This document shows positions 1 through 64,000 of a stretch of DNA of 64,000 nucleotides, one piece after another; the first letter of the stretch is position 1, and every line of letters starts with the position of its first letter. The translations under genes were made by a program, and so were the position numbers. The notes under the pieces were generated by a model. It worked only from the letters and a program-made list of their open reading frames with translations, was not told the DNA's origin and searched no databases. The DNA comes from a virus. Its lineage: Duplodnaviria; Caudoviricetes. Where the stretch lies: the IMG/VR virus record IMGVR_UViG_3300032218_003260. One strand, given 5' to 3'.

Positions 1-389
1 CGGTCGCAGCTTTCTTGCCACGAGCCGTGAGCAGGTGGATGCGCAAACCCGACAACTTCAGTAATTCCGGCGCAGATAATCGCCCGCGCACACTCGGCGC
101 AGGCGAACCACGGGCAGTACAGCGTCGCGTTACGGGTCGGCACACCCATCTTAGCCGCGCGATAAATAACATTACGCTCGGCGTGCTCAATGTACGAATA
201 CTTGAGCGGCCGCTGCAGTCGATCGACAGTTTTTACAACGTCGAGTGGCAAGCGGTTGGCTTCGACAACAATATCGCCACGCGGCGTGACAAGGACCGCG
301 CCGTTCTGCGTGTGAACGTCGTCCGACACGGTTGTCGCGACGTGACAGGCAATGCGCAAGTAAAACAGCGGATCCATGTGGTCGGGCAT
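1..389 (-). CDS. dCMP deaminase family (Zn-dependent cytidine/deoxycytidylate deaminase), truncated by the window edge
   Basis: Not in the ORF track. Manual translation from ATG 389 gives MPDHMDPLFYLRIAC...YIEHAERNVIY...LYCPWFACAECARAIICAGITEVV, containing the HAE and PCxxC-type Zn motifs. Confidence 0.85.
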   Translation of the reverse strand, partial: MPDHMDPLFYLRIACHVATTVSDDVHTQNGAVLVTPRGDIVVEANRLPLDVVKTVDRLQRPLKYSYIEHAERNVIYRAAKMGVPTRNATLYCPWFACAECARAIICAGITEVVGFAHPPAHGSWQESCD

Positions 390-660
390 AGCTGTAATAA
401 ACGCGGGTTGAATACTGGCAGCAGGACCGCTCGTGTCCCGCTTGTGCTCGTGTAACGTTGGGGCGAAGGAGGCGCTTGGAAACGTTTGAAACCCAGCAAC
501 CAGTATCCGGCACCACGGCTAACCAAGTGTGATGCAAACACCGGGAGGACGACCGGTGTTCTGCGGCGTCACGTCCGGGCTGGCGCAGAACGGACGGGAG
601 TGATCCGCTCGCAGCGCATTCCGGCCACCATGCCGCAACTCTCCCGCGTGTTCAACTCCG
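390..660 (-). ncRNA. candidate structured non-coding RNA or leader
   Basis: No credible ORF in about 270 nt. Several perfect 7-8 bp stems: 591-584/565-558, 560-553/544-537, 506-500/418-412, 649-643/407-401. Confidence 0.35.
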
Positions 661-1194
661 TGAATCCATGTTGTTTAATTTTCGTGCTTGCCGCTTATCG
701 ACGTCGGCCAGAATGCGCTGGATGTGCCGCGAGTCTTCAAAGCTATCTTGCAGATGATCTTCATAGAACACTTCAAGATACGCGGCTGCAACCTTGTCAT
801 CGAGCGATTTGAGCTGTTCAAGGCGCTTCGCGTAGTTTACGACGACTTGGCGTTCCAGCGTGTGCGCTTCGATTAAGATATCTTCGACGCGCGTGTACGT
901 AGCAAACGGGTGTCCGCCGGCGCAGGGCTGAACGAAGTCAAACCCGTACAGGCAGTCTAGAAACTGCTGCACGTGATTCAGTTCGCCCTTGGCCGCTTCC
1001 GTCAGAAACTCTTTGTATTCCTCGGCGTGCAAGCCAGTTACAGCGCTAGCGTGATACAGATAGAACTGCAGGTGCGTCCATTCGTTCTGCAGATCTTCGT
1101 TGATCAATGTCACGAATTCAGCCAGCGTGTATTTACCCGGTTCACCTTCGGGCCCGGGTTCGCCGCTGTGATTTGTTACTCCTTCGTCGGACAT
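652..1194 (-). CDS. ferritin-like / rubrerythrin-like di-iron protein
   Basis: Four-helix pattern with ExxH-type ligands (NEWTH...GELNH...E..VVVNY...DSFED). Confidence 0.7.
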   Translation of the reverse strand: MSDEGVTNHSGEPGPEGEPGKYTLAEFVTLINEDLQNEWTHLQFYLYHASAVTGLHAEEYKEFLTEAAKGELNHVQQFLDCLYGFDFVQPCAGGHPFATYTRVEDILIEAHTLERQVVVNYAKRLEQLKSLDDKVAAAYLEVFYEDHLQDSFEDSRHIQRILADVDKRQARKLNNMDSRS

Positions 1195-1718
1195 AGCAAC
1201 TGCTCCTTCAGGTAAGCCGCAAGGCGTTGGGCCTGCGGTGTTTCTTCACGAATGATCTGCTCGTAACAGACCGCGCCGTACTGCCGAAAGATCTGCACGT
1301 TATTGACGAACCAGCCCATATGGTAACCAGCCCGCATAAAGTTGACCAGATGATTTGTGGCCTCTTCGTCATACACGTAGTTCTGGCAGCCGAACTTATG
1401 CGCCCAGTATTCTTTGGGCTGGCAGTTAATATGTCCGTGTCCGCCCTGCCCCGGAAGCGCGGCACTAAAAATAATCGTCGGCGCCGTCTGCACTAACTTT
1501 TGCACAAACGCGTCGGCCAGTTCCGGGTTGATATGCTCGGCAACTTCAAGACACAAACAGATATCATAACCCCGACACATGTCGAACTGCGGGTCAAACA
1601 CACTGAACTTATCGTGCGGACAAGCCGGGTCTGGATCAATGCCGTCTACGATAAAGCCAGCGGCGCGGAGGGCGTCGACATAGATTCCGGGGCCACAGCC
1701 GACATCAAGAATTTTCAT
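1176..1718 (-). CDS. class I SAM-dependent methyltransferase
   Basis: ILDVGCGPG motif I; CLEVAEH; GQGGHGHINCQ. Confidence 0.85.
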   Translation of the reverse strand: MKILDVGCGPGIYVDALRAAGFIVDGIDPDPACPHDKFSVFDPQFDMCRGYDICLCLEVAEHINPELADAFVQKLVQTAPTIIFSAALPGQGGHGHINCQPKEYWAHKFGCQNYVYDEEATNHLVNFMRAGYHMGWFVNNVQIFRQYGAVCYEQIIREETPQAQRLAAYLKEQLLCPTKE

Positions 1719-2319
1719 TTACGTGCGTCTCCGCGAGCATGTGTAACCCGGCCAGATCAACGGGTGGCCGGATCACCTTGGACACCGGCACGTTCCAGCA
1801 GTCCCACTTGTACTTCCAGCCGTTGTGGCTCGTGGGGTCAACCTCGCCTTTGCGGCCGAACGTGGCGATATCGAAAAAAGCCTTTTTAGGCATGAATCCC
1901 AGCAACCACGCGCGCTCGCAGTCTTTGTGGATCCGCGCAAAACAATACCAGTCACAGAGCTGCCGGACATTCGCGTCGCAGACCGTGCAGTTGTAGAAGT
2001 CGCGCGGAACTTCGTCGTAGTTCTGCAGCTTGGTTTTGACGTCAATGCGCCCCAAGATCGCATCGCGCAGATCCCAGTGGTATATGTCGTCTCCAATCGA
2101 CCGATCCCACTGTTGCGCGTAGAAGTCATGCACAACTTCTTCACCCAAGAGCCCCGTAAACACGCCATAGCCAGCGCGAATCGAGTCGTTTAAATGCGCG
2201 CGGCCGTACTTTTTTAGCAACCGCGCTTCCATCTCGTCCACCCGCGCTAATGCCCGCGCTAGCTGCTCGGATGTAATAAACACTTCAATAACATGCTGCG
2301 TGAATACAGCAGAAGTCAT
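1705..2319 (-). CDS. hypothetical protein, possible PD-(D/E)XK nuclease fold
   Basis: GLLGEE...D...IDVKTK pattern. The ATG at 2319 has an RBS (GAAAGGA); the ORF track extends to 2376. Confidence 0.5.
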   Translation of the reverse strand: MTSAVFTQHVIEVFITSEQLARALARVDEMEARLLKKYGRAHLNDSIRAGYGVFTGLLGEEVVHDFYAQQWDRSIGDDIYHWDLRDAILGRIDVKTKLQNYDEVPRDFYNCTVCDANVRQLCDWYCFARIHKDCERAWLLGFMPKKAFFDIATFGRKGEVDPTSHNGWKYKWDCWNVPVSKVIRPPVDLAGLHMLAETHVNENS

Positions 2320-2380
2320 ACGCGTCCTTTCACTTCGGGGTGGGCGAAGTGTAGCGCGTATATTCACAGCGTGCAATACG

Positions 2381-3088
2381 TTACAGCTTTTTTAGAATCG
2401 CGCCGACGAGCGGATGACGCACGACGTCACTGTGGGCAAACTGCACAGTATCAATGCCCGAGATCCCTTTAAGCTTCGCCACGACTTCGTTCATGGGTGG
2501 CGGCGAAACGGGCAAGTCTGTCTGCTGCGGATCACCAGTGACGATGATTTTTGAGTTCTGCCCGAAGCGGGATAAAAATAACTTAAACTGCGTGTACGTA
2601 GCGTTCTGCGCCTCGTCGAACACGCAGATCGAATCATTGAACGTCCGGCCGCGTAGATAACATAACGGCGCCAGCACCACAGCCCGGTTCACAAACTCAC
2701 GTTTGGAGCCGAACTTACCCAGCAACGTGTCCATGGTGTCGTACAGCGGCTGCATGTACGGATTAACTTTTTCGCCAAATGAGCCCGGCAGATAGCCAAG
2801 TTTTTCACCGGCATCCACGATCGGCCGGGTGAGCACGATCGATTCGGCGCGCTTGGCCAGTATCTCGTTGATAGCAAAAGCCATCGCCAGAAACGTCTTG
2901 CCCGAGCCGGCGGAGCCGAGCAGGAACGTGATGTCGTTCTCGTTTAATGTTTTCCACGCGCGACGTTGGGTTTCCGTGCGCCATTCAATATCGCACGGCG
3001 TCAGTAAAGCTCTAGCTTTTTCTTGTTGATCATGGCGTTTCTTCTCTTTCTTCTCGGCGCGGCGGGTAGGCCGTGATTTGGGCGCCAT
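2381..3088 (-). CDS. phoH: PhoH family ATPase
   Basis: GSAGSGKT Walker A; LTRP; LGYLPGS; LRGRTF; DEAQN; GDPQQTD; DVVRHPLV. Confidence 0.95.
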   Translation of the reverse strand: MAPKSRPTRRAEKKEKKRHDQQEKARALLTPCDIEWRTETQRRAWKTLNENDITFLLGSAGSGKTFLAMAFAINEILAKRAESIVLTRPIVDAGEKLGYLPGSFGEKVNPYMQPLYDTMDTLLGKFGSKREFVNRAVVLAPLCYLRGRTFNDSICVFDEAQNATYTQFKLFLSRFGQNSKIIVTGDPQQTDLPVSPPPMNEVVAKLKGISGIDTVQFAHSDVVRHPLVGAILKKL

Positions 3089-3147
3089 AGAGTAGTGCCT
3101 TCCTTGGTGTAGTACGTGTGTGAGCGCGGCGTAAAGACTCCTTTACG

Positions 3148-5409
3148 TCACAGATCAGCAAGATCGCTTACACGACCAGACTGAAGCGGCTCAACGCCGC
3201 CGGCCGGAGCTTGGTTAGGCTGCGGTGATTGCGGACCGTAGTAGAACGGGTTTCGTACGTTAGGCACGTACGACCGAGCTGTTTGCGCTGCGTTTGTCAC
3301 GCCGCGGCGAACGTCATTGGCTGTATTTACAACAGTGTTACGAGCTGTACCGTAGGCTGTGCCGGCCGCATCGCCAATTGCAGATCCGGCGTCATGCACG
3401 CCTTGACCAATGGCGCGCGGTACGGCCATAGCTGCCTGTCCGGCCTGCTGTAAACCTGCGCCGACGCGGTTGGCCGTGTCCGAACCAAACTGCTGCGCAG
3501 AGCTAATATAAGGATCAACGGCAGGCGCAGTGGCACGATATGCGCCGTAAGTAGCTCCAGCCGCGATCGGCATAGCGACAGCCGTGCGCGCAGCGTTCAT
3601 AGCTGTGCTGCCCGGAACCTGTGTACCCGCCCAACGCGCTACGCTACCGGCGCCGCGGGCAACCTGACCAGCGCCGTACATGCCGGCACCAGTAGCCGCG
3701 CGAATACCGCCGCCGACTGCGTTACCTACGCCGCCGCGCATCATTTGTTGTGCGCCGCCGCTGGCCATTCGCGCGCCGCGGTTTACAGCCGCATTACCAA
3801 GCTCGCCAGCCGCGGCGCCGGTAGCCCGACTTACAGCGCGTGCGCCGCCAGCCACAGCACGACCACCGCCGCGGGCCATCGCGCCGAGACCTTTGGCGCC
3901 AGCGCCGATTAAACCACTCACGAGCCCAGCAGCTTCTTTTTCGCCGTGCGACTGCTGCGCGTTCGCTGCGTCTGTCGGTACGGGGTTGGGCGCCGAGCGT
4001 TGCTTGTCGTCAATAATCTTGTTACTGCCGCGCGCACTCGGCGTGCAGTTCATCTCAGTCTTGCCGCGGGCCGCACTAGAGCGCGCTTTTTTCTCTTTCT
4101 TGTCTTTCTTCTTGCTGCCGACCGGGCGGCACGAGTCGTTGCTGTAGGGCTTCTTACCCGGCACCGGCTCATAACCAGTCCAACACCGACCCGCTGCTTT
4201 ACCAAACTCCAGCGCCGAGCCTTGCTTCATACCGTTCGTGCTCGCGTTCTGCAGCTGCGGCATAAGCTGTTCAATGATATTTCTATTGTGGGTCAGAAAG
4301 TCATACATCTGCCGACCCTGTCCGCTGCTCATGTTGGGATCGCGCCCCATCAGCATCGTCGTGCCGAACTCCGGGCTCAACTGACTCAGCGCGTTGATCT
4401 GATCCATCGGGTTCCCGCCACCACCGCCAAGCATGCTGTACAACCCGTTGGCGCCCTGACCGACCATGCGCCGAGCACCGTCGCCGAACATACCGGCACC
4501 AGCGGCACCAAGACCAGCGGCGCCCAGACCCAGTGCGCCCATGCCGGCACCCAAACCCGTGTTCCCGCGGCCGCCCATAAACGCACCAGCCAGCGCCAGC
4601 GGAACACCAGCGCCGATCGCGTAGCGGGCTTCGATCGGCAGGCTGTTCCACATACCCGTCAGCCCGCCGTTGTTGGGATTCGCCTCAGCGTGCTGCGCCA
4701 TGGACATCTGCGTATTCATCTGCTGCGCATCGACGTTTTCAGACGTCGGTTCACTGCCGAGGCCCATGGCTTTTCCGGCATAGTGCATGCCGGCCGCGCC
4801 GGTCCCAGCGCCTACCGCTAGATTCAACGGATTGCGCGCGTTCGTCATGGCCGAAGAACCGCCGCCCATCCACTCAGGAAGATTCTTCGCCGCAGCCTGT
4901 GTCCGACCAACCGTCTGATCACCAAAACGCTGGCCGGCAGCGCGCGGATCTAAACCACGCACGCCTTGCACCATGTCGTCGGCTTTGTTAAGACCACGCC
5001 GCATGACATTCATCGTGCCGCGGCCAAGGCCGCCGACGGCATCGACCGCTTGGCCCGCCAGTCGGCCGGGTGTGCCGTGATACAAAGAAGCGGCCTGACC
5101 TTGCGCGGCACGGGCAGCAGCATCGAGACGGCTGGGTCCTGTCGGTTTCGCCGTAAGCGGCACTGCTTTGTAACGATCCTTGAGCGGAATGGTCAGCGGA
5201 TCAACAACGTTTTGTTGCATGCCGCGCTGATAGCCGCGCGTGGCGCTCGTGCCGCGATTGACGAGCTGTTTTCCGCCGCGCACCGCATCATCGGCAAGAC
5301 CTTTGACGGCTTTAGTGCCGGCGCCGATAATGCCGCTCAGTAATTTATCGCGCGCGCCGGCTTCTTTTTCAAGCGCAGCGATGTGTTGACCAAACTCATA
5401 TGCGTTCAT
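3148..5409 (-). CDS. Gly/Ala-rich modular protein, putative internal virion protein (YEFG/KxA family)
   Basis: 753 aa. Starts MNAYEFGQHIAALEKEAG; internal ALEFGKAAG, CWTGYEPVPGKKPYSNDSC and EKEAAGLVSG; Gly-rich hydrophobic segments. Confidence 0.6.
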   Translation of the reverse strand: MNAYEFGQHIAALEKEAGARDKLLSGIIGAGTKAVKGLADDAVRGGKQLVNRGTSATRGYQRGMQQNVVDPLTIPLKDRYKAVPLTAKPTGPSRLDAAARAAQGQAASLYHGTPGRLAGQAVDAVGGLGRGTMNVMRRGLNKADDMVQGVRGLDPRAAGQRFGDQTVGRTQAAAKNLPEWMGGGSSAMTNARNPLNLAVGAGTGAAGMHYAGKAMGLGSEPTSENVDAQQMNTQMSMAQHAEANPNNGGLTGMWNSLPIEARYAIGAGVPLALAGAFMGGRGNTGLGAGMGALGLGAAGLGAAGAGMFGDGARRMVGQGANGLYSMLGGGGGNPMDQINALSQLSPEFGTTMLMGRDPNMSSGQGRQMYDFLTHNRNIIEQLMPQLQNASTNGMKQGSALEFGKAAGRCWTGYEPVPGKKPYSNDSCRPVGSKKKDKKEKKARSSAARGKTEMNCTPSARGSNKIIDDKQRSAPNPVPTDAANAQQSHGEKEAAGLVSGLIGAGAKGLGAMARGGGRAVAGGARAVSRATGAAAGELGNAAVNRGARMASGGAQQMMRGGVGNAVGGGIRAATGAGMYGAGQVARGAGSVARWAGTQVPGSTAMNAARTAVAMPIAAGATYGAYRATAPAVDPYISSAQQFGSDTANRVGAGLQQAGQAAMAVPRAIGQGVHDAGSAIGDAAGTAYGTARNTVVNTANDVRRGVTNAAQTARSYVPNVRNPFYYGPQSPQPNQAPAGGVEPLQSGRVSDLADL

Positions 5410-5557
5410 GAGTGTTCTCTTCCTGTTTTGTTATCTGTGGCGGCTCTGGGTAATTACACCGGCCGCCTTCGCAACATGTTTCCAAAATAATGCGACAAAA
5501 TGGACACACCAGTTTGCCACGAATTTCAATTCCGGGGCTTTCGCATTGCGGGCACAT
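5396..5557 (-). CDS. small Cys-rich Zn-ribbon protein (53 aa)
   Basis: Not in the ORF track. MCPQCESPGIEIRGKLVCPFCRIILETCCEGGRC...; the ATG overlaps the upstream TAA (TAATG coupling). Confidence 0.7.
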   Translation of the reverse strand: MCPQCESPGIEIRGKLVCPFCRIILETCCEGGRCNYPEPPQITKQEENTHERI

Positions 5558-6189
5558 TACCACTCAAACTCCACCGGTTTGCGCGTCTTGTAGCTGAAGT
5601 CAACGTCGAGCGGCGACTGAAACCGCACACTAGGTAGAGGTAATTTAGGCGCTACCGCAGCTGTCCCGCCAAGTAAACCAGCAGCGGCAAGTGTCGGGAC
5701 GCCAAGTGGCGCGTCACCTACCGCGCGCACGCCCTTACCAACAGCCTGCAAGCCTTCGCCGGCTAAGTTCACTGCATGACCGGCGCCGCGCAAGCCCGAG
5801 CCGCCGAGTCGCATGCCGTGGCCAAGTACGCCGCGGATATCTCGGGTGGTTCGTGTGCTGCCGCTGCCAATATTGTTAATCATGCTCTTGCCGGTCGTCT
5901 GCATGCCGCGGCCCGTGCCTAACAGCAGTCCGCCAAGACCCGTTGAGTTGCCAAGGCTCGTACCGTCTTTTGGACTGAACGTGGGCCGGGCTTTTGTACC
6001 AATAATCTCGCCAGCGCCCTGTAAACCGCGGCCAAAACCTTTAACAATACTTTGCGAGCCGCGATTGATCGTCTGCGCGCCGCGGCCAATACCAGACGCC
6101 GCGTTAGCAAGCCGCGCGACAATCTTTTCAAACCCGGCGCCCTGTTTTTCTAGCTGGCCGACGTTGTATCCAAACTCATATGCGTTCAT
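5557..6189 (-). CDS. Gly-rich protein, YEFG/KxA family
   Basis: Starts MNAYEFGYNVGQLEKQGAG. Confidence 0.65.
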   Translation of the reverse strand: MNAYEFGYNVGQLEKQGAGFEKIVARLANAASGIGRGAQTINRGSQSIVKGFGRGLQGAGEIIGTKARPTFSPKDGTSLGNSTGLGGLLLGTGRGMQTTGKSMINNIGSGSTRTTRDIRGVLGHGMRLGGSGLRGAGHAVNLAGEGLQAVGKGVRAVGDAPLGVPTLAAAGLLGGTAAVAPKLPLPSVRFQSPLDVDFSYKTRKPVEFEW

Positions 6190-6207
6190 GTTTACTGCTC
6201 CTCGATA

Positions 6208-6894
6208 TTAAAAGCTGGCCAGCGGTGTGTTGGCCTGACCGCCACCATAGATGCCGGGACCGCTGGGCTGGAACTGTTGTGCCGGTTGTCCGCCGCCAAC
6301 GCCCATCATGCCTAAACCTGCACTCCCCACGGCGCCCGCAATCGGTAACGCCAACGGAGCCGTTTGCATCGGATTCTTAATGGCAGCGTTGTACATCTTG
6401 CCAACCCTGCCCGGATTTTGAATTGTCGGCAGCGCCTTCTGCAAGACACCGCTGGCAGCCCGATTCGCGCCACTGACAGCCGCCGTGCCCTTGGTTAGAA
6501 ATTGCTGCGAACCGCGAGTGAGCGCTTTGCCAGTATTCGTAAAGCCGGCGCGGGCGAGCTGTTTGCCGCCGCCAGCAATCGCGCGGCCAACGCCCTTGGC
6601 AGCAAAGCCCCAGCCGGGAATGAAGCTCAGCGCGCCGCTCAACCCAGACATACCAGCGTCCATAAATCGGCCGTTGTACAGGTGACGCGAGACGTCGTTA
6701 ATCGCTGTGGGCACGCCGGTAAACGGGTTCGAGTACAGCGCCGTGTCAGCAATCATGCCGCGCTGCGTTGGGTCGCCTAACGGGTTGATTTGACCCATTG
6801 CTGACCCTGTACCAAGTACTGCGTCACCAAGGGCGTTCTGCGCCCGCTTTTCTGTTGCCAGCCCGACACTGTAGCCAAATTCATATGGACGCAT
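6208..6894 (-). CDS. Gly-rich protein, YEFG/KxA family
   Basis: ATG 6894 gives MRPYEFGYSVGLATEKRAQ, matching the paralogous N-termini; the ORF track start (6951) is probably too long. Confidence 0.65.
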   Translation of the reverse strand: MRPYEFGYSVGLATEKRAQNALGDAVLGTGSAMGQINPLGDPTQRGMIADTALYSNPFTGVPTAINDVSRHLYNGRFMDAGMSGLSGALSFIPGWGFAAKGVGRAIAGGGKQLARAGFTNTGKALTRGSQQFLTKGTAAVSGANRAASGVLQKALPTIQNPGRVGKMYNAAIKNPMQTAPLALPIAGAVGSAGLGMMGVGGGQPAQQFQPSGPGIYGGGQANTPLASF

Positions 6895-6920
6895 AGATAA
6901 CTCCAGCGGCGAACAGCAAT

Positions 6921-7460
6921 TTATTGTTTTGGCGCGCATTCCCGACTGCACCGAAATACCAGCGAATAGCGTGTATCCGCAACTGGGAGTATTTCATGGT
7001 TCCAATTGTAGCGAATTTCGTCGCGCAGTTGTACAAGACTTCGCGGCGGCAGTTCCACGGAAAAAGCACGCTTCTGCAGTGTAAACACCATGGTGGCAGG
7101 CGTAAGTAAGCTTAATACCGTGATTACCGCACCGCCTTCCGGTAAATCCACATGCGGTTTGATCACCTGTTTTTTCAAATATTGATTCAGCGTAATGGAG
7201 TCCGGGCGCTGTTCTACAAGGTTCTGCGCCACAAGCCTGTCCAGCACAAACTGAAAATGTTCTGGAATCGTGTCCGACAAAATATCATTCGGATACGGAA
7301 CAGGCGAACCCCACCGCTGAATCACGTTTCGCGTACGGGCGTGCCGGCGGGTGTACCCAGTTGGAATGTTCGCTTCGATGTGCGCGAGCAATGTTTGTTC
7401 TTCAACGGGCGACAAAAACTTGTCAATAAGCGTGAGTGTGTAAACATCGGATGGGAGCAT
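6921..7460 (-). CDS. AlkB-like 2OG-Fe(II) dioxygenase
   Basis: TLNQY...PHVD (HxD)...H...RYSLVFR. Confidence 0.85.
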   Translation of the reverse strand: MLPSDVYTLTLIDKFLSPVEEQTLLAHIEANIPTGYTRRHARTRNVIQRWGSPVPYPNDILSDTIPEHFQFVLDRLVAQNLVEQRPDSITLNQYLKKQVIKPHVDLPEGGAVITVLSLLTPATMVFTLQKRAFSVELPPRSLVQLRDEIRYNWNHEILPVADTRYSLVFRCSRECAPKQ

Positions 7461-7475
7461 GACTGCAATCGCCGT

Positions 7476-7850
7476 TTATTGGTGTGGCGCGGTTGGGCAT
7501 CGACGCTGTGCACGCATTTCTCTGCGAAAAGCCGCCGCCATTTTGCGCACATTGCGGTTATAGCAATGATAGTTAAAAAAGTGCCCAAACATAAAGTGAC
7601 ACGGCGACTCACACAACGTCATAAGATTGCTTTCAGTCAATTCCAACTCCGGCGCAATGCTGACCGGAAAAATATGATGCACGGCAAGGTTTTTTGTCCG
7701 CCCGCACACTTCGCAGGCGGGATGTTTTTTTAAATGCTCGGCCCTGACTCTGCGCCACTCGCCTGCTCGCTGCCGCTGTTCAAGGATGTACCGAGGCCGC
7801 AACCAGAGCGGCAGCCAGCTGACGAAGTAGTCGCGCAAGTAAGTAAACAT
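7476..7850 (-). CDS. HNH endonuclease
   Basis: CEVC...VHHIFP...NLMTLCESPCHFMFGH. Confidence 0.8.
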   Translation of the reverse strand: MFTYLRDYFVSWLPLWLRPRYILEQRQRAGEWRRVRAEHLKKHPACEVCGRTKNLAVHHIFPVSIAPELELTESNLMTLCESPCHFMFGHFFNYHCYNRNVRKMAAAFRREMRAQRRCPTAPHQ

Positions 7851-7972
7851 GGTCGGACTTTCGTACTGCCGCGAGCATACGGCGGGTCATACGGGCAGTG
7901 TTTGCATTTTTTGCCGCAACAACTGCGCTGCGCCAGAAGAATTTCGCGAGATAGCGGCGGATACTTACTCAC
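7730..7972 (-). CDS. small Cys-rich protein (DUF5522-like CCGxxCxxCPY)
   Basis: LSREILLAQRSCCGKKCKHCPY; overlaps the HNH ORF, so its extent is uncertain. Confidence 0.45.
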   Translation of the reverse strand: MSKYPPLSREILLAQRSCCGKKCKHCPYDPPYARGSTKVRPCLLTCATTSSAGCRSGCGLGTSLNSGSEQASGAESGPSI

Positions 7973-8222
7973 ATTCGTTGTACTTCACAACCAGATACGT
8001 CCCGAGAAAAGCACCGAGCGCCAACGGGAATACATACAGCGGATTCTTAGAATACGAAAGCACGCCATACGCGCCCAAGCTATACAAAAAAGAACTTACC
8101 ACCGCGGCGTTAATTGGTTGGCGCTTGCCGACGCAAATTACATACATGGCATACAGAATATCAATGACTACGTACGTCACGAAGATCATGCCCGCCGTAG
8201 GCCAGTGAAAATCCTGCCACAT
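7965..8222 (-). CDS. small membrane protein
   Basis: ATG 8222 gives MWQDFHW...; about three hydrophobic segments. Confidence 0.6.
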   Translation of the reverse strand: MWQDFHWPTAGMIFVTYVVIDILYAMYVICVGKRQPINAAVVSSFLYSLGAYGVLSYSKNPLYVFPLALGAFLGTYLVVKYNECE

Positions 8223-8232
8223 AGTTGTTGCC

Positions 8233-8586
8233 TCACATGACAGTAGACGCGTGTGTGAACTTCTTCTCGTAGTGCGAATAGATCTCAGCAAACGCCACGC
8301 CCCACGCAGCGTCGTGGGCGAGCTTGTTAAACGCAGCGTCGTCCACCGCGGTATCCAGTCGGTGATTCCATGCCCGTGCGTGCGCCCACTCATGGATCAA
8401 AACGTCCATAGCGCGAGATTCATCCAGACTTTTGTCAATCTGAATGTGGAACTTCTTGCCCTGTTTCCAGCAGCGGCCCTCTAGTTTAGATAGCTTTACC
8501 CGCCGCGCACTGACGGGAAAAGCCGCGGGACACTCGTCTTTGAGCATCCGCAGGAGGGCTTGGTAATACTTAAAACGAGCCGCCAT
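8233..8586 (-). CDS. zincin-like metallopeptidase (HExxH)
   Basis: VLIHEWAHA plus a downstream H(DAAW); ATG 8586 has an AGGAGG RBS. Confidence 0.65.
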   Translation of the reverse strand: MAARFKYYQALLRMLKDECPAAFPVSARRVKLSKLEGRCWKQGKKFHIQIDKSLDESRAMDVLIHEWAHARAWNHRLDTAVDDAAFNKLAHDAAWGVAFAEIYSHYEKKFTHASTVM

Positions 8587-8637
8587 GCTCAGTCCTCCTG
8601 AAGGGCGTCCTTGCCGCAACAGGGTGATTATACTTGA

Positions 8638-9182
8638 GCTGGCGGAGTTTGGCGCCGCAGTTTATTTGCGACTCATAAAAAATCTGCAGCGTCGTCGGAA
8701 GTTTCAGAGATCGGGGCTTTCGCCCAAAGTTGTGATTTTTGGCGGGGCGGGCGGGCGGGCAGGAGCTGTAGGTCGGGCGGGAACTTGCGGTTTAGGCGGG
8801 AGAGGCGCAGCCGACATTCCAGCACGCCCTAAACCTCCGCGAGAAGCGCCCAATGAATTAAATCGTTGGGTTTGCGCTTGAGCTGCCGTCACCCCTGCCT
8901 GTTGCGATTGCGGAACCGGAACATTCTGGCCCGTAGGCGTCTGTACCCGAACACCATTTACATACTGCCCAGCCGGAAGATTCGCCTTTAAACGCGCATT
9001 CCGAATTCGGGCCTCAATTCCCTCTCGGTCTAACCCCTCGTCATCAATATTGGGGTAAGCATCGAGGGCTTGTTTTATTAACCGACCAAACTCAAATGGA
9101 TTCACGATAATTCCTATGTTATTTTAGTCCAAACATGTTCGTGGTTCTGCCGTATGTCTGTTGCGACGCTGGCGGAGTTTGG
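8638..9182. repeat. exact 15-bp intergenic direct repeat GCTGGCGGAGTTTGG at 8638-8652 and 9168-9182
   Basis: Both copies are intergenic, each is followed by TTTATT 8-9 nt later, and together they flank ORF 8704-9105. Confidence 0.7.
8704..9105 (-). CDS. Pro-rich protein, YEFG/KxA family
   Basis: Starts MNPFEFGRLIKQALD. Confidence 0.6.
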   Translation of the reverse strand: MNPFEFGRLIKQALDAYPNIDDEGLDREGIEARIRNARLKANLPAGQYVNGVRVQTPTGQNVPVPQSQQAGVTAAQAQTQRFNSLGASRGGLGRAGMSAAPLPPKPQVPARPTAPARPPAPPKITTLGESPDL

Positions 9183-9197
9183 TGGCAGCGATTTATT

Positions 9198-10757
9198 CTA
9201 GAAAAAATCCGCGGCATCGTCGGATGTTACAGACTTCTTCGGATACGGTGGCGCTGCAGAAACGGTTGGCGCGGCCGCAGATGGCGCAGGAACTGAAGTC
9301 GGGGCGGGTTGCGGCATTAATTTACCCTGCTGAAAAGTGCCGCTCATTGTTGTCGCGCCCGGATTTGCTGCGCGAAGCTGTTGCGCCTGTTGCGCCATAC
9401 CCTGCTGACGATTTGCCATTTCCTGCCCCTTGCCTTTACCAAACACACGCGAATAAGCCGCCGGATCAACAGCATTCTTCTGCAGCTGCGCTAGCACAGC
9501 TGCGGCGCTTTTTTTAACTTCTTCGTCGCCCGAGTCTTCCGACTTTTCTTCGGACTTTTCTTCTTTTTCGTCGCTTTCGGGCTTTTTCTTTTTCTTGCCG
9601 ATACTGGAGCCGATGTTACTACCCAGATGCGCACCGGCACCCAAACCAGCAGCGCCGCCCGCTAACAGGCCGATACCGGCTCCGGGGCCGCCACCCAGCG
9701 CACCACCAGCGAGCGCGCCCATGATCCCGCCACCAGCGCCACCAGCCAGCCCGCCGATGCCTCCGCCAGCCACGCCGCCCAGCGTAGAGAGCAGCGACGA
9801 TTGTTTTTGCGCGCCGTAACGCGGCACATCGGGCGTGCCGGTTAACACGCGCATCAGCGGCGCCGTCATCTGTTGAAACGGCGATAATCCGTCTCGATCA
9901 AGACCGCCCACAATTCGTTTGAGGAGAAGAGTTTTGTTTACAGGAGCCACGGGTTTTGCGGCCGGTGTTTTAAGCGATCGGTAGGCTTCGCTCGCGGCCA
10001 GCGCACCACCGGCGCCAGCAGTCCCGGCAACAGCCGGATAAAACACGTCATCACTGGCTAAAGTTTTTGTCGCCTTGCCCAGACCCTTTTGAAGGCTTTT
10101 CAGAATAGATGAGCCTGCGCCAGCTTCTTTATTTTCCCACGACGGCTTGCCAATAGCAGCGCTGGCGCCAGCATAGCCCAGTCCAGCGCCGCCTACAGCG
10201 CCTGTTGTACCGCCGCGCACAATCGCATTGCGCAGATACGCGTCAGAGTATGGCGAAAGCTGTCCCGGGCTACGAATCGGGACTTTCTTGCCGCCGCGTG
10301 ACATCGTCCGGCCGCCGCGCTGTACAAACCGCTTGAGTGCGTCGGCTAATTGCGCCGCGCTCGGACCAAAGAGTGTTTTGCCGATACGAGGACTTGCCGC
10401 TGCGAGTGCAAGAGCCCCCAGCGCTCCGCCTATGCCGCCGCCAATCATGCCGGCACCCGTGCCAGTGCCTTTGACAGCGCCGCGGCCCAGTCCTTCCATA
10501 CGGTGCCCAGATGGCGACGTAACCGCGCCCAGACCAGCACCGACACCGGCTGTGATCGGCAGCGTCACAAACGCCTGTTTGCCCATGGTCTTACCAACCT
10601 GCATACCAAATTGCTGGGGCGTCACGCTCATTCGATCACCTGTAGCTTGCATATGGTTTTGAATCTTGCGCGACGCCACATGCTGCATGATCTTTTCAAA
10701 CAGCTTGCGCCGCGACAGCGCTAACTCAGTTAGTTTATTTACTGGAATCGGCGGCAT
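9198..10757 (-). CDS. Gly-rich modular protein with glycine-zipper segments, KxA family
   Basis: 519 aa; PQQFG...GKQAF, NKEAG, QKQSS, VKKSAA, QKNAV; GxxxG repeats. Confidence 0.6.
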   Translation of the reverse strand: MPPIPVNKLTELALSRRKLFEKIMQHVASRKIQNHMQATGDRMSVTPQQFGMQVGKTMGKQAFVTLPITAGVGAGLGAVTSPSGHRMEGLGRGAVKGTGTGAGMIGGGIGGALGALALAAASPRIGKTLFGPSAAQLADALKRFVQRGGRTMSRGGKKVPIRSPGQLSPYSDAYLRNAIVRGGTTGAVGGAGLGYAGASAAIGKPSWENKEAGAGSSILKSLQKGLGKATKTLASDDVFYPAVAGTAGAGGALAASEAYRSLKTPAAKPVAPVNKTLLLKRIVGGLDRDGLSPFQQMTAPLMRVLTGTPDVPRYGAQKQSSLLSTLGGVAGGGIGGLAGGAGGGIMGALAGGALGGGPGAGIGLLAGGAAGLGAGAHLGSNIGSSIGKKKKKPESDEKEEKSEEKSEDSGDEEVKKSAAAVLAQLQKNAVDPAAYSRVFGKGKGQEMANRQQGMAQQAQQLRAANPGATTMSGTFQQGKLMPQPAPTSVPAPSAAAPTVSAAPPYPKKSVTSDDAADFF

Positions 10758-13290
10758 TTTCGTCGTCCAGAATGCTGGCGCTGGGTTGTGGCTTGGCGTC
10801 TGGATATTTTAACAGCCGGCGCTTCTTCTTTGAAAGCGGCTTATTGGGCGGTGTTAATTTGAGCGTTTGAAACACGGCGCTCGCTTTTTCCTGCACTTCT
10901 TTGTCTTCTGTTAATTCTCCGCGCCGCCGCTTGAGATACTTTTGTAACTCTTGCTCCTGATAGGCTTGAAGCATGGTTTTTACTTTGTCAGCCCGAGTGC
11001 GCGAGACTAGCTTTGCTGGGTCAATCGCCCAGTGCTGTAGCGCCCAGCCACGTCTTGGCGTGGGATTAGACATAAACGGGCCGCCATGTCTGGCTTTGAA
11101 GCTTGCCCAGCGCTTGATCTGTCGCGTGTCTTCGTCGGGAATGCGGCGGCCTGAGTTATAGTTCTGGTACCACTCCAGCCAGCCCTTGGGATCATGCTCT
11201 GTCACCCATTCTGGCTTCCATTCGCCCAAGCTAGCTAACCGCGGGCCTTCTTTCTCATAGAGCGATTTGTACACACCCATGCGATGTAACTGGCCCGGTG
11301 TAAAATCAGGTTGGAAATCAGGCAGCTCGGCGGCGGCTCGTTTCAAAAGCGCAGACACAACGCACGTCACCTGACCCGGTTCCGCTTCGGTGACGTGTTT
11401 GTGACAGGAAACCGGAAAAACATCCCCGCGTTGTGCCTGCGCTATTTTGTCTTGCACGTACTTCTGCATCGGCAATTCTTCCAGCGTCGTATGCTCGTAC
11501 GGGTTGCCTAACAGATCAAGTTGTTTGATGGCAGCACGCAGTTTGTAGATTGCCGCATTACCTGCAGGTTCACGTCCCGGTTTCCATTTGGGTTGGGTGC
11601 CAAATTTGTGCTTTTCAACTAAATCGTCGTCAGACCACGTCTTGCCTGTGTCGACGTGAAACCGGCCCATAAGTTTAGCCGTGTCTAAGTCTGGCGTAAC
11701 ATAACTGCCAGCGGCCAATGTTTGTAAATCAGCATTGGGCGAACCATGGTAGAACGTGCGTTGTTCCGCCACTTTCTGCTTGCGATATTTGTCGCCCTCG
11801 TCTTGCAAAATCTTGCGGAAGATCTCGTTGAGCTGTTCTTTCTCGGCCGTGAGGTGTTCAAGTACTTCGTCGCCAGTACGCTCGCGCTGATATCCCATGA
11901 GCTTGCCGATGATGCTCGGATCTTGGCTGGCGCTTAGATATCTTTGGACTTGAACGTTCTTGAGTTCTTCCGGTAAGTCTCTGTGCGAGTCAAAGCGCAG
12001 ACCACGACCGCGAGCTTGCTGGCTGCGCGACTCATGCCAGTGCGGGTCTAGAAGCTGGATGAGACTCGTACCCTTGGTGGACAAGCCTTCAGCGCCAGCC
12101 GGGCCGATGAGTAACGCCCGGAGCTTGCCGGTGTTGTATGCGTCCACGGCAGCTTGGCGCGCCTTTGTGCTAACGCCGCCGTGGAAAAACGCATGCGGGA
12201 TCTTGGCTTTCTCTAGGCCAGCAGCGTAGGGGGCCAAGCCAGAGTCAATAAAGTTGGAATAGATGATGGCTTTCTTGCGTTTGTCTTCGCCCAGCGTCTT
12301 TTGCAGGTTTTGAAACGCCGTCTGTAACTTTGCGCTCTGCTGAAACGCCTTGGCTGGATCTTTGTCAGCGCGAAAAGGCTGTGTACTGAGACTTACTTGA
12401 CGTAAACCAGTGAGGAAGCTGTTTAACTTCGCCAGCTCGTCTTTGGATAGCGGGAACTCTTGGTCCAACTTCCATAAGAACCCCGGCGGAATCTTCGTGC
12501 GAATAGCTTTTTGAATCTTGTCCTGCGCGGGAGACAGGGGCACACGCACGGTTTCTTCGTTAACATTCACGCCTTCAGGAGTCTTGCTCGGCTGGTAATC
12601 CACCTTGCCCTGTAGCAAGCTTCGCAATTCTTTCTCATTCTTCACCACGGGTTTCACACCGGGCTTCACGCCGCGCAGCCAGCCAAATAAGCCCGGTCGC
12701 ACAGTCTTATAGTCGATGTAGCGCTTCTCGAATTCCTCGGGCGTGATCGATTTGTTGTTCAGCATCGACAACAAGTTCGCCAAGTCCGTGGGCGAATTTG
12801 TGATCGGCGAGCCTGTGAGCAGCAGCAGGCGTTTGGCTTGAGCAGCAGCTTCCGCGGCGCCAGCAGAACTCGCGCTCCCCGGATTACGCAGCCTATGCGC
12901 CTCGTCCATGATGAGCGTTTTGGGCGGCGTTTGGAACTTCTTGCCCAAAGCTAATCCCGTGTAGCTCATGATCTCGGGGTTAGAATTCCGCGTGAACTTT
13001 TTGATCTCTTTATCGAAGTTACCGCGCAAGCTCGCCGGAACCACCACGCCATAGTCTTCGTTGTCTTGCTCTTTGGCCGCTTCAGCAGCAGCCAGAGACG
13101 AGAGTGATTTCCCGGAACCCAGCCCGTGATACACAAGCAGTCTGGGATCTGGGCCGGCAATACGGTCGGCAATCCGCTGCTGATGCTCTTGCAGCTGGAT
13201 TTCGGGAAGTAGTTCTGCGACTTTATGCCACAGGCCAGCCGGAAGCGCGGATGTCTTCGGCGCAATGTCGTCGTCGAGAATGCTGTTCAT
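10735..13290 (-). CDS. SNF2-like SF2 helicase fused to C-terminal ART-like and unknown domains
   Basis: YHGLGSGKS; IMDEAH; LTGSP; IIYSNF; GAEGLS; QARGRGLR; then FYHGS...YVTPDLDTA and a W-rich C-terminal domain. Confidence 0.85.
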   Translation of the reverse strand: MNSILDDDIAPKTSALPAGLWHKVAELLPEIQLQEHQQRIADRIAGPDPRLLVYHGLGSGKSLSSLAAAEAAKEQDNEDYGVVVPASLRGNFDKEIKKFTRNSNPEIMSYTGLALGKKFQTPPKTLIMDEAHRLRNPGSASSAGAAEAAAQAKRLLLLTGSPITNSPTDLANLLSMLNNKSITPEEFEKRYIDYKTVRPGLFGWLRGVKPGVKPVVKNEKELRSLLQGKVDYQPSKTPEGVNVNEETVRVPLSPAQDKIQKAIRTKIPPGFLWKLDQEFPLSKDELAKLNSFLTGLRQVSLSTQPFRADKDPAKAFQQSAKLQTAFQNLQKTLGEDKRKKAIIYSNFIDSGLAPYAAGLEKAKIPHAFFHGGVSTKARQAAVDAYNTGKLRALLIGPAGAEGLSTKGTSLIQLLDPHWHESRSQQARGRGLRFDSHRDLPEELKNVQVQRYLSASQDPSIIGKLMGYQRERTGDEVLEHLTAEKEQLNEIFRKILQDEGDKYRKQKVAEQRTFYHGSPNADLQTLAAGSYVTPDLDTAKLMGRFHVDTGKTWSDDDLVEKHKFGTQPKWKPGREPAGNAAIYKLRAAIKQLDLLGNPYEHTTLEELPMQKYVQDKIAQAQRGDVFPVSCHKHVTEAEPGQVTCVVSALLKRAAAELPDFQPDFTPGQLHRMGVYKSLYEKEGPRLASLGEWKPEWVTEHDPKGWLEWYQNYNSGRRIPDEDTRQIKRWASFKARHGGPFMSNPTPRRGWALQHWAIDPAKLVSRTRADKVKTMLQAYQEQELQKYLKRRRGELTEDKEVQEKASAVFQTLKLTPPNKPLSKKKRRLLKYPDAKPQPSASILDDENAADSSK

Positions 13291-13302
13291 GAACCACGTG
13301 AC

Positions 13303-14151
13303 CTATTTTGACTCATTTATATCTAAATGGGTCGCCGGCTCTGGACCCGTGGTAGCCTGCGCGGCAAGCGCTAGCTCGTGCTGCTTGATCTGCGATTCTA
13401 CCCAATCCCGGTACATACTCACACGGGTAAAAGCACTGTCGTCGCCATACGTGCCGTCCGGTTTACCGTCGTCGTGGGCCAGAAACGAATTAATTCCGGC
13501 TAATTCGTTGCCGATAAACATTCCGCCGCCAGAATCACCGGGGGCAATCATGAACTCTAGCGGAAACCGGCCGTCTTTGCGGGGGGCGCAGGCGACCACC
13601 GAGAGAAACGCCGCCGAAAGCTTATTCTGTCCGGCGCGGCGTTGGTTGTCTGATTTGGTGGCGCCCGTTGTAAAGTTTCCAGTTGAACCCCAGCCCGCGA
13701 TGGTGACAGCCTGCCCAAGTTCATCTGCTTTTGTGTACAGCGGCACGTAGAAGTTCAGCTTGAAATCATCGTCAACATAACAGAGCGCAATGTCGTGCAG
13801 GCCAACTTTGTTTTCGTTGTAGTCCTTGTGCTGCACCTTGTAGGCCACGTGGTGTTTCTTCTCGCCAACATAAATCACGTCGTCTTTGGAGCCGTTAATA
13901 ACATGCGCCGCGGTCAACGCCCAGTGCGGTCTAATAATGACCGCTGATGCCAGTTGTTCGTGGTTCTTTTCGCACTTCTTGCAGTCGACGTTATTGGTAA
14001 TTCGGACTACAAACGGAAATTGCTTGCCAAATTCGACGTACTTGTCGTCGGGAGTGCTGGGGTCGATCGTGCCGGCCATCGCGGCACGCGATACAGCCAA
14101 GAGAATAATCACGAATCGTAGTAGGCGGGCAAATAGTTCTTGCACGTTCAT
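13303..14151 (-). CDS. S1 (chymotrypsin-fold) serine protease with signal peptide
   Basis: LTAAH; HDIAL; GDSGGG; hydrophobic N-terminus. Confidence 0.9.
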   Translation of the reverse strand: MNVQELFARLLRFVIILLAVSRAAMAGTIDPSTPDDKYVEFGKQFPFVVRITNNVDCKKCEKNHEQLASAVIIRPHWALTAAHVINGSKDDVIYVGEKKHHVAYKVQHKDYNENKVGLHDIALCYVDDDFKLNFYVPLYTKADELGQAVTIAGWGSTGNFTTGATKSDNQRRAGQNKLSAAFLSVVACAPRKDGRFPLEFMIAPGDSGGGMFIGNELAGINSFLAHDDGKPDGTYGDDSAFTRVSMYRDWVESQIKQHELALAAQATTGPEPATHLDINESK

Positions 14152-14189
14152 GGCAAGCCCCCAGTCTTTGATATGTAAGTGTTGCTATC

Positions 14190-16205
14190 TCATGCTTGTG
14201 GTTGTTGAGGTTTCAAGAGTGTCATGGCCTTGGCAAACATGTGCGGATCGAGCTTGGGTTGCGGCGGAAGCTTGGGCGAGCGCAACAAGCCTTGACCTAA
14301 ACCAGTCAGGCCATAACCAGCAGCGCCCATCAGGCCCATGGCGCCAATCCCTGCGCCTACGCGGCCCCGGAAGCCTTTGGTGAGGTCTTTCAGCGCTTGG
14401 CCTTTGTGCGTGACTAACACAGGCTCGAAGATGTCGCTGAGCGCTACGCGATTGGGCAGCCACGCATTGGGATCGCCCTTGAACTTGCCGCCAACGAGAC
14501 GTTCATACAAGCTCGCCGGGCCGCCACCACAGTGCGTGCCGTAGCAATTGGTGCGGCCAAACATGCGGCGAAATGTATTTAATCCAGCAACTTCGCCCAC
14601 CGCTGTTTGACCAGCAGCAACACCAGCGTAGGGATCGACACCCATGCGCTTGGCGGCCTGTAAAAACTCTGCCTCGTTGTTAATCTTAGCGCGATACGGC
14701 TCTTTAACGCGCATCCATAACGTCGGCTTGTGCCCGATTGGCTCTTTTTTGCCGCGATAATACCCCCGCGGATTCTGACTCGAACCTTCAGTGACCGTGT
14801 GCTTGTAAACCGTGTCGGCGCCATGTGGCACTAATCTCTGCGGGCGCTCTTCCAGCTGGCGCTCAACAGTTTTGATCCAGCCGTCGTCATGTAACCCAGT
14901 GTTATCTCGAAAGCCGTCCAGCCAGTCACGCACAGCGTCGCGCGCACCGCCCAAGCCTTTTTGCCACCAGCCTTTGATTGCATCTTTGGGTAAGTCGGTG
15001 CCGTGCGCAGCGATGTAATCAGCCGGCGTGCGCCCAACATTCGTGGCGCTCATGCCGCCGTGTAACAAGCTGGGCACAAATGTCTCAAACTGCTTTGGTT
15101 TAAATAACTTTGATTTGGGCAGCGCTGCGGGATTACCACCGGCAGCTTCGAGAAGCGCTTCAACTGTGCGCTTCTGCGTCGTGGTTTGTGGGCCACGCGC
15201 TTCTATACTGCGTGCAAGATTATCCCAGCGCTCTGGCGCTGTACGCCGAAGATCTTGCGCAATCTGCTTGAACTTGGGATTCTTCGCGGCCATCTCGTCG
15301 AAGCGTTTGGCCAGTGCTTCTTGTCGGTCTGCGCTGCCTGTTAATTGTGTTAATTCACGATCAAAGTTCTGCGCTTTTGTATCTGGCCCGTCAAAGAAAC
15401 CGCCCTCAAACGTCGGTGACCATGTTGCACGCGTTTTGCCGCTGGGGCTAGTTTTTAATTCACCTGTCTGTGTCTTACCTGCATCTTCTGAGACACGAGC
15501 AAGAAAACGCTTGAAGCCTTTGACAGCTTTTGTTTTGGCGCCGACTGCTTTGTTTACTTCAGCGAGATCGGGCCGCGGGACTTTGGGCGGCGTGGCTGAT
15601 TTCCCGGCACTGACAGCCGCGTCATATGTATCCCATGCTTTCTGCCGTGCTTGAAGCTGCGCCAATTGTTTCGTCCGGCCACGCAGGCGTTCTTTTGCGT
15701 TACCGTAGGACTCCGTGCCCTGCATGTTCTCTTTGGCATCAGCAGCGACAGACTTACGCCACGCTTTTGGATCGCGCATCTGGGGTGAGTACAGCTCGCC
15801 GCGGTCGTTCATGAGGTACGGCAGTGGCGCGCCCAACTCACCCTTGGGTACGCCAGTCACGCTCCAGTGTGGGCGCACATATGGGCCGGCTACTTGGCCG
15901 TGTGCGCCCGGGCCGCCTGACGCAGCATGAGACCCGCGCACCAATGTGTTTGTGAATAAATCTCCGCCGCCTTGTAAGCCAGACAGGCCAAAGTCGCCCG
16001 GCTGAACTTCCTGCATGACCTTTTTAAGATCTACAAGGCCATTGGCGAGCGTAGCATCAGGAGCAGCTTCGAGAATCTTGCGGTACTGCGGGTACTCGCG
16101 AAAGATGTACTCCAACAGACTGACACCGGGCGGAAGAGCAGCGATACCGGCGCCAACTGGGCGGTAATCAAACGGCGCTTTTGACGAAGAATCTTGTACG
16201 GGCAT
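14190..16205 (-). CDS. hypothetical protein (671 aa) with C-terminal Gly-rich hydrophobic segment
   Basis: Long ORF in the putative virion-protein cluster; no confident family. Confidence 0.55.
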   Translation of the reverse strand: MPVQDSSSKAPFDYRPVGAGIAALPPGVSLLEYIFREYPQYRKILEAAPDATLANGLVDLKKVMQEVQPGDFGLSGLQGGGDLFTNTLVRGSHAASGGPGAHGQVAGPYVRPHWSVTGVPKGELGAPLPYLMNDRGELYSPQMRDPKAWRKSVAADAKENMQGTESYGNAKERLRGRTKQLAQLQARQKAWDTYDAAVSAGKSATPPKVPRPDLAEVNKAVGAKTKAVKGFKRFLARVSEDAGKTQTGELKTSPSGKTRATWSPTFEGGFFDGPDTKAQNFDRELTQLTGSADRQEALAKRFDEMAAKNPKFKQIAQDLRRTAPERWDNLARSIEARGPQTTTQKRTVEALLEAAGGNPAALPKSKLFKPKQFETFVPSLLHGGMSATNVGRTPADYIAAHGTDLPKDAIKGWWQKGLGGARDAVRDWLDGFRDNTGLHDDGWIKTVERQLEERPQRLVPHGADTVYKHTVTEGSSQNPRGYYRGKKEPIGHKPTLWMRVKEPYRAKINNEAEFLQAAKRMGVDPYAGVAAGQTAVGEVAGLNTFRRMFGRTNCYGTHCGGGPASLYERLVGGKFKGDPNAWLPNRVALSDIFEPVLVTHKGQALKDLTKGFRGRVGAGIGAMGLMGAAGYGLTGLGQGLLRSPKLPPQPKLDPHMFAKAMTLLKPQQPQA

Positions 16206-16327
16206 AGTGCGACCGTTGTTTTGCTAACAATATCTCGCCCATTCTACTGCGCTTTATTCTATTACAAAAGCTGGGTTGGACTGAAAATGAGTTACGGCGC
16301 TGTAAAAACAGTTACCAAAGCGCTGAT

Positions 16328-16385
16328 AGCTAAAAAAACGCTTGGCAGCCGGGAGTGGTTAGCTCCCGGACTGCGTCTGCGTTTT
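16328..16385 (-). terminator. intrinsic terminator, possibly bidirectional
   Basis: Long hairpin with core CCGGGAG/CTCCCGG, an A-tract on the left and a T-tract on the right. Confidence 0.7.
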
Positions 16386-16802
16386 TCAATTGACCGACTC
16401 CGCGATAGCCGCGTTGTAATCATAGCTGGTCATGTAACCACGGTTAATAACCACCGTTAATTGCGCAAAACAATTGTCGATTTCTTTGTTGCACGCGTCG
16501 ATTTCCGGCCATTTGGCGAGGGCTCGGATGAGGGCGTCGCGGGAATCTTGCTGTTGCCGAATCTTGGCATTGATTTCGGTCATCGCGGCTTCCCACGCAG
16601 CTTTGTCGACGTACTTGTGTTTGTTAAGCGCCGGCGACCACACGAACCGCTCACTCAACGGGGCGGTGATGTCCGTGGTGGTTTTCCTTGGCAGGAAGTG
16701 CCGACAGGCAATCCACAGCACTGTCATGACTACCATGCCAGCAATGAGCGACTGGCCCATCGCGTACATCAGCCCGGCAACAAACATCAGAATCGTATCC
16801 AT
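16386..16802 (-). CDS. hypothetical membrane protein in a self-contained cassette
   Basis: ATG 16802 gives MDTILMFV...; two N-terminal TM segments; has its own promoter and terminator. Confidence 0.65.
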   Translation of the reverse strand: MDTILMFVAGLMYAMGQSLIAGMVVMTVLWIACRHFLPRKTTTDITAPLSERFVWSPALNKHKYVDKAAWEAAMTEINAKIRQQQDSRDALIRALAKWPEIDACNKEIDNCFAQLTVVINRGYMTSYDYNAAIAESVN

Positions 16803-16880
16803 CGTGGTTTTCCCTTGTGGAAAGAATGCGGCTGGAGACACAACACGTGGCTTACCAGCAAAGAGCTAGGCTCCTCACTA

Positions 16881-16909
16881 GATATACCCGGTTTTGGCCG
16901 TTTATTTAG
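16881..16909 (-). promoter_or_regulatory. phage promoter motif CTAAAT-N17-YATAT, copy 1
   Basis: CTAAAT aaacggccaaaaccggg TATATC; one of six copies with identical 17-nt spacing. Confidence 0.75.
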
Positions 16910-16912
16910 CTA

Positions 16913-19900
16913 TCAGCGGTTAGCGGTATACGCGACGCCCGCACCACCCGCTGCAAGCCCGCCGACCCCGGCTGCGCCATAGCCCACGCGCTTAGCCATT
17001 GGGACCATGGGCGATGCCACGGTCATGCCGTAGCGAATCGCGGGGCCGTACACCATCTTGCTCAGCGTCGGATTCACGCCGGATTCCTGCGGCTTGTACA
17101 CCATGCTGTGATCGGCTGCGTTCATACCTTGTAGCCGCCGGGGCGATAACTGAAACTCAACAGGTGTGCCTTTGAGCGTCCCTTTGATGTTATGCCCATG
17201 ATAGCCGGGGCGCATTAACATCTTGGACCCAGTGATTTGCACACCAGCGTCTGTCAGTTGTTTTGTTAACGAATCAACAGCAGGTTGACCGTAGCCTTGG
17301 CTGGACGAAAGCCGAAAGCCAAGTAAGTCGTTGGTGACTTGATCTGTTCCGTGGCCTGCGATGCTTCCGGGTGTCTTCACGCGGCCGGCATATGTCTGGA
17401 AACCCTGCGGCTTGAACGACGACAAGAACTCGTTGCCAGCCTGCAGGGCTTGATTGCGCTCGGCGTGCAGGATGCCTTCGGGGACAGAATTACCCAGCGT
17501 CGTCATGGGCCCGCGGAACGACTGGCGCGCAGCTGTCATGCCTTTCGACAGCCCTTTGAAACCCAGCCTGCGTCCAAGCCCCATAGCGCCAGAAACTAAC
17601 CCAGCCGACTTTTCTTTCGCGTCGGGCCAGCCGGGTTTGAGCTGGTAGTCATACACAGGCTCGCCGGCCAACAGCTGCTGCTTGGCCAATGTGGGCACAG
17701 CGCCAGCGATCGAACCGTCTGGTTGGGGCTGTAACCGATAGCGTTCTTTCAGCCACTGTTTATGATATTCAGGCGTTTCTTTGGCCAGCCGATCAAACTG
17801 CTGCGTGGCGATAAACGTGTTGATATCATCCGGCGTCATCGTAATCGGGTGCAGCTTTTCGCGCTGTTTTTTCAGGGGCGTGATGCTGTAATGCACACCC
17901 TCTTGTAGCGGCGTTTTATTTTCGCGCTCTGCTAGGTGTTTGCGCAGCCGGTCAAGCACGGCCTGTTGTTTTTTTTTATTACCGGGTAACACAGCGCGGG
18001 CTTCACCAGTGCGGGCGTTGTTATATGCAATCCCGGGATGGTCTAACTCGTCCAAAATAGTATGCAAAGACTTGCGCAGGTTTACGCCTTGTACGTCGCC
18101 GTCAAAGCGATACACGCCGGCTTTTTTATCTGTCACTTGTCTGGCCGCGGCGTCAGCTTTAAACCCGCCCAGCGTCTTCTTGCCGTAGTGCGCGAGCATG
18201 GGCGCAGAAGACGCCAGCATGTATGTGGGCAGGCCAATAAACGCCGATCGGCCGCCCTTGAGCTTCATCTGGCGCATGAGCTTGGCGCCCCGACGAGACG
18301 CATCAAACTCAGACGCTAACATCGGCACTGCGCCGACTGTACCCGCAATCGCCGAGTTCCGAGAGTTAGTCTCGTTGTTTGAAAGCAGCGCGCCGGCCGT
18401 ACCTAATCCCAGCGCCGGCCGACCGATTTGATTACCGCGCATGAGCCATTTGCCGCCCATGTGGTGCCCGATCTCGTGCGCTAACACGCCGGGGTTACTC
18501 ATGCGCGGACTATGGCCAATCGTGGGTTTTGATATCCCCATACCCGGATTTGCCGGTGTATAAAACGCGGGGGTGTTGCGCACACTATCAGCCGCTGAAC
18601 GGCGCATTCTGTACTTGATGTTATTCATGAGATCGCCAAGCCAGTTGCCCGTTGTTTTAGGTGCTATCTTTGGGTCAATCTTGCTGGCAACGTTCAAACT
18701 ATCTGTCACATCTACGCCCTGCCCCTTTGCGTAGTCACTGAGTTGTTGCCACGCTTGCGATGTTTCAAGCGTCGGCACAGCGTTCATTTCTGGGCGCGCA
18801 ACACGGTTCATGTACGCAGTTAATGGCACGCCAATCGCAGCATTTGTCGCCGGCATGCCACCGAGGTACCAGCCCATCGAGTGCCCTAAACCGGGCTTAG
18901 CGGGTTCTTTTTTTTTTGCTTCGATTGCGCTTTTTTTACCAAAACGCGCAGCAAAATCTGCGGGCGATACCGGGCGAATCGAAGGCGGCGCGGCTGTTGT
19001 TGCTGGGGCGGCCGGCGGTGTGGCCGGCGCTGCAGTGGGCGATACAGGGCGCTGCATAACTGGCGAGGGAGCCGGACGAGCTGCCGGGGCTGGGCTTGGT
19101 CGCGGAACAGCAGTTGGAGCCGGCTGCGCAACTGGCGTGGGTCTAGCTTGCTGCGAAACAGGAGCGGGAACCGGACGCGCTGCCGGCCGAGGTGCTGACG
19201 TTACCGCTTGCCCCGCTCCGGTGGCGCGTTGCGTGTCTATTCGCTGGCGCATCAGCTGATAATTTTGCAATTTTTGCCATTCTGGTACGCCGTCGTTCAC
19301 GTTTACAACGTTTTTCATGTAACTACTGAGGTCGGCGCTCGTGGGCCGTGCAGGCATTTTGAACGGTGTGCGCGCAGCTGCCGCAATTGGTTTTTTCGCA
19401 ACTCCGCTGACCGCTTTACCAGCCATGCGACCAATCGAGCTGAGTAAACCGGCCATCTTCTCCCCGCCTACAGAATTGGCTGTCCCAAACGCGGCGTTCC
19501 CTGTGATATCACCCGTCGAAGACAACGCGCCGTATGAATTAATAGGATTGGCGTTGGGAGACGAACCGCCGCCAACAGGGGGTAGTTGGCCAGACGGAGC
19601 AGGCGAGCCCGTGTTTGCTGGCTGGGCGGCGGGAGCCTGTGGTTGGCCTTGTGGCGCCTGTGCCTGCATACCCATAGGGAGCGGCGTACCCATCGCCGGC
19701 ATGGCATATCGCTTAATTCCGGCGTTTGCAGGCATCCGGGCAGCCTCTCGGGCCTCCATTTCAGCCCTTTCATTCTCCATCGCCTGCATAATGGGCTGCG
19801 ACAAAACAGCAGAAAGCTTCGCCATTAACGTGTTTACACCATAATTTGGCTTTGTTTCCGAGTTACATCTTTCGCCCTTGGTTTTAACGACCTTGGGTGG

Positions 19901-20725
19901 ATTTTCGCCTGCAACTGTGGGCTTATCACTGGCCGGCTGCTCGATATAGACCTCTTTGGTGTCCGCTTTCTTGGATAATTTCCTGTAAATATCGAGGGCT
20001 ACAGAGTTTACAGCCGATTGTTTGTAAGTTGTCATGGGAGGTTTATTTGCAAAGGCTGCGTTAATGGGGGATTGGCTTGCGGTACCGGTGACATGGGGCA
20101 AAAACCCGACAACTCCACCAACACCAAGGTTCATGACACCGTTTGCGACTCCGATACCCTTCTCTAATGTCTCGGTAGGGAGTTCGCCATGTTGTTTTAC
20201 ATAGCGCTGCGTCTGATTCTGAAGCTGCTGGACGTCTTTATACGCTCTGGTGGCTTTATTGACGGTACTTTTATTGACGTTGGCGAAAGTCTTGGGGAGT
20301 TTTGAGTTTACAAGCTTATCGGAGAGTTCTAGTTGGCGCGCAGAGAGGACAGCAGCGTTGGGGAGGCGCTTGAGCAGTCTGTATGAGCGCATGGGGTTAA
20401 AAAACAGCACGCTTTCCCTTGCGGCATTCTGAAACAACTGCTGCAACATCGGCGAGCCAACACGTTTTGATAGCATTCCGGCAGCTGCAAGGCCGGCGGT
20501 TGTGCCCAGAGTGCTTAATCCAGCGGCAGCGGCAGTGTCTCGGGCTGCGGCACCGGGAGAAAAGTCGGCTTGCTTGGCCTCTGTGTCAGGTTCTTTGTCT
20601 TTTTTACTGTCAGACGCGTACATGGGGAGTTTCTTTTTGATCGGATACTCGTGCGCCCAGCGTTTGGCAAGCTCTGGATGCTCGGCCCACAGAAACCTAC
20701 GCTGCTTTTCTGACTTAAACGGCAT
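16913..20725 (-). CDS. 1270-aa multidomain polyprotein-like protein: Zn-peptidase, acylphosphatase-like and RelA/SpoT synthetase-like domains
   Basis: N-terminus MPFKSEKQRRFLWAEHP; LAHEIGH...EFDASRRG; GDVQGVNLR; GRVKTPGSI...DLLGFR...GYHGHN...EFQL...HSMVYK; KxA/KxS at the domain junctions. Confidence 0.75.
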   Translation of the reverse strand: MPFKSEKQRRFLWAEHPELAKRWAHEYPIKKKLPMYASDSKKDKEPDTEAKQADFSPGAAARDTAAAAGLSTLGTTAGLAAAGMLSKRVGSPMLQQLFQNAARESVLFFNPMRSYRLLKRLPNAAVLSARQLELSDKLVNSKLPKTFANVNKSTVNKATRAYKDVQQLQNQTQRYVKQHGELPTETLEKGIGVANGVMNLGVGGVVGFLPHVTGTASQSPINAAFANKPPMTTYKQSAVNSVALDIYRKLSKKADTKEVYIEQPASDKPTVAGENPPKVVKTKGERCNSETKPNYGVNTLMAKLSAVLSQPIMQAMENERAEMEAREAARMPANAGIKRYAMPAMGTPLPMGMQAQAPQGQPQAPAAQPANTGSPAPSGQLPPVGGGSSPNANPINSYGALSSTGDITGNAAFGTANSVGGEKMAGLLSSIGRMAGKAVSGVAKKPIAAAARTPFKMPARPTSADLSSYMKNVVNVNDGVPEWQKLQNYQLMRQRIDTQRATGAGQAVTSAPRPAARPVPAPVSQQARPTPVAQPAPTAVPRPSPAPAARPAPSPVMQRPVSPTAAPATPPAAPATTAAPPSIRPVSPADFAARFGKKSAIEAKKKEPAKPGLGHSMGWYLGGMPATNAAIGVPLTAYMNRVARPEMNAVPTLETSQAWQQLSDYAKGQGVDVTDSLNVASKIDPKIAPKTTGNWLGDLMNNIKYRMRRSAADSVRNTPAFYTPANPGMGISKPTIGHSPRMSNPGVLAHEIGHHMGGKWLMRGNQIGRPALGLGTAGALLSNNETNSRNSAIAGTVGAVPMLASEFDASRRGAKLMRQMKLKGGRSAFIGLPTYMLASSAPMLAHYGKKTLGGFKADAAARQVTDKKAGVYRFDGDVQGVNLRKSLHTILDELDHPGIAYNNARTGEARAVLPGNKKKQQAVLDRLRKHLAERENKTPLQEGVHYSITPLKKQREKLHPITMTPDDINTFIATQQFDRLAKETPEYHKQWLKERYRLQPQPDGSIAGAVPTLAKQQLLAGEPVYDYQLKPGWPDAKEKSAGLVSGAMGLGRRLGFKGLSKGMTAARQSFRGPMTTLGNSVPEGILHAERNQALQAGNEFLSSFKPQGFQTYAGRVKTPGSIAGHGTDQVTNDLLGFRLSSSQGYGQPAVDSLTKQLTDAGVQITGSKMLMRPGYHGHNIKGTLKGTPVEFQLSPRRLQGMNAADHSMVYKPQESGVNPTLSKMVYGPAIRYGMTVASPMVPMAKRVGYGAAGVGGLAAGGAGVAYTANR

Positions 20726-20942
20726 TGGCGTAGCTCGAAGGATAGTGAACTCAGCGGAAATCCCGGATAGTTGGAGTTCAAACTAGTCGGAAAAACCTAT
20801 AAGTTGGTCGGCGCGGCTGTTCCAAAGCTGAATACGCCCCCATTTTGGCATACAAGGGCTGAGAAGAAAAGGGCGAAGGCGCGTCTGATACACTAGAAGG
20901 TGGTTTTAAAAATGGACTTGGCGTTTCGACAAGGAGGCCGCC

Positions 20943-21272
20943 ATGAAAGCTCTACGGATTATGTTATTTAGCCTGCTGTGCGTGATCGCTATGGGGCAGG
21001 TTTGCGCTGATACAGTGTTAATGTTTTCCGCTGACTGGTGCAAATACTGCCAGATAGCCAAAAAAGACCTACTGGAAAATAAAGACGAGGTGGCAGAGTG
21101 GAATATCGCGGTGGTCGATACTGATGAGAGCCGAGAAATGGCGGAACAGTATGGCGTAAATAGCCTGCCGACGTTTATCTATCTAAACGACGCCGGGGAA
21201 GAACTAGCCCGGGTGGTTGGCTATAAGGGCTACCGCCAGTTAAAGCGCTGGGTGGAAAAGAATAAGCGCTGA
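20943..21272 (+). CDS. thioredoxin-family protein with signal peptide
   Basis: WCKYC; YGVNSLPTF; AGGAGG RBS. Confidence 0.9.
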   Translation: MKALRIMLFSLLCVIAMGQVCADTVLMFSADWCKYCQIAKKDLLENKDEVAEWNIAVVDTDESREMAEQYGVNSLPTFIYLNDAGEELARVVGYKGYRQLKRWVEKNKR

Positions 21273-21301
21273 TAGCTAAAGAAAAGACGCAGCTTTTCCT
21301 G

Positions 21302-21499
21302 TTATAGGGTCTTTACGGCGCTGAACTGTTTTATCATCTGCATCACATAACTGAGCAGCGCCGAGTTATCTCCCGGAAGCTCAGTTATGACGTGGTGCAT
21401 GATTCCGAGCACGAGTACAAGAGCCTGTCGGTCATGCTCTTTTGACGCGTGCTGTACCGCTTGAAACATCATGACTGTGATGATATCCGCAGGGGTCAT
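21302..21499 (-). CDS. hypothetical protein
   Basis: 65-aa ORF with an AAGGA RBS. Confidence 0.5.
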   Translation of the reverse strand: MTPADIITVMMFQAVQHASKEHDRQALVLVLGIMHHVITELPGDNSALLSYVMQMIKQFSAVKTL

Positions 21500-21514
21500 T
21501 AGGTTCCTTTAGTT

Positions 21515-21562
21515 AAAAAAAAGCGCATGCAGCCCCGGGGCTTGGGCGGCACCCGGGGCTGC
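21515..21562 (-). terminator. intrinsic terminator
   Basis: 11-bp stem GCAGCCCCGGG/CCCGGGGCTGC followed by a U-tract on the minus strand. Confidence 0.8.
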
Positions 21563-21604
21563 AATACGCTTCCGCGCAGCAATGGTTACATTACTGCGCA
21601 CACA

Positions 21605-22264
21605 TCAGGTCGTCGCCGTAGCGAGCGCCGTGGCGGTCTTCACCGCGCGGCGGCCTTTGGAGCCGTTCTTGATCGCCGTGGCGCGAGCCTTGGCGATCTC
21701 CTCCTTGTCCACACCCGCCGTGAAGAGGGTGTAGCAGGTCTCGGCGAGCACGCCGGCGGTGACCGCGCAGGTGAGCACGCTCACGAGCTTGGCCGTACCG
21801 ACCGTCGCGCCAGCAGCGACCGCGAGGCCGCCGATGGTGCTGCCGACCAGCACGCCGCCAGTGACAGCAACGCCGATGGCCGCGGCGCCGCACAGGATCT
21901 TGATGGCGACCGTGTTGAGCTTGATCCAGTCCACATTCTTCGTCGAGACGAGGTTGCGGACATAGGCCAGCGCCAACTTGGCGTCACCAACAGCGCGCTT
22001 CATCTGGGCGCCGATCCAGTTCAGGACGCCGGCGCACCACTCGTAGATCGTGGTGAACACCTTGCCCATGAACTCCCAGACCGCCCGCCCGACCGCCAGC
22101 AGCGAGTCGAGCAGGTTGTCGAGAGAGGAACCGAGACCCTTGCCGGCCGTCTCGCAGAAGCCCGGCTCGCGCCGCGGTGCTCGTGTGATCTTGCCAGTCT
22201 TGGACTTGGCCTTCACACCAGCGTGACCACCGACAGCGGGAGCAGCAGAAACTTGAACCGTCAT
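21605..22264 (-). CDS. hypothetical membrane protein
   Basis: 219 aa with hydrophobic Gly/Ala helices; strongly GC3-rich codons by eye; has its own promoter and terminator. Confidence 0.7.
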   Translation of the reverse strand: MTVQVSAAPAVGGHAGVKAKSKTGKITRAPRREPGFCETAGKGLGSSLDNLLDSLLAVGRAVWEFMGKVFTTIYEWCAGVLNWIGAQMKRAVGDAKLALAYVRNLVSTKNVDWIKLNTVAIKILCGAAAIGVAVTGGVLVGSTIGGLAVAAGATVGTAKLVSVLTCAVTAGVLAETCYTLFTAGVDKEEIAKARATAIKNGSKGRRAVKTATALATATT

Positions 22265-22361
22265 CGCAACCTCTTCTTTCTATAGAGAGGAGTCAAGCTA
22301 CGCCTAACCCGGGTAACATGCGGGGGTATCGACAACACGCCGATACCAGAGAGGGTCACTA

Positions 22362-22390
22362 GATATACCCGGTTTTTCGGGTTTATTTAG
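22362..22390 (-). promoter_or_regulatory. phage promoter motif, copy 2
   Basis: CTAAAT aaacccgaaaaaccggg TATATC. Confidence 0.75.
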
Positions 22391-22393
22391 TTA

Positions 22394-23536
22394 TCAACCA
22401 ATCGACCGGGTTTTGAGAACCAGCTTTTCCTGCGCGGGCCATAACAGCATTTGCTGCATGGTATCCGTGCTGGTGACATCCTTGAGCAGCTTGAGGGCTG
22501 CTGCGGGATTCGCCTGTAGAACCTCGGGAGCTGGCTTCTCTTCTTTGCACGCCCGAGATAGATCGTCATACCGCGTGTACGTATCCCACACCCAATCATC
22601 GCCGTTCTCGGGGTTGTGCTTTTGCAGCTCCCCGGTCACGTAATGATTGGTTTGCACAAGGCCGTGTTTCCTTGTGCGGATGTAGGTATGTTCCCCGGTA
22701 TGTGTTACGACCGCGTGTTCTTTATCTTTTGTACCGACCACGTGCGCGAAGAATGGCACCATGGTTTGCTGCGTACGGAGATGAAAAACAAGCTTCTCGT
22801 AACTTGGCATCTTGTCACAGACTGCTCGGACCCGATGTAAAGCAGGCCACGCTTGAAGCAGGTCTTTAACAGATGCCGCGGTGTTCGTCATGTAGGCAAA
22901 CATCGCACTTAACGACTCCCACCAGCCCGAATCTGTGTCGTCTTCGTCTTCTTCTTCGACGAGTGACTTCACAATCGGAGCTTGGTTGACCACCAGCCCC
23001 CACTGGTCTGACATCGCGCTGACGACGCCCACCATGCCCGCTACGCCTACTGACGTATAGCTTTTGCGGCCACGATGAAAGCGAATCAGCTTGGTGTGCT
23101 TCCCAGTGGAAGGAGGCGTCACCCAGTCCATGTTGCGCACAATGACTGGGCTGGAATTCACATCGAAGCTGGCCGAACTGCAGCCACAACCATACATCTC
23201 AGCGAGAGACGTAAAGTCGTAGATTAAGTTCCCCAGCAGAAGCTTGCCGACAGGAATCTCAGCGTGCTTCGCAATGCACCGGAGTTCCTGCGGATACTCA
23301 AGGTCTGTACCCGTGAGGATCCAGTTCCCGAGTTGTCCGCCGCCGCTTGTCACACTCTTTACGACGCTTTTCATGGTGTCAGAAAGGTGTGGCAAGATTT
23401 CCTCGTCGACATGGGTTTCCACGTCTTCAAGAATGGCCTGAATCGCGTCGCCGTTCTGACGCGCGAATCCGGCCCAGCGTTCGTCTGGCGGGGCATCCAG
23501 ATCGATGTCATGAAGCTTTCCGGTATACAGTTTCAT
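22394..23536 (-). CDS. Ntn-hydrolase, acid ceramidase/NAAA/C45-like
   Basis: IDLDAPPDERW; YGC-G-CSS (Cys nucleophile); RNMDW; QTNHY; start MKLYTGK at 23536. Confidence 0.8.
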   Translation of the reverse strand: MKLYTGKLHDIDLDAPPDERWAGFARQNGDAIQAILEDVETHVDEEILPHLSDTMKSVVKSVTSGGGQLGNWILTGTDLEYPQELRCIAKHAEIPVGKLLLGNLIYDFTSLAEMYGCGCSSASFDVNSSPVIVRNMDWVTPPSTGKHTKLIRFHRGRKSYTSVGVAGMVGVVSAMSDQWGLVVNQAPIVKSLVEEEDEDDTDSGWWESLSAMFAYMTNTAASVKDLLQAWPALHRVRAVCDKMPSYEKLVFHLRTQQTMVPFFAHVVGTKDKEHAVVTHTGEHTYIRTRKHGLVQTNHYVTGELQKHNPENGDDWVWDTYTRYDDLSRACKEEKPAPEVLQANPAAALKLLKDVTSTDTMQQMLLWPAQEKLVLKTRSIG

Positions 23537-23862
23537 GACGTTTTCCTTTCCAGCTTCTCGATCCGCTCGTGCAAGAGGTCGATCGCTTGCTGATGTGCGC
23601 GCGAATGCGCCCAAACGCGTTCACGCCCAGCGGCAAGATCGGTCACAGACTTGCGCAAATTGTCGAGCGCCGCGCTGTTCATCTTGTCGAGTTCCATGAG
23701 CTGGCCGATCATGTTCAGCACTCGGTTCTCGCGCCGCTCGATCTCAGACACGCGATCACGCAGCTCAATGAGACTGTGGATAGTCTTCATCAGGTGCGTG
23801 TGCGTTGCCACGTTGCCGCTCTCCAGCAGAGCAGCAATATCGGTTTCAAACAGCTGACTCAT
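23533..23862 (-). CDS. coiled-coil hypothetical protein
   Basis: Heptad pattern; ATGA overlap with the downstream gene. Confidence 0.65.
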   Translation of the reverse strand: MSQLFETDIAALLESGNVATHTHLMKTIHSLIELRDRVSEIERRENRVLNMIGQLMELDKMNSAALDNLRKSVTDLAAGRERVWAHSRAHQQAIDLLHERIEKLERKTS

Positions 23863-23935
23863 CGGTCATTCTCCTTAGCCGCGCAAAGCGGCAAAAAGAC
23901 ATAGAACACCCCGACACACTACCGGGGTACCAGTA

Positions 23936-23964
23936 AATATGACGCGAATTACGCGTTTATTTAG
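23936..23964 (-). promoter_or_regulatory. phage promoter motif, copy 3
   Basis: CTAAAT aaacgcgtaattcgcgt CATATT. Confidence 0.7.
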
Positions 23965-23980
23965 CCGACGTATTGATAGC

Positions 23981-24023
23981 TAAAAAAAGCGCCCGCAAGT
24001 GGAGGTCATACCTACGGGCGCTT
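23981..24023 (-). terminator. intrinsic terminator
   Basis: AAGCGCCCG/CGGGCGCTT stem plus U-tract. Confidence 0.8.
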
Positions 24024-24026
24024 TGC

Positions 24027-24251
24027 CTACTGGGCCGAGAGAGTTGTCCACTCGCCGTTGTAGGTCTGATCCAGCGGATTGATAATCCGTGGCTTGGCTG
24101 CGTGGGAGACAGGCTTAACCGCATGACTGGGCGCCTGTACGGGCGCCGTCATACGGTGCTGCATGTCACGCCACGCCGGTGACGGTTGGAACTTGTCAGA
24201 GATCCATCCGATCGCCGCCAGCCCGCCAAAGATCATGAGGGCCGTGGTCAT
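24027..24251 (-). CDS. small membrane protein
   Basis: 74 aa; N-terminal TM segment; GGAAGGA RBS. Confidence 0.65.
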   Translation of the reverse strand: MTTALMIFGGLAAIGWISDKFQPSPAWRDMQHRMTAPVQAPSHAVKPVSHAAKPRIINPLDQTYNGEWTTLSAQ

Positions 24252-24317
24252 GCTATTTCCTTCCTTTCAATCGTGACGGGTAAAGCGTAATTTTTGGCTT
24301 ACGCCTATTCGTCACTT

Positions 24318-24346
24318 AATATGACCGGAAATAGCAGCTTATTTAG
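24318..24346 (-). promoter_or_regulatory. phage promoter motif, copy 4
   Basis: CTAAAT aagctgctatttccggt CATATT. Confidence 0.7.
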
Positions 24347-24434
24347 CCCTGAGCCAGATCATGATATCTAAGCCCATGTCTTCGTATTCTTCGTCGTCGT
24401 CTGAGGTAAAGATATGAATAGCGTTGGTGCGCAT
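24339..24434 (-). CDS. 31-aa acidic peptide
   Basis: Not in the ORF track. GGAGG RBS; MRTNAIHIFTSDDDEEYEDMGLDIMIWLRAK; the stop lies inside the promoter motif. Confidence 0.55.
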   Translation of the reverse strand: MRTNAIHIFTSDDDEEYEDMGLDIMIWLRAK

Positions 24435-24532
24435 GTGTACCTCCAGACGACAGGACGTTAAAACGTGTCGCAATTATACGATTTTGATAACACGTCCCGA
24501 AACGTAAAGAAGTTTTGATATGTATTTCTTAC

Positions 24533-24633
24533 AGCTATTTTACGTAACATGTTGATATACAAAGACTTAGGGCAAGCGGGTTTTTCCTGCTTGGCGTAAG
24601 TCTGTGCGCGACAATATGTTACGTTAAATAGCT
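24533..24633. repeat. 101-bp imperfect palindrome containing two inverted 25-bp TAA-N4-YTG-N5-CAA-N4-TTA units with dif-like arms
   Basis: Units at 24545-24569 and 24597-24621. The arm TTACGTTAAAT (24619-24629) differs at one base from the E. coli XerD arm TTATGTTAAAT. Confidence 0.7.
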
Positions 24634-24673
24634 AAAAAAAAGCGCGGTCAGGGTCCGAAGACCACTGCCGCGC
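24634..24673 (-). terminator. intrinsic terminator
   Basis: GCGCGG/CCGCGC stem plus U8 on the minus strand. Confidence 0.7.
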
Positions 24674-24678
24674 AAGAT

Positions 24679-24909
24679 TCAGGTGACAGCCTCAAAGTCG
24701 GCGTCGATCACCGTGTAGCCGTCGAAGTCGTCGTTCAGGATCGCTGCTTCGGCCGGGATGCACTCGCAGACGCCCAGTTCAAGGCCGCAGTGCAGGCAGT
24801 GCTCGATGTCCGTGTCAGGCGGCGCAGTGGCCACAGCAAACACGAACAGCATGTCCCGGTAGTCGTCCACATTGACCTTCACCGCCGGGTTGTTGCGCAG
24901 ACCAGCCAT
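24679..24909 (-). CDS. small acidic protein with CxxC...CxC motif
   Basis: ATG 24909 with AAGGAGG RBS; HCLHCGLELGVCEC. Confidence 0.65.
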   Translation of the reverse strand: MAGLRNNPAVKVNVDDYRDMLFVFAVATAPPDTDIEHCLHCGLELGVCECIPAEAAILNDDFDGYTVIDADFEAVT

Positions 24910-25093
24910 AATCTCGTCCTCCTTGAAGAGAAATAAAACAACCGCCGTCTCGTGGCGGTACACGCTAATGGTCTCTCGCCATTAGACGGCCCCACCTATC
25001 ACCGGGCAGGGGTACGGCGAGGAAGTGCTATAGCTTCATGCGTAAGGCCAGTGCAATACACACTGCCGCGGCAAGAGATATAGGTCCTCAATA

Positions 25094-25122
25094 GATATGC
25101 CGTGTTTTTGGCAGATATTTAG
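25094..25122 (-). promoter_or_regulatory. phage promoter motif, copy 5
   Basis: CTAAAT atctgccaaaaacacgg CATATC. Confidence 0.7.
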
Positions 25123-25138
25123 CTAGGTTCTGATAGCT

Positions 25139-25177
25139 AAAAAAAAGCCGGCAGGGAAGCGCATCCCTACCGGCTTT
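25139..25177 (-). terminator. intrinsic terminator
   Basis: AAGCCGG..AGGGA/TCCCT..CCGGCTT stem plus U8. Confidence 0.8.
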
Positions 25178-25233
25178 GCGAAGTTAACGAGATCCGCGCT
25201 CGTGCCGAAGCGACCAATCGGTCGCCAAGAAAG

Positions 25234-25584
25234 CGTTAGCACAAGAAACGCTCGTGAGGACAGGTATCACTACCTACCTACGCCCTGCAGCCGTTTGTTA
25301 GGTCACGAACAGTCTCGCGTTGTACGGACGCAAAACTATGTTATTTAAAACTAGTCCGGCAGGTCTTTCACCTGCACCACCCGCTCCCCTAGCCATAATG
25401 TAGTGTAGTCGAGTGGAGTCACTTGGAATAGCCAACGAGGCCCGGGCGGGGCATGCCCGCTATTCCGCCATCTACCCTAACGGTTCCTGCAAAACATTTC
25501 ACGAAAGCTGCTCGCCCAGCCCTCTGCATGCACCTAGAGATAGGTTCATACACATGCTTCTCACGAGCGTTTCTTGTGCCAACG
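25234..25584 (-). ncRNA. candidate novel structured RNA of about 350 nt closed by a 25-bp stem
   Basis: Inverted repeat 25234-25258/25560-25584. Its single mismatch is a G-U pair on the minus strand. Many internal stems, no credible ORF, terminator downstream. Confidence 0.65.
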
Positions 25585-25608
25585 TATGGATTCTAGCGGC
25601 CGTGTTGG

Positions 25609-25896
25609 CTACGTCAACGTGTCAATGTAGTGCTGCGTCACGCACACATAACGCGTAACAATTTCTTCGGCCTCACTTCCGGCGCAGCGCTGGTCTAACT
25701 TTTGGACCAACGCACTCATTGCCTTGCGGATATTTAACAGCGCGCGGCGAAGTTGTTTCACTTCGATCTCCGCGTCTGTTTTATACCTCGTCCCGCTCTT
25801 CGTGTTCACCTGCGGTTTCAACGCTGTCTTCTCCTTGTGTACCACTTCCGTCCACCATTGGTTGTTCCAGTTCACTGCCGTCCTCGTCGCTGGCAT
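25609..25896 (-). CDS. hypothetical protein
   Basis: 95-aa ORF; overlaps the upstream ORF. Confidence 0.5.
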   Translation of the reverse strand: MPATRTAVNWNNQWWTEVVHKEKTALKPQVNTKSGTRYKTDAEIEVKQLRRALLNIRKAMSALVQKLDQRCAGSEAEEIVTRYVCVTQHYIDTLT

Positions 25897-26080
25897 CTTG
25901 ACTCACTACTATTAGTAGCGCTTCCTTGAGGGTGTCAATCAGGGTGTTTGCGCAACCATCCACGACTTTACGCAGATGCTCCATCTTGTCAATTGTGTTG
26001 CGCATTTCATCTCTGGTTTTTACCAACGTTTCGGCGAGCTTGAGCAACGCCTTCGCGCCGGCTAATGACAGATCTTCCAC
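25781..26080 (-). CDS. hypothetical coiled-coil protein with acidic tail
   Basis: AGGAG RBS, GTG start. Confidence 0.55.
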   Translation of the reverse strand: MEDLSLAGAKALLKLAETLVKTRDEMRNTIDKMEHLRKVVDGCANTLIDTLKEALLIVVSQDASDEDGSELEQPMVDGSGTQGEDSVETAGEHEERDEV

Positions 26081-26091
26081 GCGGTTCTCCT

Positions 26092-26376
26092 TTATCGAAG
26101 GTCGTCGAACGATTCTTTCAAGCCCACTGCCCGGTCTGCCAAATACCGGGCAACAAGATCCATCACCTGAATGATGCCTTGGTTTTCATGTACTCGCCGG
26201 GCTTCCGTAGGCGAGTAGGCGCCAAAGCATGTGACTTTCAGCTCCATCGGCGAACCAGCGTCAGTCACATCGATCGACTCGATGTGGCCCATCTGGTCAC
26301 CAATCATGCCGTCTTCCAACGCGTGATCACAGGCATCACGCAACGCCTGCACGAACCAGCGGCAGTTCTGATTCAT
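26092..26376 (-). CDS. hypothetical protein
   Basis: ATGA-coupled to the upstream gene. Confidence 0.6.
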   Translation of the reverse strand: MNQNCRWFVQALRDACDHALEDGMIGDQMGHIESIDVTDAGSPMELKVTCFGAYSPTEARRVHENQGIIQVMDLVARYLADRAVGLKESFDDLR

Positions 26377-26654
26377 GACGCCACCTTCTCAGCGGGCTTG
26401 ACGCTGTCCGCCAGCTGGTCGCGCAGCTGGCCCTCAGCCTCGGCCCACTTGTCGAGGATGAGATTGGCGAGCGGGCTGTTGACCTTCAGCAAGAACTCCT
26501 CGATTTCCGGCAACATGCCGGCAAGAGCGAGCAAACGGGGCTCACACTCGCAGTTGTTGCCGACCTCCAGCACACAGTGCCCGACCTCGTCAAACACCCC
26601 GCCGCGGGTGATTCCCGCGCACGAACCAATGCGCCGCAACGTCGTGAAATACAT
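26373..26654 (-). CDS. hypothetical protein
   Basis: AAGGAG RBS. Confidence 0.6.
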   Translation of the reverse strand: MYFTTLRRIGSCAGITRGGVFDEVGHCVLEVGNNCECEPRLLALAGMLPEIEEFLLKVNSPLANLILDKWAEAEGQLRDQLADSVKPAEKVAS

Positions 26655-26678
26655 GTAAAACTCCTTTGAGGGTGAAAG

Positions 26679-27320
26679 TTAAACCAAAATAGGACCAATC
26701 GCCTTTTGAACATGCTCCGGCAAGACACAAAACTTCAGGCGGCTAATTGCCTTGTAGTCGTAGTTCTTGTCTTTAGTGTCGGAATAGTTCAGCAACCACA
26801 AAAACGGGGCCTCGACCCAGCTCTGCAGAATATGGCCTGTCTTTCTCAATTTTTTCAGGTGAGTAAACAAGCCTTCCCGCCCGTCGAAATGCCCAGCCCA
26901 GACGCCGGGCGCCACATAACCGCCTGACGATCGAATCTCGTACGGAGCCGCACGCGACGCCGGCATCCAGTTGTAGTACACCTGCGTCATATTCACATGT
27001 TTGCGATCGTAAGATTCGGACGTAAGCAGCACCCCGTCTGAATGCCACCAGATTTCGTAAACATCTTTTTTGTCGCCGTGAGTTTCGTGGTACACCTTCT
27101 CAAACCGGCGGCGCTCAACAACGTCGGCGAATTCATCGTAATGTATGCTGAAGTGCGTATCGTCGAGCACACTGAATACGTCCGCTTTTTGCTGTTGAAC
27201 ATCCTGCAACAGCATCATGCCCAGCGCAACTGATTGCGGGCCTACGCCGAGCTTTTTTTCAGCCTCAGCGAGCGAATCCCGTTTCAGCAGCGCCAATGCG
27301 TGTTCTTCCAGCGCGTTCAT
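26679..27320 (-). CDS. hypothetical protein
   Basis: ATG 27320 with AGGAG RBS. Confidence 0.65.
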   Translation of the reverse strand: MNALEEHALALLKRDSLAEAEKKLGVGPQSVALGMMLLQDVQQQKADVFSVLDDTHFSIHYDEFADVVERRRFEKVYHETHGDKKDVYEIWWHSDGVLLTSESYDRKHVNMTQVYYNWMPASRAAPYEIRSSGGYVAPGVWAGHFDGREGLFTHLKKLRKTGHILQSWVEAPFLWLLNYSDTKDKNYDYKAISRLKFCVLPEHVQKAIGPILV

Positions 27321-27337
27321 AAGTTCTCCTCTTTGAG

Positions 27338-27952
27338 TTAATCCCACAGGGCTTGGTAGTACTTACCGAACAGAGTCGTTCCACGGCGGATACGCTCCTC
27401 GTGTGCTTTCAATCCATCGAAATCGCACTTCACCCGCTTCATGTGCTCGGTGATGTTATCTACATCCGCCAACTCGTCCCGACCCTGCCAGAACTGATCG
27501 TCATGATCCGGGTCGTTCAACTGCTCGAACGCCCAGATCATCTCACCTATGATCCACTCCCAACGCTTTTCATGGTTCTGGTCAGGGGCGCTGCAATTCT
27601 TCTCTTCTTCAGTCAGCGCCGGCGCAGCGCTTGACCGAAGCTCTTCCGGTACATCCTCGTCATCAGTAAAGGGATACCCGTGCTGGGTCGCCTTTAGCTG
27701 CTTGAGCAAGGGAAGGATGATCGGCGCCAAGGTGCTATCGACGCTCCACGTGTCGTAGTAGTGCAGCTTGACGACAACCTTCTGCTTGCGGAACCGACCG
27801 TGAAACCACTCGCAGAACTCGCCAAACCGCGTGTTGTTTAACCACTCGCCGATCTTGTAGCAGCGGTCTTCAGAGACGCCAACCCACTGCAACAGGTCAG
27901 CAATCTGATACGGCCCCCACCACTTGGGAGACTTACCGATGTAAACCTTCAT
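27338..27952 (-). CDS. conserved-looking phage hypothetical protein
   Basis: MKVYIGK...DTWSVDSTLAPIILPLLKQLK...W..II..MIWAF...LFGKYYQALWD. Confidence 0.7.
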   Translation of the reverse strand: MKVYIGKSPKWWGPYQIADLLQWVGVSEDRCYKIGEWLNNTRFGEFCEWFHGRFRKQKVVVKLHYYDTWSVDSTLAPIILPLLKQLKATQHGYPFTDDEDVPEELRSSAAPALTEEEKNCSAPDQNHEKRWEWIIGEMIWAFEQLNDPDHDDQFWQGRDELADVDNITEHMKRVKCDFDGLKAHEERIRRGTTLFGKYYQALWD

Positions 27953-27962
27953 AGCGTCCTTT

Positions 27963-28253
27963 CTAATCGTTAAACCTTTGCCACTGATGCTGGCAATTCG
28001 GGCATTCCCAATACGACACGCCGTCGTAGTGCTTGGGGTGGCTGATCGGTAGCTGGACGCCGATCAGCCGGCTGAACTTGTAAGGCGGCGAATAGCACTG
28101 CGCGATGTATTCACGCAGGTCTTCGTCGCTCTTGTCTTTGCACCAGTCCTGCCCGCGCAAGACCGTAAAGATATCTCCTGCACACCAATCAGCCTCACAC
28201 TCCGGGCAATGCCCAAAGTGATCAAGCGTGGCTGTTTTTTCATTCAGCAACAT
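27963..28253 (-). CDS. Zn-ribbon hypothetical protein
   Basis: CPEC and CPNC pairs. Confidence 0.65.
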   Translation of the reverse strand: MLLNEKTATLDHFGHCPECEADWCAGDIFTVLRGQDWCKDKSDEDLREYIAQCYSPPYKFSRLIGVQLPISHPKHYDGVSYWECPNCQHQWQRFND

Positions 28254-28485
28254 TGGTCAACTCCTGTGGCTTACAGACGACAAATTTATCAACGCTGGGC
28301 AGAATGTTTAACGTTCGACCGTTGTCCCACTTAACGCCGATTTGGTGCCATTCTGCTGGACCGTCCAGCGAGAGATACACAATTGTCCCTTTTAATCCTG
28401 CGGGCATGCCCTCTTCAACCGGAATTGTTTTTGAGTCCGGGTTTGTCATGGGGGCCAGCAATTTGATGCGATCGCCGATTTTCAA
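28240..28485 (-). CDS. DUF4314-like small beta-barrel protein
   Basis: GDRIKL...G..GTI...QIGVKWDNGRTLNILP..DKF. Confidence 0.65.
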   Translation of the reverse strand: MKIGDRIKLLAPMTNPDSKTIPVEEGMPAGLKGTIVYLSLDGPAEWHQIGVKWDNGRTLNILPSVDKFVVCKPQELTNVAE

Positions 28486-28499
28486 CAGATGTGCCTTTC

Positions 28500-28780
28500 A
28501 AAAAAAAAGAAAAACCGGGCGGGTCGATTTACGCCCCCAACCCTATAACCCAAGACGAGCTGCAGCTCTTCTTGGAACCCCTCCACGTCGGCAGCACGCC
28601 ACGAGATTCCCGCAGCGGTATCCGATGGTAAGGAGTACCCGGTTAGACAACGGTGCGCTCAGGTATGCTAGCTGGCGCTGGATATAGGACTTTGGGCTCG
28701 GGCATACCAATCCACCCTAGTTTCCCGGGACCTGCAATCGGCTGTTACCGACGCAGCATTATCCCTTCATCCCCGTTGTT
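28500..28780 (-). ncRNA. candidate structured RNA of about 260 nt immediately downstream of the tmRNA
   Basis: No ORF. Stems GGTATGC/GCATACC, CCAAGA..GAGC/GCTC..TCTTGG, CTGC..TCGG/CCGA..GCAG, GGTA.TCC/GGA.TACC; ends in a long U-tract. Confidence 0.5.
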
Positions 28781-28782
28781 TA

Positions 28783-29126
28783 TGGAGGCGGCGGGAATCG
28801 AACCCGCGTCCAGAGATAGCTCCAGAAAGAACGTCTACGTGTGTAGGCAGTTGTTGTTTACACTCCTGCCAAAGTTAGCCGATTATCGGCGTCAGGTGGG
28901 CTACCACCATCTTGCCCTTTCTTGCTGGGCCAGATCAGCCGATTATCGGCGTCAACCTGATTGGGCAATAAGGCTCAGGTCGCCTCACCCGCTGGCCTAA
29001 AACTAGGCAGCGAGGGCCGGTGCAAAAGCGCCAGCTAGAAACGTAATCGGCTTTTAACGTGGCCAACCGATCAACCACGACACGCAGTCCTAACCTTCCT
29101 TATCCTGTCGATACCAGTACGCCCCC
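28783..29126 (-). ncRNA. ssrA: tmRNA (one-piece, 344 nt)
   Basis: 5' GGGGGCGUACUGGUAUCGAC. 3' T-arm GCGGGUUCGAUUCCCGC plus CGCCUCCA, giving a G3-U acceptor pair. Tag ORF 29032-29003 encodes GAFAPALAA*. Confidence 0.95.
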
Positions 29127-29131
29127 GGTTT

Positions 29132-29317
29132 TTACGAAGTTATTACCGCAGGAAGCGGCGTTATTTCGTAAGCGCGGCCATAGTAGTAACCGTGCCAGAA
29201 GTCATCAAAATGCTCGTCAGCAATTGCCGCTTCCGCCATGGTCGCGGCCTGCTCGGCGTTCATTTTCAGCACGCGACAATTGTTACCGAGCGTTTCAGCG
29301 TATTCTACAACAGTCAT
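29132..29317 (-). CDS. hypothetical protein (61 aa)
   Basis: GAGGA RBS, ATG 29317. Confidence 0.5.
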   Translation of the reverse strand: MTVVEYAETLGNNCRVLKMNAEQAATMAEAAIADEHFDDFWHGYYYGRAYEITPLPAVITS

Positions 29318-29377
29318 GATGTCCTCATAAAAGAAATAAAACAGTCGATACCAGTGCGGACCTAATTTTGAATTGAA

Positions 29378-29783
29378 TGGCTGGTTGAGAAGGCAACCAT
29401 TTACCCAAGCCCAACACCTAGCGAATGCGTTGGCACCATCGCGAAAGTCTCGACTCAGGGATGTGGTGCTAACGGGCATACTGGGTTTGCGGGGCTTGCA
29501 CGGTAACGAGTGATGTTACCCAAATAAGTGCTTACCTAGCCGCATAACAGTATTGCTACTACCCTCCCACAACATTAAGGAGCATAACTTCCCCCCGCAT
29601 TTCGCAGCGCTGTACACACGCTGCCGAGACAATAACCCGGGCGGGAGTCGAACCCGCAAGCCTTTCGGCACTGGAACCTAAATCCAGCGCGTCTGCCAGT
29701 TCCGCCACCGAGTTGAAAGATGTGGCTGGTTGATAGGGCAACCATTTAACCAAGCCCAACACCTAGCGAATGCGTTGGCACCA
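29378..29783. repeat. 61-bp near-identical direct repeat at 29378-29438 and 29723-29783
   Basis: TGGCTGGTTGA..GGCAACCATTTA.CCAAGCCCAACACCTAGCGAATGCGTTGGCACCA; differences fall mainly in a hairpin loop. Confidence 0.85.
29633..29714 (-). tRNA. tRNA-Leu(UAG)
   Basis: Cloverleaf with long variable arm; anticodon arm CTGGA-TTTAGGT-TCCAG; no encoded CCA. Confidence 0.92.
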
Positions 29784-29796
29784 CAATTTGTTTGTA

Positions 29797-29973
29797 CTAG
29801 ACGAGCTGCGGCCGAAGCTGTTTTTCAACTTCGGCTCTCAGATTTTCGACTGCCTCCAGACACTTCTGGCGGTTCTCGGGAGTTACGCTCTCGGCGTCCG
29901 CGATCGCTCGACGCGTCCAAGTCGTGCAATCTAAAATCGCCAACACTTGCGCCGGCGTCAAATGAAAAACCAT
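29797..29973 (-). CDS. hypothetical protein (58 aa)
   Basis: Not in the ORF track. AAAGGA RBS; MVFHLTPAQVLAILDC... Confidence 0.55.
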   Translation of the reverse strand: MVFHLTPAQVLAILDCTTWTRRAIADAESVTPENRQKCLEAVENLRAEVEKQLRPQLV

Positions 29974-29996
29974 TTGGTTCCTTTCTGTTAAAAAAG

Positions 29997-30233
29997 CTAT
30001 GACCCCATGAGCGTTGCGACTTGATCCAGCGTCGCGTTCTTCAAATCAAACGGCGCAGACCAATTGCCGGCGATTTCGATCGGCGTTTCGCTCTTGAGGA
30101 TAATGACGCGCACGAAATCATCCCGGCCATGACAATCGGACAACGCCGTCTTTGCAGCGTCCATGTCGTCGCTCTCGACGATAGCGACGCCAAAACCGGC
30201 ATTGCCCGGAACAAAACCCAACGCTGCAATCAT
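29997..30233 (-). CDS. hypothetical protein
   Basis: AAGGAGG RBS. Confidence 0.6.
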   Translation of the reverse strand: MIAALGFVPGNAGFGVAIVESDDMDAAKTALSDCHGRDDFVRVIILKSETPIEIAGNWSAPFDLKNATLDQVATLMGS

Positions 30234-30273
30234 GTTTTCCTCCTTCGCGTGGTGTTAAAAACAATCGCACCAT

Positions 30274-30346
30274 TGACCCCACGGGGATTCGAACCCCGGT
30301 AAACGGAACGAAAATCCGTTGTCCTAGGCCACTAGACGATGGGGCC
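30274..30346 (-). tRNA. tRNA-Glu(UUC)
   Basis: Cloverleaf; ACGGA-TTTTCGT-TCCGT. Confidence 0.92.
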
Positions 30347-30355
30347 AGTGTCGTC

Positions 30356-30541
30356 TCAGTCTACCTTTTCGACGTTTAACGCGATAAGAAAACCGCACAT
30401 TTGCGCGAACGTGATCAGCTGCTTCTCTTTGAGTTTGAAGAAATCTGCAAAGTGAGCAAACAGATCGCAGGGCGACAAGTCTGTGGGGTTCTGCGTTTCG
30501 CGCAACTTAGATATCAATTCGGCTGCTCGTTCCAGTGTCAT
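30356..30541 (-). CDS. hypothetical protein (61 aa)
   Basis: AAGGAG RBS, ATG 30541. Confidence 0.55.
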   Translation of the reverse strand: MTLERAAELISKLRETQNPTDLSPCDLFAHFADFFKLKEKQLITFAQMCGFLIALNVEKVD

Positions 30542-30577
30542 CTCGCTGCTCCTTCGTGTAAAGATAACAAAACCCAA

Positions 30578-30648
30578 TGGGCCGCCAAGGAATCGAACCT
30601 TGCATCGCGAGTTAATAAGACTCGCTTGCCTACCAGTTTCCGCGGCCC
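30578..30648 (-). tRNA. atypical tRNA-Ile(UAU), possibly a pseudo-tRNA
   Basis: Perfect acceptor stem GGGCCGC/GCGGCCC and T-arm; anticodon loop CUUAUUA; short non-pairing D-arm; U at position 37. Confidence 0.6.
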
Positions 30649-30711
30649 GCGTGGGTGGGGCGCCAGAGGCTTGGGCTACCTCCAGCGCCCCACCGTCAGC
30701 GAGTCTACGCT

Positions 30712-31074
30712 TCAGCGGTAGCGTTTGCACGCATACCACCGGCCATCCCTGCCACGCGCGACCCCTTGGTCTACGACCGCTCTGCCGCTGTTGCTGTAGC
30801 AGCAGTTGCCCAGCGCCTGTTCAGGCGTCGAGCCCGTGCCGACGCCTTCGTAGCCTGAGTTCCCGCCGTGATGTCCCATGCGGCCATTGCTGGCCTGAAG
30901 CTCGGCTACGCCCTGCGCCGAACCGGTGTGCCCGGCATAAGACGTAGCGTACGAGTAGGACTTGACGGGAGCCGGAACCTGAGACGGCGTGTAGTGGCGC
31001 CTATGTCGCGGGGCAGCATGCGCAACGCTGACCATCGAAAGAACGACTGCTACACACATGAGAAAACGAAACAT
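30712..31074 (-). CDS. small secreted protein, CAP-like (GHHGG...EGVG...CC)
   Basis: Signal peptide from ATG 31074; MGHHGGNSGYEGVGTGSTPEQALGNCC...WYACKRY. Confidence 0.65.
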   Translation of the reverse strand: MFRFLMCVAVVLSMVSVAHAAPRHRRHYTPSQVPAPVKSYSYATSYAGHTGSAQGVAELQASNGRMGHHGGNSGYEGVGTGSTPEQALGNCCYSNSGRAVVDQGVARGRDGRWYACKRYR

Positions 31075-31162
31075 AACGATCCTCCGTGATCCTGTCGCGG
31101 GTGTGCGCGACGTCAAAAAAAGAACCCCACACCGGGTTACACAAACAGACGGTTTCCCGTCT

Positions 31163-31537
31163 TTACGCGGCAGCGAGCTTACGGCGTTTGGCCGCAGCGC
31201 GGCGCAGCTTGACCTCCGGCAAACCCCGCGGACGGCACAATGCGTACTGTACCGCGGCAGCCAGCAGCGCGTTCGAGTTTCGCTGAGAGAACACGTATCC
31301 ACCGTTCTTGTCGTTTGCCAGAAACGGATTACCCTTCCACTTATCAGGGCTCTTGGGATACTTCTTGACACGCTCGTCGAGCCACACTTCGGCCGCATGC
31401 TGGCGAACTTTGTAGAACGTGTTCATCGCCATGGCCCGCAGACCGAGCGTGCGACGATACACATTAACCTGCTCAAAAATCTCCCGCATGAACGACCGAC
31501 AACCGCAGCCCTTGGGGGCAACAAACTGGATCTTCAT
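31163..31537 (-). CDS. hypothetical protein
   Basis: AAGGAG RBS; 124 aa. Confidence 0.6.
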   Translation of the reverse strand: MKIQFVAPKGCGCRSFMREIFEQVNVYRRTLGLRAMAMNTFYKVRQHAAEVWLDERVKKYPKSPDKWKGNPFLANDKNGGYVFSQRNSNALLAAAVQYALCRPRGLPEVKLRRAAAKRRKLAAA

Positions 31538-31663
31538 CAGAATCTCCTTCTATCATCCCTGAACTTACAGCTGTTACGCGCAGCTGTTTCCCATAGAAAT
31601 CATCGCCGCGTAAAGACGATGATTGTTTTGATATCAACGGGATTGAAGAGTAACCCGGATAAA

Positions 31664-31737
31664 TAGGCGCAAAGGGACTCGAACCCCTAACCCCCTGCAT
31701 GTAAAGCAGGTGCTCTGACCAATTGAGCTATGCGCCT
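31664..31737 (-). tRNA. tRNA-Val(UAC)
   Basis: Cloverleaf; CCTGC-TTTACAT-GCAGG. Confidence 0.93.
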
Positions 31738-31743
31738 GCGAGA

Positions 31744-32100
31744 CTACGCCTCGCGCTCTCGCTCGCGGCGTTGACGCCGACGAGCCCACGGAGACCGGTT
31801 CCAGTACCAGCCCCGCCAGCGATTGCAATACGCACGCCAGCGCCGACGCAACTTGTGATACCACTTGTTGCGGCCGATACCGGTGAGGTACTGCTGCGTC
31901 CAGAATTCCATCGACTCGTCTGACGTACCATCCACGTAGCTTTCGCCGCAGTCGAAGCATCGGTTCGCCGGCACACGATACATAGGAACTTTGTGCATTG
32001 TTCCATCAATGCGCATCGTCACGATGTCGTTGAACTCGACCGCTTCGATGCGACCACCGCAGTGAATGCACTTCAACGACTTGTAAACCGGATTACCCAT
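31744..32100 (-). CDS. YgiT/MqsA-type zinc-finger protein
   Basis: CIHCGG...VPANRCFDCGESY; GGAGG RBS at ATG 32100. Confidence 0.7.
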   Translation of the reverse strand: MGNPVYKSLKCIHCGGRIEAVEFNDIVTMRIDGTMHKVPMYRVPANRCFDCGESYVDGTSDESMEFWTQQYLTGIGRNKWYHKLRRRWRAYCNRWRGWYWNRSPWARRRQRREREREA

Positions 32101-32112
32101 ACAGCCCTCCAA

Positions 32113-32198
32113 TGGCCAAGGCGGGACTCGAACCCGCACGGGAAATTACTCCCAGCGGATTTTAAGTCCGCTGCGTCTGCCGATTTCGCCACTTAGCC
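32113..32198 (-). tRNA. tRNA-Leu(UAA)
   Basis: Cloverleaf with long variable arm; GCGGA-CTTAAAA-TCCGC. Confidence 0.94.
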
Positions 32199-32207
32199 AG
32201 CCGCCCG

Positions 32208-32504
32208 CTAGACCAGCGCAGGCTCTTGCGGAGCCGGATACTGCTCGGGATGTGCGATGTGCCGAAATCTATCTTTACCAGTACGGCTGTGCGTGCCGAA
32301 CTTGTCTCGGCTGTGCATCGCATCGCGAACGTATTCAAACGCATGTTCCAGAGTCAGAAACTGCCCGTACGTCATCGACTGCCCGGCGCCGATTTTGCCG
32401 GCGAGATCCTGCGTTATCGCAAGCATCTTTTCCAACTCGATACCGATACGCTCGTTGTAGTAATCGGCCGTAGCTTCGTTGTCATCTCGTTCTTGTGTCA
32501 CCAT
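32208..32504 (-). CDS. hypothetical protein
   Basis: About 98 aa; start uncertain (32504 or 32528). Confidence 0.5.
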   Translation of the reverse strand: MVTQERDDNEATADYYNERIGIELEKMLAITQDLAGKIGAGQSMTYGQFLTLEHAFEYVRDAMHSRDKFGTHSRTGKDRFRHIAHPEQYPAPQEPALV

Positions 32505-32715
32505 TCCAGACGTACCTCTTGTCGCCAATCTGGCACCACCACCGCTGCCCGTCGTTCCAGTAGACGGGAGTCACAGACGGAGATGGCGGTTGCAGCGTTG
32601 TCGGCGCTGGGTGCGCCTTCTGATACTCTTCATAGCTCTGCCACGCGATTCCCGCAAGCATCAGCAACGCCGTCACCAAACCAATCAGATTTCCCTTGAT
32701 TTCGATACCACTCAT
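32482..32715 (-). CDS. small membrane protein
   Basis: AAGGAGG RBS; single TM segment. Confidence 0.6.
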   Translation of the reverse strand: MSGIEIKGNLIGLVTALLMLAGIAWQSYEEYQKAHPAPTTLQPPSPSVTPVYWNDGQRWWCQIGDKRYVWNGDTRTR

Positions 32716-32764
32716 TTCAAAACCTCCTTGTTTGGAAATGACCTTTGAACAACCAATCGAACAA

Positions 32765-32837
32765 TGGGCCCTGTGGGATTCGAACCCACGACCAAAGGAT
32801 TAAAAGTCCCTTGCTCTACCAACTGAGCTAAAGGCCC
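32765..32837 (-). tRNA. tRNA-Lys(UUU)
   Basis: Cloverleaf; AGGGA-CTTTTAA-TCCTT. Confidence 0.95.
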
Positions 32838-32843
32838 ACGCGC

Positions 32844-33404
32844 TTAACGGGCGCGAACGTTCGTGAGGCGGCACGAGCCGTCCTTGCACGCCGCGGTTTC
32901 ATTCCGGGCTTGCAATTCTTCACGCTCTACTTCCTGCGGCATGCTGCCCATTTCGTGGATCAGCCATTTGCCACGAACTTTGTGCATGATCAGCCTGAAC
33001 TCGCAAAGTTCCCACGGCGGCAGCATGGCGCTGCGTTCGCGAAACTCGGAGTAGGGCAGATCTTCACCGTCTTTGCCGGCAAACGTTTCTTGCACGACAT
33101 TGACCACAGCCATTTGCCCGCGAGCGTCCGCCTCGACAAAGTCGACACGGACAACACGCATATAGCAGTCGACCTCATCAAAGAACTGCTTCAGCTCATC
33201 GGTGAACTGTTCCTGATTAGGAAAATTCGGCGTCATCGTGCCAATCACGCCTTCAACACTTTTCATGTTGCTCGCGTGAAAGTTTTCTTGCACAACGGCC
33301 TCGATGGCCTGCATCTCTTTACGACCGCGGGCGTTCATCTCGCCGCCAAAAGAAACGGTCGACAACAACACCAGAATCACAGGGGTCATGAACTTAATCA
33401 TCAT
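32844..33404 (-). CDS. secreted SnoaL/NTF2-like protein
   Basis: Signal peptide; helix-helix-beta-meander pattern ending KVRGKWLIHE. Confidence 0.6.
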   Translation of the reverse strand: MMIKFMTPVILVLLSTVSFGGEMNARGRKEMQAIEAVVQENFHASNMKSVEGVIGTMTPNFPNQEQFTDELKQFFDEVDCYMRVVRVDFVEADARGQMAVVNVVQETFAGKDGEDLPYSEFRERSAMLPPWELCEFRLIMHKVRGKWLIHEMGSMPQEVEREELQARNETAACKDGSCRLTNVRAR

Positions 33405-33585
33405 CTCGCTGACTCCTTGTTAAGCACATGTGCGCAAAGCCGCCAAAAAGCGACCAGCCCACAAATGCACCCGTTACCGCCACTGCTTCCCCCATCTGGA
33501 GAGACTGCGCGGCCATTAGCCCAATCGCCGCGCCAGTCACAGTGCAGATAACAATCAAGATCTCACGCATAATCGGGTATGGCAT
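33394..33585 (-). CDS. small two-TM membrane protein
   Basis: AAGGAGG RBS at ATG 33585. Confidence 0.6.
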   Translation of the reverse strand: MPYPIMREILIVICTVTGAAIGLMAAQSLQMGEAVAVTGAFVGWSLFGGFAHMCLTRSQRDDD

Positions 33586-33685
33586 GGCATCCTCCTTGCT
33601 TAGCCCGAATGAGTGCCAAAATCCGCAGACACGTATCTGCGGGGGCACAAGGAATATGCCCGAATATTGCCAAAAATTTAGGCAA

Positions 33686-34828
33686 TTAGGCCGGGGCGCA
33701 AACAAGCCCATCACATCGTTTATGCTCGACCCAATCGGGCGGCAAAGTGTACCAGCCTTTGTCGTACAGCTGATAGATTTTTTGAAAAGCTTCGTCGTAC
33801 ATGGCGCCACATGCTTCGAGGCTGTATGTGCGCCGGGCGGCCTGCGCAATAGCTACACGATCAAGGTCGTGGACTTTGCTGAGCGCTTGCATCCAGTCAG
33901 CCAGCGTTTTACAGCGAAACCCGTTAACGCCTTGCTGTACGGTTTCTGTGAACGCGCCGTAGTCTGTGGCAATCAGCGGCGTACCACATAGCAGCCCTTC
34001 TACACCAGAACCGCCAAACGGTTCGATAAAGTTCGTGGGCATGAGCGAGCAGATAGCGTTGCGCATAAACTCGCTGCGCTCACGCCCGGCGATAGGCCCG
34101 CGGTAAATAATGTTTGGGTGCGCCCAGCGTGTGTGATCGCCCTGCCCGCACAACACGATTTTGGCGCCTTTGTTGATATTGGGTAGATACTTGGCAATCT
34201 CATATAACGTGTCGAGACCCTTGCACGCGTCAATGCGCCCAAGAAAAGCGTAGTACGAACCGGGCTTAAAGCTCGGCTGCCAGTCATCTATATCAAAATA
34301 GTTCGGGATTACGAACTCGTAATGCGCGCCCTGTCGGCCGTCTTTGCCGGCGTGGTAGTGCCGCCACGCATAGCTTTCAAATATCTTAATCGTGCCGTCT
34401 ACAAGCGTCGGATACCCAATGCCTGTTTCGACATGCGTGTTGTTGGGAAAATCGCGGAGCAACCGAGAATGTGCGTGGCCGAACGGATGGCAGATAATAT
34501 CCCGCGGTTTGACCCTTTGTTGCATCGCGGCAATCAGCCGTTGTTCAAATAATCCGTGATGTGGCGTGCCAACTGCGGCGTCATCTCCGTGAAACGATTT
34601 TTTGTCGCGGTTGCCCAACATGTTGTCAAACTCGTCATGTGTGAGCATTTCGACTTTTTCATCAGCCAGACTTTCACTACCGGCGTTGGCGTACTCAATC
34701 ACGCGATAGCCATACATGCGCATCATTTTAGAAAAGCGCAGTGCTTTGCCGGTGAACGCACAGTGCGAATACGCCGCTGTGTGCTTTGTGTGAAAAATAC
34801 CAACGAGATGCAATGTCGGCCGTGACAT
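33686..34828 (-). CDS. GT-B (family 4-like) glycosyltransferase
   Basis: FLGRIDACKG; EPFGGSGVEGLLCGTPLIATDYGAFTE. Confidence 0.9.
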   Translation of the reverse strand: MSRPTLHLVGIFHTKHTAAYSHCAFTGKALRFSKMMRMYGYRVIEYANAGSESLADEKVEMLTHDEFDNMLGNRDKKSFHGDDAAVGTPHHGLFEQRLIAAMQQRVKPRDIICHPFGHAHSRLLRDFPNNTHVETGIGYPTLVDGTIKIFESYAWRHYHAGKDGRQGAHYEFVIPNYFDIDDWQPSFKPGSYYAFLGRIDACKGLDTLYEIAKYLPNINKGAKIVLCGQGDHTRWAHPNIIYRGPIAGRERSEFMRNAICSLMPTNFIEPFGGSGVEGLLCGTPLIATDYGAFTETVQQGVNGFRCKTLADWMQALSKVHDLDRVAIAQAARRTYSLEACGAMYDEAFQKIYQLYDKGWYTLPPDWVEHKRCDGLVCAPA

Positions 34829-34836
34829 AGTGAGTC

Positions 34837-35277
34837 CTAGCGATCAAACGGTAAAAATTGCTGCCGAGGATTTGGTGCAGTTGTTTTGTTCAGCTGCAAT
34901 TCTTTACCTGCGGCGATAAGACTGACGGCAAGCTTGTTACGGGATTCTTGCGTTGGGGTTGCAATAAACAGACTGTACTCTCCGCGCGGACCAAAGAACA
35001 CTGTCGCGCCGGCGTTATCTGTTTTCAGCGTACTGGGCGCGTTAATACCCAGTAGGCTTTTTAGATAGTTATTCTCCGCCACAATCGCTGAAATCGCAGC
35101 AGCCAGTTCGCTGATTTTTTCGTTTTTGAAACCGACAAAGCGAACGCCGCTTTTTGCAATTTCCAGCAGCTTTGTGACCACCCATGAGCTGTCGTCGAGT
35201 AATGCGATCAGCGTTTCCGCACTCATCATTTCTTCTCTCGGCCGATCGCACTTTTTGTTGTTGGCGCAGCAACCCAT
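34837..35277 (-). CDS. hypothetical protein
   Basis: AAAGGA RBS at ATG 35277. Confidence 0.55.
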   Translation of the reverse strand: MGCCANNKKCDRPREEMMSAETLIALLDDSSWVVTKLLEIAKSGVRFVGFKNEKISELAAAISAIVAENNYLKSLLGINAPSTLKTDNAGATVFFGPRGEYSLFIATPTQESRNKLAVSLIAAGKELQLNKTTAPNPRQQFLPFDR

Positions 35278-35380
35278 GGCGTTTCCTTTGATAGTAATAG
35301 GTGTCACGATATGCGACATACAAAATCAGGCCGGCCCAGACGATCATCGCGCCGATAAAAATAACCCATTTAGCGAGCAT
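35069..35380 (-). CDS. possible small membrane protein
   Basis: N-terminal TM segment; the 3' part overlaps the next gene. Confidence 0.35.
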   Translation of the reverse strand: MLAKWVIFIGAMIVWAGLILYVAYRDTYYYQRKRHGLLRQQQKVRSAERRNDECGNADRITRRQLMGGHKAAGNCKKRRSLCRFQKRKNQRTGCCDFSDCGGE

Positions 35381-35381
35381 G

Positions 35382-35591
35382 TCAATTCAACCGCATAATT
35401 CGGCGTGACGGGCGAAACTCAGCGCTACACGGACAACGGTCAGTAAACACGTCTTCGGAAACCGGCACGTATATGACTTTTGTCTTGTACCCGCAACGTC
35501 GTTCGGTTTCACGCGGCGACCACCCGCGGCGTATCTCAAGAGCACGTAAAGCAATTTCTTCTTCTGTCGGCGGCGGCACGCGGGCGGCCAT
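35382..35591 (-). CDS. hypothetical protein
   Basis: AAGGAG RBS. Confidence 0.55.
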   Translation of the reverse strand: MAARVPPPTEEEIALRALEIRRGWSPRETERRCGYKTKVIYVPVSEDVFTDRCPCSAEFRPSRRIMRLN

Positions 35592-35600
35592 GGTGTCTCC

Positions 35601-35954
35601 TTAACCGTAAAGTTTGAAAATCTTGCGCTGCTTTGGTGTCGCTTCAACCGGTGTTTTGATAGGCGCCGTTGCGGGCGGAATGACGCGCGTCACATGGGCC
35701 GCGAGGCGTTCACGAAACTGAAGATTTACAAGCTCGTCATGACGCCGCCGAGCCTCAATGCGAAAATGCTCCATTCGATTCTTTCGTTCCGCCATCCACT
35801 GTCGCTCGCGCATGAAGTCAAAGCGGAGCCACAGCAAAAATAAACTAGCGATTACAACCGCGCCAATCAGCCCGGCAGGGTCAGGTTTTCTTGTCGGTGC
35901 GGGTGCTGGTTGCTCAACGCGCTCGACCGTTATTGAGTCCGTGTTTAGTTGCAT
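35601..35954 (-). CDS. single-TM hypothetical protein
   Basis: 117 aa. Confidence 0.55.
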   Translation of the reverse strand: MQLNTDSITVERVEQPAPAPTRKPDPAGLIGAVVIASLFLLWLRFDFMRERQWMAERKNRMEHFRIEARRRHDELVNLQFRERLAAHVTRVIPPATAPIKTPVEATPKQRKIFKLYG

Positions 35955-36522
35955 AACACGCGGCGCAGACTGGCAGATACTTTTCTTCGCAGCCTAGTTC
36001 TACAGATGGGCCGTCGAGGGTTGGTCGGCCGTCGCACAGCTTAAGGTTGAACACAGCTTTTCGCAAGCAGAATGTACAGATTGTTTTGATTTCTTCAATA
36101 GCATCGGCTAGCGCCAAAAGACGCCGTGAAGCTGGGAAGAGTTGGCGACGAAAATCAGTGCGCAGCCCGTAGCAGATAACCGGGATGCCGTCACGGTTAT
36201 AAGGCGGATACGTGCACGCATGCGCAACGTTATGTAGTTGGTCTACGGCCTCAACCGATAAAAACTGGGCTTCGTCGACCAGCAGGCACACTACGTCATT
36301 AAGATCTGGTAGCTGACACTTGCCAGTTGCCGGCATAAGAACGTCTGCTGGAGATTCTAAACCGGCGCGTGTCTTAATGATATCTTTGCCAAACCGGGTA
36401 TCCATCTCGGGTTTGAGCAGCAAGACTTTTTTACCTTGCTGTCGGTAGTTGTGCGCCACAGCAAGAAGATTGAGTGTCTTGGCGCTACCGACGGTGCCGT
36501 AACGAAAGTAGAGTTTAGGCAT
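35914..36522 (-). CDS. tdk: thymidine kinase
   Basis: YGTVGSAKT; VDEAQF; YGLRTDF; two CxxC motifs. Confidence 0.95.
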   Translation of the reverse strand: MPKLYFRYGTVGSAKTLNLLAVAHNYRQQGKKVLLLKPEMDTRFGKDIIKTRAGLESPADVLMPATGKCQLPDLNDVVCLLVDEAQFLSVEAVDQLHNVAHACTYPPYNRDGIPVICYGLRTDFRRQLFPASRRLLALADAIEEIKTICTFCLRKAVFNLKLCDGRPTLDGPSVELGCEEKYLPVCAACYATKHGLNNGRAR

Positions 36523-36534
36523 ATTTGAATATTT

Positions 36535-37044
36535 TTACTCGCCCGTATAAGTTTTATCACTGCCCGGAAGCGTTGTTGTTGGTTCGCACAATTTCATCTG
36601 ACTCGGAATGGTTTTGGCGCCAATTGGCATAAAACAAATCAAATAGGTGATTCCGGTACAAGCGCCGTACGTGTCAAGGGCCTCCACTGTAAATGTTCGA
36701 TTTGTTTGTACCCACTCGTAACTAAAATTGTGGGCTCCTGTACCGCTTAGAGCGGGATTTTGCCCAAAAACGCTGCCGTCGCCGTCTAACATAAATACGT
36801 CGTCAACACCGCCGTCGGCTACAACTTTTACCGGCAGTTTAAACCGCGCCGGTACGGTTATTGTTTTTTGATATTTTTTATTGCCAAGCGTCGTGTCTCG
36901 ACAACCGTCGTACGCTGAAAAATAAAAACAAATTTTGCAGTCTTCACAGCAACACGGTTCTGCTGTGCTTTTTGAAATTACAAGTGCGCTGTTGTTGCTT
37001 ATGCGCAAACGTCCGTTTACCAGTGTAAGTATTACGTCAGACAT
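36535..37044 (-). CDS. hypothetical protein, possibly structural
   Basis: 169 aa, directly downstream of the LamG gene. Confidence 0.55.
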   Translation of the reverse strand: MSDVILTLVNGRLRISNNSALVISKSTAEPCCCEDCKICFYFSAYDGCRDTTLGNKKYQKTITVPARFKLPVKVVADGGVDDVFMLDGDGSVFGQNPALSGTGAHNFSYEWVQTNRTFTVEALDTYGACTGITYLICFMPIGAKTIPSQMKLCEPTTTLPGSDKTYTGE

Positions 37045-37058
37045 ATTATTTACTCACA

Positions 37059-40000
37059 TTACGTACCTGCGACAAGGAATGGTCCGGTGGGTACGTCAAT
37101 CGTCTCGCCCGAATACCGCGAAACGCCCTTTGTGATACGCAATTCATCAAGATACCCCAAAAACGGCTCGCCAAAACCGCTGTGCGCACCCACGCCGATT
37201 GTGACAAACGTGCCGCTAGGATTCAAATTAGCTGCGTTATTCCATGTGAGCACGCGCGTACCGTTTGTGTATACCGCCACAACGCCGGCTTCGCGCACAA
37301 GCGCCACGTGCGTCCACATATTAAGCGGCATGTTTGTTTGCGAGTTCCAGTTTGCGTAGCTGCCGTTTAAATACAATCCGTCAACGTTGTTTCGCTGTCG
37401 AAACAGAATACCGTTGTAGTAATAGCCGACGTTTAGTATTGCGCCGGCCCATGTGTCGGCGGTAGGATACGCCCAGAATTCAATTGTGAAATCGCCGGTG
37501 CCGAAGCTGAAATCTGTATCTGAAGGCGTTGTCAAAGAACCGCCTTGAAAAAACGCGCTACCGTCACCCCATTTTGACAGCGAGTTAAACGTTGCGCCGC
37601 CATTATTCGCCGTAATTGTTTTTGGTCGCGGGCTCGTGTCAATAAACGTGCCGGTGGTTTCATTAAAGCGCAACAGCAGACTTACAGAGTTAAAGAACGG
37701 GTCGCCATTTGTTGGCGCTACGGGTGTCGCGGTGGTGGCATACGGGCCTGTGCCGTCGTCATTTATAGCCGCAACACGAAACAAATAGTTTGTGTTATTT
37801 ACTAGCCCGGTCACTGTTGTTGTGGTCGCCGTAGATACGCTGTCTGCCGCCGTATTCCACGTCGCGCCGGCATCTTCTGAGTACTGCACGCTGTAATCGA
37901 CGATCGTCGAAAACCCGCGTGATTTCGGCGCCTGCCACGACAAAGTAACGCGCTTATTTTCTGATTCCGCAAGAAGATTTGTCGGCGCACTCAGCGGGCC
38001 GTCATCAGCATACGGAAACGCCGGGACACCAAACGCTGACTGGGTATAACGCGCAACACCCTTTGTAATGCGCACGTCGTCTATGTAACCGTTGAACACG
38101 CCTTGAAATGAGTCGTAGCCAATATTGAGCGTGGCTGTATTGCCGTAATCGCTGTTGTCTTGTGCAGAGCCAACCTTATTTCCGTTCACATAGACGGCAA
38201 GCATACCGCTACTGCGCGTCACGGCTATATGCGTCCACTCTTGAACTGGTATTGTCGTTTGTGTGTTTATGATGATTGAATACAGTGAGTGCCATTGAAG
38301 ATTGTTGTTGCCCTGATAAAAAGTCACAACCCACGAATTCTGGCCGTTTATTCTGCTACTAACAAGCCCGACAGTATCCTGTAGCGCATCTGGATGCGCC
38401 CAAAACTCAACGGTAAAATCTCCAGTGCCAAAAGCACTAGCGGTTTTCGGGTCGGCGCAAGACAGATAGCTGCCGCTGCTGCCGTCAAAATAACCACTGG
38501 CGCCACCAAATTTGCTTTGCGCTGAGCTGACTTGCGCGTTGCCGTTGGCCGTCATTATCAGCTGACTAATCGACGAATCCGATAATGTTCCGTCCATGTG
38601 CAGCAACAGCGCGACATTTGAAAAGTACGAATCGCCGCCAACTACGATCGGCTCAGAGGCGATTGAAAACGGACTAACATCGTCTTCTGTCACGGCTTTT
38701 ACACGAAATTTATAGTTATCGCCGTTTGTTAAATTAGATATGGTTGTCGTGGTTACCGGCGAAACGCCATCATTAACAATTTCCCACGTTGCGCCGTCAT
38801 CGGTAGAAGACTCGACAATGTAATCGATAAGCAGCGAGTTGGCTGTTGCGTTAGGCGGCGACCACGAAACGAATAGTTGCTTATATCCAGATTCGGTGGT
38901 GAGCGCGGTGGGGGCACTAAGCGCACTGTAATTTAAAAACGGCGCTGTAGGTACCGTAAACGTGGCGCCGGAGTATTGCGCGATATCTTTTGTTATACGA
39001 AATTCGCCAATGTAACCGTCAAGGCCGTAATAGCCCGTGTCACAAAACCGGCTAATAAGTGCGCCGCCGGTTGCCGCTGTATCATTAAACGTGGTGTTCG
39101 TATCGCCCTTGAACTGTCCGTCAACGTACATTGCAGTTCTGTTATTTTTGCGCACTAGCGCGACGTGAACCCACGTTTGCAGCGGGACAATATTTGTATC
39201 TGTTACTAATATTTCAGCGCCGCTTCTATTCAGCTGTAACCGGCCTTCGTTAGATAAGTACCACAAAAAACCATTTGGTCGATATCCCGACGTATTTATA
39301 GGGTTTGACTCCCATAACGCCCCACCAACGTTATAAGAATTAATCCAGATCCACGCCTCAATTGTAAAATCGCCTGTGCCCATGGCGATGTCTGGATGGC
39401 CCGCAACAGACAAATATGTGGCTGAGTTTGGACTCGAAAACGGCGCACTGTATTTTTCTGGCCATTTTGATTGTTCGTCTGAAAAAACAACGTTTGTTGC
39501 CGTAACTGTTTTTGGGATGCGACTAGCGTCAACAAATGCGGAGCTACCAATTTCGCCAGCCATTTGCAGCAGCAGCACTACAGAATTATCTGGTTGCAGC
39601 ACTGTCGACGCGCTACTGACCGTGCTGCGTAGTTTTTGAGTGCCGGTTAATTTAACACTCCACGTTGGCAACAACGCAGACGTGTCGAGCGTCATAATAA
39701 TCGGCGCAGCAGAAGCACCAACTGGCGCGCCGCACGCTACAAATTTACTGCCGTCGTATATTACGCTGCGCCAATTGGTCGCCGGATTGTTTAGTCCGTC
39801 TAATCCGATGTTGCTCGTATCTTCCGCTAAAATTTCGTATGTATTTTCTTGCAGAAGAAACGACATTGACGCATTTTGATCGACAAATGTGCTCGTCAAT
39901 TGTGTCCACGTTGCCGCAGAAGTTGTTGTTATAAGCGTGCGAACAGTTGTGAGATTGTTCAACAGAATAATTGTGTGTGCCGGCGAAGACGCAATGAGCG

Positions 40001-40823
40001 GTTCTTGCGGCGTGCCAGACACACCCAGATCAATTCTTAGCCGCTGCGTCCACGTAACACCGTCAGGCGACGTCAAAACGTAACGAAAGCGTGCAACATC
40101 ATTACGCTTAGCCAGCATAAAAAACACATTTGAAGTACCGTCTGCGCCATACGTTAACGCTAATACGCGATCTAATGCTTTTGCCGTTGGACTAGCGCTA
40201 AACTCATTGATAAAAATATTTGACGCAACTTGTGCCCACGTCGACCCGTTATCGAGTGACCGGTAAATTACTTTTGCATTATCGGCCGCTGCGAGCAATT
40301 TACCACCGCCATAAACAATACCGTTTTGCTGAAAACTATTCACAGCAAATACGTTCTGCAACAACGTCCAACTGTTGTTGTTGTCTGAAATAACGATGTC
40401 GGGATAATGACCGTGTGAAACAATAAACCGGCCGTCGCAACCAAACACCTCAGCCCACGCGTGCTTTACCGCGTCTGTCGTGTCTCGCGTCGGTAATGTG
40501 CGTTTCCGCCATTTTTTCGCGTCGGGAGATACGAATATCTGCGACGTAGTCGGCGTGTAGCCCGGCGCGTCAGGGCTGTAAGACAACAGCGCAAACTTGT
40601 TACCGTCAGCGGCAAGCCGCACTACCGGTAGGTCTGCTCCGGTTGGATTCTGCGGCAATAAGATGTTTTGAAAGCCAGAAAAAATTGTTGCTGGATTGGT
40701 GCCGTTTAAACCTGCAGGCGTGGCGGTGTTGACGAGCACATTTAATGTGTCCGCATCAATACCCGCGACGACCACACGCAAATCAGTATTGCGTGTTTGC
40801 CTGAAGCCTTGTTTTCCGCGCAT
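37059..40823 (-). CDS. receptor-binding/fibre protein with BNR-type propeller, 3 LamG and 2 FN3 domains
   Basis: SxDxGxTW repeats; three GTGDFTxExW...W.HVA..R...GYxDExRITK units; two FN3 units (W..P...DY.V.YS.D.G.TW...L.N...Y.FRV.A). Confidence 0.85.
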   Translation of the reverse strand: MRGKQGFRQTRNTDLRVVVAGIDADTLNVLVNTATPAGLNGTNPATIFSGFQNILLPQNPTGADLPVVRLAADGNKFALLSYSPDAPGYTPTTSQIFVSPDAKKWRKRTLPTRDTTDAVKHAWAEVFGCDGRFIVSHGHYPDIVISDNNNSWTLLQNVFAVNSFQQNGIVYGGGKLLAAADNAKVIYRSLDNGSTWAQVASNIFINEFSASPTAKALDRVLALTYGADGTSNVFFMLAKRNDVARFRYVLTSPDGVTWTQRLRIDLGVSGTPQEPLIASSPAHTIILLNNLTTVRTLITTTSAATWTQLTSTFVDQNASMSFLLQENTYEILAEDTSNIGLDGLNNPATNWRSVIYDGSKFVACGAPVGASAAPIIMTLDTSALLPTWSVKLTGTQKLRSTVSSASTVLQPDNSVVLLLQMAGEIGSSAFVDASRIPKTVTATNVVFSDEQSKWPEKYSAPFSSPNSATYLSVAGHPDIAMGTGDFTIEAWIWINSYNVGGALWESNPINTSGYRPNGFLWYLSNEGRLQLNRSGAEILVTDTNIVPLQTWVHVALVRKNNRTAMYVDGQFKGDTNTTFNDTAATGGALISRFCDTGYYGLDGYIGEFRITKDIAQYSGATFTVPTAPFLNYSALSAPTALTTESGYKQLFVSWSPPNATANSLLIDYIVESSTDDGATWEIVNDGVSPVTTTTISNLTNGDNYKFRVKAVTEDDVSPFSIASEPIVVGGDSYFSNVALLLHMDGTLSDSSISQLIMTANGNAQVSSAQSKFGGASGYFDGSSGSYLSCADPKTASAFGTGDFTVEFWAHPDALQDTVGLVSSRINGQNSWVVTFYQGNNNLQWHSLYSIIINTQTTIPVQEWTHIAVTRSSGMLAVYVNGNKVGSAQDNSDYGNTATLNIGYDSFQGVFNGYIDDVRITKGVARYTQSAFGVPAFPYADDGPLSAPTNLLAESENKRVTLSWQAPKSRGFSTIVDYSVQYSEDAGATWNTAADSVSTATTTTVTGLVNNTNYLFRVAAINDDGTGPYATTATPVAPTNGDPFFNSVSLLLRFNETTGTFIDTSPRPKTITANNGGATFNSLSKWGDGSAFFQGGSLTTPSDTDFSFGTGDFTIEFWAYPTADTWAGAILNVGYYYNGILFRQRNNVDGLYLNGSYANWNSQTNMPLNMWTHVALVREAGVVAVYTNGTRVLTWNNAANLNPSGTFVTIGVGAHSGFGEPFLGYLDELRITKGVSRYSGETIDVPTGPFLVAGT

Positions 40824-40826
40824 AAA

Positions 40827-41840
40827 TCACTCTGCAAGGTCGCCGGCTAGGATCCACTGGTTTGTGGCATACTGCAAAAGACTTGCAACGCTGTAGCGAG
40901 CACGTGACCTGAAGCCGGGTGTTGCATTTAGTGTGACGCCGGCGGCAGCATTAAACGAAAGTTGACCGCCGCCTAGTTGCACAATATCGATGTATGCGCC
41001 GACGCTTAAAACATTGAGCGGTATTGTGATTGTTATTGGTGCGTTGGCAGTACAAATTAAAGCAACACCCGCGTCGGCGGCTATTAATGTATATGACGTA
41101 CCAATTGTTTTAACAGTTTGTGCGATAGCAAACGTGCCCGTAGGCCCAGATGGTCCTGTGGGGCCGGTAATACCTGTCGGCCCAGTTGGTCCAGTGACTC
41201 CGGTTGGGCCTGTAACACCAGTTGGACCCGTTTGCCCGCGCGCAGCTCTTATAGTTACTCCGCCGATAATCACGCTATCGTCTGTCGGACCGGCCGCAAC
41301 AGCCGGTGCTGGTCCAGACGGCCCTGTTGGCCCCATAACCCCCGTGGGGCCGTTGACGCCTGTTGGGCCAGTTACGCCCGTAGCGCCAGTTGGGCCTATG
41401 GGCCCCGTCGGGCCGGACGGGCCTGTGGCAGCAACCGGACCTGTAACGCCAGTTGCACCCATGGCGCCCATTAGCCCCGTCGGACCTTGTATCACCGCCA
41501 CGGGACCGATGTTTTCCCATGCGACGCCCGTCCAGATTACGGCATCGGCCGGTTGACTACCCGCAGGCGAACCAGTTGGTACGGGATCGGCGAGAATATA
41601 AACGTCGCCAACCGCGGGAGTCGCGGATGGCGGCCAAATGCTCGTCACGCCCTGAATGTTGCTGCCGGTGCTGTTGTTTATTCCAACCGCGTACGGCAGA
41701 TCGTTCCACGCAGTTGTACCGTCGCCAAACTTGAATTTGCGTGTGTCTACTTCAACGCCCATCTCGCCGTCGCTGAGCGTTGGGTTTGCGGCCGTCCAGT
41801 CAACGGCGGCACCACGACGAAGTAAAATGCGTGTAATCAT
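40827..41840 (-). CDS. collagen-like fibre protein with Mtd/hyaluronidase-type N-terminal domain
   Basis: [37 protein letters not shown]; G-X-T repeats. Confidence 0.85.
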
Positions 41841-44219
<2,379 letters not shown>

Positions 44220-44244
44220 CTATAAAATAGCATATTTTGGCTGA

Positions 44245-44514
44245 TCAATCGTTGTCTTGCTGGTCGAGTTTTTTAAACAGCTTACTGAGCCTGTAATCGC
44301 TGTGACGGCCGGTGTAAGTCCGCGGGCGCGCCAAAAAATGATATCGATGCCGTAACGTCAAACCGAGACGACGGCGATAGCGCAGCGTTGAAAAATGCCG
44401 CCGAACAAGCCGGGGCGTTTTCACATGCCAGTAAATTTTATGCCCGACCCAGTAACCGACGACACCAGTGACCAACCCCGCCACAAAGCACGCAATCAAC
44501 AGCATTGTATTCAC
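44245..44514 (-). CDS. small membrane protein with basic tail
   Basis: 89 aa, N-terminal TM segment. Confidence 0.45.
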   Translation of the reverse strand: MNTMLLIACFVAGLVTGVVGYWVGHKIYWHVKTPRLVRRHFSTLRYRRRLGLTLRHRYHFLARPRTYTGRHSDYRLSKLFKKLDQQDND

Positions 44515-44522
44515 CAGTACAA

Positions 44523-44669
44523 TTATTTTGACGAGAGTTGATACATGGCAACGTTACTGATGGCGTAGCAAAAGAAAGCTAATCCAAGCCACGGATTATT
44601 TTTCCAGCATTGTTCAACAGCAGCATACGCATAAATAGCAGACACAACAAGAATCAACCAGCCGCTCAT
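44523..44669 (-). CDS. small two-TM protein
   Basis: MSGWLILVVSAIYAY...WLGLAFFCYAISN. Confidence 0.55.
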   Translation of the reverse strand: MSGWLILVVSAIYAYAAVEQCWKNNPWLGLAFFCYAISNVAMYQLSSK

Positions 44670-44798
44670 GTCACAACCTAAAAAAGACCCGCCGAGTGAG
44701 CATCGTCGAGAGGCCCGGCGGGTGTGCTTCGCAGTGTTTACCATTACGACGGCTGAACGTCGCTGTCAGGAGCGCAGTCTTACGCAGTTCCGATTTGT

Positions 44799-45113
44799 CT
44801 ACGCACGCGCCCTAACTGTCGGCGGCACAAACAAATTCTCCAGCCCGGCCTTCACGTCGCTGCCTAGCAACTCCAACACGCGGGTTTCGACCTGCGCCTG
44901 CGTGTAATCACCGGCTGCGTCGTAGGTTTCTTTTTCCCACAGGACAAGCGGAACCGGACATGGATGAACTCGCGCAATACACGACTTGTGCTTGGCATTA
45001 TCAATGACCGTGATGTCCAGTTCAGTGAGCGTGATAGGCTTCTGGACGCGAACCTCACCCGTGCTGCGGGTGATTGTGGGCGGCTGAATAGTGACGGGAT
45101 TTGAAAGAATCAT
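44799..45113 (-). CDS. small fibre-associated protein, paralog A
   Basis: PVTIQPP...LW...YDAAGDYTQAQ.E.R.LELLG shared with 48751-49101; AGGAG RBS. Confidence 0.7.
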   Translation of the reverse strand: MILSNPVTIQPPTITRSTGEVRVQKPITLTELDITVIDNAKHKSCIARVHPCPVPLVLWEKETYDAAGDYTQAQVETRVLELLGSDVKAGLENLFVPPTVRARA

Positions 45114-45170
45114 CGTTAAATTACTCCTGTTAAAACAACCGGGACAAAACAAAAAGCATCAATATAGCGG

Positions 45171-45527
45171 TTAAACAGCGGCAAACCAAGTGCGAGCAGT
45201 TTCGTCCCAATGATAGTATGCGCCATCGTCAGGTTTTGGCGTTGGGGCTCGCCACTGGCATTGCTCGTCCAGCGACCATGACGGATAAGGCTGCGGAGCG
45301 ATAAACGCATCACGCTCGCTGTCGTAAACGAAACCGACACCGGCGTAGTTGTATCGTTTGTTAGCGTTGTAACTTGTCTGCACCCAACGTCGGTGACCAA
45401 AAAGCGATTCTAAAAAGTCAACTCCTTTGCTCTCAGTCTCCACGTCATCAACAAGCAGTTCGTTGTCATGCACAACAACTACCTGCGTGACTATGTTTGA
45501 CTCATCTAGTTCAGCAAAGTGCGCCAT
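45171..45527 (-). CDS. phage tail-fibre-associated small protein
   Basis: MAHFAELD..N.V..V.VV...W.QTSYN...R..YAG.G..YD...DAFIAPQPYPSW. Confidence 0.7.
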   Translation of the reverse strand: MAHFAELDESNIVTQVVVVHDNELLVDDVETESKGVDFLESLFGHRRWVQTSYNANKRYNYAGVGFVYDSERDAFIAPQPYPSWSLDEQCQWRAPTPKPDDGAYYHWDETARTWFAAV

Positions 45528-45538
45528 ATCTTTCCTTT

Positions 45539-48500
45539 CTAGAATCTGATGCTGCCGCTGCCGGTGAATTTGTAAACCGTTTGGCCGCCAACTGTAGTTA
45601 CTGTTGGCGAGCCAGTGGTCAATACTGCCGGCACCGGAGAACGAATAATCACGACGCCCGAGCCGCCCGCTGCCGGGGACGCCTGCCGCGATCCCCCGCC
45701 ACCGCCGCCACCAGTGTTAGCGGTTCCGGCAGTCCCGCCCGCGGGGCAATAATCGGATGAACATTGACCGCCGGCTCCGCCGCCGCCAAGACCACCGGCG
45801 CCGGGAATTCGCACATTGCCTATACCCACCCATGAATCGCGTTGGGCGCCACCGCCACCGCCGCCCGCATAATATGTTGAGACGCCGGTAATTGACGACT
45901 GTAGCCCAACACCACCTGCCCCACCAACTGTAGGACTATTACTAGTTGGCGCTACGCCATCACCGCCCGCCGCACCGGCTCCGCCACCGCCGCCGCCGGC
46001 GGTGATGGCGTCACAAGTCCCGCCAGAGTGGCCTATAGCAGCACGCCCGCCGTTGTTTCCTTGGCCTGCGGTGCCTAAACCATTTTCTCGATTACTGCCG
46101 CAGTAGGGCCAACTCCCGCCACCGCCGCTGCCGCCATTTGCACCCGGTAATGCTACGGTGCCAGCCCGCCCGCCGCCGATAGACGTAATAGCATCAAAAA
46201 CAGAATTGCTTCCGTTATTACCCACCGCGCCGCCCGCTCCAACAGTTACAGTGAGTGCGCTGCCCTGCTCAATTGAGTAATTAATGGCCGCGCGTAATCC
46301 GCCGGCACCGCCACCACCATTGTATTTACCGCCGCCGCCGCCAGCTACAACGAGGTATTGCACAGAGACGCCGGTGCATACGGCCGGGGAGCCGATGATA
46401 GCGCCGCTGACCGTACCGCTGTTACAGGCGGCGTTGTTAAATGTTCCCGAACCGGTAACTGAACCGCGGTTAGCAGAGTTGTTGTTAAACGTCGCGTTGC
46501 CGCTAACGGTGCCGAAATTGCACGTGCTAGTATTGAATACTGACCCAGTTCCGATAGTGCCGGTATTAATAGCACCATCGTTGAACGTACCTGCAACGGA
46601 AACAACACCAGAATTATTTGCGATGTTGTTAAATATGAGTGCGGGCCCGGATGTAATGGTTGCAGCGTTTATGGCAGAGTTATTAAAAGTTTTCAGTCCG
46701 GTAATTGTGCCGCTGGTAAATTGCGCTGTATCATTAAATGTTGCCGTGCCAGTGACAGTGCCGCTGTTGGAAGAAGCGCTACTGAACGTTGCGTTGCCGG
46801 TGACGGTGCCGGTGTTGGAGGAAGTACCGGAGAACGCCGCAGCGCCCTTGACGGTGCCAGTGTTGGAAGAAGTGCCGGCAAACGTCCAATTCTGTCCCGC
46901 TGTAGTGAAAACCCAATTGCTTGCGTTAGCAGACCAAGTGAGATTAGTTAGCAAGAATCCTACAGGGGTTGCTGAGTTGAACGTCACCGTTCCGTTGATA
47001 GTGCCGCCTACTGGATTGCTCGTATACGATGCCGCCGTAAACGTCGCGTTGCCGGTGACGGTGCCGATGTTGGCCGTAGAGTTGTTAAACGTTGCGTTGC
47101 CCTTGACGGTGCCGGCGTTGCCGCCCGTGCCGGAGAACGTCCAATTCTGTCCCGCTGTAGTGAAAACCCAATTGCTTGCGTTAGCAGACCAAGCAAGATT
47201 GGTTAGCGAGAATCCTACGGGGGTTGCTGAGTTGAACGTCACCGTTCCGTTGATAGTGCCACCTACTGGATTGCCCGTATACGATGCCGCCGTAAACGTT
47301 GCGTTGCCGGTGACGGTGCCGCCGTGCATGTGCGCGTTGCCGGTAAAAGTTGCGTTTCCAGTTATCTGGCCGCCGGCCATGGAATTGCCGTTAAACGTTA
47401 CATTGCCGTTTATCGTCGCGCCGGTGACGACGGTGCTTGAGCCGTTAAGCGTAAGATTGCCCGTGACAGGGCCGTTAACACTGCCGCTAGTCAGTACCCA
47501 AACCGTAATTACGTTGTTGTCAGCGCCACGAGTAACACCGCCAACGTTTCCATTTAATCCAGTAGACGTGTACGTTGTTGTTACAACACCGTCGACAGCC
47601 GTGAACCGCGGGAACGTCGCGTCGCCATCAACGCGGCCGGAGTTTCTAGCGTTATTGTTAAACGTCGCGTTGCCGCTGACTACGCTGTTCGCGTCGTTTA
47701 CGGAGTTATTGTTAAACGTTGCGTTGCCGTTGACTCTGGTTCCGTTGCCACTATTTAGCGCGTTAATGTTAAATGTTGCATTGCCGTTGATAATGCCGCC
47801 GTTTTCATTCCTTGAGTCGCCGTTAAATGTCGCGTTGCCGTTGACGGTGCCGATGGAGTAGTTGCTCGCACTATCGTTGAACGTCGGATTGCCGGTGATA
47901 AGGCCATAGTTACGTGAAGTAGCCAAAAATAATGGGTCGCCCGTGATGGTGGCTTGATTAACGGCGAACGTGAATGTTGGATTGCCGTTGATTACGCCAG
48001 CACCGCTATTTTGTGAAAGGGGACCGACAAACGTCGGATTCCCGTTGATTGTGCCGTTATTGTACGCGTTGCCTGTAAATGACGGATTGCCGGTGATAAT
48101 GCCGCCCGGTCTATTGCCGGAGGCAGCGTTAAATATTGGATTCCCGATGATTGTGCCGTGATTTTGCGTGTAGCCTGTAAACGTTGGATTTCCGGTAAGC
48201 GAACCATAGTTGCATGCGAGCCATAAAAATGCGCCGCCTGCGCCAACAGTTCCGTTGTTGCGACAGTTTTCTGTGCCGTGAAAACTTGCTGTGCCAGTTA
48301 CAACGCCCGTAGCGCCGTTTACGGCATCCTGTTCAAACTCCGCGTCACCAGTGACAGTGCCGTTATTCGCAGCAGTGTCGCCGAAACGGGCTGGGCCGGT
48401 AACGGTACTGTTGTTGCTCGCGGTGCCGCCAAACCGAGCGAACCGCGTTACCTGCACGGGCACGCTGAGTACGCTAGCGCCGTATAAAGACAACGAGGCA

Positions 48501-48721
48501 ACCCGCGCTGGCGCGCCGCTATTTGTTGTAATACTGACAGACGAAACTACGCGATCTACAAAAACAGGTAGTCGCGTGGCTGGTCGCGTGTTGCTTGCGT
48601 TTTCAGACCAATTTGCCAGATTCGCCCAGTCGTTATCTGCGGCGCCAGTGAAAAAAAGGCGGCGAGGTACGGGCACATCTGAGCGCGCTGAAGCACGAAA
48701 ATTACGTGAACTTATTGTCAT
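45539..48721 (-). CDS. beta-solenoid repeat fibre/spike protein with C-terminal Gly-rich domain
   Basis: About 16-aa GTVxGNATFNxxSxN repeats followed by a GGGGGAGG domain; start 48721 or 48754. Confidence 0.75.
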   Translation of the reverse strand: MTISSRNFRASARSDVPVPRRLFFTGAADNDWANLANWSENASNTRPATRLPVFVDRVVSSVSITTNSGAPARVASLSLYGASVLSVPVQVTRFARFGGTASNNSTVTGPARFGDTAANNGTVTGDAEFEQDAVNGATGVVTGTASFHGTENCRNNGTVGAGGAFLWLACNYGSLTGNPTFTGYTQNHGTIIGNPIFNAASGNRPGGIITGNPSFTGNAYNNGTINGNPTFVGPLSQNSGAGVINGNPTFTFAVNQATITGDPLFLATSRNYGLITGNPTFNDSASNYSIGTVNGNATFNGDSRNENGGIINGNATFNINALNSGNGTRVNGNATFNNNSVNDANSVVSGNATFNNNARNSGRVDGDATFPRFTAVDGVVTTTYTSTGLNGNVGGVTRGADNNVITVWVLTSGSVNGPVTGNLTLNGSSTVVTGATINGNVTFNGNSMAGGQITGNATFTGNAHMHGGTVTGNATFTAASYTGNPVGGTINGTVTFNSATPVGFSLTNLAWSANASNWVFTTAGQNWTFSGTGGNAGTVKGNATFNNSTANIGTVTGNATFTAASYTSNPVGGTINGTVTFNSATPVGFLLTNLTWSANASNWVFTTAGQNWTFAGTSSNTGTVKGAAAFSGTSSNTGTVTGNATFSSASSNSGTVTGTATFNDTAQFTSGTITGLKTFNNSAINAATITSGPALIFNNIANNSGVVSVAGTFNDGAINTGTIGTGSVFNTSTCNFGTVSGNATFNNNSANRGSVTGSGTFNNAACNSGTVSGAIIGSPAVCTGVSVQYLVVAGGGGGKYNGGGGAGGLRAAINYSIEQGSALTVTVGAGGAVGNNGSNSVFDAITSIGGGRAGTVALPGANGGSGGGGSWPYCGSNRENGLGTAGQGNNGGRAAIGHSGGTCDAITAGGGGGGAGAAGGDGVAPTSNSPTVGGAGGVGLQSSITGVSTYYAGGGGGGAQRDSWVGIGNVRIPGAGGLGGGGAGGQCSSDYCPAGGTAGTANTGGGGGGGSRQASPAAGGSGVVIIRSPVPAVLTTGSPTVTTVGGQTVYKFTGSGSIRF
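46881..47321. repeat. in-frame internal duplication (about 186 bp near-identical, 255-bp period)
   Basis: Copies begin at 46881 and 47136; the differences are mostly synonymous. Confidence 0.85.
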
Positions 48722-48750
48722 GTTAAACCGCTTTATGCAGTTATTTAATG

Positions 48751-49101
48751 TCAAGCATCGCCAGCCGGCGCAGTAGCCGGGGCTACCGGTTCTTGTGGTT
48801 TAGGCGGCCCTGAGAAAAACAAGCGCTCTAAACCCGTTTTAAGATCGGCACCAAGCAATTCAAGAATGCGGGCTTCGGCCTGCGCTTGCGTGTAGTCGCC
48901 GGCAGCGTCGTAGGCATCGCCGAGCCAAAGAACTATAAACTGCGGGAACCGATCAATCTGCGCCATCGTTGACCGCGCGGTGGCGTTGTCGTGAAGCGTG
49001 ACATTGAGTTTGTCTACCGTAAACGGCGGAAACTCTCGCGTTGTGCCATCTAAAAATTTGACGCTTGGGGGTTGAATCGTAACTGGTTGCGGTAAATTCA
49101 T
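48751..49101 (-). CDS. small fibre-associated protein, paralog B
   Basis: Shares YDAAGDYTQAQ with 44799-45113. Confidence 0.7.
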   Translation of the reverse strand: MNLPQPVTIQPPSVKFLDGTTREFPPFTVDKLNVTLHDNATARSTMAQIDRFPQFIVLWLGDAYDAAGDYTQAQAEARILELLGADLKTGLERLFFSGPPKPQEPVAPATAPAGDA

Positions 49102-49102
49102 G

Positions 49103-52100
49103 TCAGATGATCCCTAAAATTGAGGTGCCGTTGATGCCTTTGTCGTACGACAAAATAACGTTTCCATTAATGGCGCCTGCTTTTACGTAAGCGTGTTTTC
49201 GCAGCGTGCAACTACCGCCAATATTAGCCAAATAATACCACGGACAGTTCCCCGGGCCGCCCGCCCAGCTTGGCGAATCAATATAGGAGTTGTCGTTTAA
49301 TTGGCAATTGCCGCCTATCACTGCGCCATAAACGTACGCGTTGTTGTTTAACGTTACACTGCCCCCGACCGCTGTTTGCACCACATCATACTGCGGTTCC
49401 CACCAGTTCCCGCTCGGCGGGCGCCGGCTGTAGTTTATACGGCTATTGTGGTTTGCTGTAACGTCACCTGAAATTGTTCCGCGGTCAGGCGTTTGATGTG
49501 AATTGTCATTAAACACAGCGGAGCCGCTAATGCCCCACGATTGAGACATGTATAAACCATCAGAAAGATTCTGCGAAGAATTATTAAACGTGCAATTTCC
49601 CACGTGGTAGCCGTAAGCGTCAATTGCTGCGCTATCGTAAAAGACGCTGGTGCCGCTGACAGTGGCGATTAGTCTTGAACTGCCGCGGAACGTGCAATTG
49701 CCGGTAATAAAAGCGCCAGTAGAGATTCCGGGATACCCATAATCATAATTTGTGCCCGTGCTGCTAACGTCATAAAACGTGCAATCTCCCGTGATGTAGT
49801 TTCTGTTGTACGAAGAGTCGTGGAAAACGCAGATTCCGACGATGGTGCCGTAGTTGTACGAAGAGTTGTAAAACGTGCAGGCTCCGTAGATGGTGTTGTA
49901 GTTGTACGAAGAGTTGTAAAACGTGCAGGCTCCGTAGATGGTGTTGTAGTTGTACGAACTGTAGCCGTTGAACGTGCAGTCTCCGTAGATGGTGCCGGAG
50001 TTGTACGAACTGTAACCGTTGAACGTGCAGTCTCCGTAGATGGTGCCGTAGTTGACGTAGTAGTAATAAAACGTCCAATTCTGTCCCGCTGTGGTGAAGA
50101 CCCAACCGCTTGTGTTAAGCGACCAATCACTATACATAAAAAACGAAACCGGGCTAGATGAATTGAAAGTAATGGTGCCGAAAATACTACCACCACCATA
50201 CGATGAAGTGCCAACTGGATCATCATAGTAGAAACTGTTTGTGAACGTCGCGTTGCCACTGACGACGCCGGCCAAAGTAACGTTATAGTAGCCCCAACCA
50301 GAATTGGTTGAATAGTCGTTGAACGTCGCGTTGCCGTAGACGCCGCCGGGGCCGGTCGAGCCGGGGCCATTTATGGAAGCGTTCCTGTAGTTTCGCGAAG
50401 ACCCGCCGAACGTTGCATCGCCGTTGACGGTGCCGCAATTAAACGAATCACTATTACCGCTAAAAAAAGCATTTCCATTGACGGTGCCAATGTTGGACGC
50501 CGGGCCGTTGAACGTAGTGGTTCCGTTAACGACGCCGTAGTTGTACGAAGCGCCGTTGAACGTCGCGTCGCCTTTGAGTGTACCGCTGTTTCCCAATGTG
50601 TAGCCGTAGCTGTAGTAATTGCTGCTTTCGTTAAACGTCCAGCTCTGTCCGGCTGTGGTGAAAACCCAATAGGTTGTGTCGGCCGTCCAATTATCATAGG
50701 TTATCGTGAATGCTACAGGGCTTGCTGAGTTGAACGTGACTGTTCCGCGTGGCCAGACGGCGCCAACTGGATTTTTGTCGTAGGCGCTGGCTGTGAACGT
50801 CGCGTCGCCAATGACGGTGCCGCCGTTGTACGAACTGTCGTTGAATGTGGCATTGCCGGTGACGGTGCTGATGCTGCTGGTATACGAACCGTTGTTAAAT
50901 GTAGCATCCCCGCTGACGTCGCCGTTATTTTGCGAACTGTCGTTGAACGTGCAGTTGCCGGTGATGGATCCGTTGCTGTACGAATTGCCGCTAAACGTGC
51001 AGTCTCCGGTGATGGTGCCGCCGTTGTACGAACTGTCGCTAAACGTGCAGTCTCCGGTAATGGTGCCGCCGTTGTTGTACGAACTGTCGTTGAAAGTCGC
51101 GTTGCCAGTGACGGTGCCGCCGCTGTTGGACGAACTGTCGTTAAACGTCGCGTCTCCGGTAACGCCGCCAGCGTAATTGTTGTTCGAACTGTCGTTGAAC
51201 GTCGCATCGCCGTTTACGATGCCGAAGTCGTTGTACGAACTGGCGTTGAACGTGGCGTTGCCACTGACGGTGCCGGTGTTGTACGAACCGTCATTGAACG
51301 TCGCGTCTCCGCTGACGGTGCCGCCGCTGTTGGATGAACTGTCGTTGAACGTGGCGTTGCCACTGACGGTGCCGGTGTTGTACGAACTGTTGTTGAACGT
51401 GCAATTGTCGGTGATGGTGCCGCTGTTGTACGAACTGGCGTTGAACGTGGCGTTGCCACTGACGGTGCCGGTGTTGTACGAAATGTCGTTGAACGTGCAA
51501 TTGTCGGTGATGGCGCCGCTGTTGTACGAACTGTCGTAAAAACTCCAGAACGGCACACAGTTCGGGAACACCCAGTTCGTGGTGTCGTAAGTCCAAGAGT
51601 CCTCGCCCGCCAACCGGAACGACACGTTGTTGCCGGTGAACGTGCGGACGCCGGACACGGTGCCGAGCATCCCGTAGGAATACTCGCCGTCCATAGCGAA
51701 CGTCGCATCGCCTGTCACGATGCCTTGGGTGTTAATATTTAAAGAATTTGTTGACCCTTCATCAAACGTGGCGTTGCCATTCACGGTTCCGTAGTTGTAT
51801 GCCTGATTAATGAAATTACAGTCGCCGTTGACAACCCCACCAAAAATGGTGCAGGTGTCAAGCGTGCAGTCGCCGTTGACCGTGCCGTTCACGTTTACGC
51901 CATACAACGTACCTTCGTTGAGAATGTTGAGAACGCCTTCTGCTCCAATAGAAAAATACGTCGCATATCCGGTCGTGATGGCGATGGAAAGCGTAAAGAC
52001 ACTACCGCCATAAACCGCATTCACAGTCGGTTCGTTGCCGCCGTTGCTGTCTACGTTTGCATACAAATACACATCATCCGCACTCGTCGGCAGAGCGTCG

Positions 52101-52186
52101 GCCGGAACCGTGAACTGGTCGTCCTGCCACCAGTTGCCCAGTGTGTTCCAATCGGTATCGACGGCGGCGTTGTAGTAGAGATTCAT
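49103..52186 (-). CDS. beta-solenoid repeat fibre/spike protein
   Basis: 1027 aa; 16-17-aa TF(N/Y)DSSYNxGTIxGDC repeats, including near-exact 48-bp DNA tandem repeats near 49830-50060. Confidence 0.8.
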   Translation of the reverse strand: MNLYYNAAVDTDWNTLGNWWQDDQFTVPADALPTSADDVYLYANVDSNGGNEPTVNAVYGGSVFTLSIAITTGYATYFSIGAEGVLNILNEGTLYGVNVNGTVNGDCTLDTCTIFGGVVNGDCNFINQAYNYGTVNGNATFDEGSTNSLNINTQGIVTGDATFAMDGEYSYGMLGTVSGVRTFTGNNVSFRLAGEDSWTYDTTNWVFPNCVPFWSFYDSSYNSGAITDNCTFNDISYNTGTVSGNATFNASSYNSGTITDNCTFNNSSYNTGTVSGNATFNDSSSNSGGTVSGDATFNDGSYNTGTVSGNATFNASSYNDFGIVNGDATFNDSSNNNYAGGVTGDATFNDSSSNSGGTVTGNATFNDSSYNNGGTITGDCTFSDSSYNGGTITGDCTFSGNSYSNGSITGNCTFNDSSQNNGDVSGDATFNNGSYTSSISTVTGNATFNDSSYNGGTVIGDATFTASAYDKNPVGAVWPRGTVTFNSASPVAFTITYDNWTADTTYWVFTTAGQSWTFNESSNYYSYGYTLGNSGTLKGDATFNGASYNYGVVNGTTTFNGPASNIGTVNGNAFFSGNSDSFNCGTVNGDATFGGSSRNYRNASINGPGSTGPGGVYGNATFNDYSTNSGWGYYNVTLAGVVSGNATFTNSFYYDDPVGTSSYGGGSIFGTITFNSSSPVSFFMYSDWSLNTSGWVFTTAGQNWTFYYYYVNYGTIYGDCTFNGYSSYNSGTIYGDCTFNGYSSYNYNTIYGACTFYNSSYNYNTIYGACTFYNSSYNYGTIVGICVFHDSSYNRNYITGDCTFYDVSSTGTNYDYGYPGISTGAFITGNCTFRGSSRLIATVSGTSVFYDSAAIDAYGYHVGNCTFNNSSQNLSDGLYMSQSWGISGSAVFNDNSHQTPDRGTISGDVTANHNSRINYSRRPPSGNWWEPQYDVVQTAVGGSVTLNNNAYVYGAVIGGNCQLNDNSYIDSPSWAGGPGNCPWYYLANIGGSCTLRKHAYVKAGAINGNVILSYDKGINGTSILGII

Positions 52187-52189
52187 GCG

Positions 52190-53539
<1,350 letters not shown>

Positions 53540-53565
<26 letters not shown>

Positions 53566-53812
53566 TTACAGGTGTTAAATTACCGGCGCGCAAGGCTACA
53601 AATTTTCCGGCGTAATATTCGTCGGCATCGTCTTGGGAAAATCCGTCGCGCAAAAGCTTGGCATAAATTTTTGCGCGGCTATAAACGGCCACCGGCGCCT
53701 CGTTGGCAATGTACCCGAGCCCGATAAGCGCCGAATCCATGTTGTCAAACAACACGGCTTCAGGATTTAAATCGGATAGTTCGGCGAGGGTGCGTTGCGA
53801 TTGTGCTGTCAT
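53540..53812 (-). CDS. conserved-looking phage hypothetical protein
   Basis: D.ALIG.......AVYS..KI...L..DG....DA.EY...G..TPVIV. Confidence 0.65.
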
Positions 53813-54306
53813 TTTCTTACTCCAATGTGGAGATCTTCTAGAAATAAGATAGCAATATCGCTAGCGCGGCGATAGCCTTCGCGCACGCCCTTTTGATATT
53901 CGGGGTGCCCGGGGGGTGTATTTTTCTCCGGCATATCGGCAATAGTTGCGAGAACCGCCACAAATCTATTCTGTAACCTCCGATACTCTGGCGAATTTAA
54001 AACCACAGATGCCTCGACAGCGGCTGCTGGGGCAGCTATCTCTGCGGATACCGCTGGTTTAAGCCCCATCTTTTGCATAGCCCGCGTAGAGCGGGTAAGT
54101 GCGTCAAAGTCGCGAAATGTCTGCGCTGACCGCGGCACATACTTTTGCGCAAGTTGATGCAACGTTAAGCACAGGTGCGCTAACTCTTCGCCCGCCGTTT
54201 TTTGCTGCCGTTTAATTTCACGCTGCGTCGCTGTCTCCAGCGTTATACGAACAAACTTTTCGCGATCGGCTTTTTTCTGCGCAACTTCCGGCGACAAAAC
54301 TAGCAT
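53809..54306 (-). CDS. hypothetical protein
   Basis: ATG 54306 with AAAGGA RBS. Confidence 0.55.
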   Translation of the reverse strand: MLVLSPEVAQKKADREKFVRITLETATQREIKRQQKTAGEELAHLCLTLHQLAQKYVPRSAQTFRDFDALTRSTRAMQKMGLKPAVSAEIAAPAAAVEASVVLNSPEYRRLQNRFVAVLATIADMPEKNTPPGHPEYQKGVREGYRRASDIAILFLEDLHIGVRK

Positions 54307-54316
54307 ATGAATCCTT

Positions 54317-54946
54317 TCATGTATGCGGGGCAGTCTTACGCGAAACAACAGAAAATAACCGATAAATCTCGTCGTGCGTCGAGTCGGCCGGCGAGTCAGC
54401 ATTGATGTGATGCACAATGCTGGCGTGGGGGCGGTGCGCCGCGTGTGTCTTGTACGCCGCCCGCATTCTGTGCTGGTCCTCGACGCACCGCCGTTCGTAC
54501 CGGTCGGGGCGCGTGTGACCAACGGGGCGGCGCTTCCTGACATTCTCTGGCGCTATGTCCATGAGAAACAGAATGTCAGGGCAGATGTATGACGTCTCGC
54601 GAAAAATGTTGACGATCAGGTCCGTTGATATGTTATTTATTTCGCCCTGATAGACGAGCGTAGACAACAGCCACCGATCGCATATCACAACCTGCCCCTG
54701 CGCCAACAGTTCGTTGATGTGAGCCGATAACTCTGCCCGGGCGGCCGAGAACAACAGCATTTGTGCGGCGGGTGTGATCGGCGCGTCGTTGTGCAGAAGG
54801 ATCTGCCGTATAGCCGTACCAATGCTCGTTGTTCCCGGATCGGCTACCTGTGTCGCGGCTACGCCTTCTTTATGCAACCGCTGCAACAACATGCGCGCCT
54901 GCGTCGTCTTGCCGGCGCCGTCGATTCCTTCGAAGCAAACGAACAC
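54317..54946 (-). CDS. tmk: thymidylate (dTMP) kinase
   Basis: FEGIDGAGKTTQ; DPG; LLFSAAR; CDRWLLSTLVYQG; PD. Confidence 0.95.
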   Translation of the reverse strand: MFVCFEGIDGAGKTTQARMLLQRLHKEGVAATQVADPGTTSIGTAIRQILLHNDAPITPAAQMLLFSAARAELSAHINELLAQGQVVICDRWLLSTLVYQGEINNISTDLIVNIFRETSYICPDILFLMDIAPENVRKRRPVGHTRPDRYERRCVEDQHRMRAAYKTHAAHRPHASIVHHINADSPADSTHDEIYRLFSVVSRKTAPHT

Positions 54947-54960
54947 TGGGTTCCTTTCGT

Positions 54961-55275
54961 TTAGCGACCGGTAATTTGAAAGCTAGGGGTGTCGCCGGCA
55001 ACGGGTTTTGTTATTTTGCTCTGTGTGCCGGTGATACCAATATCGTCGGGCACAGGGATAACAAGTTCGGCCAGCGGCTCAAAGAGCAACAGTTCGCGAC
55101 CGTCGGCAAATCGAAGCGCCAGCCCGTTCGGCGTATGCCCGACCCCGACAACGCTATTTGTGGCCAACCACGTGGCGGCGTATTCGCAAAAAGCTTTTAG
55201 CTGGTCGCTGACGAGTTCTGGCTTATTTGCCGTAAAATCAGCGAGGATATTATTCAACACTTCGCTTGCGGGCAT
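54961..55275 (-). CDS. hypothetical protein
   Basis: GGAGG RBS. Confidence 0.55.
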   Translation of the reverse strand: MPASEVLNNILADFTANKPELVSDQLKAFCEYAATWLATNSVVGVGHTPNGLALRFADGRELLLFEPLAELVIPVPDDIGITGTQSKITKPVAGDTPSFQITGR

Positions 55276-56011
55276 ATCGAACCTCCCTTTTCTTTTTAAC
55301 AGCCGCTGGTTTTGCTATTTCTGCTTCGGCTGCCTTGGCGCGTATCCCGGTTGTAGATTGTGCTACGAGTTTGTCAAGTTTGGCTTTTTGCCGACACTCT
55401 TTAATCGCGCGGCTTACGTCGCTCAGAAGATTGCGCGCGGCGTGTGAAAACAGCCGTAGCATGTAGAACCGCTCAGCTGCGCGCAACGCCAGTAAGTCGC
55501 CGTCAAGTTGGGTAAGAATCTTTTTTGCTTTTGGTACAGCCGCTGTTCCATTTTCAGTGACCAGCACCAGCAAATCTTTAGCGGTACAGATGATGTCGGA
55601 AAGCACGATGATCTGCGCGCCGACCGGACTACCGCTGACGCGACCCCGAAACTCCATATCGCGTTTTGTCTCGACCATGCGAAAATCGCGGCTAATGTCT
55701 GCAACCATCGCAGCCACTTGTACGGTCGAAATCTCGGCAATGTTTTCAAATGCGCACGCGCTCACATTAAGAACGTCGTGCAAAAGAGCGCCCTGAATAA
55801 TTGACGAAATGCTGTCTTTCGTGTCGTCGGGTAAGTAGTCAGCGCGGACATCTTGATACAGTTTGTGAGCAATTGTCTCGGCTTGCCGCGCTACCTGTTT
55901 GCTGTGCTCTATAAGACTGATTCCGGCGTTGGTGCGTAGATCTCGGTAGTGCTGCTCGGCGAAAGCCAGTATTTGCCGTAATGGCACTACTGGGTTGTCA
56001 GATTTTTTCAT
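55250..56011 (-). CDS. HD-domain protein resembling the SpoT/Mesh1 hydrolase fold, degenerate
   Basis: AFAEQHY...R..AG....EH...VA...ALLHDVLN (lacks the canonical HDxxED); GGAG RBS at 56011. Confidence 0.6.
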   Translation of the reverse strand: MKKSDNPVVPLRQILAFAEQHYRDLRTNAGISLIEHSKQVARQAETIAHKLYQDVRADYLPDDTKDSISSIIQGALLHDVLNVSACAFENIAEISTVQVAAMVADISRDFRMVETKRDMEFRGRVSGSPVGAQIIVLSDIICTAKDLLVLVTENGTAAVPKAKKILTQLDGDLLALRAAERFYMLRLFSHAARNLLSDVSRAIKECRQKAKLDKLVAQSTTGIRAKAAEAEIAKPAAVKKKREVRYARKRSVE

Positions 56012-56028
56012 GGCATCTCCATATGCCG

Positions 56029-57072
56029 TCACACAAGTTTGAGTAGCGTTTGCCAGCCTAGCTCAAACGATTTGCGGCGCGTTGATAAGTTGTAGTTCAC
56101 CCGGCGGTTGAGGTTGTCGATATGCACGGGCTCTGCAATAAATGTCTGCAGGACAGTGATCAGATGTTCATAATCTGGCGCTGCGTGAGGAACGCCATTT
56201 TCGTCGTAGTCTACTCGCGTTTTTACAAGCACGCCATTCGCATCTTGATACACGAAGTCAATCTGCGGAGACAGGGCAAATGAAAGTACTGGTGTCCCGC
56301 AATTGATAGACGTCAGACTACAAAACCCGTAGTTGTCGCACTCAGCGGGCAGTATCGTCAAATCGTGCGCCGTGTACATAGCCGGGCGTTTGGCGAGCGG
56401 CGTGTTGCGCACCAGTTTTACGCGCCCGTTTGTTTTGCGACCGAGCGTTTGAAAAAACTTGGCCACAGACGGGGCAAACCGGCAAGACGTAATCGCTACC
56501 GTGAGCTGCGCGTCTGGCATACGTTCAAGCAGGTAGCCGAGCAGGCCGAGAAACTGGCTGTTCGCGCAGCGAGCGTTCCGGTCAAACCACGGTAAAAATA
56601 TCTTTACCTGCCGACTGTTCACCGGCTTAGTTTTTTTTGTGGTTGGCAAACCGACGTCAAATGGAATGTACGTGACGTTCTTTAATTTATAGACTTTGGC
56701 AAAAAGCTCGCGCGCTTCTGAGTTCATAGCAATTACGTGGTCAACGCGCTGCATGGCTTTACGAAACGGCCGCATAAGCTCTTGCCACATCGGAACGATA
56801 ATTGTGCGTATTCCAAAACGCCGAATAAAATTCAACGTGTCAAGCCGCGGCGGTTGGGTGTAAATAATTGTGTGGCACGTTTTTGCCCAGTGAGTAAACG
56901 GGCATTTCTTTTTATGAATGACAATGCGGTCGTGGTGCGTGCAAAGCTTCGCCGGCGATGCGTCAGAGTAAATGGTGTACTCGACGCCTTGTGTACGTAA
57001 AAAATCAGCCAGCCGCACAGCAAAGTACGCTTCGTCACAGTGAGCGTAGTGTGTATAGATACCAATGCGCAT
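56029..57072 (-). CDS. GT-B glycosyltransferase (divergent family 4-like)
   Basis: HDLTILPAECDNYGFCSLTSINCGTPVLSF...NGVLV. Confidence 0.7.
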   Translation of the reverse strand: MRIGIYTHYAHCDEAYFAVRLADFLRTQGVEYTIYSDASPAKLCTHHDRIVIHKKKCPFTHWAKTCHTIIYTQPPRLDTLNFIRRFGIRTIIVPMWQELMRPFRKAMQRVDHVIAMNSEARELFAKVYKLKNVTYIPFDVGLPTTKKTKPVNSRQVKIFLPWFDRNARCANSQFLGLLGYLLERMPDAQLTVAITSCRFAPSVAKFFQTLGRKTNGRVKLVRNTPLAKRPAMYTAHDLTILPAECDNYGFCSLTSINCGTPVLSFALSPQIDFVYQDANGVLVKTRVDYDENGVPHAAPDYEHLITVLQTFIAEPVHIDNLNRRVNYNLSTRRKSFELGWQTLLKLV

Positions 57073-57075
57073 GTG

Positions 57076-58998
57076 TTATTGAGCAGGAGCGCCTTGGCCA
57101 AACTGTTGCGCCATCACCATTGCGCCGCCCTGAGAACGCGCCTGTTGCCGGATGTCGTCAATGATGCTGGTCACAAGCGCGTGCATCGTTGAATCCGCCC
57201 GTTTCAATTTAATCAACTCGCCGTCTTTTGTAGACTCAGGCATAGACAGTAGCTGATTGGCAATAAGCTGTGCTTGTTGCTGCAGCTCTTCTGGTGTTCT
57301 TGGTACGTTTGGCGAATTCTGCCGTTGAGACAGGAACTGATCGACCGGGCTTGGCATCTGACCCGGCATACCACCCGCGGGGGCTTGAGCCGGCGGGCCG
57401 CCTCCTTGCGGCATACCCGTAGCGCCGGCACCGGTGTTGCCGACACCTGACATCATGTCGGGCGCCTGACTCATGTCTTTCATCTGCTGCGCCTGCTGCA
57501 TCTCTGCCTGCATGTGCTCCTGCTCTTCCGCGTAGATCTTTTCTTCTTCGAGCATCTGTTTGATCTCGTCGCGGTAATCCAGACCAACGCTCGACAGGCC
57601 GGTGCTCTTACTGATCTGCTGCCCCTGCATGAGCTGCAGCTTGGCCATCTGGCGATTGAGGTCGTCGGCGTGCGTGACGCGCATAAGCTTGACGCTCACC
57701 GGCTCCCAAGACATGACGCGCGAAATAGCCGACACCAGTTCGTTAAGGAACAGGTTCATGTTGTGCGGTAGGTGGCTCCAGTTCGCCTCAAACAGCCGTA
57801 GAGCCGCCGGGGCGGCTTGGAGAGTTAACGTGCCGTTAAACAGCTCGACCGGCATACCGATGCACTTCAGTAACGTCTCTAAGCCCTGATCGAGCAAGTC
57901 TCGTGGCGCAAGTTGAGACGCGTCGCCGCCGAGCGCTTGATACTGCACCGGAAACGGAAGAATGTTCCAGCGCGCAGGGTCGGTGCGGCGCGCACGAATC
58001 ATCGAATTTACACGCGCCGTAAAGCTTGACAGGTTAATCGTGTGAACAGGGTCGGACGACTGCGCGTCGCCACCGCGCGGCATCGGCGTGATCACGCGGA
58101 ACGGGATAACATAATCGAGCGCCACGGCTTCGTTGTAGCGCTTGAGGATCTGGTAGTACCACGCTTCTCGAAAGTTGGAAAGCACGCGCGAGATGCCCCA
58201 CCCGCGGTTTCGCATGCCGGCGAGTGGATCTTCTTTCAAGTGAAAAATAACGCCCTTGTCGAACATCAAGTTCTGGCCGTTCTTGATCGCCTGAATGACT
58301 TCCCAACTCGCGCGCTCAAGATGATGCAGATGCCCTTGCTTGATCAGCGTGCGATAGTCTTCGGGAATCTTCCACACGTACGAGCATTCGCCGGTGTACG
58401 GGTCCCACAAGATATCAATTTCGTGCGGGCTCCAGCGCTTGACTGTGATGTGGCCTGTGTCGCCGCTGCGCCGGTCAACGTGTTTCCAAGGTCCGACGTA
58501 TTTGCATTTCGGACAGCTCGCGTGAAACTGGAAGTTCTGCCACGAAAACGCGCACTGGTCTGAGTTCATTACCCGATCTAGCGGCATCTCTAGCCCGCAC
58601 TTAGGGCAGAACAAGTATCGGCGAAACGGCACGAGCAAACTGGTAAAAGAATTTCCGTAGGTCATGTAATCCATGCCTACAGCGTGCAGCACGTTTTTAA
58701 TGCTCAGCGTGTCAGCTAAAAACGTTTCGTATTTTTCTTTTTCTTCGCGCCCTGTTTTGTTTTCGCCAACGTCCCGAATTTCAACGTCAGTAATAAAGTA
58801 TGACACGACGCGATCAATGGCCTGCCTATACGGGCCATTCGCGTTCATGATGTATTCCGTCCAGCGCAGTGCCGTCTGGATGCTCTCTGGCATCGACAAA
58901 CTGGCTACGTCACAGAACGGATCGGGAAACCGCTCGTCGGCCTGTACGCCGCGGCCGAGCGAGTTGTACCCCATAGAAGCAGATGGTTGGAGCGACAC
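57076..58998 (-). CDS. probable portal protein
   Basis: 640 aa with alternating helix/beta sections and a low-complexity M/Q/G C-terminus, as in large-phage portals; no diagnostic motif. Confidence 0.5.
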   Translation of the reverse strand: MSLQPSASMGYNSLGRGVQADERFPDPFCDVASLSMPESIQTALRWTEYIMNANGPYRQAIDRVVSYFITDVEIRDVGENKTGREEKEKYETFLADTLSIKNVLHAVGMDYMTYGNSFTSLLVPFRRYLFCPKCGLEMPLDRVMNSDQCAFSWQNFQFHASCPKCKYVGPWKHVDRRSGDTGHITVKRWSPHEIDILWDPYTGECSYVWKIPEDYRTLIKQGHLHHLERASWEVIQAIKNGQNLMFDKGVIFHLKEDPLAGMRNRGWGISRVLSNFREAWYYQILKRYNEAVALDYVIPFRVITPMPRGGDAQSSDPVHTINLSSFTARVNSMIRARRTDPARWNILPFPVQYQALGGDASQLAPRDLLDQGLETLLKCIGMPVELFNGTLTLQAAPAALRLFEANWSHLPHNMNLFLNELVSAISRVMSWEPVSVKLMRVTHADDLNRQMAKLQLMQGQQISKSTGLSSVGLDYRDEIKQMLEEEKIYAEEQEHMQAEMQQAQQMKDMSQAPDMMSGVGNTGAGATGMPQGGGPPAQAPAGGMPGQMPSPVDQFLSQRQNSPNVPRTPEELQQQAQLIANQLLSMPESTKDGELIKLKRADSTMHALVTSIIDDIRQQARSQGGAMVMAQQFGQGAPAQ

Positions 58999-59010
58999 GG
59001 GCGCCTCGTG

Positions 59011-59160
59011 CTATTTGGCCGTTGTTTGCACAGTGTCCGCGGCTCGTTTGCGGAAATCACTATCAAGCGCTTGAACCTGCGCTTTCTTTTCTGCTGGTTG
59101 TACGGCGTCTTCGTGCTCAGGGGGTGTGACGCCGGCTTTTATAACTCCACATTTTTCCAC
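59011..59160 (-). CDS. 49-aa peptide with KxA motifs
   Basis: Not in the ORF track. GTG start; MEKCGVIKAG...EKKAQ...KRAADTVQTTAK. Confidence 0.5.
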   Translation of the reverse strand: MEKCGVIKAGVTPPEHEDAVQPAEKKAQVQALDSDFRKRAADTVQTTAK

Positions 59161-59163
59161 GGT

Positions 59164-60078
59164 TTAAACCTCGTCGTAATTTGCCCGCACGGCGCGCTCA
59201 ACGAGTAAAACACAGTACTCGCGGTTATCATAAACATACTGAAATCCCGTCGTATGGACAAGGTATAACCGCCGATCGTCGTTAATTTGCACAGCCCACG
59301 GCCGCTGATATGGATCATTTGACGGCGGAAACCATCGAGCCGCGTTTTGCTCAAAACGCAGATCGTAAATTAATACGATGAAACCGTTCTCCTCGATGCT
59401 GTCGGGAGAGACCTGCGCAACAGACACAATTACGTCGTGAAAAAACGCCGGAACTGTGCCGATGCCCTCTTTTTCAAAATACAGCAATTTCTGCGGCGGG
59501 CCTGCTTTGTGCGCTGTAGCTGTTGCCGTCGGGACGGGATTGTTTGATTGTTTCTTCAAACCAAACGCGGCCATTGGACTGTAGTTTCGATCAATTTTTT
59601 CAAGCGGCGGCATAGCCGGCGGTGGGTCTAGTTCCGCTACCAAATTTGCCGCCAGCTCTTCTTCTGTTTCTTCCGGTTGTGGCGCCGGTTGCACAACTTG
59701 TTTCTTTGCGCGGGTAACGGGCACGCGCTGTACGCCGGCTTTTTCCATTTTTGATAACTCTTCAAACACCATAGCAGCTCGCTCCCTAATAGCATTGATA
59801 TCATTACCGGAAATGGCTGCCTGCGCGGTAGCCAAAGCTTGTTCAACAGCTGGGGCAGTCATCTGGTCGAGTGTTAAACCGCCGACGTTTGTGCCGTTTG
59901 GATCGACAACATTGATTTTAATTTTTGACCGGTCGTGCGGATTAAAATTAATCGGGATACCGCCGGGGGTAGCCGGCGCCACGATTACCCCCTTGAGGCC
60001 CTTGCTGCCACGCATAACGTCAAGCATGGTGCGGCCGTTTTCCATCCGCTCACTTGCTGGGTCTCGGTAGTCGGGCAT
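59164..60078 (-). CDS. hypothetical protein
   Basis: GGAG RBS at ATG 60078; 304 aa. Confidence 0.6.
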   Translation of the reverse strand: MPDYRDPASERMENGRTMLDVMRGSKGLKGVIVAPATPGGIPINFNPHDRSKIKINVVDPNGTNVGGLTLDQMTAPAVEQALATAQAAISGNDINAIRERAAMVFEELSKMEKAGVQRVPVTRAKKQVVQPAPQPEETEEELAANLVAELDPPPAMPPLEKIDRNYSPMAAFGLKKQSNNPVPTATATAHKAGPPQKLLYFEKEGIGTVPAFFHDVIVSVAQVSPDSIEENGFIVLIYDLRFEQNAARWFPPSNDPYQRPWAVQINDDRRLYLVHTTGFQYVYDNREYCVLLVERAVRANYDEV

Positions 60079-60094
60079 AAAAGCTCCAATAGCT

Positions 60095-60137
60095 AAAAAA
60101 GGGGGCAACGAATGGCCGAAGCCTAGACGTTGCCCCC
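60095..60137 (-). terminator. intrinsic terminator
   Basis: 10-bp stem GGGGGCAACG/CGTTGCCCCC plus U6. Confidence 0.8.
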
Positions 60138-60410
60138 GAAAGATTCTGAACTTAACTCGGGGCACACTGAATACAGCCGTGTTTTCGGGACATGAAAATA
60201 CAGCCGACCCAGAGGAACCCCGCCACCGCAAACCAACCGAACGTGCTCTTCCGTCGGTAAGACCTCGGCGAGGACTTTACCGGAGATGAGCTGCGCTACT
60301 ACCAAACCTATTCCGCTATCGTCCGGGAAGAACGGTAACGTACTCGGCGCAGCGTCGATGTTTAACAACCACGCTAGCGCCGGATCTTCAGGTTTGATGA
60401 AGTAACGCAT
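60123..60410 (-). CDS. hypothetical protein
   Basis: ATG 60410; 95 aa. Confidence 0.55.
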   Translation of the reverse strand: MRYFIKPEDPALAWLLNIDAAPSTLPFFPDDSGIGLVVAQLISGKVLAEVLPTEEHVRLVCGGGVPLGRLYFHVPKTRLYSVCPELSSESFGGNV

Positions 60411-60418
60411 GTTAGTAA

Positions 60419-61705
60419 TTACACACCAGCAATGCGCATACGGACACTCTCTGCGCATTCAACTGATGCTACGGGACCAACGTTTTCCGAAGGGTGATAA
60501 CTCGACCGCTTCGGAACAAACTCGACGGGCGCTAACAACTCACCGCGATACGGGAACGGCGTGTTCTGCCATTCCTCGGCCCGGTTAACCTGAATAGCGC
60601 TGAGGCGACTCAACACTAAAGGTGTAGCCGGATTTAGCGCGGCTGTAAATAGCTCCTCATCGAGCGCTTCCCGCTGCGCCCTCTTTGGCGCGTGAAACCG
60701 CAAATAAGTTGCGGCTGCAGACGGCATCTTTTCAATAGCCGTCTTGATATCAATCGTTACTTCCAGCGGCTGGTCTGGCGATAATAACGCATCGCACATC
60801 TCGTCTTCGGCCGGCTGGATATCGCCCAGCTCGGCGTACATGCCATGCAAAATATCATCGACAATCCACGCCGGCATCCCCTCCGCCGTCTCCAGCCCAT
60901 GCCGAGCCAGAATCTTGCCGGCAGGATTCGGCAGCGACACGGTCATGTCGCTAACCGAACCAAAGGGATTTCGATCCATATCGCCCAACACAGGCGAGAA
61001 GTCTTCAATCGCAGCGTCGTGCTTGATAGCCTTGGTGACATCCTTAGCCGACTCTTCGGTGAGCGCAGCAACGTTGATGTAGGTCTTGTTGCCAAACTCC
61101 CGAAGCATGCTGTCGCGCAGCTTGCGCCGGTAAGTTTCTACCAACTCAGACGGAGCATTCTGGATAGCCAATGCGGTCAACTTATCCTCGTCAATCCGCA
61201 TATGGTCACGAACCGGAATGTACACCGTCGGCCAACGACAGGGTTCGAAGGTTACCTTCTCGCCCCGCTTATCGGCATATCCGTAGTTGCAGATGTTATG
61301 AAGCATGTCACAGCCACGCTTCGCGTTTAGCCTGTGCTTTTGCTTGTTCATATTCAACTGCGAACCGAAACCCTTGGCAGAGATTGGGGCCCGAAAGTCC
61401 CATTTGCCGAGCGTTTCCAGATATACGTTGCCGGACCGATCTGCCAGCGCCATTGCCGGAGACAGAATTAGGCCAGCATGCCTCGTTACTTCAAGCACTA
61501 ACGCTGACGGGCGAACGTTATCGCCGAAACGCCTAAGAGGCGAGTCGAACTTTTTGCCTTCGCCGGCTAGCCAACTTACCGCCACGAATTCTTCGCAGCG
61601 AGCCGCTACCCGATCGAACGCCGCGATTATCGTTGCCTGTGTTTTCGCGATATCCACTACTAACTCCTTTTTGCAAATGCCCATCCTTGACGAATTGGGA
61701 TTCAA
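60419..61705 (-). CDS. hypothetical protein (about 428 aa)
   Basis: Long ORF; no recognisable motif. Confidence 0.65.
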   Translation of the reverse strand: MNPNSSRMGICKKELVVDIAKTQATIIAAFDRVAARCEEFVAVSWLAGEGKKFDSPLRRFGDNVRPSALVLEVTRHAGLILSPAMALADRSGNVYLETLGKWDFRAPISAKGFGSQLNMNKQKHRLNAKRGCDMLHNICNYGYADKRGEKVTFEPCRWPTVYIPVRDHMRIDEDKLTALAIQNAPSELVETYRRKLRDSMLREFGNKTYINVAALTEESAKDVTKAIKHDAAIEDFSPVLGDMDRNPFGSVSDMTVSLPNPAGKILARHGLETAEGMPAWIVDDILHGMYAELGDIQPAEDEMCDALLSPDQPLEVTIDIKTAIEKMPSAAATYLRFHAPKRAQREALDEELFTAALNPATPLVLSRLSAIQVNRAEEWQNTPFPYRGELLAPVEFVPKRSSYHPSENVGPVASVECAESVRMRIAGV

Positions 61706-61865
61706 AGTGTTTCGACGAATATAAGGACCACTCTTTCGGCGTTACGACAATTTCTTCATAGTCTTCACTTGAAGTCTTGTCGTAAAACTGAACGAGAATC
61801 CGAGTTACATCGAGAACTTCCTGTCTACGAACAGGCCGTCCTTTGAATCGCACTACATTACGCAC
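61533..61865 (-). CDS. possible hypothetical protein
   Basis: GTG 61865 just after promoter copy 6; overlaps the next ORF. Confidence 0.35.
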   Translation of the reverse strand: MRNVVRFKGRPVRRQEVLDVTRILVQFYDKTSSEDYEEIVVTPKEWSLYSSKHFESQFVKDGHLQKGVSSGYRENTGNDNRGVRSGSGSLRRIRGGKLASRRRQKVRLAS

Positions 61866-61942
61866 GCATGAGATCCCCCTTGCAGCGATATAGCTGCGGT
61901 TATTAATGCTGCCCGCGCTCAACAATAAAGCGCAGTACAACA

Positions 61943-61971
61943 AATATGCCCGGTTATGCTGAAAAATTTAG
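61943..61971 (-). promoter_or_regulatory. phage promoter motif, copy 6
   Basis: CTAAAT ttttcagcataaccggg CATATT. Confidence 0.7.
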
Positions 61972-61972
61972 T

Positions 61973-62407
61973 TCAGCTGTCGGGGTCCGGCAGCACGCCA
62001 TTGAAGACGTTTAAAGAGCCGTCGTCTTCATCAGAAAAGAAGTCGCCCGAGTTTACGGACGATTTGGGCGCGCTCGGTGTTTTTATTTCCGGCGGCGCTT
62101 CGAGATGCACCGGGTCGACGCCGAGATAACCCGTCTCGTCTGGTTCAAGGCTGTCTGCCGAAATATCAAACAGCGGCAGGTTGCCCCACGGCGTAAGCAG
62201 ATGCCGGAACGGCGGTTTAGATATGTTTAACCGGACGCCGGCAAAGCTGAACACGCTGACGTCTCGGTTCACTAGTTCTTTGAGCCGCGCAGTCAGTTTA
62301 TCCAGCGCGTCAAATTCCTCAACCTTAAAGTCACCTTCAGGTGTGAGGATAACCGCGTAATAGTGCTCTGGCTTAGCGTCGGTTTCCGGTGTGGGCGCGT
62401 CGTCCAT
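61973..62407 (-). CDS. acidic hypothetical protein
   Basis: 144 aa; GGGAG RBS. Confidence 0.6.
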   Translation of the reverse strand: MDDAPTPETDAKPEHYYAVILTPEGDFKVEEFDALDKLTARLKELVNRDVSVFSFAGVRLNISKPPFRHLLTPWGNLPLFDISADSLEPDETGYLGVDPVHLEAPPEIKTPSAPKSSVNSGDFFSDEDDGSLNVFNGVLPDPDS

Positions 62408-62408
62408 G

Positions 62409-63050
62409 TTACTCCCTTATATCTAGCGGGTCTTTGCCGTTGAAACCGCTCATTATGCCGGCCTGATAAATACTGTGCGGAATCAAGTGCGGCTGGGCGG
62501 TGCTGACCTGTCGCGCAATCGCTGGCGCGTTTATTTGCGGCTCAGCATACAACACAAACTTGTTGGTCATAACGCCGGCAACGTGTATTTCTAAAAACTG
62601 CCCGGTACGCGACGTCGGATCGGGTACCATCACCGGCTGCAAAAACGAATTGGCAAATAACTGCGCCGCTGGGTTGGAATACGCAATACCACCTAGAAAC
62701 TCAAAGCACTCGTCTTTGCGCCGCTGGTCAATGCAGTACAGCCGTTTATCCCAGTTGACTGGCTTTTGCCTGCCGGGCGCCGGAATGACGCCGAACCCAG
62801 AAAAGAAGCGCTGGTGCTCCCGGGCAAGATCGACAAAGAATGGCCGCAGGTCATCGGAGTCGGCTGGAAAGCGTGCGTCAAATTCGACAACCGGGTCGCG
62901 GTCAAAGCCGCCGCGCGTAAACAGTAACGCGGCAGTGAACAACACAAGCGGATTGTCGCGCTGACTCAGGGCGTCCGCGCACGAAAGCGGCGCAATAGAA
63001 TCGGCGCCGGTGATTTCGTCAATTTGTACAAAGGTGTTCGGCCGGTTCAT
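62409..63050 (-). CDS. hypothetical protein
   Basis: 213 aa. Confidence 0.6.
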   Translation of the reverse strand: MNRPNTFVQIDEITGADSIAPLSCADALSQRDNPLVLFTAALLFTRGGFDRDPVVEFDARFPADSDDLRPFFVDLAREHQRFFSGFGVIPAPGRQKPVNWDKRLYCIDQRRKDECFEFLGGIAYSNPAAQLFANSFLQPVMVPDPTSRTGQFLEIHVAGVMTNKFVLYAEPQINAPAIARQVSTAQPHLIPHSIYQAGIMSGFNGKDPLDIRE

Positions 63051-63056
63051 GCCGCA

Positions 63057-63770
63057 TCACTGTTTTTTTGCGTTTGTCAGCCCGGCGTTTGTTGTCTGTA
63101 TCAGCAGCAGTAACACAAACGCAGCGTCTACAACGTTATCAATGCCAGTCGATTTGTACTTTGCTGAGTCAAACGCTGCGCCCAGAGACTTGTTAGCGGC
63201 GGCGATCATGTCTTCTTTACTCGATTTGCCGTTACCGGTCGCGAATTTCTTGATCGTACTGATAGCAAAACCAGTAGATATTAAATCGGCCTCTTCGGCC
63301 CACGTGGCAACTGTGACCTTCATACCACCCAGAACCTCCGAGGCGGTAGCCACGCGAGACAGCACCGCGGGAATGCCGAACTTTTTGTTTACAAAGAATT
63401 CGCGCGGTGGGGTGTATTTGACGTCTTCATAGCCAACGACGTCAGGCGCTACGGTATTGAGAAACGCGCGCAGCCGCACAAAACGCGACGCTCCTGATTC
63501 GAGACCCTGTACCGACAGATCCCACTGAAACAGCTGCAGCTTTTCCTGCAGCATTTTTTTGCCGGGGATAAAGTCGTAAACCGCGACGCCGCAGTTACTA
63601 CCTAAATCAAGCCCAAGGAACCGAATTGCGTCTGCCGGCTTTTTATCCAGCTTCGCCCCAAACTGTTTGGGGTCTTTGTACATTCTGTACTTGGGCACGC
63701 AACGCTCCTGACTTAATTCGTAAACGCCGGCAAGATATCTAAACACCAAGCAACGCATCGCCGCCACCAC
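63057..63770 (-). CDS. ruvC: RuvC-like Holliday junction resolvase
   Basis: LGLDLG; GYED; IKKFATGNGKSSKEDM; DNVVDA; start uncertain. Confidence 0.8.
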   Translation of the reverse strand: MVAAMRCLVFRYLAGVYELSQERCVPKYRMYKDPKQFGAKLDKKPADAIRFLGLDLGSNCGVAVYDFIPGKKMLQEKLQLFQWDLSVQGLESGASRFVRLRAFLNTVAPDVVGYEDVKYTPPREFFVNKKFGIPAVLSRVATASEVLGGMKVTVATWAEEADLISTGFAISTIKKFATGNGKSSKEDMIAAANKSLGAAFDSAKYKSTGIDNVVDAAFVLLLLIQTTNAGLTNAKKQ

Positions 63771-63979
63771 GACGGCTTAGGTTGTTTCGCTTCAGCAAGC
63801 GCCGCGGCGGTCTCACTGAGTTTTGCTTGTGTATCTTGCAACTCCTTATACACCACGTTGAGCCGAGTCTGCAATACGTCGTTCACCATTTTCAAATGCT
63901 CGGCCATAAAGTTGGCGTTGTACGTCGGTGTACCATTGCGCGCTGCGAACTCAACAACCGTCGCGGCAAAACGCGCCAT
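63713..63979 (-). CDS. coiled-coil hypothetical protein, possibly extending beyond the window
   Basis: Ends KPSWWRRCVAW. Confidence 0.5.
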   Translation of the reverse strand: MARFAATVVEFAARNGTPTYNANFMAEHLKMVNDVLQTRLNVVYKELQDTQAKLSETAAALAEAKQPKPSWWRRCVAWCLDILPAFTN

Positions 63980-64000
63980 GCCGACAGCGGCAGGAGATTC

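What the first reader, a model, noticed from the sequence alone, without database searches (positions are those of the whole stretch)
25234..25584. Unknown RNA of about 350 nt closed by a 25-bp stem
Seen: a 25-nt inverted repeat (24/25 Watson-Crick; the exception is G-U only on the minus strand) encloses 301 nt with no credible ORF. Inner stems include GGAATAGC/GCTATTCC, GCAGGT-GAAAG-ACCTGC, CCACTCG/CGGGTGG, TGCAG..CCGTT/AACGG-CTGCA and GCATG/CATGC. Two more hairpins and a strong terminator follow. I found no RNase P, SRP, tmRNA or group I/II consensus. Inference: a discrete large phage ncRNA, perhaps excised by RNase III. It could also be a retron-like ncRNA with its RT outside the window.
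Basis: partly seen in the sequence, partly recalled or inferred. Interest (0 to 1): 0.82.

Follow-up and report, generated by a model that had tools for sequence, protein, structure and literature searches.

The report
New structured RNA gene in lake phages
A group of about 200-kb lake phages carries a 351-nt, elaborately folded non-coding RNA gene that matches no known RNA family, is strongly conserved, turns up in lake RNA libraries, and sits in the loop of a long hairpin that related phages keep empty.

Summary
The 25-nt inverted repeat (25234-25258 / 25560-25584) closes a 301-nt body. The RNA strand is the minus strand.

Eleven distinct homologues (81-99% identical) come from one clade of 194-205-kb freshwater phage contigs. 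They support a 15-helix fold: 99% of cells are paired, and 28 pairs show compensatory changes against 3-6 in slid controls.

In nine of the eleven homologues, this window included, a sigma-70-like promoter ends 5-7 nt before the stem, and a strong terminator lies about 90 nt after it.

Rfam 15 gives no match for three divergent homologues. Five near-complete relatives have no reverse transcriptase, so a retron is rejected. The element is single-copy and syntenic, so a MITE is rejected.

Some relatives keep only the stem, as a plain 15-19-bp hairpin at the same locus. The body therefore looks like cargo in a hairpin loop.

Short contigs from three freshwater metatranscriptome studies lie inside the body.

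The function is unknown. My best guess is a stand-alone trans-acting RNA whose stem is a processing and stability element, probably cut by RNase III.

The scan had already flagged the same RNA on another genome (first-reader note e1-5340462 only).

The parts
25590..25617 (-). Sigma-70-like promoter: TTGACG, 16-nt spacer, TAGAAT. The -10 box ends 5-7 nt before the first base of the closing stem, and the promoter overlaps the last codons of the upstream 95-aa ORF.
   Evidence: 10/12 match. In 9 homologues both hexamers are conserved while the spacer varies. L055 has a phage-type promoter here instead, and L020 has no recognisable sigma-70 boxes.
25560..25584 (-). 5' arm of the closing stem P1 (25 bp).
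   Evidence: All 25 pairs are kept in 11 sequences, 10 of them with compensatory changes. The outer 10 bp are invariant in sequence apart from the terminal pair.
25259..25559 (-). RNA body of 301 nt. It has two nested multi-helix junctions. The helices are H2 25526-25557; H3 25503-25524; P4 25487-25497 with 25280-25290; P5 25476-25481 with 25297-25302; H6 25425-25466; H7 25377-25416; H8 25359-25375; P9/H9 25306-25358; and H10 25259-25278, which has a GUGA loop.
   Evidence: RNAalifold consensus. Pair counts on 11 sequences give 99.0% paired and 28 pairs with double changes against 3-6 when the partners are slid; 0/500 shuffles reach the observed value. Several G-U pairs are invariant, which fits only the minus strand.
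25234..25258 (-). 3' arm of the closing stem P1.
25209..25226 (-). First 3'-tail hairpin (GGCGACC-GAUU-GGUCGCU).
   Evidence: It is also present behind the empty hairpins of L058 and L090. It is absent from L055, whose tail is unrelated.
25186..25206 (-). Second, weak 3'-tail hairpin.
   Evidence: It differs between subgroups, with partial compensation.
25136..25177 (-). Intrinsic terminator: a 14-bp G+C-rich stem followed by a run of 8 U.
   Evidence: compensatory changes in the stem.

Best explanation
This is a stand-alone gene for a new, highly structured non-coding RNA of a clade of about 200-kb freshwater phages.

Shown:
- The RNA strand is the minus strand.
- The 351-nt unit is delimited exactly by a 25-bp stem (P1).
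- It folds into about 15 helices that are maintained by compensatory evolution.
- It evolves more slowly than the surrounding proteins.
- It is single-copy, and it is an accessory cassette: some close relatives lack the body but keep the stem as a hairpin.

Inferred:
- In most members it is transcribed from its own sigma-70-like promoter, starting within 1-2 nt of P1, as a primary transcript of about 445 nt that ends at an intrinsic terminator. Read-through from the upstream 95-aa gene probably adds to this.
- P1 is a perfect helix of more than two turns with a sequence-invariant outer half. It acts as a processing and stability element, most likely cut by host RNase III, which would release the body from the variable 3' tail and from upstream mRNA.
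- The released compact RNA acts in trans during infection. It would do so through its invariant junctions and bulges, such as the 6-nt bulge in H2 and the junctions around P4 and P5, by binding a host or phage partner.

The partner and the biological role are unknown. Host takeover or counter-defence is the likeliest setting for a small accessory cassette of this kind.
For: Structure and strand.

Promoter and terminator.

Conservation drops exactly outside P1, and the promoter type and 3' tail can be swapped (L055).

The RNA is at least 81% identical in nucleotides, while flanking proteins fall to 35-70% amino-acid identity. About 13 freshwater DNA runs hold only the RNA third of a 1-kb query.

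Single copy and same synteny.

Stem-only alleles L058-L061 and L090 keep a 15-19-bp hairpin, with compensatory A-U pairs, plus the same tail and terminator.

Expression hint: contigs of 199-223 nt from three metatranscriptome studies lie wholly inside the body, and an 840-nt contig from a fourth study joins it to the upstream gene.

No family.
Against: No experiment or raw-read data show transcript ends, RNase III cleavage or abundance. The RNA-library evidence is contigs only and is biased towards the conserved part.

All homologues are within 81-99% identity, so P5, H2's apical stem, H8 and H10 rest on invariant or one-sided changes only, and pseudoknots could not be tested.

The phages encode no RNase III, Ro60, RtcB or RT that could serve as an obvious partner.

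Because the stem-only alleles lie in the 3' UTR of the upstream gene, a cis role for the whole element cannot be excluded.
Confidence: 0.6

Rival explanations
1. The RNA acts on its own, either as a large ribozyme or as a self-assembling RNA-only particle in the manner of GOLLD and ROOL. In that case P1 would be only a structural clamp.
For: The size, the two nested multi-helix junctions, a GNRA-type loop (GUGA in H10), a GAAAG loop (H8) and an invariant self-complementary GCCCGGGC in the H6 tip are typical of RNAs with elaborate tertiary or quaternary structure. Phage-borne GOLLD and ROOL form multimers (abstract of 10.1101/2024.12.08.627333, seen).
Against: There is no similarity to any ribozyme or ornate-RNA model in Rfam. 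No tertiary contact could be tested with 11 close sequences. The palindrome is predicted to be half inside a local hairpin.
Confidence: 0.15
2. It is a cis-acting 3'-UTR or inter-cistronic element of the upstream 95-aa gene. The hairpin, with or without the body, would only stabilise or process that mRNA, and the body would be an elaborated stabiliser.
For: Stem-only alleles sit directly behind the p95-like ORF with no promoter of their own, and they keep pairing through compensatory changes. One RNA-library contig spans the upstream gene and the RNA.
Against: A 301-nt body with 14 conserved helices and invariant junctions is far more than a stabiliser needs. Ten of eleven RNA-plus alleles have a recognisable promoter placed right at P1. 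The body is better conserved than the gene it would serve.
Confidence: 0.1
3. It is a self-splicing intron or other RNA-level mobile insertion that entered a hairpin loop.
For: There is a presence/absence polymorphism exactly at the stem. The size is that of a small group I intron.
Against: There is no group I or group II match even at E<=10. The only hit is a meaningless 12-bit one to a group II D1-D4 model in one sequence. The body has no terminal G and no GUGYG...AY ends. The 'exons' are non-coding. L058 and L090 look like two different internal deletions that retain bits of the body (inference). There is one copy per genome.
Confidence: 0.03
4. It is a DNA-level element: a MITE with 25-bp terminal inverted repeats, or an origin or cruciform.
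For: A 351-bp unit with 25-bp terminal inverted repeats has the outline of a MITE. It is present in some relatives and absent in others.
Against: There is one copy per 194-205-kb genome, always at the same locus, and no target-site duplication in the flanks. Internal helices covary and use G-U pairs that are A/C mismatches on the other strand. Absent alleles keep both 'repeats', which transposon excision or an empty site would not do.
Confidence: 0.02
5. It is a retron-type msr-msd RNA that serves a reverse transcriptase encoded elsewhere.
For: Terminal inverted repeats that enclose a structured RNA recall the a1/a2 repeats of retrons.
Against: There is no RVT_1 match in five relatives that are 95-100% complete, while the control genomes did match. 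No RT gene lies next to the RNA. There is no Rfam retron match.
Confidence: 0.01

Closest known systems
GOLLD and ROOL RNAs (large ornate ncRNAs, often phage- or prophage-borne and near tRNA genes)
   Same: It is a stand-alone, large, multi-junction ncRNA gene of unknown function in a phage. It lies a few kb from the phage's tRNA/tmRNA cluster and is an accessory element.
   Different: There is no sequence or structure match to RF01998/ROOL or any other Rfam model. It is about half their size (351 nt against about 580-800 nt). It has a 25-bp perfect closing stem. Multimerisation was not tested.
Intervening sequences (IVS) of bacterial 23S rRNA helices 25 and 45, excised by RNase III (own knowledge: Burgin et al. 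1990)
   Same: The architecture and population pattern match. An extra RNA sits in the tip of a helix and is closed by a long perfect stem. It is present in some strains and replaced by a plain hairpin in others.
   Different: It is not in an rRNA. The inserted body here is itself strongly conserved and covarying, whereas IVS bodies are not known to be functional. It has its own promoter. RNase III cutting is not shown.
Retron msr-msd ncRNA
   Same: Terminal inverted repeats pair the two ends of a structured ncRNA.
   Different: There is no reverse transcriptase anywhere in five near-complete genomes. It is much larger than typical msr-msd RNAs. There is no family match.
Stable small RNAs of phage T4 (species 1/2, bands C and D) and phi29 pRNA (own knowledge)
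   Same: These are phage-encoded, abundant, structured RNAs that are not tRNAs. In pRNA the 5' and 3' ends pair in a helix that forms a separate functional domain.
   Different: There is no sequence or structural similarity. Those RNAs are 120-174 nt. pRNA belongs to small podoviruses with a terminal-protein packaging motor.

Membership tests
Retron ncRNA (msr-msd) | A reverse transcriptase gene next to the RNA or elsewhere in the same element. | tested here: not met
   PF00078 gives 0 matches in 5 relatives that are 95-100% complete, while the controls matched. The neighbouring ORFs have no RT domain.
Retron ncRNA (msr-msd) | Terminal inverted repeats (a1/a2) that pair the ends of the RNA. 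| tested here: met
   P1 is 25 bp and covaries. This feature alone is not diagnostic.
RNase P RNA, tmRNA, SRP RNA, 6S RNA | A match to the family covariance model, which captures the conserved core helices and motifs. | tested here: not met
   There is no hit at the gathering threshold or at E<=10 in the window, L055 or L012. The phage's genuine tmRNA is elsewhere, at 28780-29126.
Group I / group II introns | A catalytic core (P3-P8 with the P7 G-site, or domain V with its AGC triad) and defined splice-site ends. | tested here: not met
   There is no RF00028 or RF00029 hit. The only hit is 12.3 bits (E 4.8) to a D1-D4 model in one sequence and is not reproduced in homologues. The body ends in C and starts with AAGCAUG.
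GOLLD / ROOL / OLE / HEARO / raiA large ncRNAs | A match to the family model. | tested here: not met
MITE (non-autonomous DNA transposon) | Several dispersed copies per genome and target-site duplications. | tested here: not met
   There is one copy in each of 5 genomes and in the window, always in the same synteny. The flanks are not duplicated.
IVS-like helix-tip insertion excised by RNase III | A long perfect stem that replaces a hairpin loop, with sporadic presence among close relatives. | tested here: met
   Stem-only alleles L058-L061 and L090 against 11 body-carrying alleles.
IVS-like helix-tip insertion excised by RNase III | Cleavage of the stem by RNase III in vivo. | not testable with these tools
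   Only contigs of RNA libraries were available. None includes either P1 arm, which proves nothing.
IVS-like helix-tip insertion excised by RNase III | Location within an rRNA gene. | tested here: not met
   It lies in an intergenic region between two small phage ORFs.

The most novel reading that the evidence does not exclude
The 301-nt body is a new class of autonomous functional RNA. It could be a ribozyme, an RNA-only assembly, or a decoy against a host RNA-sensing defence. The phage would carry it as cargo in the loop of an RNase III-type hairpin and release it by host processing. Such an RNA would be abundant in lake metatranscriptomes worldwide.
Probability: 0.25. Interest if true: 0.85.

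Novelty: categorically new. Interest (0 to 1): 0.72.

Why it matters
Large, intricately folded bacterial and phage RNAs without a known function are rare, and each has led to new biology (RNase P, tmRNA, OLE, GOLLD/ROOL).

This one has unusually clean boundaries and natural 'knock-out' alleles: relatives that keep only the stem. It has a compact size suited to structure determination, and it appears in many lake metagenomes and metatranscriptomes. That makes the question 'what do orphan phage RNAs do?' directly testable.

The cargo-in-a-hairpin arrangement also suggests a general way in which phages could deliver processed RNAs.

'Categorically new' is meant at the level of RNA family and fold. 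The function is not known, so it may yet turn out to be a new solution to a known task.

Tried and rejected
- **Rfam.** I scanned the whole window at the gathering threshold, and the region plus two divergent homologues at E<=10. Only inconsistent noise came back, such as miRNA models hitting the terminator.
- **Cultured relatives.** blastn of the locus against 50,697 phage records found no match. tblastn of the helicase found only distant relatives at 33% or lower. No cultured relative or host is known.
- **Own genome.** None is held for this window.
- **Word scans.** Exact 15-19-mer scans of viral, metagenome and genome collections found only the same clade plus chance hits (L018, L019, L023, L036-L046), all rejected by the covariance model or by BLAST.
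- **Scans for more stem-only alleles.** These found only L090; L068-L089, L091-L094 and L095-L098 are chance hits.
- **Model R1 on distant phages.** On contigs sharing the neighbouring 204-aa protein at 50-59% identity, no RNA was found.
- **Model R1 on cellular genomes.** It matched nothing in 94 genomes of the order of the MAG that holds a phage contig. That MAG's taxonomy is not told, so no host is inferred.
- **Phage-encoded partners.** I searched five genomes for RVT_1, RNase III, Sigma70_r2, TROVE/Ro60 and RtcB, and one genome for Terminase_6N. None was found.
- **Neighbouring small proteins.** They have no Pfam or PHROG function.
- **Pseudoknots.** A covariation screen among unpaired columns was swamped by phylogenetic correlation with 11 sequences.
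- **RNA-library contigs.** They do not cover the P1 arms or the flanks, and uncovered parts prove nothing.
- **Literature.** A search found no description of this RNA.

Full report
**1. Observation**

The inverted repeat is real and lies at the stated coordinates. The arms are 25234-25258 and 25560-25584, 25 nt each, with 24/25 complementary bases and 301 nt between them. The one exception is an A/C mismatch on the plus strand and a G-U pair on the minus strand (sequence). My own arithmetic gives about 4e-6 such repeats by chance in 64 kb.

As RNA, the minus strand folds to -158.5 kcal/mol (z = -7.3 against dinucleotide shuffles). The plus strand folds to -125.9 kcal/mol (z = -5.2). Genes in this part of the window are on the minus strand, as are a tmRNA (28780-29126) and five tRNAs.

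**2. Homologues**

No whole genome is held for this window, and there is no match among 50,697 deposited phage genomes. I used exact-word scans of IMG/VR, JGI metagenomes and GTDB genomes, look-ups through neighbouring proteins, and contigs that encode a neighbouring 204-aa protein. These gave eleven distinct copies of the RNA, 81-99% identical. All come from one clade of 194-205-kb phage contigs or fragments of them. One contig has direct terminal repeats and is rated 100% complete.

Each near-complete genome has exactly one copy, always between the same small genes. Chance word hits were excluded with BLAST and with covariance model R1.

**3. Structure**

RNAalifold on the alignments gives 119 pairs in 15 helices. 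These are the 25-bp closing stem P1, two hairpins (H2, H3), a long-range stem P4/P5 enclosing a second junction with H6, H7, H8 and the branched P9/H9, and a hairpin H10 with a GUGA loop.

Counted on 11 sequences:
- 99.0% of cells form standard pairs.
- 28 pairs carry changes on both sides, against 3-6 when the 3' partners are slid by 1-3 columns.
- None of 500 column shuffles reaches the observed values (ten-sequence version).

Compensation is densest in P1 (10 of 25 pairs), H3, H6 and H9. P5, the tip of H2, H8 and H10 are invariant or change on one side only, so they are compatible with the fold but not proven.

Several invariant G-U pairs would be A/C mismatches on the other strand. The minus strand is therefore the RNA.

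Indels of 1-4 nt fall in loops, so no reading frame is conserved.

**4. Transcription unit**

In nine of the eleven homologues a TTGACG-16 nt-TAGAAT/TACAAT promoter precedes the RNA. The hexamers are conserved and the spacer is free to vary. The -10 box ends 5-7 nt before the first base of P1, so the start is placed at P1 by inference.

After P1 come a conserved hairpin, a weak one, and a 14-bp terminator with eight U. The primary transcript would be about 445 nt.

In L055, the RNA-carrying relative whose neighbouring 204-aa protein is only 65% identical to this window's, the body and P1 are kept (326 bits to R1). The promoter is the phage's own bipartite type (AGCTAAATATC ... CATATCTA) and the 3' tail is unrelated. 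L020 has no recognisable sigma-70 boxes.

Conservation thus begins and ends exactly at P1. The functional unit is P1 plus the body.

**5. Selection**

Flanking proteins fall to 35-70% amino-acid identity between genomes whose RNAs are still at least 81% identical in nucleotides. In about 13 freshwater DNA runs, only 0.35 of the sampled words of a 1001-nt query are found. That is the share contributed by the 351-nt RNA.

**6. Presence/absence polymorphism (new)**

Relatives L058-L061 (their 204-aa neighbour is 74% identical) and L090 (a 157-kb contig) give no R1 hit. At the homologous place, behind a p95-like ORF, they carry only the stem, followed by the same small hairpin(s) and terminator. 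The stem is a plain hairpin of 15-19 bp with a short loop.

In L058 the pairs that are G-U and G-C in the RNA-carrying alleles have both become A-U. The bare hairpin is therefore itself under selection.

The loops of L058 and L090 differ. Each seems to retain a few nucleotides of the body: the 3' strand of H10 in L058 and the first bases of H2 in L090. They may be two independent internal deletions. The alternative is that the body was once inserted into a pre-existing hairpin. I cannot decide between these.

Either way, P1 is a module with its own role, and the 301-nt body is accessory cargo in its loop. More distant phages (204-aa protein at 50-59% identity) have neither the stem nor the body nearby.

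**7. Expression**

Contigs from RNA libraries of three independent freshwater studies (199, 223 and 222 nt, at least 99% identical) lie entirely within the body, at 25290-25546. In a fourth study, an 840-nt contig of a relative joins the body to the upstream gene.

Eighteen RNA libraries from about 12 studies hold 17-50% of the body's sampled words, some of them very small libraries (only four runs were laid).

Contigs cannot give ends, strand or level, and the look-up favours the conserved part. I count this as a hint of expression only.

**8. What it is not**

- *Retron:* no reverse transcriptase in five genomes that are 95-100% complete.
- *MITE or other DNA repeat:* single copy, fixed locus, no target duplication, RNA-type covariation, and both arms kept in the 'empty' alleles.
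- *RNase P, tmRNA, SRP, 6S, group I/II introns, GOLLD, ROOL, OLE, HEARO, raiA and every other Rfam 15 family:* nothing at the gathering threshold, and nothing reproducible at E<=10 in three divergent homologues.
- *Phage-encoded partner:* the phages encode no RNase III, Ro60/TROVE, RtcB or region-2 sigma domain detectable at E<=0.01.
- *Cellular homologue:* none in 94 genomes related to the MAG that contains one phage contig.

**9. Mechanism**

The shown and inferred parts are kept apart.

Shown: a conserved, independently bounded, covarying RNA on the minus strand with promoter- and terminator-like signals. It sits in the tip of a hairpin that is conserved in its own right.

Inferred:
- It is transcribed from its own promoter and by read-through.
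- P1 is a perfect 25-bp helix with an invariant outer half. It is the kind of substrate that bacterial RNase III cuts (established knowledge of T7 early RNA, rRNA precursors and 23S IVS). Cleavage would free a compact RNA of about 330-350 nt and at the same time define the 3' end of the upstream mRNA.
- Pairing of the 5' end would in any case protect the RNA from 5'-end-dependent decay.
- The body's invariant bulge and junctions would bind a partner in trans.
- Its cassette-like, dispensable nature fits a host-takeover or counter-defence role.

Rivals are a ribozyme or self-assembling RNA, a purely cis-acting 3'-UTR element, and an intron-like insertion. They are weighed in the rival-explanations section.

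**10. Comparison and novelty**

In architecture and population pattern, the closest analogy is the RNase III-excised intervening sequence in 23S rRNA helices. In kind, it is closest to the orphan ornate phage RNAs GOLLD and ROOL. It is a member of neither.

I rate it a new RNA family and fold of unknown function.

The scan's first readers flagged the same stretch twice in this genome, and a near-identical RNA on another genome (e1-5340462). No follow-up existed.

Noticed in passing
window 24912-25135 (-): The 5' leader of the downstream 76-aa gene is about 165 nt long, conserved and structured. Four hairpins covary in 8 relatives. One of them is a terminator-like stem (24941-24959) with a U-run that ends just before the ribosome-binding site. 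Upstream, GCCGUCU could pair with its AGACGGC as an anti-terminator. This is a candidate attenuator or riboswitch with no Rfam match.
   Followed up: partly
window 25092-25124 (-); also L055:5300-5335: A phage-type bipartite promoter, AGCTAAATATC-N14-CATATCTA, lies directly after the RNA's terminator. The same motif drives the RNA itself in L055 and occurs in the distant relative L047. Earlier notes liken it to sigma-28 promoters. I found no Sigma70_r2 domain in five related genomes.
   Followed up: partly
window 28780-29126 (-) and 29633-32838 (-): The phage encodes a tmRNA (121.8 bits) and five tRNAs (Leu-UAG, Glu, Val, Leu-UAA, Lys) on the same strand, 3-7 kb upstream of the RNA.
   Followed up: no
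window 44687-44722 (-): There is an abiF RNA motif hit above the gathering score (42.5 bits against 37).
   Followed up: no
window 27338-27952 (-): This 204-aa protein of unknown function (phrog_11543) has over 2000 homologues in large phage contigs of many kinds, up to 350 kb. It is a useful marker for tracing relatives.
   Followed up: partly
window 25609-25896 (-) and 25781-26080 (-): The 95-aa and 99-aa ORFs overlap by 116 nt in different frames, and both are conserved in relatives. The C-terminal half of the 95-aa protein differs between phages that carry the RNA and those with only the stem. In the former it contains the RNA's promoter.
   Followed up: partly
L024:2151-2660: One relative has an insertion of about 500 nt between the RNA's terminator and the next promoter. 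L058 and probably L020 have a 139-aa ORF there. This spot is a hot spot for cassette exchange.
   Followed up: no
window 22394-23614 (-): A 406-aa Ntn-hydrolase of the acid ceramidase/NAAA/AAT type (Pfam PF03417, PF15508). It is only 54-55% identical in phages whose RNA is 82-99% identical.
   Followed up: no
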